Of a DNA stretch of 64,000 nucleotides, positions 1 to 64,000 are shown one piece after another. The position numbers and the translations under genes were made by a program. The notes below the pieces were generated by a model. It saw only the letters and a program-made list of their open reading frames with translations. It was not told the origin of the DNA and searched no databases. How positions within the stretch are numbered: the stretch's first letter is position 1; every line of letters begins with the position of its first letter. Origin of the DNA: an uncultured Algoriphagus sp. (GTDB lineage: Bacteria; Bacteroidota; Bacteroidia; Cytophagales; Cyclobacteriaceae); NCBI RefSeq assembly GCF_963974835.1, contig NZ_CAXBET010000009.1, positions 103,424 through 167,423 of the forward strand, written 5' to 3'.

Positions 1-3000
1 TTTGCAAGGTTTTGATTTGAGCTTCCTTTTCTTCTTTCTCCGCTCTGATTACTTCACCTGGAGTGACAGTTGGAGATCCATCTGAGGAGAGGAATGTATT
101 GACTCCAATAATTGGGTATTCTCCAGTATGTTTCAGCATCTCGTAGTGCATACTTTCCTCCTGGATTTTTCCACGCTGGTACATCGTTTCCATTGCACCT
201 AAAACTCCACCTCGTTCTGTAATTCTATCAAATTCTACATAGACAGCCTCTTCAATTAAGTCTGTCAATTCTTCGATGATAAATGCACCTTGAATAGGAT
301 TTTCATTCTTCGCTAATCCCAATTCCTTATTGATAATCAATTGAATAGCCATCGCTCTGCGAACTGAAGCTTCAGTAGGCGTAGTGATTGCCTCGTCATA
401 GGCATTCGTATGAAGAGAATTACAATTATCATAAATCGCATAAAGTGCCTGCAGCGTAGTTCTGATGTCATTAAAATCAATTTCCTGCGCATGAAGTGAG
501 CGACCGGAAGTTTGAATATGATACTTCAACATCTGCGAGCGCTCGTTTGCACCGTACTTCAATTTCATGGCTTTTGCCCAAATCCTACGCGCAACTCTTC
601 CTATAACCGCATATTCCGGGTCAATACCATTTGAGAAAAAGAAGGAAAGGTTTGGTGCAAACTGGTTGATGTCCATTCCACGGCTTACGTAATATTCAAC
701 GTAAGTAAACCCGTTAGAAAGCGTCAAAGCCAATTGTGTAATTGGATTGGCTCCTGCCTCGGCAATATGGTAGCCCGAAATGGAAACAGAATAAAAGTTA
801 CGGATACCCTGATTTATAAAATATTGCTGCACATCCCCCATCAATCTAAGTGAAAACTCTGTGGAGAAAATACAGGTATTCTGTGCCTGATCTTCTTTTA
901 AAATATCAGCCTGAACTGTCCCTCTAACTTTGGAGATTGTATCGGCTTTGATTTTTTGATAAATCTCAGCTGGTAGCACCTGATCACCTGTAACACCCAA
1001 AAGCATCAGACCTAGTCCGTTATTGCCTTCTGGAACTTTGGCATTATAGGTAGGCCTCGGAAGATTTTTAGCTTTATAGATTTGATCTATTTTCTGATTT
1101 ATCTCAGACTCGAGGCCATTTTCTTTGATATAAACTTCGCATTGTTGATCGATGGCTGCATTCATAAAGAATGCTGTCATGGTAGCTGCAGGACCATTAA
1201 TAGTCATTGACACTGAGGTCATTGGATCTACTAAATTAAAGCCAGAGTATAACTTCTTCGCATCATCTAAACAGCACACGCTCACACCAGAATTCCCTAT
1301 TTTGCCATAGATATCAGGGCGATGATCGGGGTCTTCTCCATAAAGTGTGACCGAGTCAAATGCTGTGGAAAGACGCTTGGCAGCCATGTCCTTTGATACA
1401 TAGTGAAAGCGTTTATTTGTACGCTCTGGCCCACCTTCTCCAGCAAACATACGTGTAGGATCTTCTCCTTCTCTTTTGAAAGGAAAAACCCCGGCAGTGT
1501 ATGGGAATTTTCCCGGGACATTTTCTCGTAGTCCCCATTTCAATACATCTCCCCAAGCATCATATTTAGGCAAGCAAACCTTTGGAATTCTGGAATCAGA
1601 AAGTGAAGTTGAATAAGTTTTAATCTTGATCTCCTTATCGCGCACTTTGAAAACATAAAAGTCCTCACTGTATTTTGCAGCTTCTGAAGGCCATTCCTCA
1701 AGCCATTTTTTGTTCTTTGGGTCAAACTCAAGCTCTACCTGTGCATACACTTCCTGAAGTTCTTTGATCAAACGATCCTTGTCCTCCACTTTGGTGTTTT
1801 CAATTGCTTCAATAGACTTGGTAATGCTATACAATTGCTGAGCAATTTCTTTTTGCTCCTCCACCCATACATCGTAATTTCTATTGATTTCCGAGATCTC
1901 CGACAGGTATCTGGTTCTAGCAGGTGGAATAATGTAGATTTTCTCAGAGTTGCCGGCAGTCAGTTCAAAGTCACTTTTCATTTCAGGGTGACTCTCTGCT
2001 ATTTTAGAAATCAGTGTACGATACAAATGATTCATGCCAGGATCATTGAACTGAGAGGCTATGGTTCCAAAAACAGGTAAATCCTCATCCTTGGCTTCCC
2101 AGAGGTTATGATTTCTTTTGAACTGCTTCTTCACGTCACGGATCGCATCCAAAGCTCCTCGTTTATCAAACTTATTCAGCGCAATAACATCGGCAAAGTC
2201 GAGCATGTCGATTTTTTCGAGTTGGGACGCAGCGCCATATTCTGGAGTCATCACATAAAGAGAGAGATCTGAATGCTCAATGATCTCTGTATCTGACTGC
2301 CCAATTCCTGAAGTCTCTAAAATCACCATATCAAAACCAGCAGCCTTCACTGTATCCACTGCATCCTGCACATATCTTGAAAGCGCCAAGTTAGATTGTC
2401 TAGTGGCCAGTGAGCGCATGTAAACACGAGGATGATGAATCGCATTCATGCGAATTCTATCTCCAAGAAGGGCTCCACCTGTTTTTCGCTTAGACGGATC
2501 AACTGATATGATAGCCAGTGTTTTATCTTCGAAATCCATAATGAATCTTCGAACCAACTCATCCACTAGAGAAGACTTTCCTGCACCACCGGTTCCGGTA
2601 ATTCCAAGAATTTGAGTTTTACATTCTTTACTTTGCTCTCTTACTTTTTCCAAAAGCTGAGTGGAATTTTCAGGGAAGTTTTCAAAGGCAGAAATCGCTC
2701 GAGCGACATGCTCTTTATTATCCACACCAAGTACAAAGCCTTCCGGAAGCTCATCTCCTATTGCAAAATCACATTGACTTACCAAGTCATTAATCATTCC
2801 CTGCAATCCCATGGAGCGTCCATCATCAGGAGCATAGATTCTATTAATGCCATAATCCTGAAGTTCTTTGATCTCTTCAGGAAGTATGGTTCCTCCGCCT
2901 CCACCAAAAATCTTAACATGAGCTGCTCCTTTTTCACGGAGCAAATCATACATGTATTTAAAAAATTCCACATGACCACCTTGATATGATGTAATTGCAA

Positions 3001-3202
3001 TTGCCTGCACATCCTCTTGGATGGCGCAATCAACAATCTCCTGCACAGATCGATTATGTCCTAGATGTATCACCTCACAGCCAGTTGACTGAATGATTCG
3101 ACGCATGATATTGATCGCGGCATCGTGCCCGTCAAACAGAGACGCGGCAGTTACAATTCTAATGTGATTTTTGGGTTTATAGCTCTCAGGAATGGTTGAC
3201 AT
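1..3202 (-). CDS. icmF: Fused isobutyryl-CoA mutase / MeaI GTPase (IcmF, methylmalonyl-CoA mutase family); 3' end runs off the window
   Basis: Absent from the ORF track because no stop lies in the window. Hand translation from ATG at 3202 gives [35 protein letters not shown] (B12-binding domain). Walker [12 protein letters not shown] lies near 2580-2610. The same frame near the window start reads [22 protein letters not shown] (mutase C-terminal part). Confidence 0.93.
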
Positions 3203-3276
3203 CGAGTTGAATTAACTTGGTATAGTATTATTATTCTGCAGCTAACCATGGTTTTCTAGCTAATCTGCTCAGAAGA

Positions 3277-3284
3277 CAAATATA
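3277..3284 (-). promoter_or_regulatory. Bacteroidetes sigma70 -7 box (TATATTTG) upstream of icmF
   Basis: Matches the TAnnTTTG consensus ~75 nt upstream of the icmF ATG. Confidence 0.55.
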
Positions 3285-3424
3285 ACAATTATAGGCGCTC
3301 CACTTTATCTCAACTATATTCGCGAAATATTATTTGGTGTAATAATAGAGCAAATCCGGAAATATAGATTTTGATTTATTCGGCTTCTAGTTAGTTTAGC
3401 AAAATAATCATACCCCAATAATCT

Positions 3425-4756
3425 ATGTCCTCTAAACAATATGCTTTTTTCATCTCTCTGACAGCCGCATTAGGCGGTTTTTTGTTTGGTTTTGATACCG
3501 CCGTAATTTCCGGTGCAGAGAGGGCAATACAGGAAGTTTGGCAGTTGAGTGACTGGATGCACGGACTTGCCATAGCCTCGGCACTTTATGGCACTGTGAT
3601 AGGAGCATTGTTTGGGGGAATTCCAGCTGATAAGTGGGGAAGGCAAAAGAGTCTCCTCTGGATAGGTTTATTTTATCTGATTTCAGCAGTCGGATCAGGC
3701 CTTGCATGGGATGTCACCTCTTTTACCATTTTTCGATTCATAGGAGGATTGGGAGTGGGTGCTTCTTCTGTAGTAGCCCCAATGTATATCTCAGAAATCG
3801 CCCCTGCCAAAAACCGTGGATTGCTGGTAGCACTTTATCAGTTCAATATTGTTTTCGGGATTGTGATCGCTTACGTATCCAATTACTTAATCGGGACAGC
3901 TGAAATAGCTCAGGAATGGCGATGGATGCTGGCTGTAGAGGGAGTACCTGCTTTAATTTATAGCGTTTTGATTTTCAGAATTCCTGAGAGTCCTAGATGG
4001 TTGATAGGAAAGAAAAATGACCAAGAACAAGCCAGGGCAATTTTAACACGAACAGATCCTGAAGGTGTGGATGATGCTATCCGATTAGCTATAGCAGAAG
4101 AAAAGAAAATTGATGAGAGAGGGAGCTTCAAAGCAATTTTTGCGAAGCGATTTCTTCCAACTACGATCATGGCTATCATGTTCGCATTTTTCAATCAAGT
4201 TTCAGGTATAAACGCCATCATCTATTTTGCACCAAGAGTATTCGAAATGGCAGGGATTTCCACCGAAAGTGCTTTGATCTCCACCATCGGAATTGGTATT
4301 GTGAATTTATTTGCCACATTTCTAGGGCTTTATCTGATCGATAGAATAGGAAGAAAAAAATTGATGTACATGGGTTCAATTGGATACATTATTTCCCTGT
4401 CATTAATGGCCTATAATTTCCTTGGTACGGGAATTCCTTCTTTCTGGCTGCCATACTTCGTTTTTGCTTTTATTACTTCACATGCAATAGGACAAGGTTC
4501 TGTCATTTGGGTATTTATATCCGAAATGTTTCCAAACGAGCTACGTGCTTACGGTCAATCCATCGGTTCATTCACCCATTGGATCTTGGCAGCAATTATT
4601 GCAAATGTCTTTCCGTTCTTTGCCAACCAATTTGGTCCTGGCTACATTTTCTCGTTTTTTGCAGTGATGATGGTTTGGCAATTGCTATGGGTAATGTTCA
4701 GAATGCCTGAAACTAAAGGAAGATCATTGGAAGAAATTCATCAAAATATTCATTAA
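3425..4756 (+). CDS. Sugar porter family MFS transporter (probably fructose/hexose)
   Basis: AALGGFLFGFDTAVISG, ISEIAPAKNRG, PESPRWL and PETKGRSLEEI motifs; multiple TM segments; co-oriented with a PfkB kinase. Confidence 0.93.
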   Translation: MSSKQYAFFISLTAALGGFLFGFDTAVISGAERAIQEVWQLSDWMHGLAIASALYGTVIGALFGGIPADKWGRQKSLLWIGLFYLISAVGSGLAWDVTSFTIFRFIGGLGVGASSVVAPMYISEIAPAKNRGLLVALYQFNIVFGIVIAYVSNYLIGTAEIAQEWRWMLAVEGVPALIYSVLIFRIPESPRWLIGKKNDQEQARAILTRTDPEGVDDAIRLAIAEEKKIDERGSFKAIFAKRFLPTTIMAIMFAFFNQVSGINAIIYFAPRVFEMAGISTESALISTIGIGIVNLFATFLGLYLIDRIGRKKLMYMGSIGYIISLSLMAYNFLGTGIPSFWLPYFVFAFITSHAIGQGSVIWVFISEMFPNELRAYGQSIGSFTHWILAAIIANVFPFFANQFGPGYIFSFFAVMMVWQLLWVMFRMPETKGRSLEEIHQNIH

Positions 4757-4759
4757 TCC

Positions 4760-5623
4760 ATGAAAAAAAAGGTAGTAATATTTGGTGAAATGCTTTGGGA
4801 CTGTCTTCCTTCCGGGCCTGTGCCAGGTGGAGCTCCCATGAATGTAACCCTCAATCTCCACCAACTTGGATTAGATTCAAAACTTATATCAGCTGTCGGG
4901 AATGACAGTGATGGTGAGAAGCTTATCGCATTTTTAAAAACTTTCGATCTTCCCGTAGATTTGATTCAGGTTAATGAAGAGCACGAAACATCCAAGGTAC
5001 TGGTAAATGACTCGGATCCAGAAAATATCAAATACACGATCGTGTCTCCGGTCGCATGGGATTATGTGGATTGGAATGAGGAAAATGATAATGCGGTATC
5101 CGGAGCTGAAGCTTTTGTGTTTGGCACGCTGGGAGTGAGAAATTCACATAGTCTGCAAACCTTGCTTAGACTGCTTCATCACCAAACTCTACGGATTTTC
5201 GATGTAAACTTTAGACCACCGTTTTATGATTTTGAGATAATCGAAACCTTACTCGGGTTCACAGATATTCTAAAAATCAATGAAGATGAACTGGGTATTT
5301 TTGCTGACTACTTTGACGTAAAGCCAAATGTGGAAAGTGTGTGCAATTACCTTGACACACATTATCCTATGGATTTGATTTGCGTGACGCAAGGATCCAA
5401 AGGGGCTCTAATTTATAAAGAAGGGAATATTATTTCTCATGAAGGTTATAAGGTTACAGTCGCGGATAGCATCGGAGCAGGAGATGCATTTCTCAGTGGC
5501 TTCATCAAAACTTATCTTGAAGAACAACCTCTTAAGAAAGTTCTTGATTTTGCCTGCAAACTAGGCGCATTTGTAGCCAGCAAAAAAGGAGGCACACCAA
5601 GGTATGAGATTTCTGATTTGTAA
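4760..5623 (+). CDS. PfkB family carbohydrate kinase (fructokinase-like)
   Basis: FGEMLWD, PGGAPMNV and the DSIGAGDAF PfkB signature; FDVNFR and LKINEDE. Confidence 0.92.
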   Translation: MKKKVVIFGEMLWDCLPSGPVPGGAPMNVTLNLHQLGLDSKLISAVGNDSDGEKLIAFLKTFDLPVDLIQVNEEHETSKVLVNDSDPENIKYTIVSPVAWDYVDWNEENDNAVSGAEAFVFGTLGVRNSHSLQTLLRLLHHQTLRIFDVNFRPPFYDFEIIETLLGFTDILKINEDELGIFADYFDVKPNVESVCNYLDTHYPMDLICVTQGSKGALIYKEGNIISHEGYKVTVADSIGAGDAFLSGFIKTYLEEQPLKKVLDFACKLGAFVASKKGGTPRYEISDL

Positions 5624-5701
5624 AAGTGAGAAGTCGCATTGATCAGCCTCTATGTTGAGTTCTGATAAGCGACCTGACCCCAGTAAACAGACCTCTAATT
5701 A

Positions 5702-6094
5702 TTAAAATCCTCCTTTAATCTTCTCAGCGGTTTCCGCCAATTCTTCCTTTGAAGGCTTCAACTTGGGTCTGGTGAAATTAATATCATCCATTGTTCTAAG
5801 TGGAACAAGGTGCACATGCACGTGAGGAACTTCAAGGCCGATCACAGCAACACCAATTCGTGTACATTTGATCGTTTTATCCATAGCTTTAGCCACCTGC
5901 TGCGCAAAAAGATGCAAACCAGAAAGCATTTCCGGTTCCATGTCAAAAATGTAATTGACTTCTTTCTTGGGAACCACCAGAACATGTCCTTGTACCAAAG
6001 GCATGATATCTAAAAATGCGATGTAATTTTCGTCCTCAGCCACTATGTAACCTGAGATTTCTCGGTTGATAATTTTGGTGAAAATTGAAGGCAT
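5702..6094 (-). CDS. HIT family hydrolase
   Basis: Histidine triad HVHVH in EVPHVHVHLVP; SIFTKII N-terminus. Confidence 0.93.
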   Translation of the reverse strand: MPSIFTKIINREISGYIVAEDENYIAFLDIMPLVQGHVLVVPKKEVNYIFDMEPEMLSGLHLFAQQVAKAMDKTIKCTRIGVAVIGLEVPHVHVHLVPLRTMDDINFTRPKLKPSKEELAETAEKIKGGF

Positions 6095-6105
6095 AATCGA
6101 ATAAT

Positions 6106-6130
6106 AAAAATCCCGACTAATGTCGGGATT
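6106..6130 (-). terminator. Intrinsic terminator-like hairpin between greA and the HIT gene
   Basis: AATCCCGAC-TAAT-GTCGGGATT 9-bp stem followed by a T run on the minus strand. Confidence 0.7.
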
Positions 6131-6133
6131 GAG

Positions 6134-6607
6134 TTAGAAAGTGATATCTAAAATTTCGAATTGGAGAGTTCCTGCCGGTGCTTTAACTTCAGCGATTTCC
6201 CCTATTTTTTTACCTACTAGACCTTTTCCGAAAGGTGAAGCTAAAGAAATCTTACCCGCCTTTAAGTCAGCTTCCTCTTCAGAAACTAACGTATAGCTTA
6301 CAGTCATTCCGTTTTTCACATTTTTTATTTTCACGGTAGTCAGAATACCTACCTTAGTGGTATCCAGTTGAGAACTGTCCAAAATCCGGGCATTACCCAC
6401 TACAGCTTCCAACTTTGCGATCTTCAATTCAAGGTGGCCCTGAGCATCCTTAGCTGCATCATATTCTGCATTCTCGCTTAAGTCACCTTTGTCTCTAGCT
6501 TCTGCTATTTGATTGGAAATATCCGTTCTGCCTTTTGTCTTAAGCATTTGAAGTTCGTCCTTCAATCTTTTCAGACCTTCTTCAGTATAGTATTGTATTG
6601 TTCCCAT
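6134..6607 (-). CDS. greA: Transcription elongation factor GreA
   Basis: AEARDKGDLSENAEYDAAK acidic-tip motif; ISLASPFGKGL C-terminal motif. Confidence 0.97.
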   Translation of the reverse strand: MGTIQYYTEEGLKRLKDELQMLKTKGRTDISNQIAEARDKGDLSENAEYDAAKDAQGHLELKIAKLEAVVGNARILDSSQLDTTKVGILTTVKIKNVKNGMTVSYTLVSEEEADLKAGKISLASPFGKGLVGKKIGEIAEVKAPAGTLQFEILDITF

Positions 6608-6634
6608 ATTCTACTCTTCTATTAATTAAGCCAC

Positions 6635-6670
6635 AAAAACAAAGTAACGGTCGCAAGACGTGACCGTTAC
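6635..6670 (-). terminator. Intrinsic terminator inside the greA 5' leader (putative attenuator)
   Basis: Minus strand reads GTAACGGTC-ACGTCTTGC-GACCGTTAC then TTTGTTTTT; lies between the -7 box and the greA ATG. Confidence 0.7.
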
Positions 6671-6696
6671 CTTGTTGTTAGCTTGTATTTGAACTA

Positions 6697-6704
6697 CAAA
6701 GATA
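6697..6704 (-). promoter_or_regulatory. -7 box (TATCTTTG) of the greA promoter
   Basis: Exact TAnnTTTG consensus 90 nt upstream of greA. Confidence 0.65.
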
Positions 6705-6821
6705 ACAAAGCTTTGAAACAAAGCAAAGCAGGAATTTCATTCTTCACTAAGCATGAACCCCTTATGAAACGGCTAAAAATCAATATGCAGCAAAAAGTAA
6801 AACGATTTGGTAAACGCTAAA

Positions 6822-7532
6822 TCATTTTAGTCTAGGTTCCTTTTTAGCCGCAATCCATTCTTTCTCTCCACAAACTTCGCAAGTGATACTGTCAGGGTTT
6901 TCCGGCTTAGTTTCCCCGCAATGCTTACAGCAATAAACTCCTCCATTATGAAATGTAGTGACTGGAAAATCATAAATATCTGGTAGAATTGGTAACCCAA
7001 AAATCACCTTTTCATCAGAGTAATAGAAAATACTTAGATCTCCTGAAGTCTCCAGATAGGCGAATTCCACCTGCCCCAGATGAGATACGCTATTTTGCCT
7101 AAGCTGGGAAAATAACTCATCGTAAGCCAAAGATTCCTTCCGGAATGATTTGTAAAGGATTTTACCATTCTCTATCAATTTCACCGGTTTCCCTTCTACA
7201 AATTCTTCTACCTTCTCATATCTACCAGTCAGGTAAGTTATGAGTTTATATAGGCTGATCACAACTATGAAAACTAAAATAGCCGGAAGCAAGGCCACAT
7301 CTTCATAAAACATGGGGTCGCCAGCGGCAGATCCCAATGAGATAATAATTGCCAGTTCAAAAACAGAAAGCTGCTTGATTCCCCGCTTGCCAGACATCCT
7401 TAGTACCAAAAGCACAATAAAAAACATGACAACTGAACGCACAAAGACTTCAGCTAGGAAAGCGTAAGGAATATCTTCACCAATCAAAAGCCTCCTTGCG
7501 TCAAAAAGATTTAGAGATTCATTGGATTCCAT
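6822..7532 (-). CDS. DUF421/YetF (YcaP-like) membrane protein with C-terminal Cys cluster
   Basis: LRMSGKRGIKQLSVFELAIIISLGSAAGDPM, YLETSGDLSIF; CCKHCG...CEVCG. Confidence 0.85.
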   Translation of the reverse strand: MESNESLNLFDARRLLIGEDIPYAFLAEVFVRSVVMFFIVLLVLRMSGKRGIKQLSVFELAIIISLGSAAGDPMFYEDVALLPAILVFIVVISLYKLITYLTGRYEKVEEFVEGKPVKLIENGKILYKSFRKESLAYDELFSQLRQNSVSHLGQVEFAYLETSGDLSIFYYSDEKVIFGLPILPDIYDFPVTTFHNGGVYCCKHCGETKPENPDSITCEVCGEKEWIAAKKEPRLK

Positions 7533-7760
7533 AACGTGTAAAATATAAGTTGATATTCTCCCAGCACAACAGCTGTTTGTTATCCGAAATATAGGTTCTT
7601 TGATGTGACTTTAAACCTAAATTTTACACTATGATTTTGATTGATAGCTTTTCTTCAATTGAAATTAAACCTAACTCAAAATCCATTAAAAAATTCTTAA
7701 AAAAATTTATTTTAAATATCTGAGATCCAAAAAATCAAAGTGATTAATTGAGTATTTTAA

Positions 7761-8696
7761 TCACTGACTCTTAAAGTTTTTCTTTATTTTTTTTACCAAG
7801 ACTTTGTTGATCTTTTCATAAGATTCATATGTCCATCCTGCCACGTGTGGACTAAATAATACATTGTCTCTAGCTGCCAGTTTTTCAAATTCTTCTTTTT
7901 GCTCTGAGGTAAATTTCTGAAACTTTTCATTTTCCAATACATCCAGTAGAGCTCCTCGCAAAATACCCTCATCCAGTGCTTCATTTAATGTCTTGAAACT
8001 AATTACTTCTCCCCTAGCTGTATTGATCAGCCAGAAAGGTTTTGCAAAACTTTTTAGTTCTTTCATAGTAAAAAAGCCTTTAGTCTCTTGAGTTAGTGGT
8101 ACATGGATACTCAGAATATCCGCTTCAGCTTTTAGCTTTTCCCACATGACCTCCTGAACGAAATTATCCCCAAAATCCATCTTGTATTTGTCATAAGCGA
8201 GGATATTGACTTTAAAACCTTGCAATCTATGGGCAAAGGATTTCCCCATATTTCCATAGCCCATAATGCCTACGGTTTTTCCCATAAGTTCGTGGCCGCG
8301 ATTTCCCTCTCGGTCCCAGATGCCTTTTCTTACTTCCTGATCTGCTTTTTTAACATTGTTGAAAAGAGCCAATAACATCCCTACTGCATGCTCCGCCACG
8401 GCATCACGATTTCCTTTCGCAGCATGAAAGAGTTTAATCTCCCTTTCTGCCATGTAATCCAAGTCTATTTTATCTAGTCCAGCTCCTGCCCTTCCAATAA
8501 ATTTTAAATTTTTGGCGCGTTCTAGCAGCTCCTTGTCCATAGGAGTCTTGGAACGAATAATAAGCCCATCGTATTCAGCAACGGTTGCCAAGATTTCTTC
8601 ACGGTTGATTTTGGGCAAATAAATAACTTCATGCCCTATCTTTTGAAGCATAGGCATGATGCTTTCGTGCATTTCGTCAATGATAAGAATCTTCAT
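7761..8696 (-). CDS. D-isomer-specific 2-hydroxyacid dehydrogenase (SerA-like, no ACT domain)
   Basis: GRAGAGLDKID, GIMGYGNMG Rossmann motif, INTARG, LDVLENE, SPHVAG. Confidence 0.9.
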   Translation of the reverse strand: MKILIIDEMHESIMPMLQKIGHEVIYLPKINREEILATVAEYDGLIIRSKTPMDKELLERAKNLKFIGRAGAGLDKIDLDYMAEREIKLFHAAKGNRDAVAEHAVGMLLALFNNVKKADQEVRKGIWDREGNRGHELMGKTVGIMGYGNMGKSFAHRLQGFKVNILAYDKYKMDFGDNFVQEVMWEKLKAEADILSIHVPLTQETKGFFTMKELKSFAKPFWLINTARGEVISFKTLNEALDEGILRGALLDVLENEKFQKFTSEQKEEFEKLAARDNVLFSPHVAGWTYESYEKINKVLVKKIKKNFKSQ

Positions 8697-8710
8697 TTTT
8701 TTGAAAGGAA

Positions 8711-10078
8711 TTAAATGTTCAATAAGGACATGGCTACTAAAAAATATACCGCTAGACCAATAAGATCATTTGCTGTAGTGATAAATGGACCTGAAGCTAA
8801 AGCTGGGTTTATACCCACTTTGTCAAGAATAATCGGTGTGATAGTTCCCATAAATGATGCAAGGAGCACAACCGAAAATAAAGCGATGGAAACAACCATT
8901 GCAAAGGAAACATCAGTTTTATAGAACAGCACGACCACTCCAAAAACGAAAGTTGCCAGAATCAATCCATTTAGAATCGCTACTAAGAGCACTTTGAGAA
9001 ACCTCTTTGCTAAGGAATCATCGAAAATAGACTTACTGGCAAGTGATTGCACCACAATGGAAGAAGTTTGAATCCCAACATTTCCACCTGTCGCTGTAAT
9101 TAAAGGTATAAAAAATGCCAGTGCAGTTACCTTGCTAAGGCCTTCTTCAAAAAAGCCTATGAATCCGGCTCCCAATAAACCACCGCAAATACCAATTAAC
9201 AACCAAGGTAGTCTGGCTTTGGAGAGTTTGATTACACTGTCATATTCATCGACCGTATCCGAAATACCCGTCATCGCCTGTATATCTTCTTCAGCTTCTT
9301 CACGGATTACATCCAGAATATCATCCACTGTAATCCTACCAACCAATTTATTTTTGCTATTCACCACAGGTAGTGATTCCAAATCGTACTTACGCATGAT
9401 CTCCGCTACCTCCTCCTGATCCATATAGGTAGGTACAGAGATTACTTCCTCCTCATAGATATCCTCAATCTTTGTGTCGTCAGAAGCTAAAACTATCCGC
9501 TTCAGAGAAACAATTCCCATCAGTTGTTGCCTATTATTTACTACGAAAATGGAATAGATTTTACTTACATTTTCTGCCTGTCGCCGAATCTCATTGATCG
9601 TCTGAACAACATTCCAGTTTTTATTTGCACGAATGTATTCCTTCGCCATAATCCCCCCAGCTGTATCTTCATCATATCTTAACAGCTCGAGGATCTGATC
9701 GGATTTTACTTTATCCTGAAAGTGGCTGATGATGTCTTCCCGCTCTCTTTCCAAAAAAAGATTAAGAATATCCGCACCATCATCGGAATCCATTAACTCG
9801 ATGAGATTGGCCATTTCCTGCACTTCCAGTTCCTTCAGGACCCGGTGCTGATTGGTGGCTTCCAACTCAATAATAATATCCGCGGCTAACTGAGCATCCA
9901 ATACCCGAAGCACGAAGATGGATTCTGCCATCGACAACTCATCGAGAAGTGCTGCAATATCAGCCACATTTACCCCATCCAAAGACTCCTGAATGAAAGT
10001 CAAATCTTCTGACTCAATTGCCTCTTGCAGGCTTTCTAAGTATTCTTTCGAAAGTTCAAATTGCTTAATTATTTCCAC
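8711..10078 (-). CDS. mgtE: Magnesium transporter MgtE
   Basis: N-terminal helical domain, CBS pair (TAGGIM, GRITVDD), TM region ATGGNVGIQT and PALASGPFITTANDL. Confidence 0.96.
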   Translation of the reverse strand: MEIIKQFELSKEYLESLQEAIESEDLTFIQESLDGVNVADIAALLDELSMAESIFVLRVLDAQLAADIIIELEATNQHRVLKELEVQEMANLIELMDSDDGADILNLFLEREREDIISHFQDKVKSDQILELLRYDEDTAGGIMAKEYIRANKNWNVVQTINEIRRQAENVSKIYSIFVVNNRQQLMGIVSLKRIVLASDDTKIEDIYEEEVISVPTYMDQEEVAEIMRKYDLESLPVVNSKNKLVGRITVDDILDVIREEAEEDIQAMTGISDTVDEYDSVIKLSKARLPWLLIGICGGLLGAGFIGFFEEGLSKVTALAFFIPLITATGGNVGIQTSSIVVQSLASKSIFDDSLAKRFLKVLLVAILNGLILATFVFGVVVLFYKTDVSFAMVVSIALFSVVLLASFMGTITPIILDKVGINPALASGPFITTANDLIGLAVYFLVAMSLLNI

Positions 10079-10850
10079 GGGAAGCTTCGATAGTCTGAGT
10101 TAAAAATATAAAATCGGCCACATCCAGCTGTTCGGCTCTTAAATCCAAAATGGGATTTGAATTAAAGTCAGCAGGGAGACTAAAAGGTTTCATGCAGTTT
10201 CTGAGCGTTTTCCTCCTGTTTCCAAAACCTGCTTTTACTACCTGTTTGAAAAGCTTTTCGTTGCAATCCAATTTGTCTGTAGCATTTCTTGTAAGGCGGA
10301 TCACTCCTGAGTTGACTTTGGGAGGAGGGTCGAAAACATGTGGCGGAACAGTAAATACATATTCTATATCATAATATGCCTGTAGGAGTACTGACAATAT
10401 TCCGTAGTCTTTATTTCCTTTTGGCGAAGCTATTCGCTCAGCTACTTCCTTCTGTAGCATACAAACCACTTCAGTTACCTGATCTTTGACTTCCAATACT
10501 TTGAAGAAAATCTGGGAAGAAATATTGTATGGGAAATTTCCTGCGATGGCAAACTTATCTGGAAATGCTTCTTCAAGATTCATTTTAAGGAAATCTCCTT
10601 CAATGATCCTATCTTCCAATTCCGGATATTTTTTATGAAGGTAGACTATTGATTCTTTATCTATATCTATGAGATGCAGATCGAGATTCACTTTCAAAAG
10701 GAAATCAGTAAGCACTCCCATACCAGGACCTATTTCCAGGACTTTAGATACTCCACCATGCCCTTTGACCGCTTGAGCTATTTGCTCCGCAATACCCAAA
10801 TCGGTCAAAAAATGCTGTCCCAAGTGTTTCTTGGCTTTGACCTTTTCCAT
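10065..10850 (-). CDS. rsmA: 16S rRNA m6,2A1518/1519 dimethyltransferase RsmA (KsgA)
   Basis: KKHLGQHFL, LEIGPGMG, GNFPYNIS, PPPKVNS. Confidence 0.97.
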   Translation of the reverse strand: MEKVKAKKHLGQHFLTDLGIAEQIAQAVKGHGGVSKVLEIGPGMGVLTDFLLKVNLDLHLIDIDKESIVYLHKKYPELEDRIIEGDFLKMNLEEAFPDKFAIAGNFPYNISSQIFFKVLEVKDQVTEVVCMLQKEVAERIASPKGNKDYGILSVLLQAYYDIEYVFTVPPHVFDPPPKVNSGVIRLTRNATDKLDCNEKLFKQVVKAGFGNRRKTLRNCMKPFSLPADFNSNPILDLRAEQLDVADFIFLTQTIEASRGNN

Positions 10851-10886
10851 CGACTAGCTCAGATAATTTTTTATAAATTGCGAAAT

Positions 10887-10894
10887 CAAAATTA
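10887..10894 (-). promoter_or_regulatory. -7 box (TAATTTTG) of the rsmA-mgtE operon
   Basis: TAnnTTTG consensus ~37 nt upstream of rsmA. Confidence 0.55.
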
Positions 10895-10971
10895 AGATAA
10901 TAATTCTAAAGGACTAGCTAACTGACTCAGGCTTGACCAAAGCTTAACAACTAGCCCACATAATATTTTAT

Positions 10972-11994
10972 ATGCATCAACGAAAGATCAAACCCATTAT
11001 CGGGATAAGTATTGGCGACATCAATGGAATCGGTGTGGAAGTCACCATGAAAGCTTTGCTGGACAATCGAACCTATAAGTCCTTCACTCCCTTGATTTAT
11101 GCTCATGGAAAAGCATTTACTTTCTATAGAAAAGTTTTAGGGTTGGATGATTTTAATTTTTCCCAAATCAGAAGTATTGACGAGATCCAACACAAACGGA
11201 TCAATGTCATCAACGTAAGCGAAGATTGTCCTGAGGTAATCCCTGGAGTAGAGACTCATGAGGCAGGGAAATTTGCCTTGGCAGCCTTGAGAATGGCTGT
11301 AAATGATCTGAAAGAAGGAAACATACAAGGTCTGGTAACAGCACCACTGAATAAAAACAATGTTAATTCAGAAGAATTGCATTTTATAGGTCATACAGAA
11401 TTCATCACTGAAGCAGTAGGATCCAAAGAAAGCTTGATGCTGATGGTTGCTGAGCAACTCCGTGTCGGCTTAGTCACTGGTCATGTTCCTTTATCAAAAG
11501 TGGCAGACAATGTAACTCAGGAGCGAATTATCCAAAAAGCCACTATTTTGCTAAACTCACTGGAAAAGGATTTTGGCATCAATAAGCCAAAAATCGCAAT
11601 TCTTGGCCTAAATCCACACGCGGGAGAAGATGGACTTTTGGGTGAAGAAGAAGAGCAAATCATCAAACCTGCAATTCACACCTTAAAGGATCAAAACAAA
11701 ATGGTATTTGGCCCCTATCCCGCTGATGGTTTTTTCGGGATGGCTCATCAGACAAAATTTGACGGGATATTAGCTATGTATCATGATCAGGGATTAGTAC
11801 CTTTCAAATCCATGGCGTTCAGCACTGGAGTTAACTTTACAGCAGGATTGCCTATTGTGAGAACTTCCCCGGACCATGGCACTGCGTACAATATCGCAGG
11901 TAAAAATGTCGCAGACGAAGGCTCTATGCGCGCTGCGATTTTCTTAGCATCGGACATTATTCAACAACATAACCCGCAGGAGTTAGAGGATTAA
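10972..11994 (+). CDS. pdxA: 4-hydroxythreonine-4-phosphate dehydrogenase PdxA
   Basis: GDINGIGVE, GHTEF, GLNPHAGE, MYHDQGL, RTSPDHGTAY. Confidence 0.95.
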   Translation: MHQRKIKPIIGISIGDINGIGVEVTMKALLDNRTYKSFTPLIYAHGKAFTFYRKVLGLDDFNFSQIRSIDEIQHKRINVINVSEDCPEVIPGVETHEAGKFALAALRMAVNDLKEGNIQGLVTAPLNKNNVNSEELHFIGHTEFITEAVGSKESLMLMVAEQLRVGLVTGHVPLSKVADNVTQERIIQKATILLNSLEKDFGINKPKIAILGLNPHAGEDGLLGEEEEQIIKPAIHTLKDQNKMVFGPYPADGFFGMAHQTKFDGILAMYHDQGLVPFKSMAFSTGVNFTAGLPIVRTSPDHGTAYNIAGKNVADEGSMRAAIFLASDIIQQHNPQELED

Positions 11995-12070
11995 GAAGGA
12001 AAACCAGAGATTTATTGAATTAAACCAAAGATTATTTCAAGATCTCTTTCATCCTTTTATAATTATTCAC

Positions 12071-12078
12071 TATTTTTG
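12071..12078 (+). promoter_or_regulatory. -7 box (TATTTTTG) of yceD-rpmF
   Basis: TAnnTTTG consensus 25 nt upstream of the GTG start. Confidence 0.6.
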
Positions 12079-12103
12079 CGGTCTTAAATCGAGAGGAGGT
12101 ATC

Positions 12104-12673
12104 GTGAAATTCTGGAGAACATTTGATATTGAGGTCATTAAGTTCCTCGAAGGCATCCACGAAATTGACTTCGAAATTGGAGATTCATTTTTCCAACACT
12201 TCGAAGACAATGAATTAGTCGAAAAAGGCAAGCTGACCGCACGGGTCATCATGAAAGTCGGAGCAAACGTAATTGAAATGGATTTTCATATTGCAGGAAC
12301 AGTCATACTGACTTGCGATAGAAGTCTGGAGCTATTTGAACAACCTCTGGATTTTCATGAAAAGATGATCTACAAATACGGAGCGGAAGAAAAAGAAATC
12401 GATGAAAACGTCATTATGATTACTAGGGATACTCCCAAAGTCAATGTCGCTCAGTTGATTTACGAATTTATTTTATTGGCTTTGCCTCTGAAAAAAATTC
12501 ACCCGGATTACAGAAACGAAATGGATGATGAGGAATACGAAGGAGAAGGAATCTACGCTTATATAGATGGGCAGGATTCCAGCAGCTCGGAAGATGATTC
12601 AGAATCCGATGAAGATAATACACCAGTCGATCCTAGATGGGATCTTTTAAAAAAGTTAAAAAACAAGGAATAA
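12104..12673 (+). CDS. yceD: YceD/DUF177 ribosomal RNA accumulation protein
   Basis: LTCDRSL, EFILLALP, acidic tail, DPRWDLLK; directly upstream of rpmF. Confidence 0.9.
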   Translation: MKFWRTFDIEVIKFLEGIHEIDFEIGDSFFQHFEDNELVEKGKLTARVIMKVGANVIEMDFHIAGTVILTCDRSLELFEQPLDFHEKMIYKYGAEEKEIDENVIMITRDTPKVNVAQLIYEFILLALPLKKIHPDYRNEMDDEEYEGEGIYAYIDGQDSSSSEDDSESDEDNTPVDPRWDLLKKLKNKE

Positions 12674-12691
12674 TCATAAACCACGCATAAA

Positions 12692-12883
12692 ATGGCACAT
12701 CCTAAACGAAAAATTTCGAAAACCAGAAGAGATAAGAGAAGAACTCATTACAAGTTAGAGGCTCCAGGTTTGGCTAAATGTCCTACTACAGGCGAAATGC
12801 ACCTTCCGCACAGAGCTTTCTGGTTGGACGGTAAATTGTACTACAAAGGACAGGTTATCATCGAAAAAGAAATCTTGGCTTAA
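12692..12883 (+). CDS. rpmF: 50S ribosomal protein L32
   Basis: [19 protein letters not shown]. Confidence 0.97.
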
Positions 12884-12900
12884 TCAGCCACATAAATCTG

Positions 12901-12936
12901 AAAAAATCCATTTGCTAATTGCAGATGGATTTTTTT
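12901..12936 (+). terminator. Intrinsic terminator after rpmF
   Basis: AAAAAATCCATTTGC-TAATT-GCAGATGGATTTTTT stem-loop with T tract. Confidence 0.85.
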
Positions 12937-13022
12937 GTTTTTACCCTTATTCAATCTCCGTATTAAGTAGGGCTATTACTTTCCATTGATGGATTTCTTT
13001 TGGTTCAGAATGACAATTGTAA

Positions 13023-13030
13023 TATTTTTG
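13023..13030 (+). promoter_or_regulatory. -7 box (TATTTTTG) of fabH-efp-accB-accC
   Basis: TAnnTTTG consensus downstream of the rpmF terminator, 82 nt upstream of fabH. Confidence 0.55.
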
Positions 13031-13112
13031 CCTTCCTTACAGGATAGAAAACATCCATAACATACAGCTCGAGATGATTATGATTTGATCATCTTAGCTT
13101 AAACCCAGCATA

Positions 13113-14111
13113 ATGGACAAACTCAGAGCCATGATCACCGGAATACAAGGATACGTTCCGGAATATAGGTTGACTAACAAAGAACTTGAGAAGCTTGTAG
13201 ATACGAACGACGAGTGGATCGTCTCAAGAACAGGAATAAAAGAAAGAAGAATACTTAAAGGAGAAGATCAAGGCACCTCTGTAATGGGAGCCGAAGCTGT
13301 AAGAGGTCTTTTAGAAAAAACCGGAACGGATCCCCTTGATGTGGATTTGATCATTTGTGCAACAGTGACTCCTGACATGCCATTTCCTGCCACAGGTAAT
13401 TTTATCGCAAATCTAGTCGGTGCAAAAAACAGCTACAGCTTTGATGTAGGTGCTGCCTGTTCCGGGTTTTTATTTGCATTGCAGATGGGAAGTCAGTTTA
13501 TACAGACAGGAACTCACAAGAAGGTTATCGTGGTAGGAGCAGATAAAATGTCTTCGATAGTTGATTACACTGACCGTGCTACTTGTATTCTTTTTGGCGA
13601 TGGAGCTGGCGCTGTAATGCTGGAACCTACCACAGAAGATTACGGTATCATGGATGCTATACTGAAATCTGACGGATCAGGCGCTCCTTACCTTCACATG
13701 AAAGCCGGAGGCAGTAATAGACCAGCAACACACGAGACAGTCGACGCCAAAGAACACTTTGCTTATCAGGAAGGCTCTACAGTATTTAAGTTTGCTGTAA
13801 CTAATATGGCAGATGTTAGCGCCGAAATTATGCAGAAAAACAACTTGACTGGTGAAGACATTGCCTGGTTAGTCCCTCATCAGGCTAATATGAGAATTAT
13901 CAATGCAACGGCGAACCGTATGGGGATCGGATCCGAAAAGGTGATGATGAATATAGAAAAATACGGGAACACTACTGCCGCTACCATACCACTATGTCTG
14001 TGGGATTACGAAAGCAAATTGAAAAAAGGTGATAATTTAATCATGGCAGCCTTTGGAGGCGGATTTACCTGGGGTTCCATTTATCTAAAATGGGGCTACG
14101 ACCCAAAATAA
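13113..14111 (+). CDS. fabH: Beta-ketoacyl-ACP synthase III
   Basis: Catalytic AACSGF, PHQAN and YGNTT; AFGGGFTWG. Confidence 0.96.
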
Positions 14112-14139
14112 TTTTATTAAAACAATACGATAATACTTT

Positions 14140-14703
14140 ATGGCTAGTACCGCAGATTTTAAAAACGGACTTTGTCTGGTGATGAACAATGATATCTACA
14201 CTATTGTAGAGTTTCAGCATGTCAAGCCTGGCAAAGGTCCTGCATTTGTGAGAACAAAAATGAAAGGAATCACTTCTGGGAAGACTCTTGATAAAACTTT
14301 CAGTGCTGGGGAAAAAGTAGAAACTGCCAGAGTGGAAAAAAGACCACATCAGTTTCTCTATGCAGATGACATGGGTTATAACTTTATGGACACTACCTCT
14401 TTTGAGCAGATTTCTATTGACGAGAAATTAATAGAAAGAGCCAATCTGCTGAAGGATGGTCAACTGGTGGATATTTTGATTCATGATGAGACTGAAACAC
14501 CACTTGCAGTGGAGCTTCCTCCTTTCGTAGAATTGATGATTACCTACACAGAGCCCGGCATCAAGGGGGATACAGCGACAAATGCTCTAAAACCTGCTAC
14601 CGTGGAGACAGGCGCTACAGTGATGGTTCCATTGTTCGTAGAGCAAGACATTCTTATCAAAGTGGATACTCGGGACGGTTCCTACTCAGAAAGAGTAAAA
14701 TAA
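14140..14703 (+). CDS. efp: Elongation factor P
   Basis: [31 protein letters not shown]. Confidence 0.97.
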
Positions 14704-14799
14704 CTTAGTTAAGCTGTCTGATTTCATTAAATTACACAGCTTTATTCTTTTAAAAAATCATTCTAAAATGCCTTTTGGCACACCTAAATAAATAGACCT

Positions 14800-15276
14800 A
14801 TGAAAGCAAAAGAGATTCAGGAGTTGATTGATTACATCTCCAATTCTGGTTTGGCGGAAGTTAAAATCAAAACTGACGAGTTTGAACTTTCTATTAAAAA
14901 ATATGCTGATTCCTCTGCCCCTAGAATGGTGGAAGCTCCCGCACCAGCTCCTATCGCAGCACCAGCCCCAGCTCAACCGGCAACACCACAAGCTTCGGCT
15001 CCTACTCCTGCAGCAGAGGCGGCTCCATCAAATTTGGTAGAGATCAAATCCCCAATGATCGGAACTTTCTATCTTACCTCAAGCCCGGATGCTGATCCTT
15101 TTGTAGCAGTGGGAGATACTGTAAAAGCTGGAGAGACAGTGTGCATAATAGAAGCAATGAAGCTTTTCAATGAGATCGAATCTGAAATTTCAGGGAAAAT
15201 CGTTAAAATTTTGGTGAGCAATTCTACGCCTGTAGAATATGATCAGCCCTTGTTCCTTGTAGATCCAGCGGGTTAA
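14800..15276 (+). CDS. accB: Acetyl-CoA carboxylase biotin carboxyl carrier protein
   Basis: [10 protein letters not shown] biotinylation motif; Pro/Ala linker. Confidence 0.96.
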
Positions 15277-15300
15277 TTTTTTAATTAAAAATAAATAGCT

Positions 15301-16650
15301 GTGTTTAAAAAAATACTAATTGCCAATAGAGGCGAAATTGCACTCAGAATAATCCGTACCTGTAAAGAAATGGGGATTGAGACTGTGGCTGTCTACTCTA
15401 CTGCGGATAAAGATAGTTTACACGTAAGGTTTGCTGATGAAGCAGTTTGCATAGGTCCGGCACCGAGCCGAGAATCCTACCTAAACATCCCAAGAATTAT
15501 TGCTGCTGCAGAGATTACCAATGCAGATGCTATACATCCAGGATATGGATTCCTTTCAGAAAATGCAGAATTTTCTAAAATCTGTGAAGAGTACGGAATC
15601 AAGTTTATAGGTGCCAGTGCTGAGATGATCAATCAGATGGGTGACAAGGCTACTGCCAAAGCAACCATGAAAGCGGCTGGTGTTCCTACCATTCCAGGTT
15701 CAGAGGGAGTTTTGGAAACTATGGAGCAAGGCATCAAGCTTGCCAATGAAATGGGATATCCAGTTATCCTAAAAGCAACCGCCGGAGGTGGTGGACGAGG
15801 AATGCGTATTGTGAAGGAAGAAGCTGGTTTCAAAAAAGCTTGGGACGACGCAAGAATGGAATCCGGTGCAGCCTTCGGAAACGACGGCTTGTATCTTGAA
15901 AAATACGTTGAAGAACCTCGCCACATAGAGATTCAAATTATTGGAGATAAAACTGGTAAAGCATGCCATCTCTCAGAAAGAGATTGCTCTATTCAGAGAA
16001 GACACCAGAAATTAGTTGAGGAGACCCCTTCCCCATTTATCACTGACGAACTTCGTGAAGCTATGGGAAAGGCTGCTATCAAAGGCGCTGAAGCTATTGG
16101 TTACGAAGGAGCCGGAACCGTGGAATTCCTTGTCGATAAGCATCGCAATTTCTTTTTCATGGAGATGAATACCCGAATTCAGGTAGAGCACCCAATCACT
16201 GAAGAAGTTACAGATTTCGACTTGATCAAAGAACAAATCAAAGTAGCAGCTGGTGAGACGATTTCCGGAAGAAATTACTATCCAAAGCTTTACGCCATGG
16301 AATGTAGAATCAACGCAGAAGATCCTGCTCATGGTTTTAGACCTAGTCCAGGTAAAATTCAGAATCTTCATATTCCTGGTGGACGTGGAGTTAGAATTGA
16401 TTCGCACGTATATGCAGGCTATGTCATTCCTCCTAATTACGATTCGATGATAGCCAAGCTGATAGTCAGTGGCCAATCAAGAGAAGAAGTAATCGTGAGA
16501 ATGAAAAGAGCTTTGGAGGAATTTGTAATTGACGGTGTAAAAACTACAATTCCTTTCCATATCGCATTACTGGAAAATGAACAATTTAAGGAAGGTAACT
16601 TCACTACGAAATTCTTAGAAGACTTCGATTTCTCTGTAATCAAAGGATAA
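15301..16650 (+). CDS. accC: Acetyl-CoA carboxylase biotin carboxylase subunit
   Basis: [37 protein letters not shown]. Confidence 0.97.
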
Positions 16651-16669
16651 TCAATAGTTACCTCAATTG

Positions 16670-16700
16670 AAAAGCTGCCTTTAAGTAGGCAGCTTTTTTT
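16670..16700 (+). terminator. Intrinsic terminator after accC (bidirectional shape)
   Basis: AAAAGCTGCCT-TTAAGT-AGGCAGCTTTT plus TTT. Confidence 0.9.
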
Positions 16701-16709
16701 GCTTATATA

Positions 16710-17081
16710 TCATCTGGACCAATAGGTCCATGCTAAAGTGGCACCCAAGCTTTCCGTCTAACTTTGATATACTCTATTTGATTTATAGGAATACGAATGG
16801 CCTTAGGTTGGTTTAACTTTTTGCCTCCATCCTTCCATACTTCTCCAAAGAGATACCCTCCCTCTCCTCTAGCAAAGACCAAGTAGGCCATCTTCATACC
16901 CTTTCTTGCTACTTTTATTTCTTCACCTTCCAGAATGTTTTGAAGTCCTAGGATTTCATCTGCAAGTTCAGGAGTCTCAATTATATACTTTGGATTAAGA
17001 CTGTTGTGATTTTTGTAAGCCTTGCAGGAAGTTAGGAAAAGAATAGATTGTTAAAATGAAAAATGAAGCTCGTTTTTTCAT
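16710..17081 (-). pseudogene. Frameshifted gene for a small lipoprotein
   Basis: ATG at 17081 gives MKKRASFFILTI and soon stops. A 1-nt shift continues ILFLTS-C (lipobox) KAYKNHNSLNPKY...IEYIKVRRK for ~100 codons to TAG at 16733. A second shift would give SLGATLAWTYWSR* ending at 16710. Confidence 0.6.
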
Positions 17082-17348
17082 TGCCAATTTTAGCCTTTGT
17101 TTAATCTAAACTTCTAATTAGTAAAACTATAGAACCTAAAAAATAAAACTTACTTCTGCAAAGTAGATGCTTGAAATTCATTAATTGCAAAATCTAAAAT
17201 TTGCAAAACTTTCTTTTGTTAAATGATATTTTCACTTAAGTTATTGCCATTCAATTAAAAAACGAATTCAAAAATCTTCTGATCAGGATGCTATTTGTCC
17301 AAATTATCACTAGTTTGAAAATGTTTTAACCAGTGATCTGACCCAAAA

Positions 17349-19661
17349 ATGACTTTCCCCACTATCAATAGACTTTTGGCATTAACTTGCCTCGGATTCA
17401 CGATTTTTAGTTGTAATACAAAGCAGTCCAGCGAAATACAACTTTCGGAGATCGAACAGGTCAGCTACAACTTCCATATTCGGCCTATACTTTCTGACAA
17501 ATGCTTTGCTTGTCATGGTCCGGATGCAAATAAAAGAGAATCAGATCTTAGGTTAGATACAGAAACTGGAGCTTTTGCAGCTTTGAAAGATGACCCCAGT
17601 CAATTTGTAATTAAGCCAGGCAACCTAGAAGAATCTACTGTTTATCATAGAATCACTTCCGAAGACCCAGGAGAGCTCATGCCTCCGCCAGAGTCAAATC
17701 TTGCCTTATCTAACACGGAAATAGAGCTAATCAAAAAATGGATTGAGCAGGGTGCCAAATACGAACCACACTGGGCTTTTGTACCAGCAGAAAAATCCCC
17801 TCTTCCTGAAGAAACTGCCTGGACTACAAACGAAATTGATCGCTTTACCTTAAAGAAAATGAAGGAAAAAGGCCTTCAGCCAAATCCAGAAGCTGAGCCT
17901 TATGAATTAATTAAAAGAGCAAGTCTAGATCTTACAGGCTTACCTCCTAGCCCAGAAGTATTGGATAAGTTTGGTGATTTCTCAGGAGAAAATTCTTATG
18001 AAGATTTACTGGATGGATTACTTGCTGATCCAGGTTTTGGAGAAAAACTAGCTATACTCTGGATGGATATATCCCGATATTCAGATAGCTACGGTTATCA
18101 GGATGATAATATCCGCACGCAGTGGCCATACCGTGACTGGGTGATTCATGCGTTCAATGAAAACATGCCATATGATCAATTTGTCACCTGGCAACTTGCT
18201 GGAGACCTTTTGCCAGATCCTAGCAAGGAACAAATATTAGCAACTGCATTCAATAGAAATCATAAGTACACTGAAGAAGGTGGTGTAATAGACGAAGAAT
18301 ACAGAATCGAGTACGTGCTGGATAAAACCAATACGGTAAGCAAGGGACTTTTAGGAGTCACTATGGAGTGCGCTCAATGTCACGATCACAAGTACGATCC
18401 TTTCTCGCAGAAAGAGTATTATCAGATGTTTGCCTTTTTTAATAATTCTCCTGAAAAAGGATATGAAGGTGACGTCTCTCAATCAAAGCCCGCTAAAACC
18501 CCGATTCTATGGGTGGACCAGGAAGATCTTTCTGGGGTAATGAGTTTCATTAACTATTCTGACACTACTAAACTGAGTGTTTCAGTAATGGGAGAATTAG
18601 AGGAACAAAGACCTACCTACATTCTGGATAGAGGTGTTTATGATGCTCCAACAGTGGAAGTTGAGCCATCTACGCCAATTTCGATCATGGAGTTCTCTCC
18701 AGAATTGGAAAAGAACCGTTTAGGACTTGCCAATTGGATTACTGACAAAAAGAATCCGCTGACTGCCAGAGTGTTTGTTAATTTGATGTGGCAGGAGATT
18801 TTCGGCCAAGGAATTGTCAAAACTGCTGGTGATTTTGGTATGCAGGGTGATCTACCGACGCACCCAGAACTTTTGGATTGGCTGGCAGTTGATTTCATAG
18901 AAAATGGCTGGGATATAAAAAGGTTGATGAAGCAAATACTCACCTCGTCAACCTACAAGCAAAGCGCTGTTATCACAGAAAAGCATCTCAACACCGACCC
19001 AGCAAACCTCTACTTAGCAAGAGCTCCCCGACTTAGACTACCTGCCGAAAACATTCAGGATTTGGTATTGGCTAGTAGTGGATTGCTTGTAAGAAAGCTT
19101 GGTGGACCTAGTGTTAAGCCTTATATGCCAGAAGGAATCTGGGAGGCTGCCACTTCTGGAAGAGGTGTATTGGCAACCTATGTTCAAGACAAGGGAGATA
19201 AGCTTTATAGAAGAGGGTTATACAATTTCATCAAATTAACTGTGCCCCCACCAAAAGCTATCATTTTCGATTCGAGCAATCGGGATCGATGTGAGATTGG
19301 TAGAAGCAGAACAAATACCCCACTACAAGCACTAGTAATGATGAATGACCCTATGATTTTGGAGGCATCCAGAGTCTTGGCGAGTAAGATGTGGGAGGAA
19401 AATAAAGAAGAGGAAAAAGCAATTGCGACCTCTTTCAAACGCATAGTTTGTAGGGATTTAACAAGTAAGGAGATGTCTATCCTACTCTCCTATTATGAAG
19501 ACCAATTAAATCGATTTAATGAAAATCCAGATCAGATTCTTTCGACTTTAAGCGTCGGAGAATATCCTCTGGAAGAGAAAAACATAAACCCAGAAACTGC
19601 AGCGCTCATGCAAGTAATTGTAAGTATTTACAATCTGGAAGAAACTATTACCAAGAGCTGA
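17349..19661 (+). CDS. Planctomycete-type cytochrome c (PSCyt1) + DUF1549 + DUF1553 lipoprotein
   Basis: Lipobox FTIFS-C; CFACH and CAQCH heme motifs; WAFVP, IDRF, WMDISRYSDSYG, MGVTMECAQCHDHKYDP, THPELLDWLA, NTPLQALVMMND. Confidence 0.92.
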   Translation: MTFPTINRLLALTCLGFTIFSCNTKQSSEIQLSEIEQVSYNFHIRPILSDKCFACHGPDANKRESDLRLDTETGAFAALKDDPSQFVIKPGNLEESTVYHRITSEDPGELMPPPESNLALSNTEIELIKKWIEQGAKYEPHWAFVPAEKSPLPEETAWTTNEIDRFTLKKMKEKGLQPNPEAEPYELIKRASLDLTGLPPSPEVLDKFGDFSGENSYEDLLDGLLADPGFGEKLAILWMDISRYSDSYGYQDDNIRTQWPYRDWVIHAFNENMPYDQFVTWQLAGDLLPDPSKEQILATAFNRNHKYTEEGGVIDEEYRIEYVLDKTNTVSKGLLGVTMECAQCHDHKYDPFSQKEYYQMFAFFNNSPEKGYEGDVSQSKPAKTPILWVDQEDLSGVMSFINYSDTTKLSVSVMGELEEQRPTYILDRGVYDAPTVEVEPSTPISIMEFSPELEKNRLGLANWITDKKNPLTARVFVNLMWQEIFGQGIVKTAGDFGMQGDLPTHPELLDWLAVDFIENGWDIKRLMKQILTSSTYKQSAVITEKHLNTDPANLYLARAPRLRLPAENIQDLVLASSGLLVRKLGGPSVKPYMPEGIWEAATSGRGVLATYVQDKGDKLYRRGLYNFIKLTVPPPKAIIFDSSNRDRCEIGRSRTNTPLQALVMMNDPMILEASRVLASKMWEENKEEEKAIATSFKRIVCRDLTSKEMSILLSYYEDQLNRFNENPDQILSTLSVGEYPLEEKNINPETAALMQVIVSIYNLEETITKS

Positions 19662-19662
19662 T

Positions 19663-21117
19663 ATGGAAAAGGAAATATTAGAAGAAGGGATGAATCACAA
19701 CCGTAGAAAATTTCTATCGAGACTTAGTCTTGGAGTAGGAAGTCTTGCATTGGGTTCATTATTGGTACCTGATCTTTTCTCAGGAAAATCAGAGGCAGAA
19801 GATGCCATGATGAATGCATTGCCTCACTTTGCTCCAAAAGCCAAAAGAGTGATTTATCTGTTTCAAAATGGCGCTCCAAGTCAACTGGAATCTTTTGATT
19901 ACAAACCAGAATTGATCAAAAGAATGGGAGAAGAACTTCCTGAGTCCATTCGCGGGACTCAAAGACTAACAGGAATGACTGCTGGTCAATCTTCTTTCCC
20001 ATTAGTTGGGTCTAATTATAAGTTTAATCAATACGGAGAATCAAGGGCTTGGATTTCAGAAGTTTTCCCACATACAGCTGGAATAGTGGATGATATCTGT
20101 ATTGTGAAATCCATGCACACAGATGCCATCAATCACGACCCGGCACTTACATTTTTCCAAACTGGAGCTCAGGTTGGAAACCGTCCGAGTATGGGGTCTT
20201 GGCTGAGTTATGGTTTGGGATCTGAGAACAGCAACTTACCTGCGTTTTCTGTTCTACTGAGCCGAGGACGTGGAAATGGCCAAGGTGTGTATTCTAAACT
20301 TTGGAGCAATGGCTTTTTGGATGCTACTCACCAAGGCGTTCAGTTTTCAAACTCTGAAGACCCGGTCCTATATCTGAAAGATCCAGAATCAATGAGTCGC
20401 TCGGAAAGACGCAAAATGATTGATCAGATTGCAGCCATGAATGACATTAGCATGCAGCAATTCAATGATCCTGAAATAGCAGCTAAAGTGAAGCAGTATG
20501 AGATGGCGTACCGTATGCAAACTGCTGTTCCGGAAATGACTGATATTTCCAAAGAGCCAGAGAGCATCATCAAACTTTATGGACCAGATTGTTTGGTTCC
20601 AGGCACCTATGCTGCCAATTGTCTTCTTGCGAGAAAGCTTTCTGAAAGCGGTGTTCGCTTCGTGCAGCTCTATCATCAGGGTTGGGACCAACATGGCAAT
20701 TTGCCAAATGAAATGCGCCTACAAGCTGAAGACGTAGATCAAGCATCTGCTGCACTAATTACAGATCTCAAGCAACGAGGTTTATTGGATGAGACACTAG
20801 TTATCTGGGGTGGTGAATTTGGAAGAACTAACTACTGTCAAGGAAAAATACAAGTTGACAATTACGGTCGTGATCACCATCCTAGAGCCTTCTCTATTTG
20901 GATGGCCGGCGGCGGTGTGAAGTCAGGAATGGTCTATGGGGAGACAGACGATTTTGGTTACAATATTTCCGAAAACCCAGTTCACGTACATGATTTCCAA
21001 GCAACAGTCCTTCACTTGATGGGAATCGACCACGAGCGAATGACCTATAAGCACCTAGGACGTAGATATCGACTAACGGATGTCTCAGGTAAAGTTGTAA
21101 AAGACATAATTGCTTAA
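19663..21117 (+). CDS. DUF1501 domain protein (Tat signal, alkaline phosphatase/sulfatase-like)
   Basis: NRRKFL twin-arginine signal; AKRVIYLFQNGAPSQLESFD, GWDQH, WGGEFGRT, GRDHH. Confidence 0.92.
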   Translation: MEKEILEEGMNHNRRKFLSRLSLGVGSLALGSLLVPDLFSGKSEAEDAMMNALPHFAPKAKRVIYLFQNGAPSQLESFDYKPELIKRMGEELPESIRGTQRLTGMTAGQSSFPLVGSNYKFNQYGESRAWISEVFPHTAGIVDDICIVKSMHTDAINHDPALTFFQTGAQVGNRPSMGSWLSYGLGSENSNLPAFSVLLSRGRGNGQGVYSKLWSNGFLDATHQGVQFSNSEDPVLYLKDPESMSRSERRKMIDQIAAMNDISMQQFNDPEIAAKVKQYEMAYRMQTAVPEMTDISKEPESIIKLYGPDCLVPGTYAANCLLARKLSESGVRFVQLYHQGWDQHGNLPNEMRLQAEDVDQASAALITDLKQRGLLDETLVIWGGEFGRTNYCQGKIQVDNYGRDHHPRAFSIWMAGGGVKSGMVYGETDDFGYNISENPVHVHDFQATVLHLMGIDHERMTYKHLGRRYRLTDVSGKVVKDIIA

Positions 21118-21124
21118 AATCAAT

Positions 21125-23254
21125 ATGCTCAAGATTTCTTCGATCAGATCCTTTCTGGAAAGCACCCTTTTTATCTGGATAGGACTCACGCTCATCATTA
21201 CCCTAGCGGGAAATGCACTCGTATTACCAGATTGGCTTCAGGTTGTTGGAAGAAGCCATCCTATTCTATTACATTTTCCCATAGTGCTGCTCTTAATGGG
21301 TTTACTTTTCTTCTGGATTCCAGGAATTGACAAAAAACCCGAGATTAGAGAAATCGGAGAAATCAGCTTTTTGGCTGGTTGCAATTTTGCTGGAATCACG
21401 GTGCTAGCAGGATTGATTTTAGCCCAAGAAGAGTATACAGGTGAGATTTTAACCTGGCATAAATGGGGAGGCTTAATTGTTTTCGCTGGTTGTGTTTTAC
21501 TCTATTTTTTCAGATCTATCAAGGCAAATCTTATGCGCTTATCCAGCGTGGCTCTAGCTATTGCCATCATAGCTACGGGACATTGGGGCGCAGGATTAAC
21601 ACATGGCGAGGATTTTCTTTTGGCTCCTATTCAGTCTAAGGACATCGAGGTAATTCCGCTAGCAGAAGCAGAAATCTTTGGAGATGTGGTGCAGCCAATT
21701 TTACAGGCTAAATGTATCAGTTGCCATAAAGAAGGAAAGATTAAAGGAGAGCTGAGAATGGATCATATCGAAGGTTTGCAAAAAGGCGGTAAATCTGGGC
21801 CATTTGTTTTAGCTGGAGATTTTGAGAAGTCCATGCTCATCCAGAGAATCAATCTTCCTGAAGATGATAAAAAACATATGCCCCCTAAGAATAAGGCACA
21901 GTTGACAGATGAAGAGTTATTAATCCTTAGTGAATGGGTTGCCTCAGGAGCTAGTTTTGAACAGAAATTGGTTACCCTTCCTGCTAAAAACGAATTGTAC
22001 CAACTGGCATCTGTGAAGTTTGAAGGAAATAAAATCTATTCCTTCGACCCTGCAGATCCAGACGATATCAAAGAATTAAACACATCTTTTCGATCAGTTC
22101 AGCCGCTTTTCCCTGAGTCACCTGCATTGGATGTCTCCTACTTTGGCATTTCAGCTTTTCAGCCTGAATCGCTCTCCGACCTCAAAAGGGTAAAAGACCA
22201 AATCGTTCGATTTAGCCTCAATAAGATGCCTTTGGCTAGTGTTGATCTCAAATTCTTGAAGGATTTTCAACATCTGGAAGAGCTTCAATTAAACTTTACC
22301 GAACTGAATGCAGATCAATTAAAGGTTATTTTCAGTCTGACTTCGCTTGAAGTTTTGGCAATTTCAGGAAATACGATAGATGAAAAATCACTGGAGGATC
22401 TTACTAAAATGATTTTCTTGAAAAAGCTTTTTGTATGGCAAACTGGCCTGAGAGAAAAAGACCAAGAAATGCTAAAGAAAGCACTTCCTGAAACTGAAAT
22501 TGACTTTGGATTTGATGGAAAAGGGATAATCTATGAATTGAATAGCCCTATCATTTCACAAGCAGAAATGATCTACCAAGACAGCTTGAAAATTGTTCTT
22601 TCGCATCCAATCCCAACTGCAGAAATTCGCTACACACTTGATGGAACTGAACCTGACAGTATTACTGGAAAAGTTTATTCAGAGCCGATTTTCACCAAAA
22701 GCACTGGAAAAATCATTGCAAAAGCTTACGCATCCGAATGGAAAGGCTCAAAACCATCAGAATCAATATTCATACATTCAGGAATCCAACCAACTGAATC
22801 AGTTTTGGTTAACGATCCAAATCCAAAATATAAAGCCACAGGTGTTGCCACGCTGTTTGATTTGGTAAAAGCTGAAGCACCAAACCATAGCCAAAAATGG
22901 TTAGGATTTCAGGATGATCCGATGGTTTTGGAAGTAAGCTTTGAAAAGGAAAATAACCCAAAAGAAATCTCTCTTAGCCTTTTGTACAACGAAGGCGCCC
23001 ATATCTTCCCTCCATCCAAAGTACTTGTACAGGGCTGGGAAAATGGAAGATGGACCCAGCTGGCAATTAATACTCCTAGTCCTTCTACCCAAGGCGCTCC
23101 TGCAAGATCCGAATTACTCAAACTTGCGCTGGAAAACACAAATTATGAAAAGCTAAAAATCACATTATCTCCCCTTCAAAGTTTACCAAAATGGCATCCA
23201 AACTCGGGAAGTAAGGGTTGGGTATTTGTAGATGAGGTGATTTTCAATGAGTAA
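21125..23254 (+). CDS. Multidomain membrane protein: DUF2231-like TM domain + planctomycete cytochrome c + LRR + FN3/chitobiase-like + C-terminal beta domain
   Basis: GRSHPILLHFPI, CISCH...HMPP, leucine-rich repeats (LEELQLNFTEL, LEVLAISGNTI, LKKLFVWQTGL), IRYTLDGTEP, WVFVDEV; ATG at 21125 preferred over TTG at 21110. Confidence 0.85.
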   Translation: MLKISSIRSFLESTLFIWIGLTLIITLAGNALVLPDWLQVVGRSHPILLHFPIVLLLMGLLFFWIPGIDKKPEIREIGEISFLAGCNFAGITVLAGLILAQEEYTGEILTWHKWGGLIVFAGCVLLYFFRSIKANLMRLSSVALAIAIIATGHWGAGLTHGEDFLLAPIQSKDIEVIPLAEAEIFGDVVQPILQAKCISCHKEGKIKGELRMDHIEGLQKGGKSGPFVLAGDFEKSMLIQRINLPEDDKKHMPPKNKAQLTDEELLILSEWVASGASFEQKLVTLPAKNELYQLASVKFEGNKIYSFDPADPDDIKELNTSFRSVQPLFPESPALDVSYFGISAFQPESLSDLKRVKDQIVRFSLNKMPLASVDLKFLKDFQHLEELQLNFTELNADQLKVIFSLTSLEVLAISGNTIDEKSLEDLTKMIFLKKLFVWQTGLREKDQEMLKKALPETEIDFGFDGKGIIYELNSPIISQAEMIYQDSLKIVLSHPIPTAEIRYTLDGTEPDSITGKVYSEPIFTKSTGKIIAKAYASEWKGSKPSESIFIHSGIQPTESVLVNDPNPKYKATGVATLFDLVKAEAPNHSQKWLGFQDDPMVLEVSFEKENNPKEISLSLLYNEGAHIFPPSKVLVQGWENGRWTQLAINTPSPSTQGAPARSELLKLALENTNYEKLKITLSPLQSLPKWHPNSGSKGWVFVDEVIFNE

Positions 23255-23263
23255 TAAAGGAAT

Positions 23264-24148
23264 TCAATTTTCCTCCTTGCTCAGAATTTTCTTATACATT
23301 TCTATATTCTCCATGATATTGTTCTCTAGCTTTGGCTCTTCAATATCTTTTATTTTTTGCATCTCATTATAAATGATTTGAGCCACCAGAACCCGCGCAG
23401 CTTCTTTATTGTCCGAAGGAATAATGTACCAAGGCGCATGTTCTTTGGAGGTCTTATTAATAGCTTCCTCATAGCACTTTTGGTAGTCATCCCAGCGTTC
23501 TCTCTCCTTTAGATCACCTGGAGAAAACTTCCAATTATGCTTTGCCTTGTTCAAGCGGCGAAGCAACCGCTGCCTTTGTTCTTCTTTCCCTAGGTGTAGG
23601 AAAAATTTGAAAATGATGGTTCCGTTATCGCTAATTTGTTTTTCAAAATTGTTGATCTGCTCAAAGCGTTTTTCCCAAAAATCAAAAGTGATATCATCCA
23701 CAGAATTAATTCCTGGGATGTTTTCTCCCAGAATATATTCTGGATGGACTCGAGTCACTAAGACATTCTCGTAATGAGTCCTGTTAAAAACACCATACTT
23801 TCCTCGTTGAGGCAAAGCAATTACATGTCTCCAGAGAAAATCATGTTGAAGTTCCAACTTTGATGGAGTCTTAAAACTGTGGACTACAACTCCCCGCGGA
23901 TTGAATTCTTTAAAAACTTCCCTAATCAAGCTGTCCTTACCAGCAGTGTCCATGCCCTGCAGACAGATCAGTACTGAATATTTATTATGGGCATACATGA
24001 TATCTTGATGCTCGCTGAGTTTTTCCCGCAATTTATTAAGTTCTTTTTCCTTCTTTTTTTCCGAAGCTTCAAGATCAATGGAGGTAGGGATTTCTTTTAG
24101 AGAGATAGACTTCGTTACTTTAAAGGAATCAGCTGAAATATCTTTCAT
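23264..24148 (-). CDS. ppk2: Polyphosphate kinase 2 family phosphotransferase
   Basis: Walker A QGMDTAGKD, FNRTHYE, KFSPGDLKER, APWYIIPSDNK. Confidence 0.93.
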   Translation of the reverse strand: MKDISADSFKVTKSISLKEIPTSIDLEASEKKKEKELNKLREKLSEHQDIMYAHNKYSVLICLQGMDTAGKDSLIREVFKEFNPRGVVVHSFKTPSKLELQHDFLWRHVIALPQRGKYGVFNRTHYENVLVTRVHPEYILGENIPGINSVDDITFDFWEKRFEQINNFEKQISDNGTIIFKFFLHLGKEEQRQRLLRRLNKAKHNWKFSPGDLKERERWDDYQKCYEEAINKTSKEHAPWYIIPSDNKEAARVLVAQIIYNEMQKIKDIEEPKLENNIMENIEMYKKILSKEEN

Positions 24149-24264
24149 GCGTTTTTTAATTTTTAGTGGATAATGAGTGGGTCATTAAGAAAAGAACAAG
24201 ATAATATTTTATCTTACCCCTACAGAAAAACGCCATCATTTTACCCCAATTCACCAACCTTAAA

Positions 24265-25410
24265 ATGGTACAAAATTCTATTTCTCCAGGCATGACTAAT
24301 CGGTACCTGGCTCTTGACGTGCTCCGTGGCTTGACTATTGCCTTTATGGTCATAGTCAACACAGCCGGAGATTGGACCAATCTCTTTGCTCCTCTTGCTC
24401 ATGCTAAGTGGCATGGCTTCACTCCCACTGATTTAGTATTCCCAACTTTTCTATTTGTTGTAGGCAATGCTATGAGCTTTTCCATGAAAAAGCTTCAGCA
24501 AATGAATCCTGCGGAATTTTTCAAAAAGGTAGGAAAAAGAACAGCTTTGATTTTCCTGATCGGCTGGTTGCTAAACGCATTTCCATTTTATGAACTATCT
24601 GATACTGGGGCTATGAGTATTAAGGACTTTACAGAAGTCCGACTTTTTGGAGTGCTTCAGCGAATTGCACTTTGCTATTTCTTTGGAGCGATAGTACTTT
24701 ATTATGGAGGAATAAAGGGTGCCTGGATTTTCAGTGGAATCTCACTTATAGGTTATTGGGTGGTAATGTATTTCTTTGGCGATTCTGCTGATCCATATGG
24801 CCTTACTGGAAATGCTGCAATCAAGCTAGATTTAGCGCTGATCGGACCTGAAAGAATGTATGGCGGAGAAGGAATTCCTTTCGATCCTGAAGGTATTCTC
24901 AGCACCTTACCCGGAATCGTAAATGTTATCGCTGGCTATCTAGCCGGTATGATGATCCAAAAACTTGGTAATTCCGTGAAAACGATCAAGAAATTACTGG
25001 TTATGGGATTGATATTAATCATAGTAGCTTACATCTGGGATATATTTTTTCCGATCAACAAAAAAATCTGGACCAGCTCATATGTTCTTTTGACCATTGG
25101 GATTGACCTTATTTTATTGGCGATCATGGTGGTGATTATTGAAATCAAAAACTGGAAAGGTTGGACTTATTTTTTCGAAGTTTTTGGAAGAAATCCCCTG
25201 ATTCTATATGTGCTATCGGGACTGGTTATTCGAATACTAGGTATGATTCCAATGGGAGAAACAACACTACGCGGTTTTATTTACACTAATTTCTATACAA
25301 CCTGGCTGTCGCCAAAAATGGCTTCATTTCTATTTGCATTTAGTTATATGCTGCTCATTTGGCTAATCGGACTATGGATGGATAAAAGAAAGATCTATGT
25401 AAAAGTGTAA
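24265..25410 (+). CDS. Heparan-alpha-glucosaminide N-acetyltransferase-like membrane protein (DUF5009/NagX-like)
   Basis: RYLALDVLRGLTIAFM, HAKWHGFTPTDLVFPTFLF, GVLQRIA, DPEGILST, PINKKIWTSSY. Confidence 0.88.
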   Translation: MVQNSISPGMTNRYLALDVLRGLTIAFMVIVNTAGDWTNLFAPLAHAKWHGFTPTDLVFPTFLFVVGNAMSFSMKKLQQMNPAEFFKKVGKRTALIFLIGWLLNAFPFYELSDTGAMSIKDFTEVRLFGVLQRIALCYFFGAIVLYYGGIKGAWIFSGISLIGYWVVMYFFGDSADPYGLTGNAAIKLDLALIGPERMYGGEGIPFDPEGILSTLPGIVNVIAGYLAGMMIQKLGNSVKTIKKLLVMGLILIIVAYIWDIFFPINKKIWTSSYVLLTIGIDLILLAIMVVIIEIKNWKGWTYFFEVFGRNPLILYVLSGLVIRILGMIPMGETTLRGFIYTNFYTTWLSPKMASFLFAFSYMLLIWLIGLWMDKRKIYVKV

Positions 25411-25487
25411 AATGTAATATTCTGATAATAAGTCTTTTGCCCAAAAACCGTAACTTATTGGTGTTTTTTAATTAACCCAATATTTTT

Positions 25488-26489
25488 ATGATTCTGAAAA
25501 TTGGAGTTTATAATGTAGAATGGATGAGAGATCTGTTTGACACAGAGGGAATTCCTAAAACAACTGGCAAAGAGCTTATTAGAAGTCAGCAATTGGCTGA
25601 GGTGATCCAGACAATGGACCCAGATTTTCTAGGTATAGTGGAAGGTCCAAACACCCTGGTGGATGGCTCAAAAACTGCTTCCGCACAAATGGAAATATGG
25701 ACTAAAACTTTCATTCCTGGCTCAACTTACAAAGGTATTCACGGCTTCCCATCTGCAGGTCAGCAGGAACTTTGTGCTATTTTCAAGCCTGATAAAGTCA
25801 ATGTACTTTTCACTCCTGAGACCAGGGAAGGAAATAGATTTGATGAACCTTTTTTGCAGGACACCACAAACCGTCTAATCAAAGAACAATACAAACATTA
25901 TCGTCCCCCACTGGAATTGAGCATTTTAGGACTGGATGATTCTTTGATTACACGGGTGATCGTAGCTCATACGAAATCCAAGGGAATTTTTGATATGGTT
26001 GATTATGCCAGATTCGAGCAAATTTCCGCTCGTGACCGACTTAAGTTATTTGCAGAATGCATGTCTATTCGAGAGCGATGCGATGAGTATTTGGAAAAAA
26101 ATCAGCAAGTCCTAGTGATGGGAGATATCAATGACGGATTTGAGTTGGATTTTTACGAAAATAAATTCTCTAAAAGTGCTGTAGAAATCCTACTTGGAGA
26201 CGTTTGGAAGCCGGAATTTATCATGAAACCTGTTTTACCCAAACCAAAACTAAATAGCTATGGATACACTCCAAATTCCAGTAAATATAAAGACCGGATT
26301 ACGGGAGATGAAATCAATGTTTTGATTGATCATATTTTGGCGAGCCAAGGATTAAAAGTCTTGCAAGGAACAGTGTGGAACCCATATCTTGAAAAAAGTA
26401 ATCCAGCAATCCAATCTGTCAGCGACTCACTCAAAAAAGCTTCGGACCATTTTCCTGTGCTTTGTGAGATAGAAACAATAAACCCGTAA
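25488..26489 (+). CDS. Endonuclease/exonuclease/phosphatase (EEP) family protein
   Basis: YNVEW, AHTKSK, MGDIND, IDHIL, SDHFPV. Confidence 0.85.
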   Translation: MILKIGVYNVEWMRDLFDTEGIPKTTGKELIRSQQLAEVIQTMDPDFLGIVEGPNTLVDGSKTASAQMEIWTKTFIPGSTYKGIHGFPSAGQQELCAIFKPDKVNVLFTPETREGNRFDEPFLQDTTNRLIKEQYKHYRPPLELSILGLDDSLITRVIVAHTKSKGIFDMVDYARFEQISARDRLKLFAECMSIRERCDEYLEKNQQVLVMGDINDGFELDFYENKFSKSAVEILLGDVWKPEFIMKPVLPKPKLNSYGYTPNSSKYKDRITGDEINVLIDHILASQGLKVLQGTVWNPYLEKSNPAIQSVSDSLKKASDHFPVLCEIETINP

Positions 26490-26495
26490 AAACCA

Positions 26496-27050
26496 ATGGA
26501 CCAAGCAGCACAGACAATGATCGATAACCTAGAGAAAAACACAGGTAAAAGCCTGGATCAATGGGTATCTATTGTTTAGAAAGAAAGTTTAAACAAGCAC
26601 GGAGAAATTATAAAATTTTTAAAGTCTGAATATGGCTTTACCCATGGTTTTGCAAATCTTGTGGCCCACAAATCCTTAAAATCAGATTCAGGGTCAGCTG
26701 CGGATACAGATGAGTTGATCACAAAGCAATACAAGGGCAAAGAACATTTTTTAAAGCTTTATGAGAACTTAGGCTCTGAAATCAAAGCTTTTGGCTCAGA
26801 TATAGAATTCGCTCCAAAAAATGCTTATGTGAGTGTAAAGCGCAAAAAGCAATTTGCCATGCTAATACCTGCTACTAAAACGAGATACGAAATAGGCCTC
26901 AATTTAAAAGGTCACCCAGCAGAAGGAGTTCTTGAAATTGACACCAAAACAAATGGTATGTGCAGTCATAAGATTTTGCTCACGCCTGAAAGCGATATTA
27001 CTCCAGAAGTTATTTCTTGGCTTCAAATAGCCTACGAAGCTGCTGGATGA
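26496..27050 (+). pseudogene. DUF4287 + DUF5655 protein interrupted by an in-frame TAG at 26577-26579
   Basis: ATG 26496 MDQAAQTMIDNLEKNTGKSLDQWVSIV*KESLNKHGEIIKFLKSEYGFTHGFANLVAH (DUF4287-type) is in frame with the 26661..27050 ORF (APKNAYVSVKRKKQFA, MCSHKI). Confidence 0.8.
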
Positions 27051-27145
27051 CCACCCCTTTTACAAAATAGGATTACTTTCGGTCAATAACTGAAGTGTTT
27101 GCTATGAATTTTGGGGATACCTTGTTTTCAAAATTATCCCCCATT

Positions 27146-29434
27146 ATGTTAAAATCGCCTTCTTTAAAATCTTTTATATATCGCTACTTCAATACTTTCC
27201 TCTTTCTCCTTTTGTTCCATAATTCATTTGGACAAATCACAGAAGAAACCTATCACAAGGCTGAATATTTCCTAAGTGATAATATTCAAAAAGAGGTATA
27301 TCATCTCGAAGTAATTCCTCATTGGATAAAAAATCAGAATTCTTTTTGGCATCAGACTTATACAAAAGATGGAATGCGCTTTTTCATCACCAACCTAGAT
27401 GAAAAGAGTACCAAGGAAGCCTTTGATCACAACGAACTTGCAAATTATCTCAGTGAAAAATCCGGAAAGGAAATCATTGGAGATGCTCTGCCCTTTACTT
27501 CTATTGAAATGGACGAACAGGGAAAAATATCATTTGAATGGATGAATCAAAACTGGAAGTTTGATGCCGAGAAGAAGGAATTAACCAGCGAGAAAGTAAA
27601 GGATAGGCCAACCCGTGATTTTGCTATTTCTCCGGATGGAAACTGGAAAGCTTTCACCCGAAATTTCAATCTATTTGTAGAGAACCTGCAAACTGGGGAA
27701 GAAATCCAGCTAAGTTTTGATGGAAAAAAAGACTACGAATATGCATCATTTTGGGGCTGGTCAGATATGATTTATGGAGAAAATGGAGAGCGCCCATATC
27801 ACTTCAGCGCCAGATGGTCTCCAGATTCCAAATTCATTCAAACTCAGATTGTGGATCTTCGACTTGCAGAAAAAATGTTTTTGCTGGATTTCAGCCAAGA
27901 TTCTAAATTTCGACCTGAGCTGATGGCATATTACCGTGGATCACCAGGCGACAGCACTGTGGTTACTTACACACCGGTTTTGTTTGAATTGGATTCTAAA
28001 GAAGAGACAAAATTTCCTCAGCTAACCTTACCACACTTCATCGGCATGAACCTCAATTGGAGTGCTGATAGCCAATTTTTAAGTGGTACTTATTTGGAGC
28101 GTGGATTCAAGAGGTTTAGTGTGATAGAAATTGATGCAAAATCGAAAGAGCTTCGAAAAATCTATTCTGAATCTTCCCCTACTCACGTTAATAACAATAA
28201 TATTTTCAGACGCTTAGAAAATGATCAGTTCATTCTCGGTACTGAGAAATCCGGATGGAATCACTTGTCTCTTTACGATTGGAAAACAGGTAAGCTCATT
28301 AATACGATCACTTCGGGAGAATACGTGGTTAGTAATATTCTTTCAGTAGACGAGAAAAATGAGGTGATTTACTTTGAGGCGAACGGGAGGGAAAATGATC
28401 AAAACCCTTACTATTCCAATCTGTATAGAATAAATATGGATGGTTCAGGAATCGCGCTATTGACACCTGAAAACGCCTTCCATTCTATTTCTTACTCAGA
28501 TGAAAAAGATTACTTTATCGACAATTATTCCACTGTAGATCAGCCAACAGTCTCTGTCGTACGTGAACTCAAATCAGGCAAAATCATTTATGAAATCTCG
28601 AAAGCAGATATTTCAAACCTGAAAAAGAAAGGATATCAAAGTCCCAAGCAATTTACTGCTACTGCAAAGGATGGGAAAACAACTTTATATGGCATCTATT
28701 ATTTGCCAACAGATTTCAATTCTAAAAAGAGCTACCCAATTATTGACTACACTTATTCCGGTCCTCATATAGACATTACTCCTAAAACTTTCAAAGCTGG
28801 TCTAATCGGTTTACAGCAACCTATGGCAGAGTTAGGGTTTGTAGTGGTCACCATAGATGGGCTTGGCACCTCAGGAAGAGGTAAAGCATTTAACGATGTA
28901 TCCTATAATAATCTCGGTGATGGGACCACAGATCATGTTCTTGCTATTAAACAATTGGCCGCTAAAAATAAGTTTATTGATATCGACAAAGTCGGAATAT
29001 TTGGTCACTCTGCAGGTGGCTACGATGCTGGAAGGGCGATGCTTTTGCATCCGGATTTTTACAAAGTAGGTGTGGCATCAGCAGGAGATCACGACCACAG
29101 AATGGAAAAAGCATGGTGGCCAGAGATGTATATGGGATATCCAAGAGGCGATTTCTACCATGAGCAATCCAATGTAACCAATGCCGCTAACCTTAAAGGA
29201 TATCTGTTATTAGCACATGGTGGAATAGATGAAAATGTCAATCCATCCGCCACTTTCAAGCTTGCAGAAGCGCTTATCAATGCTGGAAAAGATTTTGACC
29301 TTTTCATCTGGCCGAGTCGAAACCATAATTTTGGAAGAAGCAACGGAGACTACTTTACCAAAAAAAGATGGGATTACTTCATAGAGCATTTGATGGGAGA
29401 AGAGCCGATACGGCATTATCAGATCAAGAAATAA
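27146..29434 (+). CDS. S9 family peptidase (dipeptidyl peptidase IV-like), exported
   Basis: Nucleophile GHSAGG, HGGIDENV, WPSRNH; N-terminal beta-propeller (FAISPDG, WSPDS); ATG 27146 preferred. Confidence 0.9.
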   Translation: MLKSPSLKSFIYRYFNTFLFLLLFHNSFGQITEETYHKAEYFLSDNIQKEVYHLEVIPHWIKNQNSFWHQTYTKDGMRFFITNLDEKSTKEAFDHNELANYLSEKSGKEIIGDALPFTSIEMDEQGKISFEWMNQNWKFDAEKKELTSEKVKDRPTRDFAISPDGNWKAFTRNFNLFVENLQTGEEIQLSFDGKKDYEYASFWGWSDMIYGENGERPYHFSARWSPDSKFIQTQIVDLRLAEKMFLLDFSQDSKFRPELMAYYRGSPGDSTVVTYTPVLFELDSKEETKFPQLTLPHFIGMNLNWSADSQFLSGTYLERGFKRFSVIEIDAKSKELRKIYSESSPTHVNNNNIFRRLENDQFILGTEKSGWNHLSLYDWKTGKLINTITSGEYVVSNILSVDEKNEVIYFEANGRENDQNPYYSNLYRINMDGSGIALLTPENAFHSISYSDEKDYFIDNYSTVDQPTVSVVRELKSGKIIYEISKADISNLKKKGYQSPKQFTATAKDGKTTLYGIYYLPTDFNSKKSYPIIDYTYSGPHIDITPKTFKAGLIGLQQPMAELGFVVVTIDGLGTSGRGKAFNDVSYNNLGDGTTDHVLAIKQLAAKNKFIDIDKVGIFGHSAGGYDAGRAMLLHPDFYKVGVASAGDHDHRMEKAWWPEMYMGYPRGDFYHEQSNVTNAANLKGYLLLAHGGIDENVNPSATFKLAEALINAGKDFDLFIWPSRNHNFGRSNGDYFTKKRWDYFIEHLMGEEPIRHYQIKK

Positions 29435-29523
29435 ATGATTACACCGAGTTTTAGCAATTCAGATATAAAGTTTAAAAAGTTATACTAACTAAAATTCTGA
29501 AATCACATTTGTATTGAATACTT

Positions 29524-29558
29524 AAGAGGAGGTCCCAAATTTGGAAACCTCCTCTTTT
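29524..29558 (+). terminator. Intrinsic terminator between the convergent S9 peptidase and ribE genes
   Basis: AAGAGGAGGT...ACCTCCTCTT followed by TT. Confidence 0.8.
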
Positions 29559-29577
29559 ACTTTGGACCTAGATAGCT

Positions 29578-30168
29578 TTAAAGGTAACCTTTAGTGATTC
29601 GCTGAATGTATTTTCCCAGAATATCAAATTCCAGATTGACTAAGTCACCGGGCTTCAACTGATGAAAATTAGTATGATCAAAGGTGTACGGAATTATCGC
29701 TACCGAGAATCTACCAGGTCCGGAATTGAAGCAGGTTAAACTGGTACCATTAATTGTGATGGAGCCTTTTTCCACGGTTACATTTCCGAGGCTATGGTCA
29801 AACTCTAAGTCAAAAACCCAAGATCCATTCTGATCAATAATATTTTTCACTTTTCCCACCTGGTCCACATGTCCTTGCACGATATGCCCATCAAAGCGTC
29901 CATTTGCAGGCATACAGCGTTCAAGGTTGACTTTCTTACCTACTTTCCACTGTGATAGATTCGTTTTCTGAATCGTCTCGTCGATTGCCGTCACTCGGTA
30001 TAAATCGGGAGTTGTTTGAACTACAGTAAGACATACACCATCATGCGCTAAAGACTGATCGATCTTCAACTCAGATGCAAGTGTTGCTTCCAGATCAAAG
30101 TGGACATTGGTACCGTCCTGAGTTATATTTTGTATTGTGCCAATAGCTTCAATAATTCCTGTAAACAT
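29578..30168 (-). CDS. ribE: Riboflavin synthase (alpha chain)
   Basis: Diagnostic MFTGII N-terminus; GVCLTV, VNLER, GHIVQGHVD, VNLEFD. Confidence 0.96.
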   Translation of the reverse strand: MFTGIIEAIGTIQNITQDGTNVHFDLEATLASELKIDQSLAHDGVCLTVVQTTPDLYRVTAIDETIQKTNLSQWKVGKKVNLERCMPANGRFDGHIVQGHVDQVGKVKNIIDQNGSWVFDLEFDHSLGNVTVEKGSITINGTSLTCFNSGPGRFSVAIIPYTFDHTNFHQLKPGDLVNLEFDILGKYIQRITKGYL

Positions 30169-30278
30169 AGCGATGAATTTAACTTTCAAAGTTTCAATGA
30201 CTAAGCAATAAATGCCCTATTCAAGTTCAAATTAAGCCAAATATTCTTTTATCTTCGATCACAGAATCGTAAATAACC

Positions 30279-30941
30279 ATGCCCCTACTCAAACTCGAAG
30301 ACACGTATTTACATAAAGGAAAACGGAGAGCTCTAGTAAATTTGCTAAGGGAAAAAGGAATTAAAAACGAACATGTACTTCAGGCTATCAACACGTTACC
30401 AAGACATTTTTTCTTTGATTCTGCATTGATTTCGCATGCTTACGAGGACAAAGCCTTCCCCATCGGAGAAGGTCAGACTATTTCCCAACCTTACACTGTA
30501 GCCTTCCAAACCGAACTGCTTGAGATCAAAGAGGGAGAAAGAATTTTAGAAATTGGAACCGGTTCAGGATATCAAGGAAGCATCTTACATCTACTTGGTG
30601 CAGAGGTATTTACTATAGAATACCAGAAGAAACTATTTGAGGGTACCAAACGATTTTTAACGAGGCTGGGAATAGAAATGCATCTTTTCTATGGCGATGG
30701 AACAGGCGGACTTCCAGCTTATGCACCTTACGATAAAATAATTGTAACAGCTGGAGCCCCGGTTGTACCCGAGGCTTTGGTTCAGCAGTTAAAAATTGGA
30801 GGAATTTTGGTAATTCCTGTAGGCGATAAGCGAAAGCAGGCAATGCTGAAAATCACCAAGAAGTCAAAAGATCAAGTCGTTCAGGAAGAATACGAGGGTT
30901 TTGCATTTGTACCGCTTTTGGGAAAAGATGGTTGGGGCTGA
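30279..30941 (+). CDS. pcm: Protein-L-isoaspartate O-methyltransferase
   Basis: AYEDKAFPIGEGQTISQPY, LEIGTGSGY, APYDKIIVTAG, FVPL. Confidence 0.96.
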   Translation: MPLLKLEDTYLHKGKRRALVNLLREKGIKNEHVLQAINTLPRHFFFDSALISHAYEDKAFPIGEGQTISQPYTVAFQTELLEIKEGERILEIGTGSGYQGSILHLLGAEVFTIEYQKKLFEGTKRFLTRLGIEMHLFYGDGTGGLPAYAPYDKIIVTAGAPVVPEALVQQLKIGGILVIPVGDKRKQAMLKITKKSKDQVVQEEYEGFAFVPLLGKDGWG

Positions 30942-31073
30942 GTGGACTTCGGAATTTTGATTTCAATTTTATCTATACGCAAATCCATTCAATCTCAAAA
31001 TAATATTCCGATAAAAACTCTCCATTGATTTTTCAACAAAATTTAATTTCTATTTTTGTTAAAATTTAGATTT

Positions 31074-31592
31074 ATGAGCCTAAAGAAATTTGCAAGAGAG
31101 TCCGCAGTGATCATGACCGAAATGGTCCTTCCAAATGATACTAATACACTTAACAACCTCATGGGAGGTAAACTAATGCATTGGATGGATGTGGTTGCTG
31201 CCATTGCTGCACAAAAACACTCTAACAGCATAGTAGTGACTGCTTCTGCAGATAATATTTCCTTCCAGGAACCTATCGCCCTTGGTAATGTAGTTACCCT
31301 TAAAGCTCAGGTAACCCGTGCTTTCAACTCTTCCATGGAGGTTTTCATAGAAGTGACAGCGGAAGACATCCCTGCTAATAAAAAGGTAATGACCCACAGA
31401 GCCTTTTTCACTTTTGTGGCTGTTAATGAGAACAATAAACCATCTAGAATTCCTGAGTTAGTTCCAGAAACTCCAGAGGAAATTGAAAACTACGAAGGAG
31501 CATTAAGAAGAAGACAACTCAGACTTGTATTGGCAAAAAGAATGAAACCAGAAGATGCTGTTGAGCTGAAGTCAATTTTCAATATGGATTGA
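31074..31592 (+). CDS. Acyl-CoA thioesterase (hotdog fold)
   Basis: LPNDTNTLNNLMGGKLMHWMD, VVTAS; -7 box TATTTTTG at 31051-31058 supports ATG 31074. Confidence 0.92.
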   Translation: MSLKKFARESAVIMTEMVLPNDTNTLNNLMGGKLMHWMDVVAAIAAQKHSNSIVVTASADNISFQEPIALGNVVTLKAQVTRAFNSSMEVFIEVTAEDIPANKKVMTHRAFFTFVAVNENNKPSRIPELVPETPEEIENYEGALRRRQLRLVLAKRMKPEDAVELKSIFNMD

Positions 31593-31617
31593 CCAAACGA
31601 AAGCAAATTAAATATTC

Positions 31618-31650
31618 GAGGGGTAATTGAGATATTGCCCCTCTTTTTTT
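31618..31650 (+). terminator. Intrinsic terminator after the thioesterase
   Basis: GAGGGGTAAT-TGAGAT-ATTGCCCCTC plus T7. Confidence 0.85.
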
Positions 31651-31681
31651 GTGTTAAGGCGAATTTTAAGCAATTTCCGAC

Positions 31682-32257
31682 ATGGAAAATATGAGCATTC
31701 AAGAGCTCCAACATATCATTACCGAAGATCTTTTCTTCTTCGAAAAAGAACTTAAAGCCGATCAGGGAAAACAGGATTCAAATCATTCAGTTGAGACAGA
31801 AAAACCAAAGACTCTTCCGAAAACAGTGCATTTGACAACCTCCACACCTTCCACCGAAGAAATAAAACTTGAGCCTTTAAAAGTGAGGGGGAATTTCGAA
31901 AAAGGAATTTTAGTTCTTCATGAAGAAGCTGAACTGAAGAGCGAGGTAATGGATATGCTGGTTAAAATGATTAATGCGGTTGGCCATTCGATGAATGAAG
32001 TTGGGCTACTTTCTTCCAAAGAATTGGAAGGCAGGACCCTCACTGAACTTTATGATCTGAATGCTCACATCGTTCTTAAGTTCGGCCGTCTAAAACACCC
32101 GATAAATGCATTGCCGGCATCCGACTATCAGATCCATATGGAAAAGGAAACTGAATACCTTTTTGCAGATGCGCTTACCACTATTTCAGAAGATAAAGTT
32201 CTTAAAGGAAAACTTTGGAATACCCTTAAAATATTATTTAACATAGCTAAAAAATAA
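31682..32257 (+). CDS. Hypothetical protein, possibly DNA polymerase III psi (HolD)-like of Bacteroidota
   Basis: Clean 191-aa ORF. The layout (low-complexity linker, then MLVKMINAVG...IVLKFG...KGKLWNTLK) resembles that family from memory only. Confidence 0.55.
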   Translation: MENMSIQELQHIITEDLFFFEKELKADQGKQDSNHSVETEKPKTLPKTVHLTTSTPSTEEIKLEPLKVRGNFEKGILVLHEEAELKSEVMDMLVKMINAVGHSMNEVGLLSSKELEGRTLTELYDLNAHIVLKFGRLKHPINALPASDYQIHMEKETEYLFADALTTISEDKVLKGKLWNTLKILFNIAKK

Positions 32258-32574
32258 TGAGTCTAACTCCCCAACAACATACCTGGGCAAAACGATTTCG
32301 ATGGATTTCACTTATTGAAGGTACTTCAACGTTAGTTTTATTTTTCATTGCTATGCCTTTGAAATACATGTGGGACTATCCGATGGCTGTTACATATGTA
32401 GGATCGATTCATGGAGCTCTATTCCTTATTTACATCTGCATGGTTTTCCCTACAGCTCATAATTTAAAATGGAATTTCAGCAGAACATTCTTTGCAATCA
32501 TTGCTTCAATTCTGCCATTTGGACCTTTTATTTTTGATAGAAACCTGAAGAAAAGTCAAAAAGTGGAATTGTAG
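32257..32574 (+). CDS. DUF3817 membrane protein
   Basis: RWISLIEGTSTLVLFFIAMPLKY, GSIHGALF, ASILPFGPFIFD. Confidence 0.85.
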   Translation: MSLTPQQHTWAKRFRWISLIEGTSTLVLFFIAMPLKYMWDYPMAVTYVGSIHGALFLIYICMVFPTAHNLKWNFSRTFFAIIASILPFGPFIFDRNLKKSQKVEL

Positions 32575-32577
32575 CAT

Positions 32578-33600
32578 ATGGCCTTAATCAGTAAAAAGAA
32601 GCGAATCTATCCTATCAGCAATGGACTGAGACGCTATCTGATTAAATATTCCCGTGAAGTAGATATCCCTATCCACTATCACGAATTGCTTCGCTATTCT
32701 AGTTCTATCGCACTATATGATTCCAAAGAACAAGACACGCTTTGGGAAACGGTATTCTACGACCAATCTGACCGTGAGGAAATCCACCTAAATGTCAAAA
32801 AGATCTATGCATTACTGAAAGCCGGTGGAGATATGTCGGTAATGGAGCACCTGTATGTTGACCGGATAGACTTGTGCGTCTATGGAAATACTCAGCCGTT
32901 TCGAGTACGCATCGTGAATAGAATCAACGATAATTTTGATTACTTCTATGTGAAAAACGCTGATGCATCACGCGTTTATGGGCTTGAGTTTGAGCATTTA
33001 CTTTCACCCAATAGGATTTCCTATTTAGTTCATCAAAACACACTAATAGAGGAACATATAGCGGGCATTCCTGGTGACAAATTCATGCGAGCGCACATGA
33101 CTGATCCTCATCTGAATCCCATTCGATTAGCGAAGGAATTCGTCAAATTCAACGAGCGTTGCTTTGTGAGATTATTGGGTGATATGCATTCATCCAACTT
33201 TGTGATTGATGTCACACCGGACTTTGAAGAGACGCATTATAGAATTCGCGCGATTGATTTTGATCAGCAATCCTACGAGGGAAAAAAATCCATTTACCTA
33301 CCCCAATATTTCAAGGAAAACAATGTGCTTATTCAATTGGGCATGAAATACATCACCCCTGAGTCCATGGTGCAATACCAGAAAGAAGAGCGTGCATTAA
33401 TCGCTACACGACTCAAATCTTCCCGGCAAGGCATCCTCGATATTTTGCGCTCCATGGAGCACGACACGATTTCCTTACCGGAAAATATTGCCTCTTTAAA
33501 AATCGACTTAGCGAAACATTATGGAAATGATAAGTTCCTGGAATGCAAAAGCATGGGTCAAATCATGAAAACAAGCCTTGAGGAACTTATCAAGAAATAA
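32578..33600 (+). CDS. Conserved hypothetical protein with protein-kinase-like (APH/choline kinase-type) motifs
   Basis: FYVK (beta3 Lys), LIEEHI hinge, LGDMHSSN catalytic loop, RAIDFD Mg-binding loop. Confidence 0.7.
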   Translation: MALISKKKRIYPISNGLRRYLIKYSREVDIPIHYHELLRYSSSIALYDSKEQDTLWETVFYDQSDREEIHLNVKKIYALLKAGGDMSVMEHLYVDRIDLCVYGNTQPFRVRIVNRINDNFDYFYVKNADASRVYGLEFEHLLSPNRISYLVHQNTLIEEHIAGIPGDKFMRAHMTDPHLNPIRLAKEFVKFNERCFVRLLGDMHSSNFVIDVTPDFEETHYRIRAIDFDQQSYEGKKSIYLPQYFKENNVLIQLGMKYITPESMVQYQKEERALIATRLKSSRQGILDILRSMEHDTISLPENIASLKIDLAKHYGNDKFLECKSMGQIMKTSLEELIKK

Positions 33601-33606
33601 TCGACT

Positions 33607-34467
33607 TTACTTTATCAATCTTCTCAAGTAACCACCATAGCCACTTTTTCCTAATTTATCAGCAGCTTCAAGTAGCTTTTCTTCCCCTATAAACCCAGCT
33701 CTGTAGGCGATTTCTTCTATACAACCGATCTTCAAGCCTTGACGCTCCTCGATTACCTCCACAAATTGGGCGGCTTGCAAAAGAGACTGATGCGTGCCGG
33801 TATCGAGCCAGGCAGTTCCCCTATTTAGGATAGCAACTTGCAGCTCGCCCATTTTAAGATACTCAGTATTGATATCTGTGATTTCGAGTTCACCGCGCGG
33901 ACTTGGTTTGATTTTCTTCGCAATTTCGACTACTCTGTTATCGTAAAAGTAAAGCCCAGGAACAGCAAAATTTGATTTAGGGTTTTCAGGCTTTTCTTCT
34001 ATACTTATTGCCTTCTGGTTTTCGTCAAATTCCACCACCCCGTATCGCTCAGGATCATTGACATGGTAGGCAAATACTACTCCTCCCTTTGGATTTGTGT
34101 GCTCCTTCAATGTATTGTGAAGACCAGAACCATAAAATATATTATCTCCCAAGATCAGAGCTACCTCATCGCCTCCGATGAATTTTTCTCCGATAATAAA
34201 TGCCTGCGCCAATCCATCTGGGCTTGGTTGTACAGCATATTCAAATCTACATCCAACCTGTGATCCATCGCCCAAAAGTCGCTGAAATGCCTCGCTATCG
34301 TCTGGGGTCGTAATAATCAGTACTTCCTTGATCCCCGCCATCATCAATACAGATAGTGGATAATAGATCATTGGTTTGTCATAAACCGGCATCAACTGCT
34401 TACTTACCGAAATGGTCAAAGGATATAGACGAGTTCCAGACCCACCGGCCAAAATAATTCCCTTCAT
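33607..34467 (-). CDS. rfbA: Glucose-1-phosphate thymidylyltransferase
   Basis: [48 protein letters not shown]. Confidence 0.97.
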
Positions 34468-34660
34468 ATTTTTTATTGTATAAATTTCAATTTTAAGACT
34501 TCTGTTACTTCCAAAAATGAATCCAACTATCTCAATACCTGAATCGGTAATTTATCAGATAAGGAAATAGCAAACTGGGCTAATCTGAGGTAAAAGATAG
34601 AAAATAGCGTTAGATTAAGGCTTAAATCTACTGAAAGGGCGAAAATTAAAAAAATAAGAT

Positions 34661-35025
34661 ACGAAAACAGTGATTGTTCCTTTAGGAATGCGAAGCGATA
34701 TGGAATCTTTTTTAGCTCAGACAGAGATTTAAGCTGGAGCGGGACACAAAGTTATTTGTTTATGTACATAGCAATTCAGAGCAACAGTTTCCCAACTTGG
34801 GTATGAGTTCATCGAGTTTGCTTAAGGTTTATAAGAAACGCTGGAAACCCAAAGTGGAAAAACCATTATAGATAGCTGTAAAAATGCTTGGAAGAAACTT
34901 AATAGTTTTTTCAAACTGGCAAAGATAAATTTGAGACAGCTTTGAAGGACTTTTGTATAAAACCTAAATATGACGAAAATGCTTTTAAAGTTGCCACCAA
35001 GATGGAAAGTGAAGTAAAATGATAA
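34661..35025 (+). pseudogene. Collapsed remnant of a GT1/GT28-type (UDP-sugar:small-molecule) glycosyltransferase
   Basis: Frame from ACG 34661 reads (T)KTVIVPLGMRSDMESFLAQTEI*AGAGHKVICLCT*QFRATVSQLGYEF..., a decayed 'GTRGDxxPF...L...GHEV...F' GT-B start with several stops. It is followed by a C-terminal-like KPKYDENAFKVATKMESEVK**. Confidence 0.65.
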
Positions 35026-35064
35026 AACATCCTAAAACTTGTTATCAATCAAAAATTTAATTGA

Positions 35065-36552
35065 ATGAATCTTAATAACTCAGTTTTCCTAGTATTTTTT
35101 GCGATGGTAATCGCAAGTTGCCAATCAGATCCTGAAGTCAATTTTGAATCTCAGGTGACAGAGGAGTATAGGCCAGCCTACCACTTTACCCCCGAATCTG
35201 GCTGGATGAATGATCCAAATGGACTAACCTACCTTAATGGAGAATACCATCTATTTTACCAGCATTATCCTGACAGCACTGTTTGGGGACCTATGCATTG
35301 GGGACATGCCGTTTCTACCGATTTAGTAAATTGGGAGGATTTGCCCATAGCCCTATATCCAGATAGTCTAGGTTACATTTTCTCCGGAAGCGCTGTATAT
35401 GATGCTGAAAATAGTTCGGGATTAGGAACAGCTGAAAATCCTCCCATGGTAGCAATCTTCACCTATCACAATGCTGAGGAAGCAAATACCTCCTCCTATA
35501 CATTCCAAAATCAAGCAATAGCATTTTCCCTGGACAAAGGCAGAACATGGGATAAATACGATAAAAATCCTGTCCTACAAAACCCAGGAATTCGTGATTT
35601 CCGCGATCCTAAAGTTTCCCAAATCACAAATCCAGACGGCACAAAATCCTGGATAATGACTCTCGCGGTGCTAGACCATATTAATTTTTACAGTTCCCCT
35701 GATTTAATTAACTGGTCTTTGATTGGTGAGTTTGGAAATACTATTGGTGCGCATGGTGGAGTTTGGGAATGTCCAGATCTGCTGCCTTTCAAAACACCAT
35801 CGGGAGAAAATAAATGGGTATTGCTAGTGAGCATAAATCCAGGTGGGCCTCAGAATGGATCCGCTACACAATATTTCATTGGAGATTTTGAGGATGGTCA
35901 ATTCACTCCAGACGACACGATGATTCGATGGATTGACTATGGACCGGATAATTATGCCGGAGTTACTTATAGCAACCTTCCCACTGAGCAAAATAGAACT
36001 CTTTTCATTGGATGGATGAGTAATTGGATTTATGCCAATCAAGTACCTACAAAGGTTTGGAGATCAGCAATGACAGTTCCCAGAGAGCTAAGTTTATTTG
36101 ACATTGATGGCACCTTGCTTCTAAAATCTGCGCCTGCTAAAGAACTTACTGATCTAAGAGAAAAAGAGTATGGAGTAAAGGATAGAAACTCTGGTTTACC
36201 ATCAGAGGCGTTCGAAATTACGGCAGAGACTAAATCTGATTTTTTTAAGATTTCGTTCTCAAATGAAACAGGCGACAGTTTATTTGTCTCCAAAGAAAAT
36301 GGTTTGGTAAGTATTGATCGTAGAGGTGCGGGTGAAAGTAATTTCAACAAAGACTTTTCTGCTATTCACTCTGCTCCCATGAGCTGGGAAGCAAAAGACA
36401 TAAGAATATTTATGGATGCTGCCTCCATTGAATTATTCGTAAATGACGGTGAGTTAGTGATGACTTCTATAGTATTTCCATCAAGTCCTTGGAAAAATGT
36501 AGCTGTTTCAGAAAACCTCAATTCCTTAAAAATTTATAATTTGAAAAAATAA
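35065..36552 (+). CDS. GH32 beta-fructofuranosidase/levanase, lipoprotein
   Basis: WMNDPNG nucleophile, FRDPKV and WECPD motifs; lipobox IAS-C. Confidence 0.93.
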   Translation: MNLNNSVFLVFFAMVIASCQSDPEVNFESQVTEEYRPAYHFTPESGWMNDPNGLTYLNGEYHLFYQHYPDSTVWGPMHWGHAVSTDLVNWEDLPIALYPDSLGYIFSGSAVYDAENSSGLGTAENPPMVAIFTYHNAEEANTSSYTFQNQAIAFSLDKGRTWDKYDKNPVLQNPGIRDFRDPKVSQITNPDGTKSWIMTLAVLDHINFYSSPDLINWSLIGEFGNTIGAHGGVWECPDLLPFKTPSGENKWVLLVSINPGGPQNGSATQYFIGDFEDGQFTPDDTMIRWIDYGPDNYAGVTYSNLPTEQNRTLFIGWMSNWIYANQVPTKVWRSAMTVPRELSLFDIDGTLLLKSAPAKELTDLREKEYGVKDRNSGLPSEAFEITAETKSDFFKISFSNETGDSLFVSKENGLVSIDRRGAGESNFNKDFSAIHSAPMSWEAKDIRIFMDAASIELFVNDGELVMTSIVFPSSPWKNVAVSENLNSLKIYNLKK

Positions 36553-36615
36553 GGACGTCATACTATTGACATCTCATATTATTTTGGTTTAAATTAGTAT
36601 GTTAACCGATAAAAA

Positions 36616-36960
36616 ATGAAAAAGCATTTTTCACTCCTTATACTATCCATTAGTTGGATCTTATGGTTTGTAGCTGTTTTTACATTTCCTGTCTCTATTG
36701 TTTCTACCAATATTGACTACACACATGATTCGATTTCGAATCTTGAACAAGTTGCAAAAATTCAATTTAACGCTGCTCCAGAATTACTGGAAATCCCTGA
36801 ATTCAAGATTGATTGGAGCTTAAATGCCAAGCTTAACCCTGAATGGTATTTTGACTTTCTAAGCCCTTTTAAAGTATACTTAGCTTCTTCATTTTTCAAG
36901 AAATCGATTCCACTTTTTGACGTTAAGGACACTTTCATCCATTTTTATTACACCTGGTAA
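36616..36960 (+). CDS. Hypothetical protein with N-terminal TM/signal segment and aromatic C-terminus
   Basis: 114-aa ORF with A-rich initiation context; hydrophobic residues 6-28; ends TFIHFYYTW. Confidence 0.65.
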   Translation: MKKHFSLLILSISWILWFVAVFTFPVSIVSTNIDYTHDSISNLEQVAKIQFNAAPELLEIPEFKIDWSLNAKLNPEWYFDFLSPFKVYLASSFFKKSIPLFDVKDTFIHFYYTW

Positions 36961-37027
36961 AACAGAATAGAAACCCACGCTGTGATCCCAAAATCACAAT
37001 TCATCTATTCAATTTAACCACACTCCT

Positions 37028-37522
37028 ATGATCTCCATTGATCCTATCACACTTGCTGTGTCATCATTTGCTATGATGGCGTCTGCATCGCCATTCATCT
37101 ACTACAGCTACAAACTAAAAAAAATCAGGAATGAAAATCTGGCAACATTTGAAGAATTTTCCACTTCAAATAACGTCATTCCTACTCTGCACGAACGCTG
37201 GAGAAACCATTACCATTTGGGTTTGGATAGCCAATTCAAAAAGTTGATCTACCATAGGTTTGGCAGCTATCCTGAGCAAAGTGTCATAGACCTCAAAGAG
37301 GTAAACAAGGTAAGCATACAGGAAAAAATCCGCAGAGTTCAAGTAGGAAACGAGAAACGCTACATTCTAGATTTTCTAGCCTTACAGTTTCATTTTAAAG
37401 ACATATCGCATTCTCCAAAGACGATAGAAATTTACGACGGTGAATTATTCACTAGTGTAGCGGGAGAACGCGGTATTGCTGAAAAGTGGCAAAAAATACT
37501 TGAGAATAATCTTAAAGATTGA
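37028..37522 (+). CDS. Hypothetical membrane-anchored protein
   Basis: 164-aa ORF with N-terminal TM (ITLAVSSFAMMASASPFIYY). Confidence 0.75.
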   Translation: MISIDPITLAVSSFAMMASASPFIYYSYKLKKIRNENLATFEEFSTSNNVIPTLHERWRNHYHLGLDSQFKKLIYHRFGSYPEQSVIDLKEVNKVSIQEKIRRVQVGNEKRYILDFLALQFHFKDISHSPKTIEIYDGELFTSVAGERGIAEKWQKILENNLKD

Positions 37523-37569
37523 ATTAATTAGCAAAGAATACTTTTATCAGATTGGTTTTATTGGTTATA

Positions 37570-37600
37570 AAAGACTCAGTAAAGTAACTGGGTCTTTTTT
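37570..37600 (+). terminator. Intrinsic terminator
   Basis: AAAGACTCAGT-AAAGTA-ACTGGGTCTTT plus TTT. Confidence 0.8.
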
Positions 37601-37675
37601 CTTATACGAGCTACTTTGTCTTATTTTAAAATAGAAAAATTTGTAATATTAAAAACGTCAAACTTTATCAACGAA

Positions 37676-38110
37676 ATGTCAGACACACCTATTCATAAAG
37701 AGTATTCCAACGGAGAATTAACTATCACTTGGAAACCTCATAAATGTATACATTCCAAAAACTGCGTTTCCGGATTGCCTTCAGTTTTTGATTTTGAAAG
37801 AAGACCTTGGGTCAATGCAAAAGGAGCAAGTACGGAGGAAATTGTCAAGCAAATAGATAAGTGTCCAAGTGGAGCTCTTGGTTATTATTTCAAAGAGCAA
37901 AAAGAAACAAGTTCCGGTAATGTGATGTCAGAGCAATTGGTGGAAGTCATTGCCAATGGTCCGCTGATGGTTTACGGAAATCTCCAAGTTAAACTTCCTG
38001 ATGGACACATAAAAAACCAAAGTAAAGTCTCAGCTTTTTGTAGATGTGGATCTAGCCAAAACAAGCCGTTTTGTGATGGTACCCATAAGAAAATTAACTT
38101 CCAAGGCTAA
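37676..38110 (+). CDS. Fer4_19-type ferredoxin domain + CDGSH iron-sulfur domain protein
   Basis: KCIHSKNC...KCPSGAL; CRCGSSQNKPFCDGTH (CDGSH consensus); ATG 37676 preferred. Confidence 0.88.
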   Translation: MSDTPIHKEYSNGELTITWKPHKCIHSKNCVSGLPSVFDFERRPWVNAKGASTEEIVKQIDKCPSGALGYYFKEQKETSSGNVMSEQLVEVIANGPLMVYGNLQVKLPDGHIKNQSKVSAFCRCGSSQNKPFCDGTHKKINFQG

Positions 38111-38121
38111 AGCCTAAATAC

Positions 38122-38682
38122 ATGCGTAAAGTACTCGTTCTTTTTGCTCATCCTAAATTTGAGCATTCTGAAGCAAATCAAGCTTTAATCCAGGCTGCTA
38201 ATGGATTGGAAAATGTGGAAATCAGGGATTTATATGAACTCTATCCTGATTTTAACATTTCAATTCAGGATGAGCAGGAGGCACTTTTTGAAGCTCAAGT
38301 AGTCATCTGGCATCATCCCATTTATTGGTACTCCTGCCCTCCTCTTATGAAGCAATGGATAGATCTGGTCCTGGAGTTTGGTTGGGCATATGGTCCTGGT
38401 GGGATTTACCTGAAGGGCAAGCATATTCTAAATGCTATTACTTCAGGTGGATCTCAAGAAGCCTACCAATATGAAGGCAAAAATAATTATAAGATTGAGG
38501 ATTTCCTTCGACCATTTGAGCAAACAGCCAGACTTTGCCACATGAACTATTTGGCACCATTCCATGTAGCTGGAACTTATAAAATTTCGGACTCTGAACT
38601 CATTAGAAAAGCAGATTCTTACAGAGAATTATTACTCAACCTTCGGGATAATGATGATCTTACCCCCTACCAAAACCGCTAA
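38122..38682 (+). CDS. kefF: KefF/KefG-type flavodoxin-like NAD(P)H oxidoreductase
   Basis: LFAHP, DLYELYPDF, HPIYWYSCPPLMKQWID, EDFLRPFEQTA. Confidence 0.88.
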   Translation: MRKVLVLFAHPKFEHSEANQALIQAANGLENVEIRDLYELYPDFNISIQDEQEALFEAQVVIWHHPIYWYSCPPLMKQWIDLVLEFGWAYGPGGIYLKGKHILNAITSGGSQEAYQYEGKNNYKIEDFLRPFEQTARLCHMNYLAPFHVAGTYKISDSELIRKADSYRELLLNLRDNDDLTPYQNR

Positions 38683-38693
38683 AATGTAAGCTT

Positions 38694-40586
38694 ATGAATG
38701 GATTTTTAGCAAACGCAATCTTATATATTTTAGCAGCAATCATTTGCGTTCCGGTTGCCAAAAAGCTTGGAATGGGCTCTGTATTAGGGTATCTAATTGC
38801 AGGAATTTTAATTGGCCCCTACCTACTTGGCTTTATCACCAATGAAGGTCAAGGTCAGGATATCATGCACGCTACGGAGTTTGGAGTAGTTATGATGCTG
38901 TTCTTGATTGGACTGGAATTGGAACCCAAAAATCTGTGGAAAATGCGTCAGCTCATTCTTCAGGTGGGTTTGAGTCAGGTATTGGTCACTTCTGCCTTAG
39001 TATTTGGGATTGGGTTATTGCTCGATGTACGCTGGCAAATATCGCTTGCTGCCGGGCTTTCCACTGCGCTATCATCCACCGCTATAGTCTTGCAATCTCT
39101 CAAAGAAAAAAATCAAATGAACAGTCCGAATGGTAAGCTTTCATTTGGAGTTTTATTGATGCAGGACGTCGCAGTAATACCTATTTTAGCGCTGTTACCC
39201 CTTTTGATTTTCGGAGAGGTTGCTACTGTTGCGACCGAAACTTCTGGAATGCATGGCCTTATAGATAATCTTCCAGGTTGGGTACAGACGTTATCTATCT
39301 TTGCAGCTATAGGAATAGTTGTTCTTCTCGGAATGTTTGGGTTTGGTCCACTTTTAAACTGGGTAGCAAAGACTAGGCAGAGAGAATTATTCACAGCTTC
39401 TGCATTATTGATAGTGGTTGGGATCTCCTATCTGATGGAACTGGTAGGCCTTAGTCCAGCACTGGGAGCTTTTCTAGCAGGCGTAATATTAGCAAACTCT
39501 CCTTACCGACATGCTCTTGAATCCGATTTAGAACCCTTTAAGGGACTACTTCTTGGTTTGTTTTTTATGGCTGTAGGTTCTACGATTAATTTCAGCTTGA
39601 TCATTTCAAATGCATCTACCATAGTATCTATTACTCTAGGGATTATTGTTTTGAAAACGATCATTTTGCTAGTAATTGGTAGAACCAAGAAGCTACGATT
39701 GACGAGTAATCTAAGCTTTGCAATAGGCCTTTCCCAGGTGGGTGAATTCTCCTTTGTCACCTATGCGTTCGCATTGCAATTGGGGATTTTTGACCAGTCA
39801 ATTTCTGACACCTTAATGGCTATAACGGCTCTGAGTATGACCATTACTCCTATTCTCATGGTGATTCTCGATAAGGCTATCATCCCACATATCAACAAAG
39901 CTGCCAAGACAATCGAAAAAGAAATGGATAAAATTGACGAGCACAATAAAGTCATTTTGGTAGGTTTTGGACACTTTGGATCAACTTTGGGGCGCTTTCT
40001 TAGAGCCAATGGAGTGGAAGCAACTATTTTGGATGCTGATCCGGATCGGGTTGATTACCTGAGGAAAATGGGTTTTAAAGTGTATTTCGGAGATGGAACA
40101 AGAGCCGAGTTACTTCAGTCTGCAGGTGCAGAGGACGCTTCCATTTTAATATCGGCACTTGACAATACTGAATACAGTCTTAGGCTAGTTGAGCTTTGCA
40201 AAGAGGAATTTCCTCATCTGGAAGTTATGATTCGAGCCAAAAACCGATATGATGCATTTGAGCTGATGGAAATGGGCGTGAAAAATATTTACAGAGAACA
40301 TCTGGATACATCTATTCGAATGGGAGAAGATGTGCTTAAGAAGCTTGGCTTCAGAGCTCATACCGTGCACCGTTTGGCTAAGCAATTTCGGGATTATGAC
40401 GAAAGTGCTTTGAAAGTGTTGGTGAATTTTAAGGATAACAAGGATGAATACATTTCTAAAAGCAGGCAGCAAATAGAAATGCAGGAAAGTCTGTTAAATG
40501 GAGAACTGATGAGGAAATTTTCTGTTAATGATCATACTTGGGATAGCGATTCTATCAAAGATGCAGCAAAATCAGAAAAAAAGTAA
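38694..40586 (+). CDS. kefC: KefB/KefC-type CPA2 K+/H+ antiporter with KTN domain
   Basis: EFGVVMMLFLIGLEL, RHALESDLEPFKGLLLGLFF, GFGHFG (KTN), YFGDGTR. Confidence 0.9.
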   Translation: MNGFLANAILYILAAIICVPVAKKLGMGSVLGYLIAGILIGPYLLGFITNEGQGQDIMHATEFGVVMMLFLIGLELEPKNLWKMRQLILQVGLSQVLVTSALVFGIGLLLDVRWQISLAAGLSTALSSTAIVLQSLKEKNQMNSPNGKLSFGVLLMQDVAVIPILALLPLLIFGEVATVATETSGMHGLIDNLPGWVQTLSIFAAIGIVVLLGMFGFGPLLNWVAKTRQRELFTASALLIVVGISYLMELVGLSPALGAFLAGVILANSPYRHALESDLEPFKGLLLGLFFMAVGSTINFSLIISNASTIVSITLGIIVLKTIILLVIGRTKKLRLTSNLSFAIGLSQVGEFSFVTYAFALQLGIFDQSISDTLMAITALSMTITPILMVILDKAIIPHINKAAKTIEKEMDKIDEHNKVILVGFGHFGSTLGRFLRANGVEATILDADPDRVDYLRKMGFKVYFGDGTRAELLQSAGAEDASILISALDNTEYSLRLVELCKEEFPHLEVMIRAKNRYDAFELMEMGVKNIYREHLDTSIRMGEDVLKKLGFRAHTVHRLAKQFRDYDESALKVLVNFKDNKDEYISKSRQQIEMQESLLNGELMRKFSVNDHTWDSDSIKDAAKSEKK

Positions 40587-40601
40587 AATCAAGTTAGGGT
40601 T

Positions 40602-40618
40602 ATTAAACAGTGTTTAAT
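40602..40618. promoter_or_regulatory. Perfect palindrome, putative TetR operator O1
   Basis: ATTAAACA-G-TGTTTAAT (8-1-8), 26 nt upstream of tetR. Confidence 0.75.
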
Positions 40619-40644
40619 TATATTTGACCGTTCACTGAAATATA

Positions 40645-41256
40645 ATGGGAATTACAGATCGCAAAGAAAGAGAGAAGGAAGAATTAAGAGAGACAATATT
40701 GAAAGCTGCAAAGTCATTGTTTCTTGAAAGAGGAATTGAAAAGACCTCAATGAGAACCATTGCTGATAAGATCGAATATAGCCCTGGGATAATTTACCAT
40801 TACTTCAAGGACAAAAACGAGATTTTCCATGCGCTTCATCAAGAAGGCTTTAAAGCACTTAGTGAAAAAATGGAGGTTCTCTCGGTAGTGCAGGATCCTT
40901 TGGAAAGAATCAAAGCTATGGGTAAGATCTATGTAAAATTTGCAATGGAAAACCCTGATATGTACGACCTTATGTTTATTAAAGACGCTCCTATGTGTCA
41001 TGTAAATGATTCTGAAAAAGAAGAATGGAAAGAAGGCTGGTTTGCATTTAATGGGCTTAGAATGACAATAGTAGAATCTCTTGAAAAAGGATACTTCCCT
41101 GGTCATGACGCTGAGTCATTAGCTTATATGGTATGGTCTACTGTGCATGGATTAGTTTCTTTGAATATCAGAAAACGTTGTGAAGTCATAGATATACCAC
41201 GTAGAGAAAATATTGTAAGCGATGGCTTAGAGGCTTTCTTTAAAATCTTGGGGTAA
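40645..41256 (+). CDS. TetR/AcrR family transcriptional regulator
   Basis: ILKAAKSLF...TSMRTIADKIEYSPGIIYHYFKDK HTH; WSTVHG. Confidence 0.93.
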   Translation: MGITDRKEREKEELRETILKAAKSLFLERGIEKTSMRTIADKIEYSPGIIYHYFKDKNEIFHALHQEGFKALSEKMEVLSVVQDPLERIKAMGKIYVKFAMENPDMYDLMFIKDAPMCHVNDSEKEEWKEGWFAFNGLRMTIVESLEKGYFPGHDAESLAYMVWSTVHGLVSLNIRKRCEVIDIPRRENIVSDGLEAFFKILG

Positions 41257-41277
41257 CTCCCTTTTTTTTGCACCACC

Positions 41278-41294
41278 ATTAAACACTGTTCATT
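41278..41294. promoter_or_regulatory. Second copy of the palindrome, putative TetR operator O2
   Basis: ATTAAACA-C-TGTTCATT, same left arm and near-identical right arm, 19 nt upstream of tolC. Confidence 0.65.
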
Positions 41295-41313
41295 ATTTTA
41301 ACGATGTATTAAA

Positions 41314-42669
41314 ATGAAAATTTACACTTGGATTTTGCTCTTTCCTCTCAGCATTCTAGTCAGTAAGCCACTACTAGCACAAGGCATTTTGAAGGAATAT
41401 ATTGAACTGGGAATAGAGAATAACTTGGTCCTTCAAGAGAAAGACATTTCTATCGATAAAAGCATGCTGGCACTGCAGGATGCCAAAAGTTACTTTTTGC
41501 CTGTAGTTGATTTTGGTATGACCTATAACCTTGCAAAAGGAGGAAGAAAGATAAATTTCCCTGTGGGAGATTTGCTGAATGAAGCCTACAGAACGCTAAA
41601 TGAATTGACTCAATCCTCCCAATTTCCTCAACTGGATAACGTCAATGTGAATTTTCTTCCAAACGATTTTTATGATGCCCGATTCCGGGTTTCCATGCCA
41701 ATCATTAATCCGGACCTCTCCTACCAAAAAGACATTCGCGAAAAACAGGTACAGGTTACCGAGTATGACTTAGCCATTTATAAAGCCACACTCATACAGG
41801 ACATTAAGCTGGCATACTACGATTTTTGTACCGCCCACACTGCAATTGAGGTAATAGCCAGCTCGAAAGAACTGGTAGAGCACAACCTGAAAGACAATGA
41901 GTCACTTCTCAAAAACGGAACTGGACTCCACGCTTCAGTACTTCGTGCAGAAAGTGAAGTTGAAAACATCAATGCATTGATGATAGAGGCTGAAAACAGA
42001 GAGAAAAATGCAATCTACTATCTCAACTTCCTCTTAAATAGACCATTGGACAGCCCCTTAGTTTTCAAAGAACAGGCTCCTGATTGGGATTTGATCAATA
42101 CGCTCACACAAGATGAAAACCTTTCAGGAAGACCCGAGCTATTGCAGATATCAACTTACCAAGCTATTCAGGAAACTCAATTGAAAGCCAGTCAGAATTT
42201 CTGGATTCCAAGACTAAACACATTCGCAGATTTGGGAAGCCAGGCTTTCAACTTTGAATTCAGTAGCCAAAACAGCGCCTACGTCTTTTTCGGACTTAAT
42301 CTTTCCATGCCTGTCTTTCAAGGCGGTAGAAATAGAAACCAAATACAGCGCTCTCAGCTGGAACTTCAAACTATTTCTATCCAGGAAAACCTATTGGAAA
42401 ACAAGCTTAATCTAGACCTCAAACTTGCCAAAAATCAATTAAAAACGAGTGAGGCTTCGTACCGATCCGCAGAGAAAAAGACCGAATCCTCGAGTGCCTA
42501 TCTCAGATTGGTTGATCGAGGATTTAAGGAAGGCGCCAATTCCTTGATTGAATTTATAGACGCTAGAAATCAATACACGCAAGCCGCTTTACAGAAAACC
42601 ATTAACGCCTACGCTTTGCTGAAGGCACAGGCGACACTTGAAAGACAACTGCTCACTGACACTTACTAA
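41314..42669 (+). CDS. TolC family outer membrane efflux protein
   Basis: Signal peptide, YFLPVVD, FWIPRL, coiled-coil repeats, operon context. Confidence 0.9.
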   Translation: MKIYTWILLFPLSILVSKPLLAQGILKEYIELGIENNLVLQEKDISIDKSMLALQDAKSYFLPVVDFGMTYNLAKGGRKINFPVGDLLNEAYRTLNELTQSSQFPQLDNVNVNFLPNDFYDARFRVSMPIINPDLSYQKDIREKQVQVTEYDLAIYKATLIQDIKLAYYDFCTAHTAIEVIASSKELVEHNLKDNESLLKNGTGLHASVLRAESEVENINALMIEAENREKNAIYYLNFLLNRPLDSPLVFKEQAPDWDLINTLTQDENLSGRPELLQISTYQAIQETQLKASQNFWIPRLNTFADLGSQAFNFEFSSQNSAYVFFGLNLSMPVFQGGRNRNQIQRSQLELQTISIQENLLENKLNLDLKLAKNQLKTSEASYRSAEKKTESSSAYLRLVDRGFKEGANSLIEFIDARNQYTQAALQKTINAYALLKAQATLERQLLTDTY

Positions 42670-42671
42670 TC

Positions 42672-43724
42672 ATGAAAAAATCTACACAACTCTCCGCTAT
42701 TTTTCTCTTCGCAGGATTGCTTTATGGCTGCAAAGAAGCAGAAACAAAAAGTCTGATTCCACCAAAAGGTGAGGTGATCCCAGTCAAAGTGCAAGCTCTC
42801 CAAAAAGGAAGTTTTTCTACTCCCATTACCACAAGTGGGAATTTCACCACAAAAAATGAAACCACACTTTCATTTAAGGTTGGCGGAATTGTTTCTAAAG
42901 TGTATGTACAAGAAGGTGAACAGGTTAAGAAGGGACAGCTATTAGCAACGCTGAACCTGACCGAGATTCAATCCGGCTTAAATCAAGCCAAAATCAGTTT
43001 GGAAAAGGCACAAAGAGACTTTGACAGAGCTTCCAGACTTTTTGCGGACAGTGTAGCCACTTTAGAGCAAAAGCAAAATGCAGAAACCGCACTAGAAATA
43101 GCCAAGCAGCAGTTCAACGCTTCTCAGTTCAATCTGGATTACTCGCAGATCAGAGCAAATCAAAGTGGTTTTGTCTTAACAAAATTTGTAAATGAAGGCC
43201 AGCAAGTGACCTCTGGATCGCCTGTCCTGAGAATAAACGGAGCCAATGCTAGTGATTGGGTATACCAAACCAGCGTAAATGATCAGAATTGGGCATCTAT
43301 TTCCTTGGGCGATTCTGCAAGCATTGTAACAGATACTGATGAAAGAAACTCTTTTTCTGGAAAGATCATCCGTAAGAGCCAAGCTGCTGATCCAGTCACT
43401 GGCGCTTTTTGGATAGAGATTTCTCCAGACTATCCTGCTGATATGAAATTGGCCTCAGGCATGTTTGGAAGAGCAACTATTTTCCCAAGTAATCGAACTG
43501 AAGCATGGCAAATCCCTTACGAATCTCTCTTAGACGCCCAAGGTGATCAAGGCTATGTATTTGTCACTAAAGACAAGAAAATGGCCGAAAAGGTTGAAGT
43601 AAAGCTGGGCAAAATCTCTTCCCAGTCGGTGCAAGTAACTGCTGGATTGGCAGAATATCCCTTTTTGATTATCTCCGGATCAGCCTACCTCACAGATCAG
43701 TCTCAAATCCAAATTCAGAACTAA
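42672..43724 (+). CDS. RND periplasmic adaptor (MFP), lipoprotein
   Basis: Lipobox LYG-C; LSFKVGGIVSKVYVQEGEQVKKGQLLA lipoyl motif; ADPVTG. Confidence 0.92.
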   Translation: MKKSTQLSAIFLFAGLLYGCKEAETKSLIPPKGEVIPVKVQALQKGSFSTPITTSGNFTTKNETTLSFKVGGIVSKVYVQEGEQVKKGQLLATLNLTEIQSGLNQAKISLEKAQRDFDRASRLFADSVATLEQKQNAETALEIAKQQFNASQFNLDYSQIRANQSGFVLTKFVNEGQQVTSGSPVLRINGANASDWVYQTSVNDQNWASISLGDSASIVTDTDERNSFSGKIIRKSQAADPVTGAFWIEISPDYPADMKLASGMFGRATIFPSNRTEAWQIPYESLLDAQGDQGYVFVTKDKKMAEKVEVKLGKISSQSVQVTAGLAEYPFLIISGSAYLTDQSQIQIQN

Positions 43725-43725
43725 G

Positions 43726-46700
43726 ATGCGAATATCAGATTTTGCTGTAAAAAATTATCAGTTCACACTGATCATTTTCCTGATGGCCATTGCCGTTGGG
43801 GTGACGACTTTTTTCAACATGCCAAGAAGTGAAGATCCTGTAATTGAGGCTCCTCAGTTCCCCGTTGTAGTCGTTTATCCCGGTGCTAGTCCAGAGGACA
43901 TGGAAGAGTTGGTTGTGGATCCGCTTGAAAATGTGATTTATGGGTTGGAGGATATTAAGCGAGTTAAGACGGAGATTCAGGATGGCGTGGCTGTGATCTT
44001 TGTAGAGTACAACTACAATGAGGATGTAAATGAAAAGTATCAAGAATTGGTACGAGAAGTAAACTCCCTTCGACCTGATTTACCCGCTGATATTTACAGT
44101 ATAGAAATCAGAAAGGTCAGACCTTCTGATGTAAATATCCTTCAGCTTGCTTTGATCTCAGAAAATGCCTCGAAAGAACAAATGAAGCGTTATTCCGATC
44201 GGCTTCAGGATGCCTTGGAGAAAATCAACGAATTGAAGAAAGTAGAAATTCATGGGATTCCAGATCAAATCGTCAGAGTTGACTTAAGCTTGGATAAAAT
44301 CTCCGAAATGAATATTCCGATCAATGCAATCATCGGAAGTATCCAAAGTGAATTGGCGAATATTCCCGGGGGAGCCGTGGAAGCTGGAAGCAAATCCTTT
44401 AATGTAAAAACCAGCGGAAATTATACTTCTGCATTAGAAATCGCCGAGACTATTATATTCTCCTATCAGGGTAAAAATATAGCATTGAAAGATGTAGCCA
44501 CGGTACAAAATGACTTTGAAGATCAAAAGCATGTGACCAGACTGAATGGCTATCGCTCCCTATTCATCACAGCCGCCATGAAGGAAGGAAATAACATTTC
44601 CTCTCTTCAAGAAAAGTATCTTCCAGTACTGGAATCCTTCAAATCCGAATTGCCTGAAAATATTGCTCTAGTTACAGCTTTTGATCAGGCAGACTATGTA
44701 AACCGACGTTTGAGTGGCTTGGGGACAGATTTTCTGATAGCCATAGGATTGGTTTTCATTACGCTTTTGCCACTTGGAAATCGAGCTTCACTGATAGTGA
44801 TGATCTCCATTCCTCTTTCACTTGCCATAGGTTTGGTATTGCTAAACGCCTTTGGTTTTGGGCTTAATCAGCTGAGTATTGTTGGGTTGGTAGTCGCACT
44901 CGGGCTTTTGGTAGATGACAGCATCGTGGTGGTTGAGAACATTGAGCGATGGATACGAGAAGGACATTCTAGACTGGATGCGGCACTTTTGGCCACCAAA
45001 CAGATTTCTGTTTCCGTGGTTGGCTGTACCATTACACTGATCATTGCCTTTATGCCTTTGGTATTCTTGCCCGAGGGTTCCGGAGATTTCATTCGCAGTT
45101 TGCCTTTGGCGGTTATCATGAGTGTGCTCGCCTCCATGCTAGTTTCGCTGACCATTATTCCATTTTTGGCATCCAGAATCCTAAAAGAACATGGTGGGAG
45201 TGAAAATCGAGTTTTAACTTTCGTCCAAAAAGCGATACATGCTAGCTATGCGCCGGTTTTAGAGAAAGCTTTAAATAAGCCTGTACGCACGCTGACGATT
45301 GCAGGAGGAATATTCGCTGCTTCATTAATTCTATTTCCTATCATTGGCTTTAGTCTTTTTCCTCCATCCGAAAAGCCGCAATTCCTCATAAACATCACCA
45401 CTCCCCTACAGTCCAACCTGGCAACGACAGATCAGGTAGCTCAAGAGGTAGAAGCTGAACTCAGCAAAGTACCTGAGCTAATGAATTTTTCCACTAACGT
45501 AGGAAAGGGAAACCCAAGGATCTATTACAATGAAATCCCAGAGAATGAGCGCACGGATTACGCCCAAATCTTTGTTCAACTTGATCCAAGTACTTCCCCA
45601 CCCAAAAAAATGGCGCTTATTGAAGATCTGAAAAGTAAATTTATTGGGTATGCTGGCGCAAAAATAGAAGTGAAAAACTTCGAACAAGGTCCTCCTGTGA
45701 CAGCTCCAGTGGAAGTAAGACTTAGCGGAGAAAACCTGGACACGCTCAGAAATCTAGCCTCCCGAGTTGAAAATCTCCTTAAAAACACAGAAGGAACACT
45801 CTACATCAACAACCCAATATCAAATCTAAAAACAGACATCAGAGTAGCTATTCAAAAGGATAAAGCAAGACAACTGGGAATCAATATTGCAGATATTGAC
45901 CGGACGGTGAGATTGGCAATAGCAGGATTAACCTTGGGGACTTTCACTGACGAGTTAGGATCTGAACGTGACATTGTAGTCACAAGCCCACGTGTTGCAA
46001 AGGCTACTCTGGCTAATTTTGATGGCCTACACATCAATAACCAACAGGGAGCAGCAATCCCTTTATCTCAGATTGCAGATTTAAAATTGGAAAGTAGTAA
46101 CCTTTCCATAGATCATTTCAATAAAATACGATCCGTTTCCGTCTCTGCCTTCGTAAATCCTAATTACCTGAATGACCGAGTGATAGCAGACGTTATTTCA
46201 AAAATGGATCAAATATCATTACCGGAAGGATACAGTTTCACTATGGGTGGAGAATATGAAACAAGGCAAGAGTCCTTCGCAGGATTTAATACAGTAATAA
46301 TTGTCACCGTTTTCTTATTCATTGCCGTTTTAATTTTGCTTTTCAAAACCTTTAAGAGCACAATTATCGTATTGTCTGTCATCCCTCTCGGAATGGTAGG
46401 AGCTTTAATTGCACTTTGGGTAACCGGGAACTCTTTATCCTTTGTAGCGATTATTGGCCTGATTGCGTTAGCAGGAATAGAAGTGAAGACATCAATATTA
46501 CTAGTGGATTTTACAAACCAACTCAGATTAGAAGGAAAAGCATTGAATGAAGCGATTCGTGAAGCTGGTGAGGTTCGCTTCTTACCTATTGTGCTGACTA
46601 CAGTTACTGCAATAGGCGGTTTGATTCCAATAGCAATCTCTACCAATCCGTTAATCTCGCCTCTGGCCATAGTTTTAATAGGCGGTTTGATCAGCTCTAC

Positions 46701-46758
46701 ACTACTCTCAAGAATCGTAACTCCAGTTATGTATAAACTATTACCACCTAAAATATAG
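43726..46758 (+). CDS. RND efflux permease (AcrB/AcrD/AcrF family)
   Basis: YPGASPEDME, GLLVDDSIVVVENI (TM4 Asp pair), GIEVKTSILLVD (TM10 Lys), PLAIVLIGGL. Confidence 0.95.
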   Translation: MRISDFAVKNYQFTLIIFLMAIAVGVTTFFNMPRSEDPVIEAPQFPVVVVYPGASPEDMEELVVDPLENVIYGLEDIKRVKTEIQDGVAVIFVEYNYNEDVNEKYQELVREVNSLRPDLPADIYSIEIRKVRPSDVNILQLALISENASKEQMKRYSDRLQDALEKINELKKVEIHGIPDQIVRVDLSLDKISEMNIPINAIIGSIQSELANIPGGAVEAGSKSFNVKTSGNYTSALEIAETIIFSYQGKNIALKDVATVQNDFEDQKHVTRLNGYRSLFITAAMKEGNNISSLQEKYLPVLESFKSELPENIALVTAFDQADYVNRRLSGLGTDFLIAIGLVFITLLPLGNRASLIVMISIPLSLAIGLVLLNAFGFGLNQLSIVGLVVALGLLVDDSIVVVENIERWIREGHSRLDAALLATKQISVSVVGCTITLIIAFMPLVFLPEGSGDFIRSLPLAVIMSVLASMLVSLTIIPFLASRILKEHGGSENRVLTFVQKAIHASYAPVLEKALNKPVRTLTIAGGIFAASLILFPIIGFSLFPPSEKPQFLINITTPLQSNLATTDQVAQEVEAELSKVPELMNFSTNVGKGNPRIYYNEIPENERTDYAQIFVQLDPSTSPPKKMALIEDLKSKFIGYAGAKIEVKNFEQGPPVTAPVEVRLSGENLDTLRNLASRVENLLKNTEGTLYINNPISNLKTDIRVAIQKDKARQLGINIADIDRTVRLAIAGLTLGTFTDELGSERDIVVTSPRVAKATLANFDGLHINNQQGAAIPLSQIADLKLESSNLSIDHFNKIRSVSVSAFVNPNYLNDRVIADVISKMDQISLPEGYSFTMGGEYETRQESFAGFNTVIIVTVFLFIAVLILLFKTFKSTIIVLSVIPLGMVGALIALWVTGNSLSFVAIIGLIALAGIEVKTSILLVDFTNQLRLEGKALNEAIREAGEVRFLPIVLTTVTAIGGLIPIAISTNPLISPLAIVLIGGLISSTLLSRIVTPVMYKLLPPKI

Positions 46759-46762
46759 AACT

Positions 46763-47011
46763 ATGAACCAACACTTTACACTACTAAAAAAAGCCATTGA
46801 AGTTTTTCACTCTTATGGCATCACGCTGATTGGTCAGCAAAAAAATGCTGATTTTATTCACCAATTGCATATGGACCCGGTATTTATCAACGGATTGATA
46901 TTTGAATTGGAATATCAACTACAGGTAATTTTTCAAGATGAAAAACTAGGCACTGTGAATACACCAAAGGATTTAATTGCACTTCTAGTCAATATCCCAC
47001 AGAGTAACTAA
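46763..47011 (+). CDS. Acyl-carrier-protein-like protein lacking the conserved Ser
   Basis: NADFIHQLHMDPVFINGLIFELEYQLQVIFQDEKLGTVNTPKDL aligns by eye with E. coli AcpP [44 protein letters not shown]; DSL is replaced by DPV. Confidence 0.72.
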   Translation: MNQHFTLLKKAIEVFHSYGITLIGQQKNADFIHQLHMDPVFINGLIFELEYQLQVIFQDEKLGTVNTPKDLIALLVNIPQSN

Positions 47012-47039
47012 GAATTGATTTGGAAGTTGAACCAACTTA

Positions 47040-47074
47040 AAAGGGCTGCATTCTTAATTGAATGCAGCCCTTTT
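47040..47074. terminator. Bidirectional intrinsic terminator closing the RND operon
   Basis: AAAGGGCTGCATTC-TTAATT-GAATGCAGCCCTTT perfect stem. Confidence 0.9.
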
Positions 47075-47102
47075 CTATTTTCAGGTGTCCTTTAAGGATT
47101 AA

Positions 47103-47576
47103 TTACTTTTCAACTCGGTCATAAATAATGCCCACCGAGCTCGCTGTAATAGGCATTATGGTATGAAGTTCAGAATTCTTGTTTCTGAGTTGAAATTCTC
47201 TGATTTCGTTTTCTCTATCAATTAAACTTAGACCTTCCTTGTCCGAATACATCGTTCCACCTAAGTTCATGTAATGCTCTGTAATCGAAACAGCTACTTT
47301 ATTTTCAACGATTTGGTAGTTGCCATTAAAATATTCCAGAAAGCCTAACACATTCTTGCTCTCCATCTCTCTAACAGAAACCTCAGAATAAACCTCACCA
47401 TCTGACTTGAAATCAATTGAATACACTATATCATAGGACTGATCAGAATTTGTATATTCAATGACCTTTTGCCATTGGTTCTGAGTCAATACTTCGGGGT
47501 TGATTTCATCATTATCCTTGCAACTGAAGAGAAGTAGTCCAAGGACGATTAGAGGTAAAAGTCTTTTAATCAGCAT
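47103..47576 (-). CDS. Hypothetical lipoprotein (paralog of 47599..48057)
   Basis: Lipobox LLFS-C; beta-rich. Confidence 0.8.
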   Translation of the reverse strand: MLIKRLLPLIVLGLLLFSCKDNDEINPEVLTQNQWQKVIEYTNSDQSYDIVYSIDFKSDGEVYSEVSVREMESKNVLGFLEYFNGNYQIVENKVAVSITEHYMNLGGTMYSDKEGLSLIDRENEIREFQLRNKNSELHTIMPITASSVGIIYDRVEK

Positions 47577-47598
47577 AGTGTTTTTATATTAGATAAAA

Positions 47599-48057
47599 CT
47601 ATTTGATTTTTTTATATGGCTGCGGCGGAATACAATTTGCGTTAGGTGGACAACTAAAATAGAATTTAGAGAAATCATCCGAAATCAAATATTCATCCAC
47701 GCGTTCAAAACCTTGTACTAAATTAAGCTTATCTTTTGTCGTATAGGTAATGTCTGGATCATTCAAATATGCAGCCTTTTTAAGAGTAACCGAAAGTTTG
47801 CTGCCTTCAATTTTATAGGTCCCTTCTACCTCACTTGTGTAGCCCAAGTCAACACTAGAGCCATTTTCTCTGACAGTTCCAGTTCCAATTATAGTCCCAT
47901 CAGCATTAATTTGAATTGTCTCCACCCGATCATATTCAGAATTTTTATAAACGGCTTCCCAGGTACCTACTAGGCTTTGATCAGGTTTTCCCTCCTCCTT
48001 ATCGCAGGAAAAAAGCAGAAATGAAACGATGCACAAATAAAACAAACTTACTTTCAT
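47599..48057 (-). CDS. Hypothetical lipoprotein, lipocalin-like (LVGTW)
   Basis: Lipobox LLFS-C; SLVGTWEA; GTYKIEGSKL. Confidence 0.8.
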   Translation of the reverse strand: MKVSLFYLCIVSFLLFSCDKEEGKPDQSLVGTWEAVYKNSEYDRVETIQINADGTIIGTGTVRENGSSVDLGYTSEVEGTYKIEGSKLSVTLKKAAYLNDPDITYTTKDKLNLVQGFERVDEYLISDDFSKFYFSCPPNANCIPPQPYKKIK

Positions 48058-48216
48058 AAGAAACTTGGATTTAGTTCAACTCCAATATGAGCTTTCAAAC
48101 AATTTGAAAATCATTTCCATTACGATTTGAAACAGGCAAACGATACAAGAAAATCAAGATCCCCTTATCAAAAAACCAGATCTAATGTAATTTGCAGCAT
48201 CTACATTAAATACCCC

Positions 48217-48432
48217 ATGGAAAAGAAGACTCTCCCCGGAACCATCCGAAAAAATATCCAAATCGACAGCGAAGTCACCATTGTACAAAAACACCATCAG
48301 AGATCTGGTGAACTCACCGAAGGCTTCGTCAAGCGAATTTTAACCTCCTCTCCAACACACCACCATGGAATCAAAGTAATGCTGGACACCGGAGAAGTGG
48401 GAAGAGTAGTAGACGTCTTTGTCGAAGACTAA
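48217..48432 (+). CDS. YwbE/DUF2196 family protein
   Basis: VQKHHQRSGELTEGFVKRILTSSPTHHHGIKVMLDTGEVGRV; ATG 48217 preferred. Confidence 0.88.
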   Translation: MEKKTLPGTIRKNIQIDSEVTIVQKHHQRSGELTEGFVKRILTSSPTHHHGIKVMLDTGEVGRVVDVFVED

Positions 48433-48897
48433 CTAGACCGTTGGACGATGTTTCTTTTTCAACCCATTCAAGAAATTCCTGAGAATTTGATCCTTACAAG
48501 GTCTGTATTGCGACTGGCTAGGTTTTCTGAAAAAGGCACTCAACTCGTGTGGACTGATATGCATGCCAACGGAAGAAAGAATTTCAAGCACATCGTCTTC
48601 CTTCAGATTCAGGGCTATTCGAAGTTTCCTGAAAATGATATTGTTATTTAAGGACTTTTCAGGCTTTGGGTCCTCACCTTCCTTTTTCCCTCTTTTTTCG
48701 ATGATAAAGCCGTTCAAAAAAGCTGCAAGATCTTTGTCCACAATGGCCTGAAAATGCTCCTCGTCATCATTTTTCAAAAAATTTGCTACTTCCTCACGCT
48801 TTAAATCCAATCCTCCCTCCTTAAAAATGCCGACCATTTCAGGGTCTTTAAAGTTAAAAATATAGCGTATCGTCCGTAAAATATCTGAATTAGTCAT
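48433..48897 (-). CDS. DUF1456 (YehS) family protein
   Basis: MTNSDILR...AFLNGFII...LNNNIIFRKLRIALNL...LRNFLNGL; -7 box TACCTTTG at 48923-48930. Confidence 0.88.
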   Translation of the reverse strand: MTNSDILRTIRYIFNFKDPEMVGIFKEGGLDLKREEVANFLKNDDEEHFQAIVDKDLAAFLNGFIIEKRGKKEGEDPKPEKSLNNNIIFRKLRIALNLKEDDVLEILSSVGMHISPHELSAFFRKPSQSQYRPCKDQILRNFLNGLKKKHRPTV

Positions 48898-49161
48898 GAA
48901 TGCTCTTTGGCGGTTTGTAATTCAAAGGTAAGGATGAATTAGGAATTGCTGGTTGAAAATTAGCAATCCAACGTTTTTCACAAATTCATTCATAGTAAAA
49001 GAGAAGGTTGTAATCAGCTCGCAATTGTCCTGCTTGAGGAAAAGCAGGACATAGATGGAATCCTAACCAAACTAATCGTGTAACACAAAGGGTGGACCTT
49101 GGTTAAAGTCTGAAGGCTTGTTTTATGCCAAACTGGATTGAATTAAATCTCGAAAGTTTGA

Positions 49162-49599
49162 TCAACCCTGAGGCGCAGCTTCAGCAAAAGAGATCATCCA
49201 ATTGATGCCAAATCGATCTGTGAGCATCCCAAAATAATCTCCCCAGAATGTAGTATCCATAGCCATTGTTACCTTTCCACCAGCAGAAAGCTGTTCAAAA
49301 AAGCTATCAGCTTTTTCCTTAGAGTCTGTATTTATAGAAATTGAAAAATTGTTTCCTACGGTAATGGGTCCGCCATGTCCACCTGTATCCGATCCCATTA
49401 AAACACAATCTTTGCTAATCGGTAAACTTATGTGCATAATTTGGTTTCGAAACTCATCTCCAACCGGATAGGTCGGATCAGCAGGCATATCAGAAAATCT
49501 TCCAACATGAGCGAATTCTCCTCCGAAAACAGAGCGATAAAAGCTGAAAGCATTTTCACAGTTGCCTTCAAAGGTTAAGTATGTATTTAAAGTTGTCAT
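49162..49599 (-). CDS. VOC/PhnB-like glyoxalase family protein
   Basis: TYLTFEGNCENAFSFYRSVFGG, IMHISL, TFWGDYFGMLTDRFGINWMI. Confidence 0.92.
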   Translation of the reverse strand: MTTLNTYLTFEGNCENAFSFYRSVFGGEFAHVGRFSDMPADPTYPVGDEFRNQIMHISLPISKDCVLMGSDTGGHGGPITVGNNFSISINTDSKEKADSFFEQLSAGGKVTMAMDTTFWGDYFGMLTDRFGINWMISFAEAAPQG

Positions 49600-49752
49600 T
49601 TTGATCTGGGTTATAAATTGATCGGTGTAGCCAAACTTTTATTCGAAAAATAAATTTACATGAGTTAGACCTAAGCGACAAGAATAAACATTGAACATTT
49701 TCTTTCTTTAATTTAGAATGGGAAGATAGACATGCCTGTATTTATGTAATTC

Positions 49753-52473
49753 TTATAGTACCTGTAATGTCCGAGTTTGCTTTTCCTCTGTCCCGTAGAC
49801 GGAATTTCTGAGCATAATCACAACCAAATAGCTACCGGTAGGAACGTATTTTCCATTAGATTTACCATCCCACGATAATATTGGAGTTTCCACCGGAATG
49901 TCGGTGGCAAGATTATGGTAAATTAGTTCTCCTTGACGATTTAATATAAACAGCTCTGCTTTACTAATCCCCTCACTCATCAGAACTCTAAAATCCTTGT
50001 TAGGATTACCTAAAATCATTGCATTTGGATAGACTACCTGATAATCACATACTACATATGTTGTGAAACTATCTTCAAATTCACATCCCTCTTTTGTAGT
50101 CACTATTAATCGATAATTGCCAATTTGATCTGGCTTATAAAGTCGATCCATAGATACCAATTGATCTTCTAAATACCATTGATACAATTCAAACTCTCCC
50201 GGGTCTATAGGGCTTATACTATTTTTCATAGTACATACGGGATACTTATCCTCTAAATCCAGAAGGGTGTATTGTGGGGTGACTTCAACAGAAATTACAT
50301 TTCTTCCAATCTCACATCCCCGCTTATTATAGCCAACCACTTCATAGGTTCCGCTAGATTTAACCTGAACTTCGAAAAGATCATCAAACTCTACCTTTTC
50401 CTCGCGATTGTTTGCTTGATCATAATAAATCCATTCTGTAGATAGCACTTCATCTAGATCAGTAGACAAAGAAATAGTAACTGCCTCCAGGTCGGTGCAT
50501 GATTGACCTGTTCCCAAATCCATTGGGACAGAATTGATAGGTGCTATTACCTCAAATTCCACTGGCTCCGCAGGACAAAATCCACTTCCTGTGGGTGAAA
50601 CAATCAACGAAAACTTTCCAATTGAGGGAGGATAAAATTGCCTACTTCTGCCAACAATAGTCCCATCAGAATTCAGCCACCTTATATTAACTTTATTAAG
50701 ATTTATACCTTCCAATTCTATTCCGTATCTGATTGGGTCGAAGCATTTATCTTCTATAAAAACAGGCCTATAAGTAAATGGTGAAAGCAAAGTCGCCTGA
50801 AAGTTTATTTTTTTTGCACACAATAGTGAATTGGGATCTATTGGCTTTGCCAAAAGAGAATAATTTCCACCCTCAGTTAAGTTGAACCCTTCTCCGCTCT
50901 TTACTGACTCTACCTTTCCTCCAGGATGAGTCAATGTGAAGAGCAGCTCTTCTTCCGAAGCAGGAGCAAGATAGAATGATTCGCAAATTGTGATTGCTGA
51001 TGGAATGCTGAAATCTACCTGTGGGTTATTGAGAATAGAAATTTTCTCGGTTGGAAAAGTGCATCCTTCAATAATCACTTCGAGAAGATAATCTCCGGAA
51101 TTTAATTCTACCTCAAATTTTCCACTTACAGGAATAGCTCCTGATTTCACCGTTCCATTAGTCGATGAGAGTATGCGGTATTCACCATTTTCAATTGACT
51201 CTCCAAAATCCACATTAACATAACCTGGATTTACTCCATTTACTGTACATATCTCATTCTCTTTGCTGATAGTCCAGTTTGGTTTGTAAGGAGTTGAGGT
51301 ACCAGAGAGATTTTCAGACTTTAGCTGAATAAGCTCAGTTGAAGTGCAGCCATTTGCTAAATATTTGACAAGATATGTTTTTGCTTTAAGATCATTAAAA
51401 GTGAAAATCTGCCCTTTGGTGATGTTAGTTTTGGAAAAATCGAGTTCAGCTATTGACAGAGACTCCAAATCCGAACTTGCTTTCACTTGAAAAACTCCAT
51501 TTTTAATATAGCATGCATCCGGTTGCTCCAGTATCTCTATCTCGATTTCAGGAGCTTGGACTATTTCAAACTCTATTTTTCTTTCAGACGGACAATCGGG
51601 ATAATCAAAACTTGGGATTCTCACACTCACTTCATAAAATCCGGTCCCAGACAATTCCGATGAGGATATATTGATGCCAAATGCAGTTCCTAGTTTCACC
51701 TTTTCACCATTGGGCAGTTTCCGGATATAATACTCGCCAGTTAAGGGGACATCAGTAGATATATTTATACTTCCCCCTTCGCATACTTTAGTTGCTGACT
51801 TTGTAATTTGAAAATCTATTGCCGGACCAACATAGGTAGATCCGTTCACAGTACATGTTTGACTGCCTCCCGGATTTTGAAGATATAAATCGACTAAATA
51901 ATAGCCCGCTTTAGTAGCAGTAAAGGTATTACCACTTCCCAACACCTTTCTGTTAGCATCCATCCAGGTAATGGTATAATTTTCAATATTAAGTGTATTA
52001 GGATCTAATGCGGTAAGCGATACAGGGTTGTCTCCACAAAGTAAGTAATCTGGAAGAAGAGAAAGCTTAGGACCATTTTGAACTCTGACGCTCATTTGCT
52101 CCTGGTAAAAATCAGAATTTGTTCCACGACGTATTTTAAGGAAAACAGTATATTCTCCAATCTCGGAGAAAGCAAATTTTATCGTCTCAAATTGCTCACC
52201 ACCGCTTCTTTTATATAACTCTTCCCCTGTAGATTTTACTATTCTCCATTCATACACATCTTCTGGATCACCACCTGCACTGTAAATGCCGATGGTATTG
52301 CCCAACACCATGCATATTTCAGAATCACCAACTAGATTGGGAGTCGATGCATTTGAAATTTCTTTATTTTGAAACTGAACTGAGGAAGCTTGGATTGATG
52401 GGTAATAACCAAGAAATAAGTACAGAAATAGCGTAGCAATCTTACCGAAGGTAAATAGGTAATTTCTTTTCAC
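49753..52473 (-). CDS. T9SS type-B (gliding motility-associated) CTD surface protein with Cys-paired Ig-like repeats
   Basis: Signal peptide; C-terminal YPNA...FILNRQGELIY...WDGKSNGKYVPTGSY (CHU_C/TIGR04131 pattern); repeated 'YxWY/W...G.Y.V.V...GC' units. Confidence 0.85.
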   Translation of the reverse strand: MKRNYLFTFGKIATLFLYLFLGYYPSIQASSVQFQNKEISNASTPNLVGDSEICMVLGNTIGIYSAGGDPEDVYEWRIVKSTGEELYKRSGGEQFETIKFAFSEIGEYTVFLKIRRGTNSDFYQEQMSVRVQNGPKLSLLPDYLLCGDNPVSLTALDPNTLNIENYTITWMDANRKVLGSGNTFTATKAGYYLVDLYLQNPGGSQTCTVNGSTYVGPAIDFQITKSATKVCEGGSINISTDVPLTGEYYIRKLPNGEKVKLGTAFGINISSSELSGTGFYEVSVRIPSFDYPDCPSERKIEFEIVQAPEIEIEILEQPDACYIKNGVFQVKASSDLESLSIAELDFSKTNITKGQIFTFNDLKAKTYLVKYLANGCTSTELIQLKSENLSGTSTPYKPNWTISKENEICTVNGVNPGYVNVDFGESIENGEYRILSSTNGTVKSGAIPVSGKFEVELNSGDYLLEVIIEGCTFPTEKISILNNPQVDFSIPSAITICESFYLAPASEEELLFTLTHPGGKVESVKSGEGFNLTEGGNYSLLAKPIDPNSLLCAKKINFQATLLSPFTYRPVFIEDKCFDPIRYGIELEGINLNKVNIRWLNSDGTIVGRSRQFYPPSIGKFSLIVSPTGSGFCPAEPVEFEVIAPINSVPMDLGTGQSCTDLEAVTISLSTDLDEVLSTEWIYYDQANNREEKVEFDDLFEVQVKSSGTYEVVGYNKRGCEIGRNVISVEVTPQYTLLDLEDKYPVCTMKNSISPIDPGEFELYQWYLEDQLVSMDRLYKPDQIGNYRLIVTTKEGCEFEDSFTTYVVCDYQVVYPNAMILGNPNKDFRVLMSEGISKAELFILNRQGELIYHNLATDIPVETPILSWDGKSNGKYVPTGSYLVVIMLRNSVYGTEEKQTRTLQVL

Positions 52474-52794
52474 GTTGGTTTAATAATGCTGGTTGACTGC
52501 TAATTTAACACAGCTTTACTAAAGCATTGATAATTAAGGATACACACCAAAATACCTGATACATAGATCAAAAAAATGGTGGGATTATTTTATTTATTAG
52601 TCAAAAAAAAATGATCTAAAAATTAATATCATAGTTAATCAAGTTTTTGATCATCTTATCAGTCAGCTCTTAGTTAATTCTCAAACTTGTATTTCGCAAT
52701 TTAAAATCCCACTAGCGATTGGTGAGAAAGGTGCTGACAGACGCAAAAGTTATTAGCAGCTATTAAGTTCAATTTTGTTTCCCTATCACATAAC

Positions 52795-52823
52795 AAAAAA
52801 CCGCTCCATTTCGGGAGCGGTTT
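52795..52823 (-). terminator. Intrinsic terminator of speA
   Basis: AAACCGCTCC-ATTTCG-GGAGCGGTTT stem with T run on the minus strand. Confidence 0.85.
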
Positions 52824-52829
52824 CCAATT

Positions 52830-54215
52830 TTAGTAGCCTAAAGTCTTTAACATGCTTTCTTCTGTCTGGTCATCAGCGAAAAGTCGGTGTGTGACATTTC
52901 CATTTTCGTCCCTATCTATCAGCACATGCTTAGGGGCCGGAATCAAGCAATGTTGAATTCCTCCATATCCACCTAAAGATTCCTGGTAAGCTCCTGTGTG
53001 GAAAAACCCTAAATACTGCACTTTCTCCTCTGGTTTTGGTAGGTAAATATTGTATTGGTGAGCCTCTGAATTGTAATAATCCATGCTATCGCAGGTCAAA
53101 CCACCAAGGTTGATGTTGTGATATTCAGCGTCCCAGTTATTCACAGCGAGCATGATATATTTCTGATTAAGTCCCCAGCTATCTGGTAGTTGGGTGATAA
53201 ATGACCCATCGATCATATACCAAAGCTCCTTATCGTTTTGCAGCTTTTCTTCCAAAACAGAATAAAGTACAGCACCGCTCTCTCCTACTGTGTAACTACC
53301 AAATTCTGTAAAAATATTTGGCTCCTCGGCATTGTTTTTACCGCACATCCACTTGATATTTTTCACGATTTGCTCCGCCATATACTGGTAATCATAATCG
53401 AAAAAAACATTGGTCTTGATCGGCCATCCGCCACCAATATCCATCGTGTCCAATGATGGTGCTATTTTTTTCAGGTCCACATATTTCTGGATAAAACGTG
53501 TCAATTCTGACCAGTAATACGCCGTATCTCTGATTCCTGAATTGATAAAGAAGTGAAGCATTTTCAGGCTTACATTCGGATTATCCTTGATTTTATCTTC
53601 GTAAAGCTTGATGATGTCATTGTATCTCACACCAAGTCTAGAGGTGTAAAAACCGAATTTTGGTTCCTCATCTGCAGCAATTCTGATCCCAACTTGGAAA
53701 GGCACTTTTACATGCTCTAAGTAATAGTCGATCTCAGTCAAATTATCCAAAATCGGCACACAGTTTACAAAACCGTCATTCAATAACTCAGTAATGTATT
53801 GCTTGTAAAGCTCACGCTTAAAGCCATTACAAACGATAAACGTATTCTTAGTGATTTTACCTTGAGCATAGAGACTTCTCACCAAAGGGATATCGAAAGT
53901 CGAGGAAGTCTCGATATGAATATCATTTTTCAGTGCTTCATTCAGCACAAAACTAAAATGGGATGACTTGGTACAATAGCAGTAAGTGTATTTTCCTTTA
54001 TAGTCATGCTGCTCCATCGCATTCTTAAAATACGTTTTCGCATTCTGAATACTTTCGGAGATTTTCGGCAAATAGGAAAGCTTAAGCGGAGTTCCATAGG
54101 TTTTAATGATCTCCATCATATTCACTCCATTGAAATGCAGTTCATTGTTTTCCACTTTAAATTCCTTTGTAGGAAAATCAAATGTCTGTTCAATCAGATC
54201 TTTGTACGTATTCAT
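52830..54215 (-). CDS. speA: Arginine decarboxylase (fold III, Bacteroidota type)
   Basis: YCYCTKSSH (PLP Lys), CNGFK, DIGGG, TEFGSYTVG, LTCDSMDYY, TGAYQESLGG. Confidence 0.9.
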   Translation of the reverse strand: MNTYKDLIEQTFDFPTKEFKVENNELHFNGVNMMEIIKTYGTPLKLSYLPKISESIQNAKTYFKNAMEQHDYKGKYTYCYCTKSSHFSFVLNEALKNDIHIETSSTFDIPLVRSLYAQGKITKNTFIVCNGFKRELYKQYITELLNDGFVNCVPILDNLTEIDYYLEHVKVPFQVGIRIAADEEPKFGFYTSRLGVRYNDIIKLYEDKIKDNPNVSLKMLHFFINSGIRDTAYYWSELTRFIQKYVDLKKIAPSLDTMDIGGGWPIKTNVFFDYDYQYMAEQIVKNIKWMCGKNNAEEPNIFTEFGSYTVGESGAVLYSVLEEKLQNDKELWYMIDGSFITQLPDSWGLNQKYIMLAVNNWDAEYHNINLGGLTCDSMDYYNSEAHQYNIYLPKPEEKVQYLGFFHTGAYQESLGGYGGIQHCLIPAPKHVLIDRDENGNVTHRLFADDQTEESMLKTLGY

Positions 54216-54277
54216 CAGCAAAAATAATTGGTGTTAAAGCCCTGCAAAAATTACCTTTTATTGGGGGAATTCAAATG

Positions 54278-54307
54278 AAAAAGGGACAAATCCCTTAAGA
54301 CTGTCCC
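54278..54307 (-). terminator. Probable intrinsic terminator after the 54345..54767 ORF
   Basis: GGGACA...TGTCCC stem followed by TTTTT on the minus strand. Confidence 0.55.
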
Positions 54308-54344
54308 AATATTAGTTAATAGTAATGATTTGTTAATTTCTCTC

Positions 54345-54767
54345 TCAAGCCATCATAGCATTGTGAAGCAGAAATTGCTCAGATCTAAAACGGTTTCTAT
54401 TGATAATTACCTCTTTTAAAATCTTCTTAAACTTCACTTCCTTTTGAAGGACCAGAACCAATTCTGAAAAAAACTGGGTTACTTCAGTTTGATTGACTTC
54501 GGGATAGTAAAAGTATACTGCTTTCTCCACTGAAGAAAACCTCAAATTCAAGCTTTTAGGCTTTCCTGCTTCACTCAAACCTCTAAATAGCGGATATAGA
54601 TTTTCAAATTTCTCTTCAAACTTGCACATTCCCTGCATTACCATTCCTGATTTTTGATTGAAAATCTTAACGATTTCCTGCTGATTAACAGAAATTTTAG
54701 AGAAGCCATTGGCTAAACTGATCACTTGATGTGATGGTGAAGGACTTGTCTGTGGTAATGCGCTCAT
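54345..54767 (-). CDS. Hypothetical protein
   Basis: Clean ORF; a -7 box TATCTTTG at 54798-54805 places the start at ATG 54767, not 54800. Confidence 0.7.
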   Translation of the reverse strand: MSALPQTSPSPSHQVISLANGFSKISVNQQEIVKIFNQKSGMVMQGMCKFEEKFENLYPLFRGLSEAGKPKSLNLRFSSVEKAVYFYYPEVNQTEVTQFFSELVLVLQKEVKFKKILKEVIINRNRFRSEQFLLHNAMMA

Positions 54768-54902
54768 TTTTGTGTCTTTTAGAATGTAACAACGCATCAA
54801 AGATAGAAGAGTTATTTTTATTATCCCACATTCCCTATAATTTTTATAGGGTTATAAACATATTTAACAACAGCTTAATGTTAAATACCTATTTTTTCAA
54901 CA

Positions 54903-56051
54903 CTAGAACCTTATTCCTTTTAATTTATCCAGTGCGGCATTCAAATCTGACTCCTCCTTTGCGAAGCAAAATCGCAGAATTTTATGATCTTTTTTGTCAG
55001 AGAAAAAGACTGAGATAGGAATGCTTGCTACCCCAATTTCTTTGGTAAGTCTAACCGCTAAGTCATAATCAGATTCTTGGGAAAGATGCCCATAGGATAC
55101 CATTTGGAAGAAACTTCCTTGAGCTGGAGTGAATACAAAAAGAGTTTTTTTAAGCCCTTCACAGAATATATCTCTCTTTTGCTGGTAAAAGTCTGGAAGT
55201 GAAAAATAGCGTGAAGGTTTAGACATATAATCTGCTAAGGCATACTGTAAAGGCGTCGCAGTACTAAAGGTCAAAAACTGGTGAACCTTTCTAAACTCCT
55301 CCGTAAGTTGCGGAGGCGCAAGGCAATAGCCAATTTTCCAACCAGTAACATGAAAAGTCTTTCCAAAAGACCCACACACAAAGGTCCTTTCTCTCAATAG
55401 AGGCTGAGTCAAAAGCGAAAGATGTTTCCGACCATCGAAGGTGATGTGCTCATAAACTTCATCACTTACTACAAAAATATCTCTGTCCTCAATCAATTCA
55501 GCAAGCGTATTTAGATCCTCTTGAGTCCACACATAGCCACTTGGATTATGCGGTGTATTCACCATGATTAATCTTGTCTTATCGGTGATTGCTGATTTCA
55601 CCTTTTCCCAATCCACCGAGAAATGAGGCATTTCAAGCGGGACATAGACTGGTATTCCCCCATTTAATTTCACCGAAGGTGCATAGGAATCATAAGCAGG
55701 ATCAAAAAGAATGACCTCATCTCCGAGCTTTACGACAGCAGTTACTGCAGCATATAGCGCCTCGGTAGCTCCGGAAGCCACCGTTACTTCAGTTTCTGAA
55801 TTCAATTCAACATCATATACCAACTTAGTTTTTTCAGCAATTCGCTCACGAAAAACCCGGATACCACTCATTGGCGCATACTGATTAAATCCGGCCTTCA
55901 TGTACTTATTTACCAAATCGAGTAATTCGGGATCACATTCAAAACCTGGATAACCCTGCGATAGATTAATCGCTCCACAATCACTTGCGAGCTTTGACAT
56001 CACGGTAAAAATGGTAGTTCCTACTTCAGGAAGTTTAGATGAAATCGACAT
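54903..56051 (-). CDS. Methionine aminotransferase YbdL-like (class I/II PLP)
   Basis: SKLPEVGTTIFTVMS, NLSQGYP, NTPHNPSG, SDEVYEH, SFGKTFHVTGWKIGY. Confidence 0.92.
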   Translation of the reverse strand: MSISSKLPEVGTTIFTVMSKLASDCGAINLSQGYPGFECDPELLDLVNKYMKAGFNQYAPMSGIRVFRERIAEKTKLVYDVELNSETEVTVASGATEALYAAVTAVVKLGDEVILFDPAYDSYAPSVKLNGGIPVYVPLEMPHFSVDWEKVKSAITDKTRLIMVNTPHNPSGYVWTQEDLNTLAELIEDRDIFVVSDEVYEHITFDGRKHLSLLTQPLLRERTFVCGSFGKTFHVTGWKIGYCLAPPQLTEEFRKVHQFLTFSTATPLQYALADYMSKPSRYFSLPDFYQQKRDIFCEGLKKTLFVFTPAQGSFFQMVSYGHLSQESDYDLAVRLTKEIGVASIPISVFFSDKKDHKILRFCFAKEESDLNAALDKLKGIRF

Positions 56052-56098
56052 ACATCAAAACTATTGATTTTGAGATAAAATCTTATAATTAGTGTTGA

Positions 56099-56215
56099 TT
56101 TCGCGCAGATTGACGAAGAAGAATACAGCGGATTTAATTGATAAGATATTTGAATTTAATCGACAATCATATCTGAAGAAGTTAGCGAAAATTGTCTTCG
56201 ATCATTTGCGGGAAA
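56099..56215. repeat. Degenerate solo palindromic element (CGCAGAT-type units)
   Basis: Left arm TTTCGCGCAGATTGACGAAGA versus reverse complement of right arm TTTCCCGCAAATGATCGAAGA: 16 of 21 positions match. Confidence 0.6.
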
Positions 56216-56374
56216 AACTTCATAATAATAAATCCTCGCCTTTGAATTATTGAAAAGTGAACTCTGTCTTTTCTCAATTGTCTTTTGGTACTTGAAAATT
56301 GATCATTTAAAGGCATTTTTAGCTACTTTTGCCACGCTTCAAGCAACCCAATATAACTTTAAATTATTCTTCGA

Positions 56375-57325
56375 ATGCGTGATATAAAATTAGTAGAAGT
56401 ACGGTCTGAGATTGCTGCGGGAACCCGGGGAGCGAGTATGGGAATCGATGCTTTGAAGATTGCCAGCTTAGATAAAAAGTCTGATTTCTTCACTCAGTTT
56501 GATCCAATCAACGTTCCCGATGCTAATAACTATCTCTGGAAAGGAAATAATTTCCCCCATGCTAAATACATCGATGGCGTTTATCAAGTGCTAAAAAATG
56601 TCTATTCCACTATCGAGTCTTTGAGAATGGAAAAGAAGTTTCCCATCGTTTTGGCAGGAGATCATAGCACGGCAGCTGGCACAATCATGGGAATTAAAGC
56701 AGCTGACCCTGAAAAGCGTCTAGGCGTAATTTGGATTGACGCACACGCTGATTTGCACACCCCATTTACAACGCCTTCCGGAAATATGCACGGCATGCCG
56801 TTGGCAATGGTTTCCCAATTGGACAACATGGATTGTCAGGTTAATGAACCCTCAGAAGAGACTTTGGCAATCTGGAAACGGATAAAAACCATAGGTGGTG
56901 AATCTCCTAAAATTGATCCTAGGGATATTGTCTTTATCACGGTTCGAGATACGGAAGCTCCGGAAGATCACCTAATCAAAAATTATGGAATTAAAAACTT
57001 CAGCACCAAAGAAGTTCGCTCCAAGGGAATTGATCAAATCTCATCTGAAGCTCTGGAAACATTGAAAGATTGTGATCAAATCTATATTTCATTCGATGTG
57101 GATAGCTTGGACAGTTCTATTTCTGTTGGTACTGGAACTCCCGTTCCTGATGGATTAACTGTGCAGGAAGCAATAGAATTAAACGTCAAACTTATCCAAG
57201 ATAAGCGGGTCTGCTGTTGGGAAATTGTCGAGGTGAATCCTACGCTTGACTCTGAAAATGTGATGGCTGAAAACGCCTTTGAAGTTCTAGAGGCAACTGT
57301 TAAGTCTTTGGTGGATAATTTTTAA
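56375..57325 (+). CDS. rocF: Arginase
   Basis: AGDHS, WIDAHADLHT, SGNMHGMP (arginase-type), SFDVDSLD, EVNP. Confidence 0.92.
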   Translation: MRDIKLVEVRSEIAAGTRGASMGIDALKIASLDKKSDFFTQFDPINVPDANNYLWKGNNFPHAKYIDGVYQVLKNVYSTIESLRMEKKFPIVLAGDHSTAAGTIMGIKAADPEKRLGVIWIDAHADLHTPFTTPSGNMHGMPLAMVSQLDNMDCQVNEPSEETLAIWKRIKTIGGESPKIDPRDIVFITVRDTEAPEDHLIKNYGIKNFSTKEVRSKGIDQISSEALETLKDCDQIYISFDVDSLDSSISVGTGTPVPDGLTVQEAIELNVKLIQDKRVCCWEIVEVNPTLDSENVMAENAFEVLEATVKSLVDNF

Positions 57326-57330
57326 TTTTA

Positions 57331-57849
57331 TAAACCGCGGAGTGCGCGGAGTTTTACGCAGAGACACTGAGAAAAAACAATTATGATTGACGAAGATCTC
57401 ATACTTGAAAATGAACTTGCCACAAGAGTTATTGGTATAGCTATAGATGTCCATCGTCAATTAGGGCCTGGACTTTTAGAGAATGCATATAAGCAAGTTT
57501 TGGCCTATAAACTCCAGAAAGCTGGTATTTTTGTAGAAGTAGAGAAAAAAATGCCTTTGTTAGTTGATGATATTAAGTTAGATGTTGGCTACACAATTGA
57601 TATTTTAGTGGAAAAAAAATTAGTTTTGGAATTAAAATCAGTCGAAATACTTAACGACGTTCATTTTGCCCAAACTCTTAACTACGTAAAAATCGGGAAA
57701 TTCAAATTGGGTTTGCTTATTAATTTTAATGTTTCCCAACTTAAATATGGAATTCAAAGGGTTGCTAATACAAAACCCAAAATATAATCCAATAACATAA
57801 CATGAATCAATTGCGCCCTCTGCGAAATCTTTGCGTGCTCTGCGGTTAA
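57331..57849 (+). mobile_element. Putative GxxExxY cassette bounded by ~40-bp modular inverted repeats
   Basis: Left arm 57331-57371 TAAACCGCGGAGTGCGCGGAGTTTTACGCAGAGACACTGAG; reverse complement of right arm 57811-57849 TTAACCGCAGAGCACGCAAAGATTTCGCAGAGGGCGCAA; one ORF between them. Confidence 0.6.
57383..57787 (+). CDS. GxxExxY protein (PD-(D/E)xK nuclease superfamily)
   Basis: VHRQLGPGLLENAY (GxxExxY), IDILVE and ELKSV catalytic motifs, QTLNY, GLLINF. Confidence 0.95.
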   Translation: MIDEDLILENELATRVIGIAIDVHRQLGPGLLENAYKQVLAYKLQKAGIFVEVEKKMPLLVDDIKLDVGYTIDILVEKKLVLELKSVEILNDVHFAQTLNYVKIGKFKLGLLINFNVSQLKYGIQRVANTKPKI

Positions 57850-57855
57850 AAAAAT

Positions 57856-59646
57856 ATGAACATACAAGAATCAATACATAACGGCATTCAGCTTGCCTTT
57901 CAGAATATATTCAACCACGACCTTCCGTTGGACCAGATCAGCCTCGCTCCTACGCGAAAGGAATTTGAAGGAACTTACACCTTTGTGGTTTTTCCTTACC
58001 TGAAAGTTTCGAAAGCAACTCCTGAAGCTACGGCAAATCTGATAGGAGAATACCTAAAGGAAAATGTAGCTGAAGTTGCCGGTTTCAATGTGGTTAAAGG
58101 ATTTCTGAATCTCGAATTGAACAACATGATTTGGGTGGACGTATTCCAAAAACTTATTGCCAACGAAAATGTAGGCCAACTTCCTGCAAATGGTCAAAAA
58201 GTAATGGTAGAATATTCTTCTCCAAACACCAACAAACCACTTCACCTTGGTCACTTGAGAAATAACTTCTTGGGTTTCTCAGTAGCAAATATCCTGGAAG
58301 CAAATGGCTATGAAGTCATCAAAGCCAACCTTGTAAATGATCGCGGAATCCACATTTGTAAATCAATGGTGGCTTATCAGCATTTCGGCAATGCCGAAAC
58401 TCCTGAGTCTTCAGGATTGAAGGGCGATCACTTAGCAGGTAAGTATTATGTGATTTTTGATGAAAAATATAAGGAGCAAATAGCTGAACTGAAGGCACAA
58501 GGACAATCCGAAGATGATGCCAAAAAGAACGCTCATCTCTTCCTGGAAGCTCAGGAAATGCTTCGCAAATGGGAAGCAAATGATGAGGAAGTTGTTTCTC
58601 TTTGGAAGCAAATGAATACTTGGGTTTACGCCGGTTTCGAAAAGACTTACCAGCGCATGGGAGTGAGTTTCGACAAGTATTACTACGAGTCTGACACCTA
58701 TTTATTAGGTAAGGATATCGTAACTGAAGGATTGGATAAAGGAGTATTTTTTAAGAAAGAAAATGGCTCTGTTTGGGTGGATTTGACAGATGAAGGACTG
58801 GACGAAAAGCTGGTACTTCGAGGAGATGGCACTTCTGTTTACATCACGCAGGATATGGGAACAGCTGATCTTAAGTATGATGATTTCGGAATAAGTAAAT
58901 CCGTATATGTAGTTGGTAATGAACAAGATTACCACTTCGATGTCTTGTTTAAGATCATGCGAAAACTTGGTCGTCCTTATGGCGAAGGTTTGTACCATTT
59001 GTCTTATGGTATGGTTGATCTACCGACAGGAAAAATGAAGTCACGGGAAGGTACCGTAGTTGATGCCGATGACCTGATGCAAGAGATGGTTGACACTGCT
59101 GAGCAGCATACCAAAGAGTTGGGTAAAATCGATGGTTTCAATAAGGAGCAGGCAGCTGAACTCTATGAAACACTTGGAATGGGTGCTTTGAAATATTTCC
59201 TTCTGAAAGTTGACCCGAAGAAGCGCATGCTTTTCAACCCACAGGAGTCCATAGAATTCCAAGGAAATACTGGGCCATTTATTCAGTATTCACACGCACG
59301 TATTGCATCTATTTTGAGAAAAGCCGTTCAAATCGGAGTAGATTACAAGCAAGCTGATTTCTCAAAACTTACCAAAGTTGAAGAGTCAGAATCAAGTTTG
59401 ATTTATCTTCTCAATGATTTTGAAAAAAAGATTTCTCAAGCTGGAGCTGATTATTCCCCTGCTATTTTGGCACAATACCTTTTCGATTTAGCCAAGGAAT
59501 ACAATAGATTCTATGCAGATCTTCCTATATTTCTGGAATGTGACCCAACAATTCTTGCTTTCCGAGTAGCGCTTTCGGCTCACACTGCCAAAACACTTAA
59601 AAAAGGAATGCAACTGCTTGGAATTGCCGTACCTGAACGAATGTAA
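57856..59646 (+). CDS. argS: Arginine--tRNA ligase
   Basis: SSPNTNKPLHLGHLRN (HIGH), KMKSREG (KMSKS), GNTGPFIQYSHAR. Confidence 0.97.
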   Translation: MNIQESIHNGIQLAFQNIFNHDLPLDQISLAPTRKEFEGTYTFVVFPYLKVSKATPEATANLIGEYLKENVAEVAGFNVVKGFLNLELNNMIWVDVFQKLIANENVGQLPANGQKVMVEYSSPNTNKPLHLGHLRNNFLGFSVANILEANGYEVIKANLVNDRGIHICKSMVAYQHFGNAETPESSGLKGDHLAGKYYVIFDEKYKEQIAELKAQGQSEDDAKKNAHLFLEAQEMLRKWEANDEEVVSLWKQMNTWVYAGFEKTYQRMGVSFDKYYYESDTYLLGKDIVTEGLDKGVFFKKENGSVWVDLTDEGLDEKLVLRGDGTSVYITQDMGTADLKYDDFGISKSVYVVGNEQDYHFDVLFKIMRKLGRPYGEGLYHLSYGMVDLPTGKMKSREGTVVDADDLMQEMVDTAEQHTKELGKIDGFNKEQAAELYETLGMGALKYFLLKVDPKKRMLFNPQESIEFQGNTGPFIQYSHARIASILRKAVQIGVDYKQADFSKLTKVEESESSLIYLLNDFEKKISQAGADYSPAILAQYLFDLAKEYNRFYADLPIFLECDPTILAFRVALSAHTAKTLKKGMQLLGIAVPERM

Positions 59647-59757
59647 TTATGAAATCAAGCATGCTCCTAGTTTTAAACTTATTTGACGTTGGAGCTTGTG
59701 TGATTTAATAGATTGCCCCAAATATTCTGAGTGAAAAAAAAATTAAATTATATCCAC

Positions 59758-60342
59758 ATGAAAAATCTAATATTTTTAGGATGCCTTCTATTGCTAGTAA
59801 GTGCTTATTCTATCAGTAGAACTCATGACTCCAAGGCAAATCCCATATCTTCGAATTCTGAGAAGACAAAATCATTTTACGAATTCTCTATGAAAGACCT
59901 TGACGGAAAAGAAGTCGACTTCAATTCTTTCAAAGGCAAAAAAATCATGGTAGTAAACGTTGCATCCAAATGCGGCTACACCCCTCAGTATGAAGCTTTG
60001 CAAAAGCTGTACTCCGAAAACAGCGATAAACTGGTCATTTTGGGTTTCCCCGCAAATAATTTTGGTGGTCAGGAACCTGGAACAAGTGAAGAAATTAAAT
60101 CGTTTTGCTCTGAAAACTATGGTGTGACATTTCCAATGTTTGAGAAAGTATCTGTGAAAGGATTTGACAAGCATCCGATCTACAGATGGTTAACAGATGC
60201 CGCAATGAATGGATGGAATAACGAAGAACCTAGCTGGAACTTCTGTAAATACATGATTGACGAAAAAGGTGAATTGATCAAATACTTCCCATTCAAAGTA
60301 GATCCATTGGATCAGGAGATTATTGATTTAATCAACGCCTAA
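59758..60342 (+). CDS. Glutathione peroxidase-like thiol peroxidase, exported
   Basis: VNVASKCGYTPQY, GFPANNFGGQEPG, WNFCKY; N-terminal signal peptide; ATG 59758. Confidence 0.92.
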   Translation: MKNLIFLGCLLLLVSAYSISRTHDSKANPISSNSEKTKSFYEFSMKDLDGKEVDFNSFKGKKIMVVNVASKCGYTPQYEALQKLYSENSDKLVILGFPANNFGGQEPGTSEEIKSFCSENYGVTFPMFEKVSVKGFDKHPIYRWLTDAAMNGWNNEEPSWNFCKYMIDEKGELIKYFPFKVDPLDQEIIDLINA

Positions 60343-60361
60343 TCAGAACCTTTCCGACTGA

Positions 60362-61282
60362 GTGAAACAAGCTATTCAAACAAAAAAAGAAGCCTGGCTG
60401 CATGCAGTCAGGCTTCGTACATTACCACTAGCGCTAGCCAGCATATTTGCAGGTTCTTTTTTAGCAGCATATAAGGAAGTTTTCCGCTGGGAAATACTGC
60501 TCTTAGCCTCGCTTACTACCATTTTCTTACAGATTCTTTCCAATCTCTCCAACGACTATGGTGACACCATTCATGGTGCTGACCACCAAGATCGACAGGG
60601 CCCCATCAGAGCTGTGCAATCGGGATTGATTACCCTTGAGGAGATGAAAAAGGGAATGTATTTATTTGGAACCTTGGCTCTCCTCGCTGGATTAGCGCTT
60701 CTCTATCTAGCAGTTCAAGACTGGATGCTCTTTGGAATATTCCTAGGACTTGGTCTTTTAGCGATCTGGGCATCTATTTCTTACACTTCAGGAAGTAATC
60801 CTTATGGCTATGCAGGATTTGGAGATATTTCGGTTTTTATCTTCTTCGGTTTACTAGGAGTTTACGGTACCTATTTTCTACACAGTTTAACATGGGATGA
60901 TTCGGTAATCTGGATAGGTGTTGCTTTAGGGCTGTTCAGCGCAGCTGTACTGAACATCAACAATATTCGAGATATTGAATCCGATACTACAGCAGGTAAA
61001 AAATCAATTCCAGTGAGAATTGGAAAGAAAGCAGCTGTCATTTACAATTGGTTTTTGATTTTGGGCGGCAACTATTGCTTATTCATTTTTGCCTTTATGA
61101 CCAAAGAATGGACTTCCCTACTGGCGCTGGCCATATTTCCACTGATGATAAGAATTGGAATTTCTGTGCAAAAAGGAAAAGATTCGGAATCCATAGATCC
61201 TAACCTGAAAAAAATGGCCATTAGTACGTTGGTTTGGGTGCTATTATTTGGAACTGGTTTAGTTTTTTTAGGAAAAAGCTGA
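60362..61282 (+). CDS. menA: 1,4-dihydroxy-2-naphthoate octaprenyltransferase
   Basis: RLRTLPLA, SNLSNDYGD, NINNIRDIESD, GKKSIPVRIG. Confidence 0.94.
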   Translation: MKQAIQTKKEAWLHAVRLRTLPLALASIFAGSFLAAYKEVFRWEILLLASLTTIFLQILSNLSNDYGDTIHGADHQDRQGPIRAVQSGLITLEEMKKGMYLFGTLALLAGLALLYLAVQDWMLFGIFLGLGLLAIWASISYTSGSNPYGYAGFGDISVFIFFGLLGVYGTYFLHSLTWDDSVIWIGVALGLFSAAVLNINNIRDIESDTTAGKKSIPVRIGKKAAVIYNWFLILGGNYCLFIFAFMTKEWTSLLALAIFPLMIRIGISVQKGKDSESIDPNLKKMAISTLVWVLLFGTGLVFLGKS

Positions 61283-61344
61283 CAAAAGTCCTTTTCTTAT
61301 CTTCTAAAATGGGGTAATTTGGCATAAACCAATAAACCGTATTT

Positions 61345-62202
61345 ATGACTAAAGTACTTGTGCCATATGATTTTTCAGAGCAGGCTCAGTATGCACTGGA
61401 TTTCACGCTTTCCATCTCCGAAAAACTGGAAGATGCACACATCGTAGTTTTGCATGTGATAGAAGTTCCCTCCACAGCCAATCTGGGCACCATGGGAGGC
61501 GGCGAATTGGTTCCTGAAATGGACAATCAGATATTCTTTATTGAACTTATGGATCGGCGAAAACAGCAATTCAAGGAGCTAGAAGCTAAATATGCCGACA
61601 GTAAATTCCATCTGAACACCAAAATTTCTCTTGGAAATGCATTTGGAAACATTGACACAGCTATAAATGATGAGGAGCCAGACTTAGTGATCATGGGTTC
61701 TAAAGGCACAAGTGGTTTGGAAGAAATACTCATAGGTAGCAATACAGAGAAGGTGGTTCGAACTGCGAATTGCCCTGTAGTGACTGTAAAAAGCAAGATA
61801 GATCCAGTCAATTTCAAAAAAATTGTTTTTGCAAGTGATTTCAGAGAGGACGATTACAAGTTGGTATCTCAGATAGTTAATCTTCAGAAGCTATTTGATG
61901 CAGATTTATATTTGGTTATCGTAAACACTCCAAGCAATTTCGAAACGACAAGAGAATCTTCCATGCGAATAAAGACTTTTGTCAATAAAAATAATATCGA
62001 AAATGCTGTGGCTGAGATTTACAATTCTTCTTCTGAAGAGGCTGGTATTGTGGAATTTGCTGAAGATATCGATGCTGATTTAATCGCAATGGCTACGCAT
62101 GGCCATACGGGATTTATTCATCTGATGGCGGGAAGTATAGCTGAAGATGTTGTCAATCATGCCAAAAGGCCTGTAATGACATTTAAAACCAAGAAAAAAT
62201 AA
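61345..62202 (+). CDS. Tandem universal stress protein
   Basis: VLVPYDFS, IMGSKG...GSNTEKVVR, ATHGHTG...GSIAEDVV. Confidence 0.93.
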   Translation: MTKVLVPYDFSEQAQYALDFTLSISEKLEDAHIVVLHVIEVPSTANLGTMGGGELVPEMDNQIFFIELMDRRKQQFKELEAKYADSKFHLNTKISLGNAFGNIDTAINDEEPDLVIMGSKGTSGLEEILIGSNTEKVVRTANCPVVTVKSKIDPVNFKKIVFASDFREDDYKLVSQIVNLQKLFDADLYLVIVNTPSNFETTRESSMRIKTFVNKNNIENAVAEIYNSSSEEAGIVEFAEDIDADLIAMATHGHTGFIHLMAGSIAEDVVNHAKRPVMTFKTKKK

Positions 62203-62262
62203 AGAGGATCATATTAAGATCTTATAAATAAAATTTGACTCTGATAAGTCTTCAGTTTCATA

Positions 62263-62625
62263 ATGAACACCATGGGAAGAAATAACAACGACTGGAAAAA
62301 AAGAGACGGAGTAGTATACTCCACCAGTGATGATTTTGAATTTCAAACAGGAGAAAAAGATGTTCAGGAAACATTAGCTTCCAATCAGCAAAACTTAAAA
62401 GTGATGCTGGACAAAAAAGCGCGTGCAGGAAAGAAAGTAACTTTGATTGAAGGTTTTGTTGGAAGTGATAACGATCTGAAAGAGTTGGGTAAAATGCTTA
62501 AGAGTAAGTGTGGAGTTGGAGGATCAGCAAAGGATGGGGAAATTCTCATTCAAGGTGATCATAGAGACAAGGTTTTGCAGGTTCTTCTTGGTGCTGGATA
62601 TAAAGCAAAGAAATCTGGAGGATAA
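62263..62625 (+). CDS. yciH: SUI1/YciH translation initiation factor family protein
   Basis: [32 protein letters not shown]. Confidence 0.92.
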
Positions 62626-62686
62626 TTCATGCACTTAATTTTCTGATGATTAATCCCGCACTTAGAACATATAATAAAATAGTTTT

Positions 62687-63574
62687 TTGACAGAGATCCT
62701 AATCATTTCCCTGGCTGTCAGTCTCAGAGTAGTATCTAATCCCCTGGGAAATGTTTTTCAAAAGCAACTGACACAAAAAGGATCTCATCCACTTTGGGTT
62801 AATTTTTTAACATATCTACTTCTTGCTGTACTCTGCCTGTTTGGCTTGATACTATTAAAGAGAATTGAGATTAGCAAAGAATTCTGGCTCTATTCAATTC
62901 TTGGAGGTGTTTTCGGCGCATTAGGAAATGGCCTGTTGGTTAAAGCTCTTCAAAATGGCAATCTTTCAATCTTAGGACCTATTAATTCTTACAAGTCCAT
63001 AGTAGGTCTAATATTCGCCGCTATACTATTAGGAGAACTTCCAAATGCTTGGGGAATAGTAGGAATCGGAATTATTATTTATGGAAGCTATTTGGTTCTG
63101 GATACAACTGAAGAGCGTTTTACAGTGGCATTACTGAGAAATAAGGAAATTCAATTTCGTATAGGAGCAATGATCCTCACTGCAATCGAGGCCGTGTTTG
63201 TGAAGAAAGTTATACTTACATCCTCCCCTGCTGTAGCATTTATTTCTTGGTGTATTTTTGGAGCTGTATTTTCTTTTGTTCTAGTTCTTTTATTCCAAAT
63301 TGAAATCAAAACAGAGATTAAAAAGTTTGATACTCAATCATTCACCAAGCTTCTATTTCTGATTATTTGCATAGGCGTCATGCAACTCTCTACTAATTTT
63401 GTTTTTGAAAACATGAAAGTCGGATATGCTTTATCCATTTTCCAACTCTCAATTATTATCAGCGTACTTTTAGGTTATCGCTTTTTCCAAGAGAAACACA
63501 TTCTCAAAAAAATCATCGGCTCTGCCATAATGATAGCTGGATCTGTACTAATTATCTTAATGAAAAGTACTTGA
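62687..63574 (+). CDS. EamA/DMT family transporter
   Basis: Two 5-TM repeats (LSILGPINSYK, GELPN; VLLGYRFFQEK); TTG start uncertain. Confidence 0.85.
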   Translation: MTEILIISLAVSLRVVSNPLGNVFQKQLTQKGSHPLWVNFLTYLLLAVLCLFGLILLKRIEISKEFWLYSILGGVFGALGNGLLVKALQNGNLSILGPINSYKSIVGLIFAAILLGELPNAWGIVGIGIIIYGSYLVLDTTEERFTVALLRNKEIQFRIGAMILTAIEAVFVKKVILTSSPAVAFISWCIFGAVFSFVLVLLFQIEIKTEIKKFDTQSFTKLLFLIICIGVMQLSTNFVFENMKVGYALSIFQLSIIISVLLGYRFFQEKHILKKIIGSAIMIAGSVLIILMKST

Positions 63575-63578
63575 TATT

Positions 63579-64000
63579 TTATTCTTTGGATATCATGACT
63601 TCCTCCTCCTCCAAATTTCGTACGTCTACACTCACTTTCATCTCTTGCTCACTTCCGCTGTAGACTATTCCTTTCAGAGGAGTAATATCTGCAAAATCCC
63701 GACCTACTGCCACACGGATATGCTTATCGTTAACCAAAAGATTATTTGTCGCATCGAATTCTACCCAATCGTGCTCCGGAATGTATACAGCAATCCATGC
63801 ATGGGAAGCGTCCGCCCCTATCAATTTTGGCTTGCCGGGAGGAGGTAAAGTCTCCAGATATCCACTTACATATCTAGCGGACAATCCTATTGCTCTCAGA
63901 CAGGCTAAGGCAAAATGTGCGAAATCCTGGCAAACTCCTTTCCTATGCTTGAAAACTTTCTCCAATGGTGTACTGATGTCTGTGAATCCTGGGGTAAAGG
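63579..64000 (-). CDS. Transglutaminase-like protein, 5' part outside the window
   Basis: Catalytic triad GVCQDFAH, ASHAW, FDATN; the frame stays open to the window edge (FTPGFTDISTPLEKVF). Confidence 0.9.
   Translation of the reverse strand, partial: FTPGFTDISTPLEKVFKHRKGVCQDFAHFALACLRAIGLSARYVSGYLETLPPPGKPKLIGADASHAWIAVYIPEHDWVEFDATNNLLVNDKHIRVAVGRDFADITPLKGIVYSGSEQEMKVSVDVRNLEEEEVMISKE

Follow-up and report, generated by a model that had tools for sequence, protein, structure and literature searches.

In the REP/RAYT systems, a small enzyme gene is located between inverted copies of a short repeat, which is also dispersed in intergenic regions as single copies or inverted doublets, and the type of the repeat goes with the clade of the enzyme; the RAYTs are HUH/Y1 single-strand transposases and the REPs are short palindromes with a GTAG head (PMC3116915). 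The Ssn nucleases, GIY-YIG proteins of about 100 to 150 amino acids with demonstrated cleavage of NTS single-stranded DNA, are encoded by genes framed by “NTS/SRM” repeats, which occur in genome-wide copies, are found across phyla, and are recognized with a specificity that varies with the homologue (PMC11893778). Intervening sequences (IVSs) with an ORF in 23S rRNA, as in Leptospira and Coxiella, are about 0.45 to 0.75 kb long, contain a small ORF between terminal inverted repeats, reside at a conserved site, and are co-transcribed, and their horizontal transfer between species at the same site has been reported (PMC4990558).

The GxxExxY proteins (PF13366) form a very large family without an assigned function, encoded in thousands of genomes and often in several copies. 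Two further kinds of mobile DNA need to be considered next to such genes. Free-standing homing endonuclease genes, including that of the PD-(D/E)XK enzyme I-Ssp6803I, spread into the same site of related genomes; they are younger than their flanks, are surrounded by short co-converted tracts, and pass through a cycle of invasion, degeneration, and loss. To our knowledge, they possess neither repeat-array arms nor ORF-less dispersed derivatives. The TIR transposons and MITEs (Tn7, Mu) have several phased subsites per end, with the outermost bases being the most conserved, and their ORF-less derivatives outnumber the autonomous copies.

The window, which is the whole 64-kb stretch of DNA analyzed from an uncultured Algoriphagus species, contains a GxxExxY gene, here named “gx,” between two inverted arms. 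The first-pass annotation had described this one gene and its arms between an arginase gene and argS; re-reading of the window reproduced the coordinates and the arm sequences, and the profiles TIGR01229 and TIGR00456 confirmed the neighbors. The features are the following:

56099 to 56215, no strand: degenerate ORF-less palindrome near the locus, 21-nt arms, 76% complementary
56375 to 57325, plus strand: rocF (arginase), upstream host gene, TIGR01229 (E 3.2e-68) and PF00491
57326 to 57374, plus strand: left arm (T-run, AAC, four CRCNRAG units), member of a genome-wide family (nhmmer E 2.7e-6)
57383 to 57787, plus strand: GxxExxY/PDDEXK_3 gene (gx), 134 amino acids, ORF with profile matches
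57808 to 57855, minus strand: right arm, mirror image of the left, units at 57838-57844, 57829-57835, 57818-57824, and 57811-57815, with an A-run and GGTT
57856 to 59646, plus strand: argS, downstream host gene, TIGR00456 (E 1.5e-123)

The two arms of about 45 nt around gx take up the whole gap between rocF and argS. The rocF stop codon TAA (57323-57325) is 8 nt upstream of the AAC that opens the left arm, and this arm proceeds from the T-run (57326-57332) via AAC to CGCGGAG (57336-57342) and CGCGGAG (57345-57351), followed by the inner pair CGCAGAG (57357-57363) and CACTGAG (57365-57371). On the minus strand, the right arm (57811-57849) reads AACCGCAGAG-CA-CGCAAAG-ATTT-CGCAGAG-GG-CGCAA with an A-run beyond it up to 57855, and its end at 57849 is 6 nt short of the argS start codon ATG at 57856. 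The generic plan of an arm is a T-run followed by AACC and four CRCNRAG units, with a spacing of the heptamers of 9 nt within a pair and of about two helical turns between the pairs. The inverted symmetry includes the T-run and the A-run outside the arms, and the inverted repeat of both arms was also recovered by a computed repeat search of the window. The two arms contain six of the 12 CGCRRAG matches of the window (64 kb); since 12 is the total expected by chance, it is the clustering of the matches that is non-random. A terminator scan revealed no terminator between rocF and argS, and only this result was used, as scans for sigma-70 promoters are uninformative in Bacteroidota. A TAnnTTTG −7-like box is present near rocF at about 56324. 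The palindrome at 56099 to 56215 ends with TTTCGCGCAGAT ... ATTTGCGGGAAA, which resembles the CGCAGAT-type arms (“class B”) of other GxxExxY clades.

Between the arms, gx is the only sizeable ORF on the sense strand, the other listed ORFs being antisense overlaps. As the first-pass annotation had stated for the transposase, the cassette encodes neither a transposase nor an integrase or any other recombinase, and its sole ORF is that for the 134-amino-acid PD-(D/E)XK protein. This protein matched TIGR04256 with an E value of 1.7e-37 and 128.3 bits (cutoff, 35) over profile positions 2 to 115 of 116, and PF13366 with 8.1e-36 and 123.4 bits (cutoff, 22). In an alignment of 37 sequences, G30, E33, D73, E83, K85, and Q97 were invariant and Y36 nearly so (90% or more), and both the GxxExxY motif and the PD-(D/E)XK residues D73, E83, and K85 are intact in gx. 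An AlphaFold model (pLDDT 92.7) displayed an alpha-beta nuclease core with Cas4 SSO0001 as the top, albeit weak, fold match in the PDB (TM 0.55, E 8e-3). As modeled, the gx protein is a minimal Cas4/RecB-like PD-(D/E)XK nuclease fold; because the fold matches are weak and concern generic PD-(D/E)XK nucleases, no specific function can be transferred to it. A sequence search of the PDB gave no match, the Pfam and NCBIfam matches were exclusively PD-(D/E)XK with no HUH/Y1 (IS200/IS605-like) transposase among them, GIY-YIG (cd10448) did not match this PD-(D/E)XK protein, and PADLOC reported nothing for gx and only a weak Cas4 match for its paralogue. The gene is under purifying selection with an omega between 0.03 and 0.14.

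The picture of a repeat confined to rocF-argS had to be corrected, as the arms belong to a genome-wide family, with 29 copies at an E value below 0.05 and about 40 at looser thresholds (nhmmer); the right arm of gx is the top-scoring member (E 6.1e-9). The dispersed arms, most of them solo arms or ORF-less pairs, lie without exception in intergenic regions directly at gene ends, and they outnumber the GxxExxY genes about 10 to 1 (29 to 40 arms versus 3 genes). Arms of the CRCNRAG type flank two of these three genes, and arms composed of CGCGGCG units flank the third. The information content of the family peaks at the outer AACCGC end, and transposon termini are likewise most informative at their outer end.

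Outside this genome, the proposed co-occurrence of arms and GxxExxY genes was found again: at a score of at least 34, inverted arms were present at 85 of 126 GxxExxY loci from many phyla (40 of 48 and 45 of 78 in the two sets surveyed) compared to 1 of 150 random segments. The surveyed loci came from Bacteroidota, Ignavibacteriota, cyanobacteria, a Clostridia MAG, Desulfobulbia, and others, and CRCNRAG occurred 5 to 30 times per 500 nt of the flanks of GxxExxY loci. The type of the arm unit (..RAG, ..GAT, or ..AYG) tracked the protein tree with 4 changes versus a mean of 9.8 after shuffling, and none of 300 shuffles was as low as 4. All 26 Algoriphagus genomes with at least two arms carry a GxxExxY gene and all 6 without such a gene have at most one arm, one complete 5.0-Mb genome having neither, a correlation within the genus that is confounded with genome size and clade. 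The designation “undescribed” in the first-pass annotation agrees with the literature search, which returned no description of the arms and in which the matches to the arm sequences were unrelated primers, but close functional analogues have been published (Ssn/NTS, REP/RAYT, and the 23S rRNA IVS). As a separate observation, the four-helix-bundle family of 23S IVS ORFs (TIGR02436) is present in this genome in eight copies of the same array-armed design, each cassette with a private repeat unit.

Cassette-free sister loci at rocF-argS, suggested earlier as a check, do exist in the genus, and their gaps are free of arms, with 200 to 280 nt in eleven species and 134 nt in G022. Many species have kept the cassette at this site, as has another genus, Cognataquiflexum. 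In three species, gx contains premature stop codons, in one a frameshift, and in one a truncation, and about 5 of about 14 distinct gene-bearing copies at rocF-argS are pseudogenes; in G014, the gene is gone and only the right arm remains. Upstream of moxR, there is, depending on the species, nothing, a hairpin, a gx remnant with one arm, or the full cassette, and the hairpins are of the CGCAAAG type in the genome of the window and of the CGCGGCG type in two sizes elsewhere. Filled and empty alleles occur at rocF-argS, at smc-up184, and at upORF-moxR with spacers that cannot be aligned; at these three loci, the divergence of the spacers prevents a definition of a target site duplication and of the exact empty-site junctions.

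Evaluation of the age of the cassette needs to consider gene and flanks separately. Between the window, A. chordae, and A. winogradskyi, the dS of gx is 0.22 to 0.29 versus 1.07 to 3.2 for rocF and argS, and the dS of 0.9 to 1.2 of gx compared to A. antarcticus indicates that the gene has no intrinsic ceiling of dS. The block of raised identity, seen by sliding identity between species, extends from arm to arm and into the first 100 to 130 nt of argS; 41 nt of the right arm are identical in three species with flanking genes that differ by about 15%. A second cassette, gx16 beside smc, is 95 to 98% identical between the genome of the window and A. winogradskyi, with an adjacent smc at a pS of 0.48 in the same genome pair and with a frameshifted gx16 in A. 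winogradskyi; four close relatives have a different upstream gene at the smc locus and were uninformative. Judged from these divergences, the cassette is 4 to 10 times younger than its flanks at the two loci. The gx data reject the flank grouping of A. antarcticus with G013 (p-AU 3e-43); conversely, the flank data reject the gx grouping (p 0.02), with flank-side AU tests reaching only p 0.02 and 0.07, and these values need to be read with the groups having been named after the trees were seen and with short internal branches and saturated synonymous sites in the flank tree. Ordinary homologous recombination between related species could also produce young tracts, and a young tract that coincides with the cassette was seen at two loci only.

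Its youth relative to the neighboring genes, its differences between sister species, and its decay and loss give the cassette the behavior of a small selfish element. Arms and gene may accordingly be one selfish nuclease-plus-repeat element that spreads by recombination at the arms, a reading for which we see the arguments in favor and the remaining doubt in balance. It builds on established observations, namely, the architecture, the co-occurrence of gene and arms, the purifying selection, the presence/absence differences, the decay, and the younger cassette; the action of the gx protein on the arms and the route of the transfer are what we infer. The minimal mobile unit considered in the first-pass annotation thus holds in outline, given the arms across phyla, the empty sites, the young and incongruent cassette, and the decayed or ORF-less derivatives, while binding or cutting of the arms by the protein is presumed.

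The element would have been inserted into the rocF-argS spacer of an ancestor of Algoriphagus and may since have passed from species to species at that position. The small PD-(D/E)XK protein, probably as an oligomer, would recognize the phased CRCNRAG units and place a nick or a cut at or close to the conserved outer end of the arm (T-run-AACCGC). Recombination would then repair the breaks at the arms, or else the hairpins into which the inverted arms fold when the DNA is single-stranded, and this repair may copy the cassette into the homologous locus, whether on incoming or on resident DNA, in a manner resembling homing by copy and repair. Copies that lost their interior by deletion would persist as ORF-less arm pairs and solo arms. 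Because there is no terminator and the element is flush against the stop and start codons of its neighbors, it is probably co-transcribed with the host genes and does little harm.

Alternatively, gx may encode a domesticated nuclease that serves the host and targets the dispersed arms with sequence specificity in the way Ssn targets NTS, for instance, on single-stranded DNA in transformation, repair, or replication, and the arms around its own gene would reflect a common origin or autoregulation instead of mobility as a unit. The 10-fold excess of arms over genes, the scattering of the arms at gene boundaries, the purifying selection on gx, the retention at rocF-argS in many species and in Cognataquiflexum, and the presence of the gene in arm-bearing genomes are in agreement with such a function, and for the Ssn nucleases of the GIY-YIG type with their NTS repeats, the same layout has been proven (PMC11893778). 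On the other hand, about one-third of the gene-bearing copies are pseudogenes, G014 retains a single arm, some species have neither gene nor arms, the flanks are older than the cassette and disagree with it in their tree, and arm types turn over at a single site. Pseudogenes, loss, a young cassette, and arm turnover constitute a cycling that is not expected of a useful host gene, which makes this explanation unlikely, although it is the next most probable after a selfish element.

The arms may also act as RNA: they would pair in a rocF-gx-argS transcript, RNase III would cut the duplex, and either the host messages would be separated or the RNA of the cassette would be excised as with a 23S rRNA IVS. 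The arms indeed form the closing stem of the minimum-free-energy fold (z −3.4), a terminator is missing between rocF and argS, the four-helix-bundle 23S IVS ORF family of this genome uses the same cassette design, and the terminal inverted repeats of IVSs are cut by RNase III (PMC4990558). By eye, the window has five arm-to-arm differences in the first 19 nt, each of which permits G-U pairing on the plus strand. This pattern was dropped as evidence for an RNA duplex since it failed in nine orthologous loci, where the differences were 24 G-U(+), 35 G-U(−), and 79 transversions with many broken pairs, with neither a compensatory nor a G-U strand bias. Without an RNA-strand bias, an IVS-like reading, such as the RNase III-cut intervening RNA put forward in the first-pass annotation, is not supported. 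Moreover, the heptamer words and their phase are what is conserved and recurs across phyla, which a stem would not require; most members of the family are solo arms that are unable to form one; and the cassette matched no family in Rfam, where even permissive thresholds returned chance-level matches only. We regard this explanation as very improbable. Least probable is the toxin or defense cassette also proposed in the first-pass annotation, in which the nuclease would be a toxin or antiphage effector curbed by the arms or a host factor and would fill intergenic niches as toxin-antitoxin modules do. In its favor are a ParD/ParE-like pair that this genome has at C13:97480-98320, at the very place where A. 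iocasae and another Algoriphagus have a gx cassette, and the weak Cas4 profile match of the paralogue; against it, there is no antitoxin or partner ORF inside the arms, no PADLOC match of the gx protein, no defense-island context seen, and a frequent, harmless pseudogenization that speaks against addiction.

If the GxxExxY proteins are enzymes of repeat-armed selfish elements, a common annotation mystery would be solved, together with that of a class of intergenic repeats widespread in Bacteroidota, cyanobacteria, and other phyla; there would be a lead on the 30-year-old puzzle of the origin of ORF-bearing rRNA intervening sequences, and new small nucleases with a programmable-looking modular recognition of arrays of 7-nt words would become available, as Ssn is for single-stranded DNA. 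A broader and more tentative reading, which as a whole we consider rather doubtful, is the following. GxxExxY cassettes would be an unnamed pan-prokaryotic class of mobile elements of about 0.5 kb; their sole protein would be a Cas4-like PD-(D/E)XK nuclease of 125 to 135 amino acids that reads phased heptamer arrays at the element ends; this nuclease would drive a homing-like, recombination-dependent spread between genomes; and the elements would shed gene-less hairpins. The four-helix-bundle “23S rRNA IVS protein” cassettes would be a parallel class, and the classical rRNA IVSs would be such four-helix-bundle elements that landed by chance in rRNA. The locus contributes the missing dynamic evidence and cultivable Algoriphagus type strains.

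Compared to the known systems, the cassette shares features with each of them. As in REP/RAYT, dispersed repeat copies flank the enzyme gene and the arm type goes with the protein clade, but the gx enzyme is a PD-(D/E)XK protein, and each arm lines up four phased heptamers in direct orientation and is not palindromic. As in Ssn/NTS, a small nuclease gene has on either side a repeat that is frequent in the genome, an association seen across phyla; the NTS is a hairpin-forming unit of 20 to 50 nt, whereas the gx arm is a heptamer array, and Ssn is presented as a host modulator of transformation (PMC11893778), whereas the gx cassette displays a cycle of gain, decay, and loss. Like a 23S rRNA IVS, it is one small ORF between terminal inverted repeats, but the ORF is from another family, the cassette sits between the protein-coding genes rocF and argS and not in an rRNA helix, and its arms conserve words and not pairs. 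It shares with homing genes the occupation of the same site in related genomes, an age below that of its flanks with a short adjoining tract, and decay and loss, and differs from them by the repeat-array arms and the ORF-less dispersed derivatives. As with TIR transposons, there are terminal inverted repeats of about 45 nt with phased units and with the outer AACCGC being most conserved, and ORF-less derivatives are in the majority, but the cassette lacks a transposase of the DDE, serine, tyrosine, or HUH type, and with its 520 bp it is much smaller than any autonomous insertion sequence known to us. What is new here is the evidence of movement, which consists of the young cassette, the tree conflict, the series of decay stages, and the turnover of arm types at one site.

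The cassette described in the first-pass annotation between the arginase gene and argS is real, with exactly the sequence stated there. It is located in a genome of 5.33 Mb with 39.8% G+C (window at C9:103424-167423) and consists of the GxxExxY gene gx and two inverted arms:

rocF, 56375-57325, arginase (TIGR01229), stop codon TAA
Left arm, following the rocF TAA: T-run, AAC, CGCGGAG-TG-CGCGGAG-TTTTA-CGCAGAG-A-CACTGAG
gx, 57383-57787, 134 aa, “GxxExxY” (TIGR04256, E 1.7e-37) and PDDEXK_3 (PF13366, E 8.1e-36)
Right arm, mirror image of the left arm, ending 6 nt upstream of the argS ATG
argS, ATG at 57856 (TIGR00456)

Six of the 12 CGCRRAG matches in the 64-kb window fall within the two arms. 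The gx product retains the GxxExxY motif and the residues D73, E83, and K85, which an alignment of 37 sequences shows to be conserved, and its AlphaFold model is confident (pLDDT 92.7). As modeled, the fold is a minimal PD-(D/E)XK core, with the Cas4 protein SSO0001 as the best, albeit weak, match in the PDB (TM 0.55). No terminator was found between rocF and argS, and together with the flush fit against the stop and start codons, this would make the insert non-polar. The divergent spacer between the aminotransferase gene and rocF (window 56099-56215) contains a degenerate palindrome without an ORF, the ends of which (TTTCGCGCAGAT ... ATTTGCGGGAAA) are similar to the CGCAGAT-type arms around distant GxxExxY genes of Bacteroidaceae and Chitinophagales.

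Loci were retrieved with their flanks for 49 relatives of the window gx protein and 80 relatives of its paralogue on contig C16, and bracketing inverted repeats were evaluated with one fixed scoring scheme (score ≥34). Such repeats bracketed 40 of 48 loci among the relatives of the window protein and 45 of 78 among those of the paralogue, versus 1 of 150 random 380-nt segments of the window genome, so that the arm co-occurrence for which the first-pass annotation had proposed a check is present, and it extends across phyla. The arms in both sets were always arrays of 3 to 5 short direct units with a period of about 9 to 11 nt. In the clade of the window protein (Algoriphagus, Aequorivita, Melioribacter, Nostoc, a Potamolinea MAG, a Clostridia MAG, and others), the unit is CRCNRAG, with 5 to 30 copies per 500 nt of flank versus about 0.6 expected. 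CGCAGAT or CACGGAT units are found beside more distant proteins (39 to 47% identity), and CGCAACG or CACAATG units at a few GxxExxY loci. The unit type changed 4 times on the protein tree compared with a mean of 9.8 in shuffles (0 of 300 as low). It tracks the tree, which shows joint inheritance of the gene with its arms; specific recognition of the units would predict such a match, which is not proof of recognition. All 26 Algoriphagus genomes with at least two arms possessed a GxxExxY gene, and the 6 genomes without this gene had at most one arm each (Fisher p 0.001 for an association confounded with genome size and clade). One complete 5.0-Mb Algoriphagus genome had neither gene nor arms.

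The retrieved loci L040, L041, L043, L054, L059, and L157-L194 encode GxxExxY proteins 50 to 69% identical to those of Algoriphagus and use the CGCAGAG/CGCAAAG unit. Their hosts are Bacteroidales, a MAG labelled Limnohabitans, a Clostridia MAG, and many Nostoc genomes, which suggests that whole cassettes have been transferred between phyla, with some MAG labels possibly reflecting binning errors.

A search of the genome with heptamer clusters, followed by an nhmmer profile, revealed 29 arm copies at E<0.05, a number that rose to about 40 when the thresholds were relaxed. The information content of their consensus (T-run, AACCGCRRAG, NN, CRCRRAG, NNNN, CGCRRAG, NN, CGCAA) peaks at the outer AACCGC and declines inward. 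Nearly all arms are intergenic, with the T-run (or A-run) directly abutting a stop or start codon. The majority are solo copies; some occur as inverted pairs with no ORF between them (C1:999721/999827) or in small clusters (C14:50584-51128). This C14 cluster comprises five arms within 550 bp without a GxxExxY ORF; two of its head-to-head pairs are near-duplicates spaced about 430 bp from each other, as if an ORF-less element had been duplicated locally. In the rocF-argS spacers of two other Algoriphagus genomes (L009 of G019 and L014 of G002), tandem duplication of the right arm is accompanied by growth to 796 and 1000 nt, respectively, indicating that arms can multiply locally. Among the three GxxExxY genes of the genome, that on C16 has arms of the same type as the window cassette, and that on C4 has arms built from another unit, CGCGGCG.

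Judged by its sequence divergence, the cassette is younger than its neighbors. Among the window genome, A. chordae, and A. winogradskyi, the dS of gx was 0.22 to 0.29, whereas rocF and argS (first 320 codons) were saturated (dS 1.07 to 3.2). The gx gene is able to diverge further, as indicated by a dS of 0.9 to 1.2 versus A. antarcticus. An equal contrast was found between A. alkaliphilus and A. litoralis (gx dS 0.29, flanks saturated). According to sliding identity and mismatch density, the well-conserved block begins at the rocF stop and reaches about 100 nt into argS, and 41 nt of the right arm are identical in the window genome, A. chordae, and A. winogradskyi, with flanking coding DNA about 15% different. 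When RocF was 93 to 97% identical, the identity of the gx protein to that of the window was either about 90 to 93% or about 70 to 73%; this bimodality at similar flank divergence indicates two cassette lineages at the rocF-argS site. Flank and gx trees are in conflict. The flank tree placed A. antarcticus as sister to another Algoriphagus genome, G013 (SH-aLRT 94-95); in the gx tree, A. antarcticus joined the window type (98) and G013 the other type (99). The flank grouping was rejected by the gx data (p-AU 3e-43) and the gx grouping, modestly, by the flank data (p 0.02 and 0.07), with groups named after the trees were seen.

Adjacency of rocF and argS exists throughout the genus. The site carries an armed cassette in the window genome, A. 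chordae, A. winogradskyi, A. antarcticus, A. halophytocola, A. litoralis, A. boritolerans, A. alkaliphilus, A. aestuariicola, several other species, and Cognataquiflexum rubidum. Sites without a cassette, which had also been proposed as a check, do exist: neither cassette nor arms occur in G022, where the gap is 134 nt, or in eleven species of the small-genome clade, the gaps of which (200 to 280 nt) hold a conserved element ending in a TAnnTTTG box. This element of about 35 nt (GTGCCACATATTACAAGAAGCCGTCTTAAATTTG in the cassette-free spacers L016-L023), with its Bacteroidota -7-like box, is probably the argS promoter. It is missing in cassette-bearing species, so that argS transcription must come from upstream in these. 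G014 retained the right arm alone. The gx gene is broken in A. antarcticus (Q97*), A. alkaliphilus and G010 (internal stops), and G001 (frameshift), and truncated in G019 beside the duplicated arm; purifying selection acts on the intact copies (omega 0.03-0.14).

The smc locus gave the same signal, a cassette younger than its flanks. The C16 cassette upstream of smc was common only to the window genome and A. winogradskyi (30 genomes with the locus retrieved, plus A. winogradskyi). The A. winogradskyi copy is frameshifted, yet 95 to 98% identical in DNA, beside an smc with a pS of 0.48 and an opposite-side gene 58 to 88% identical; since this copy is a pseudogene, the identity is not due to selection. 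Most species have a 162-nt arm-free spacer at this site, G049 an ORF-less arm pair, G024 three arms, and the window genome the cassette together with additional arms. Relatives 80 to 84% identical to the C16 protein are encoded at different loci in A. iocasae, an Algoriphagus MAG, and Algoriphagus sp. CAU 1675. The site in CAU 1675 is exactly that of the ORF-less pair C1:999721-999855 of the window genome, which adjoins, on the upstream side, a conserved TCTTAAAAAATC anchor before moxR (30 genomes with the locus retrieved). Depending on the species, this position is empty or contains a hairpin of the CGCAAAG type, a hairpin of the CGCGGCG type (which comes in two sizes), a remnant of the 3' part of gx with a single arm, or, in CAU 1675, the full cassette. 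Decay of a single insertion cannot explain two unrelated arm types at one position. The cassette site of A. iocasae (L143) and the MAG (L134) corresponds in the window genome to a ParD/ParE-like toxin-antitoxin pair (C13:97480-98320), before which periodic ATTGGAAA/ATTGAAAA units are located.

Gene and arms are one evolutionary unit, which enters, is replaced in, decays in, and vanishes from intergenic sites and leaves gene-less arms behind. In outline, this agrees with the minimal mobile unit of the first-pass annotation; that the nuclease recognizes the arms is the part we infer. The nuclease may bind the phased units and cut at or near the conserved outer end, and recombinational repair may then, in a homing-like manner, place a copy of the unit at the homologous loci of related genomes. 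Such copying would account for the same-site spread and the short co-converted flanks, and deletions between or within arms would yield hairpins and solo arms. A mobile nuclease-plus-repeat unit that spreads by arm cuts and recombinational repair is given an even chance.

Alternatively, the cassette may have a domesticated, Ssn-like role, which is rather improbable. An RNA intervening sequence, also proposed initially, would agree with the minimum-free-energy fold predicted for the cassette RNA, which the arms close, and with rocF and argS not being separated by a terminator. However, of the arm-to-arm differences at nine orthologous loci, 24 were G-U-compatible on the sense and 35 on the antisense strand, and 79 were transversions. 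There is thus no strand bias and no RNA signature: the word is conserved, not the pair. Solo arms are unable to pair, and the cassette had no family match in Rfam. RNA processing is unsupported and, as the main function, quite unlikely. The cassette has no transposase and so is not a usual transposon; the filled and empty spacers compared for a target duplication were too diverged to align. The cassette had no support as a toxin-antitoxin or known defense system, and the suggested toxin or defense role is very unlikely.

Eight genes of the TIGR02436 four-helix-bundle family (“23S rRNA IVS protein”) are present in the window genome outside the window:

C1:1310066-1310386
C4:25123-25443
C7:159203-159526
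C7:206403-206723
C2:4631-4948
C6:170101-170415
C6:38451-38768
C13:27038-27349

All eight lie between inverted arrays in which a short direct unit recurs about every 8 to 9 nt, each cassette with a private unit (GTACAAAG, GATGTCGG, ATTTGA, GTTAA, ATTCGA, TCAA). This indicates that the cassette design is common to a protein family unrelated to GxxExxY.

Literature searches yielded no account of the arms and no function for GxxExxY/PF13366, which a survey of PD-(D/E)XK proteins lists as “unknown” (PMC3424549). The closest working analogues are REP/REPIN-RAYT (PMC3116915), Ssn nucleases with NTS repeats (PMC11893778), and the ORF-bearing 23S rRNA IVSs, for which same-site horizontal transfer was reported in Leptospira (PMC4990558). 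The cassette is not a member of any of these families because it differs in the defining property of each, the HUH enzyme of REP/REPIN-RAYT, the GIY-YIG enzyme of Ssn/NTS, and the rRNA location of the IVSs. This kind of cassette is apparently undescribed in print, though analogous to known nuclease-repeat systems.
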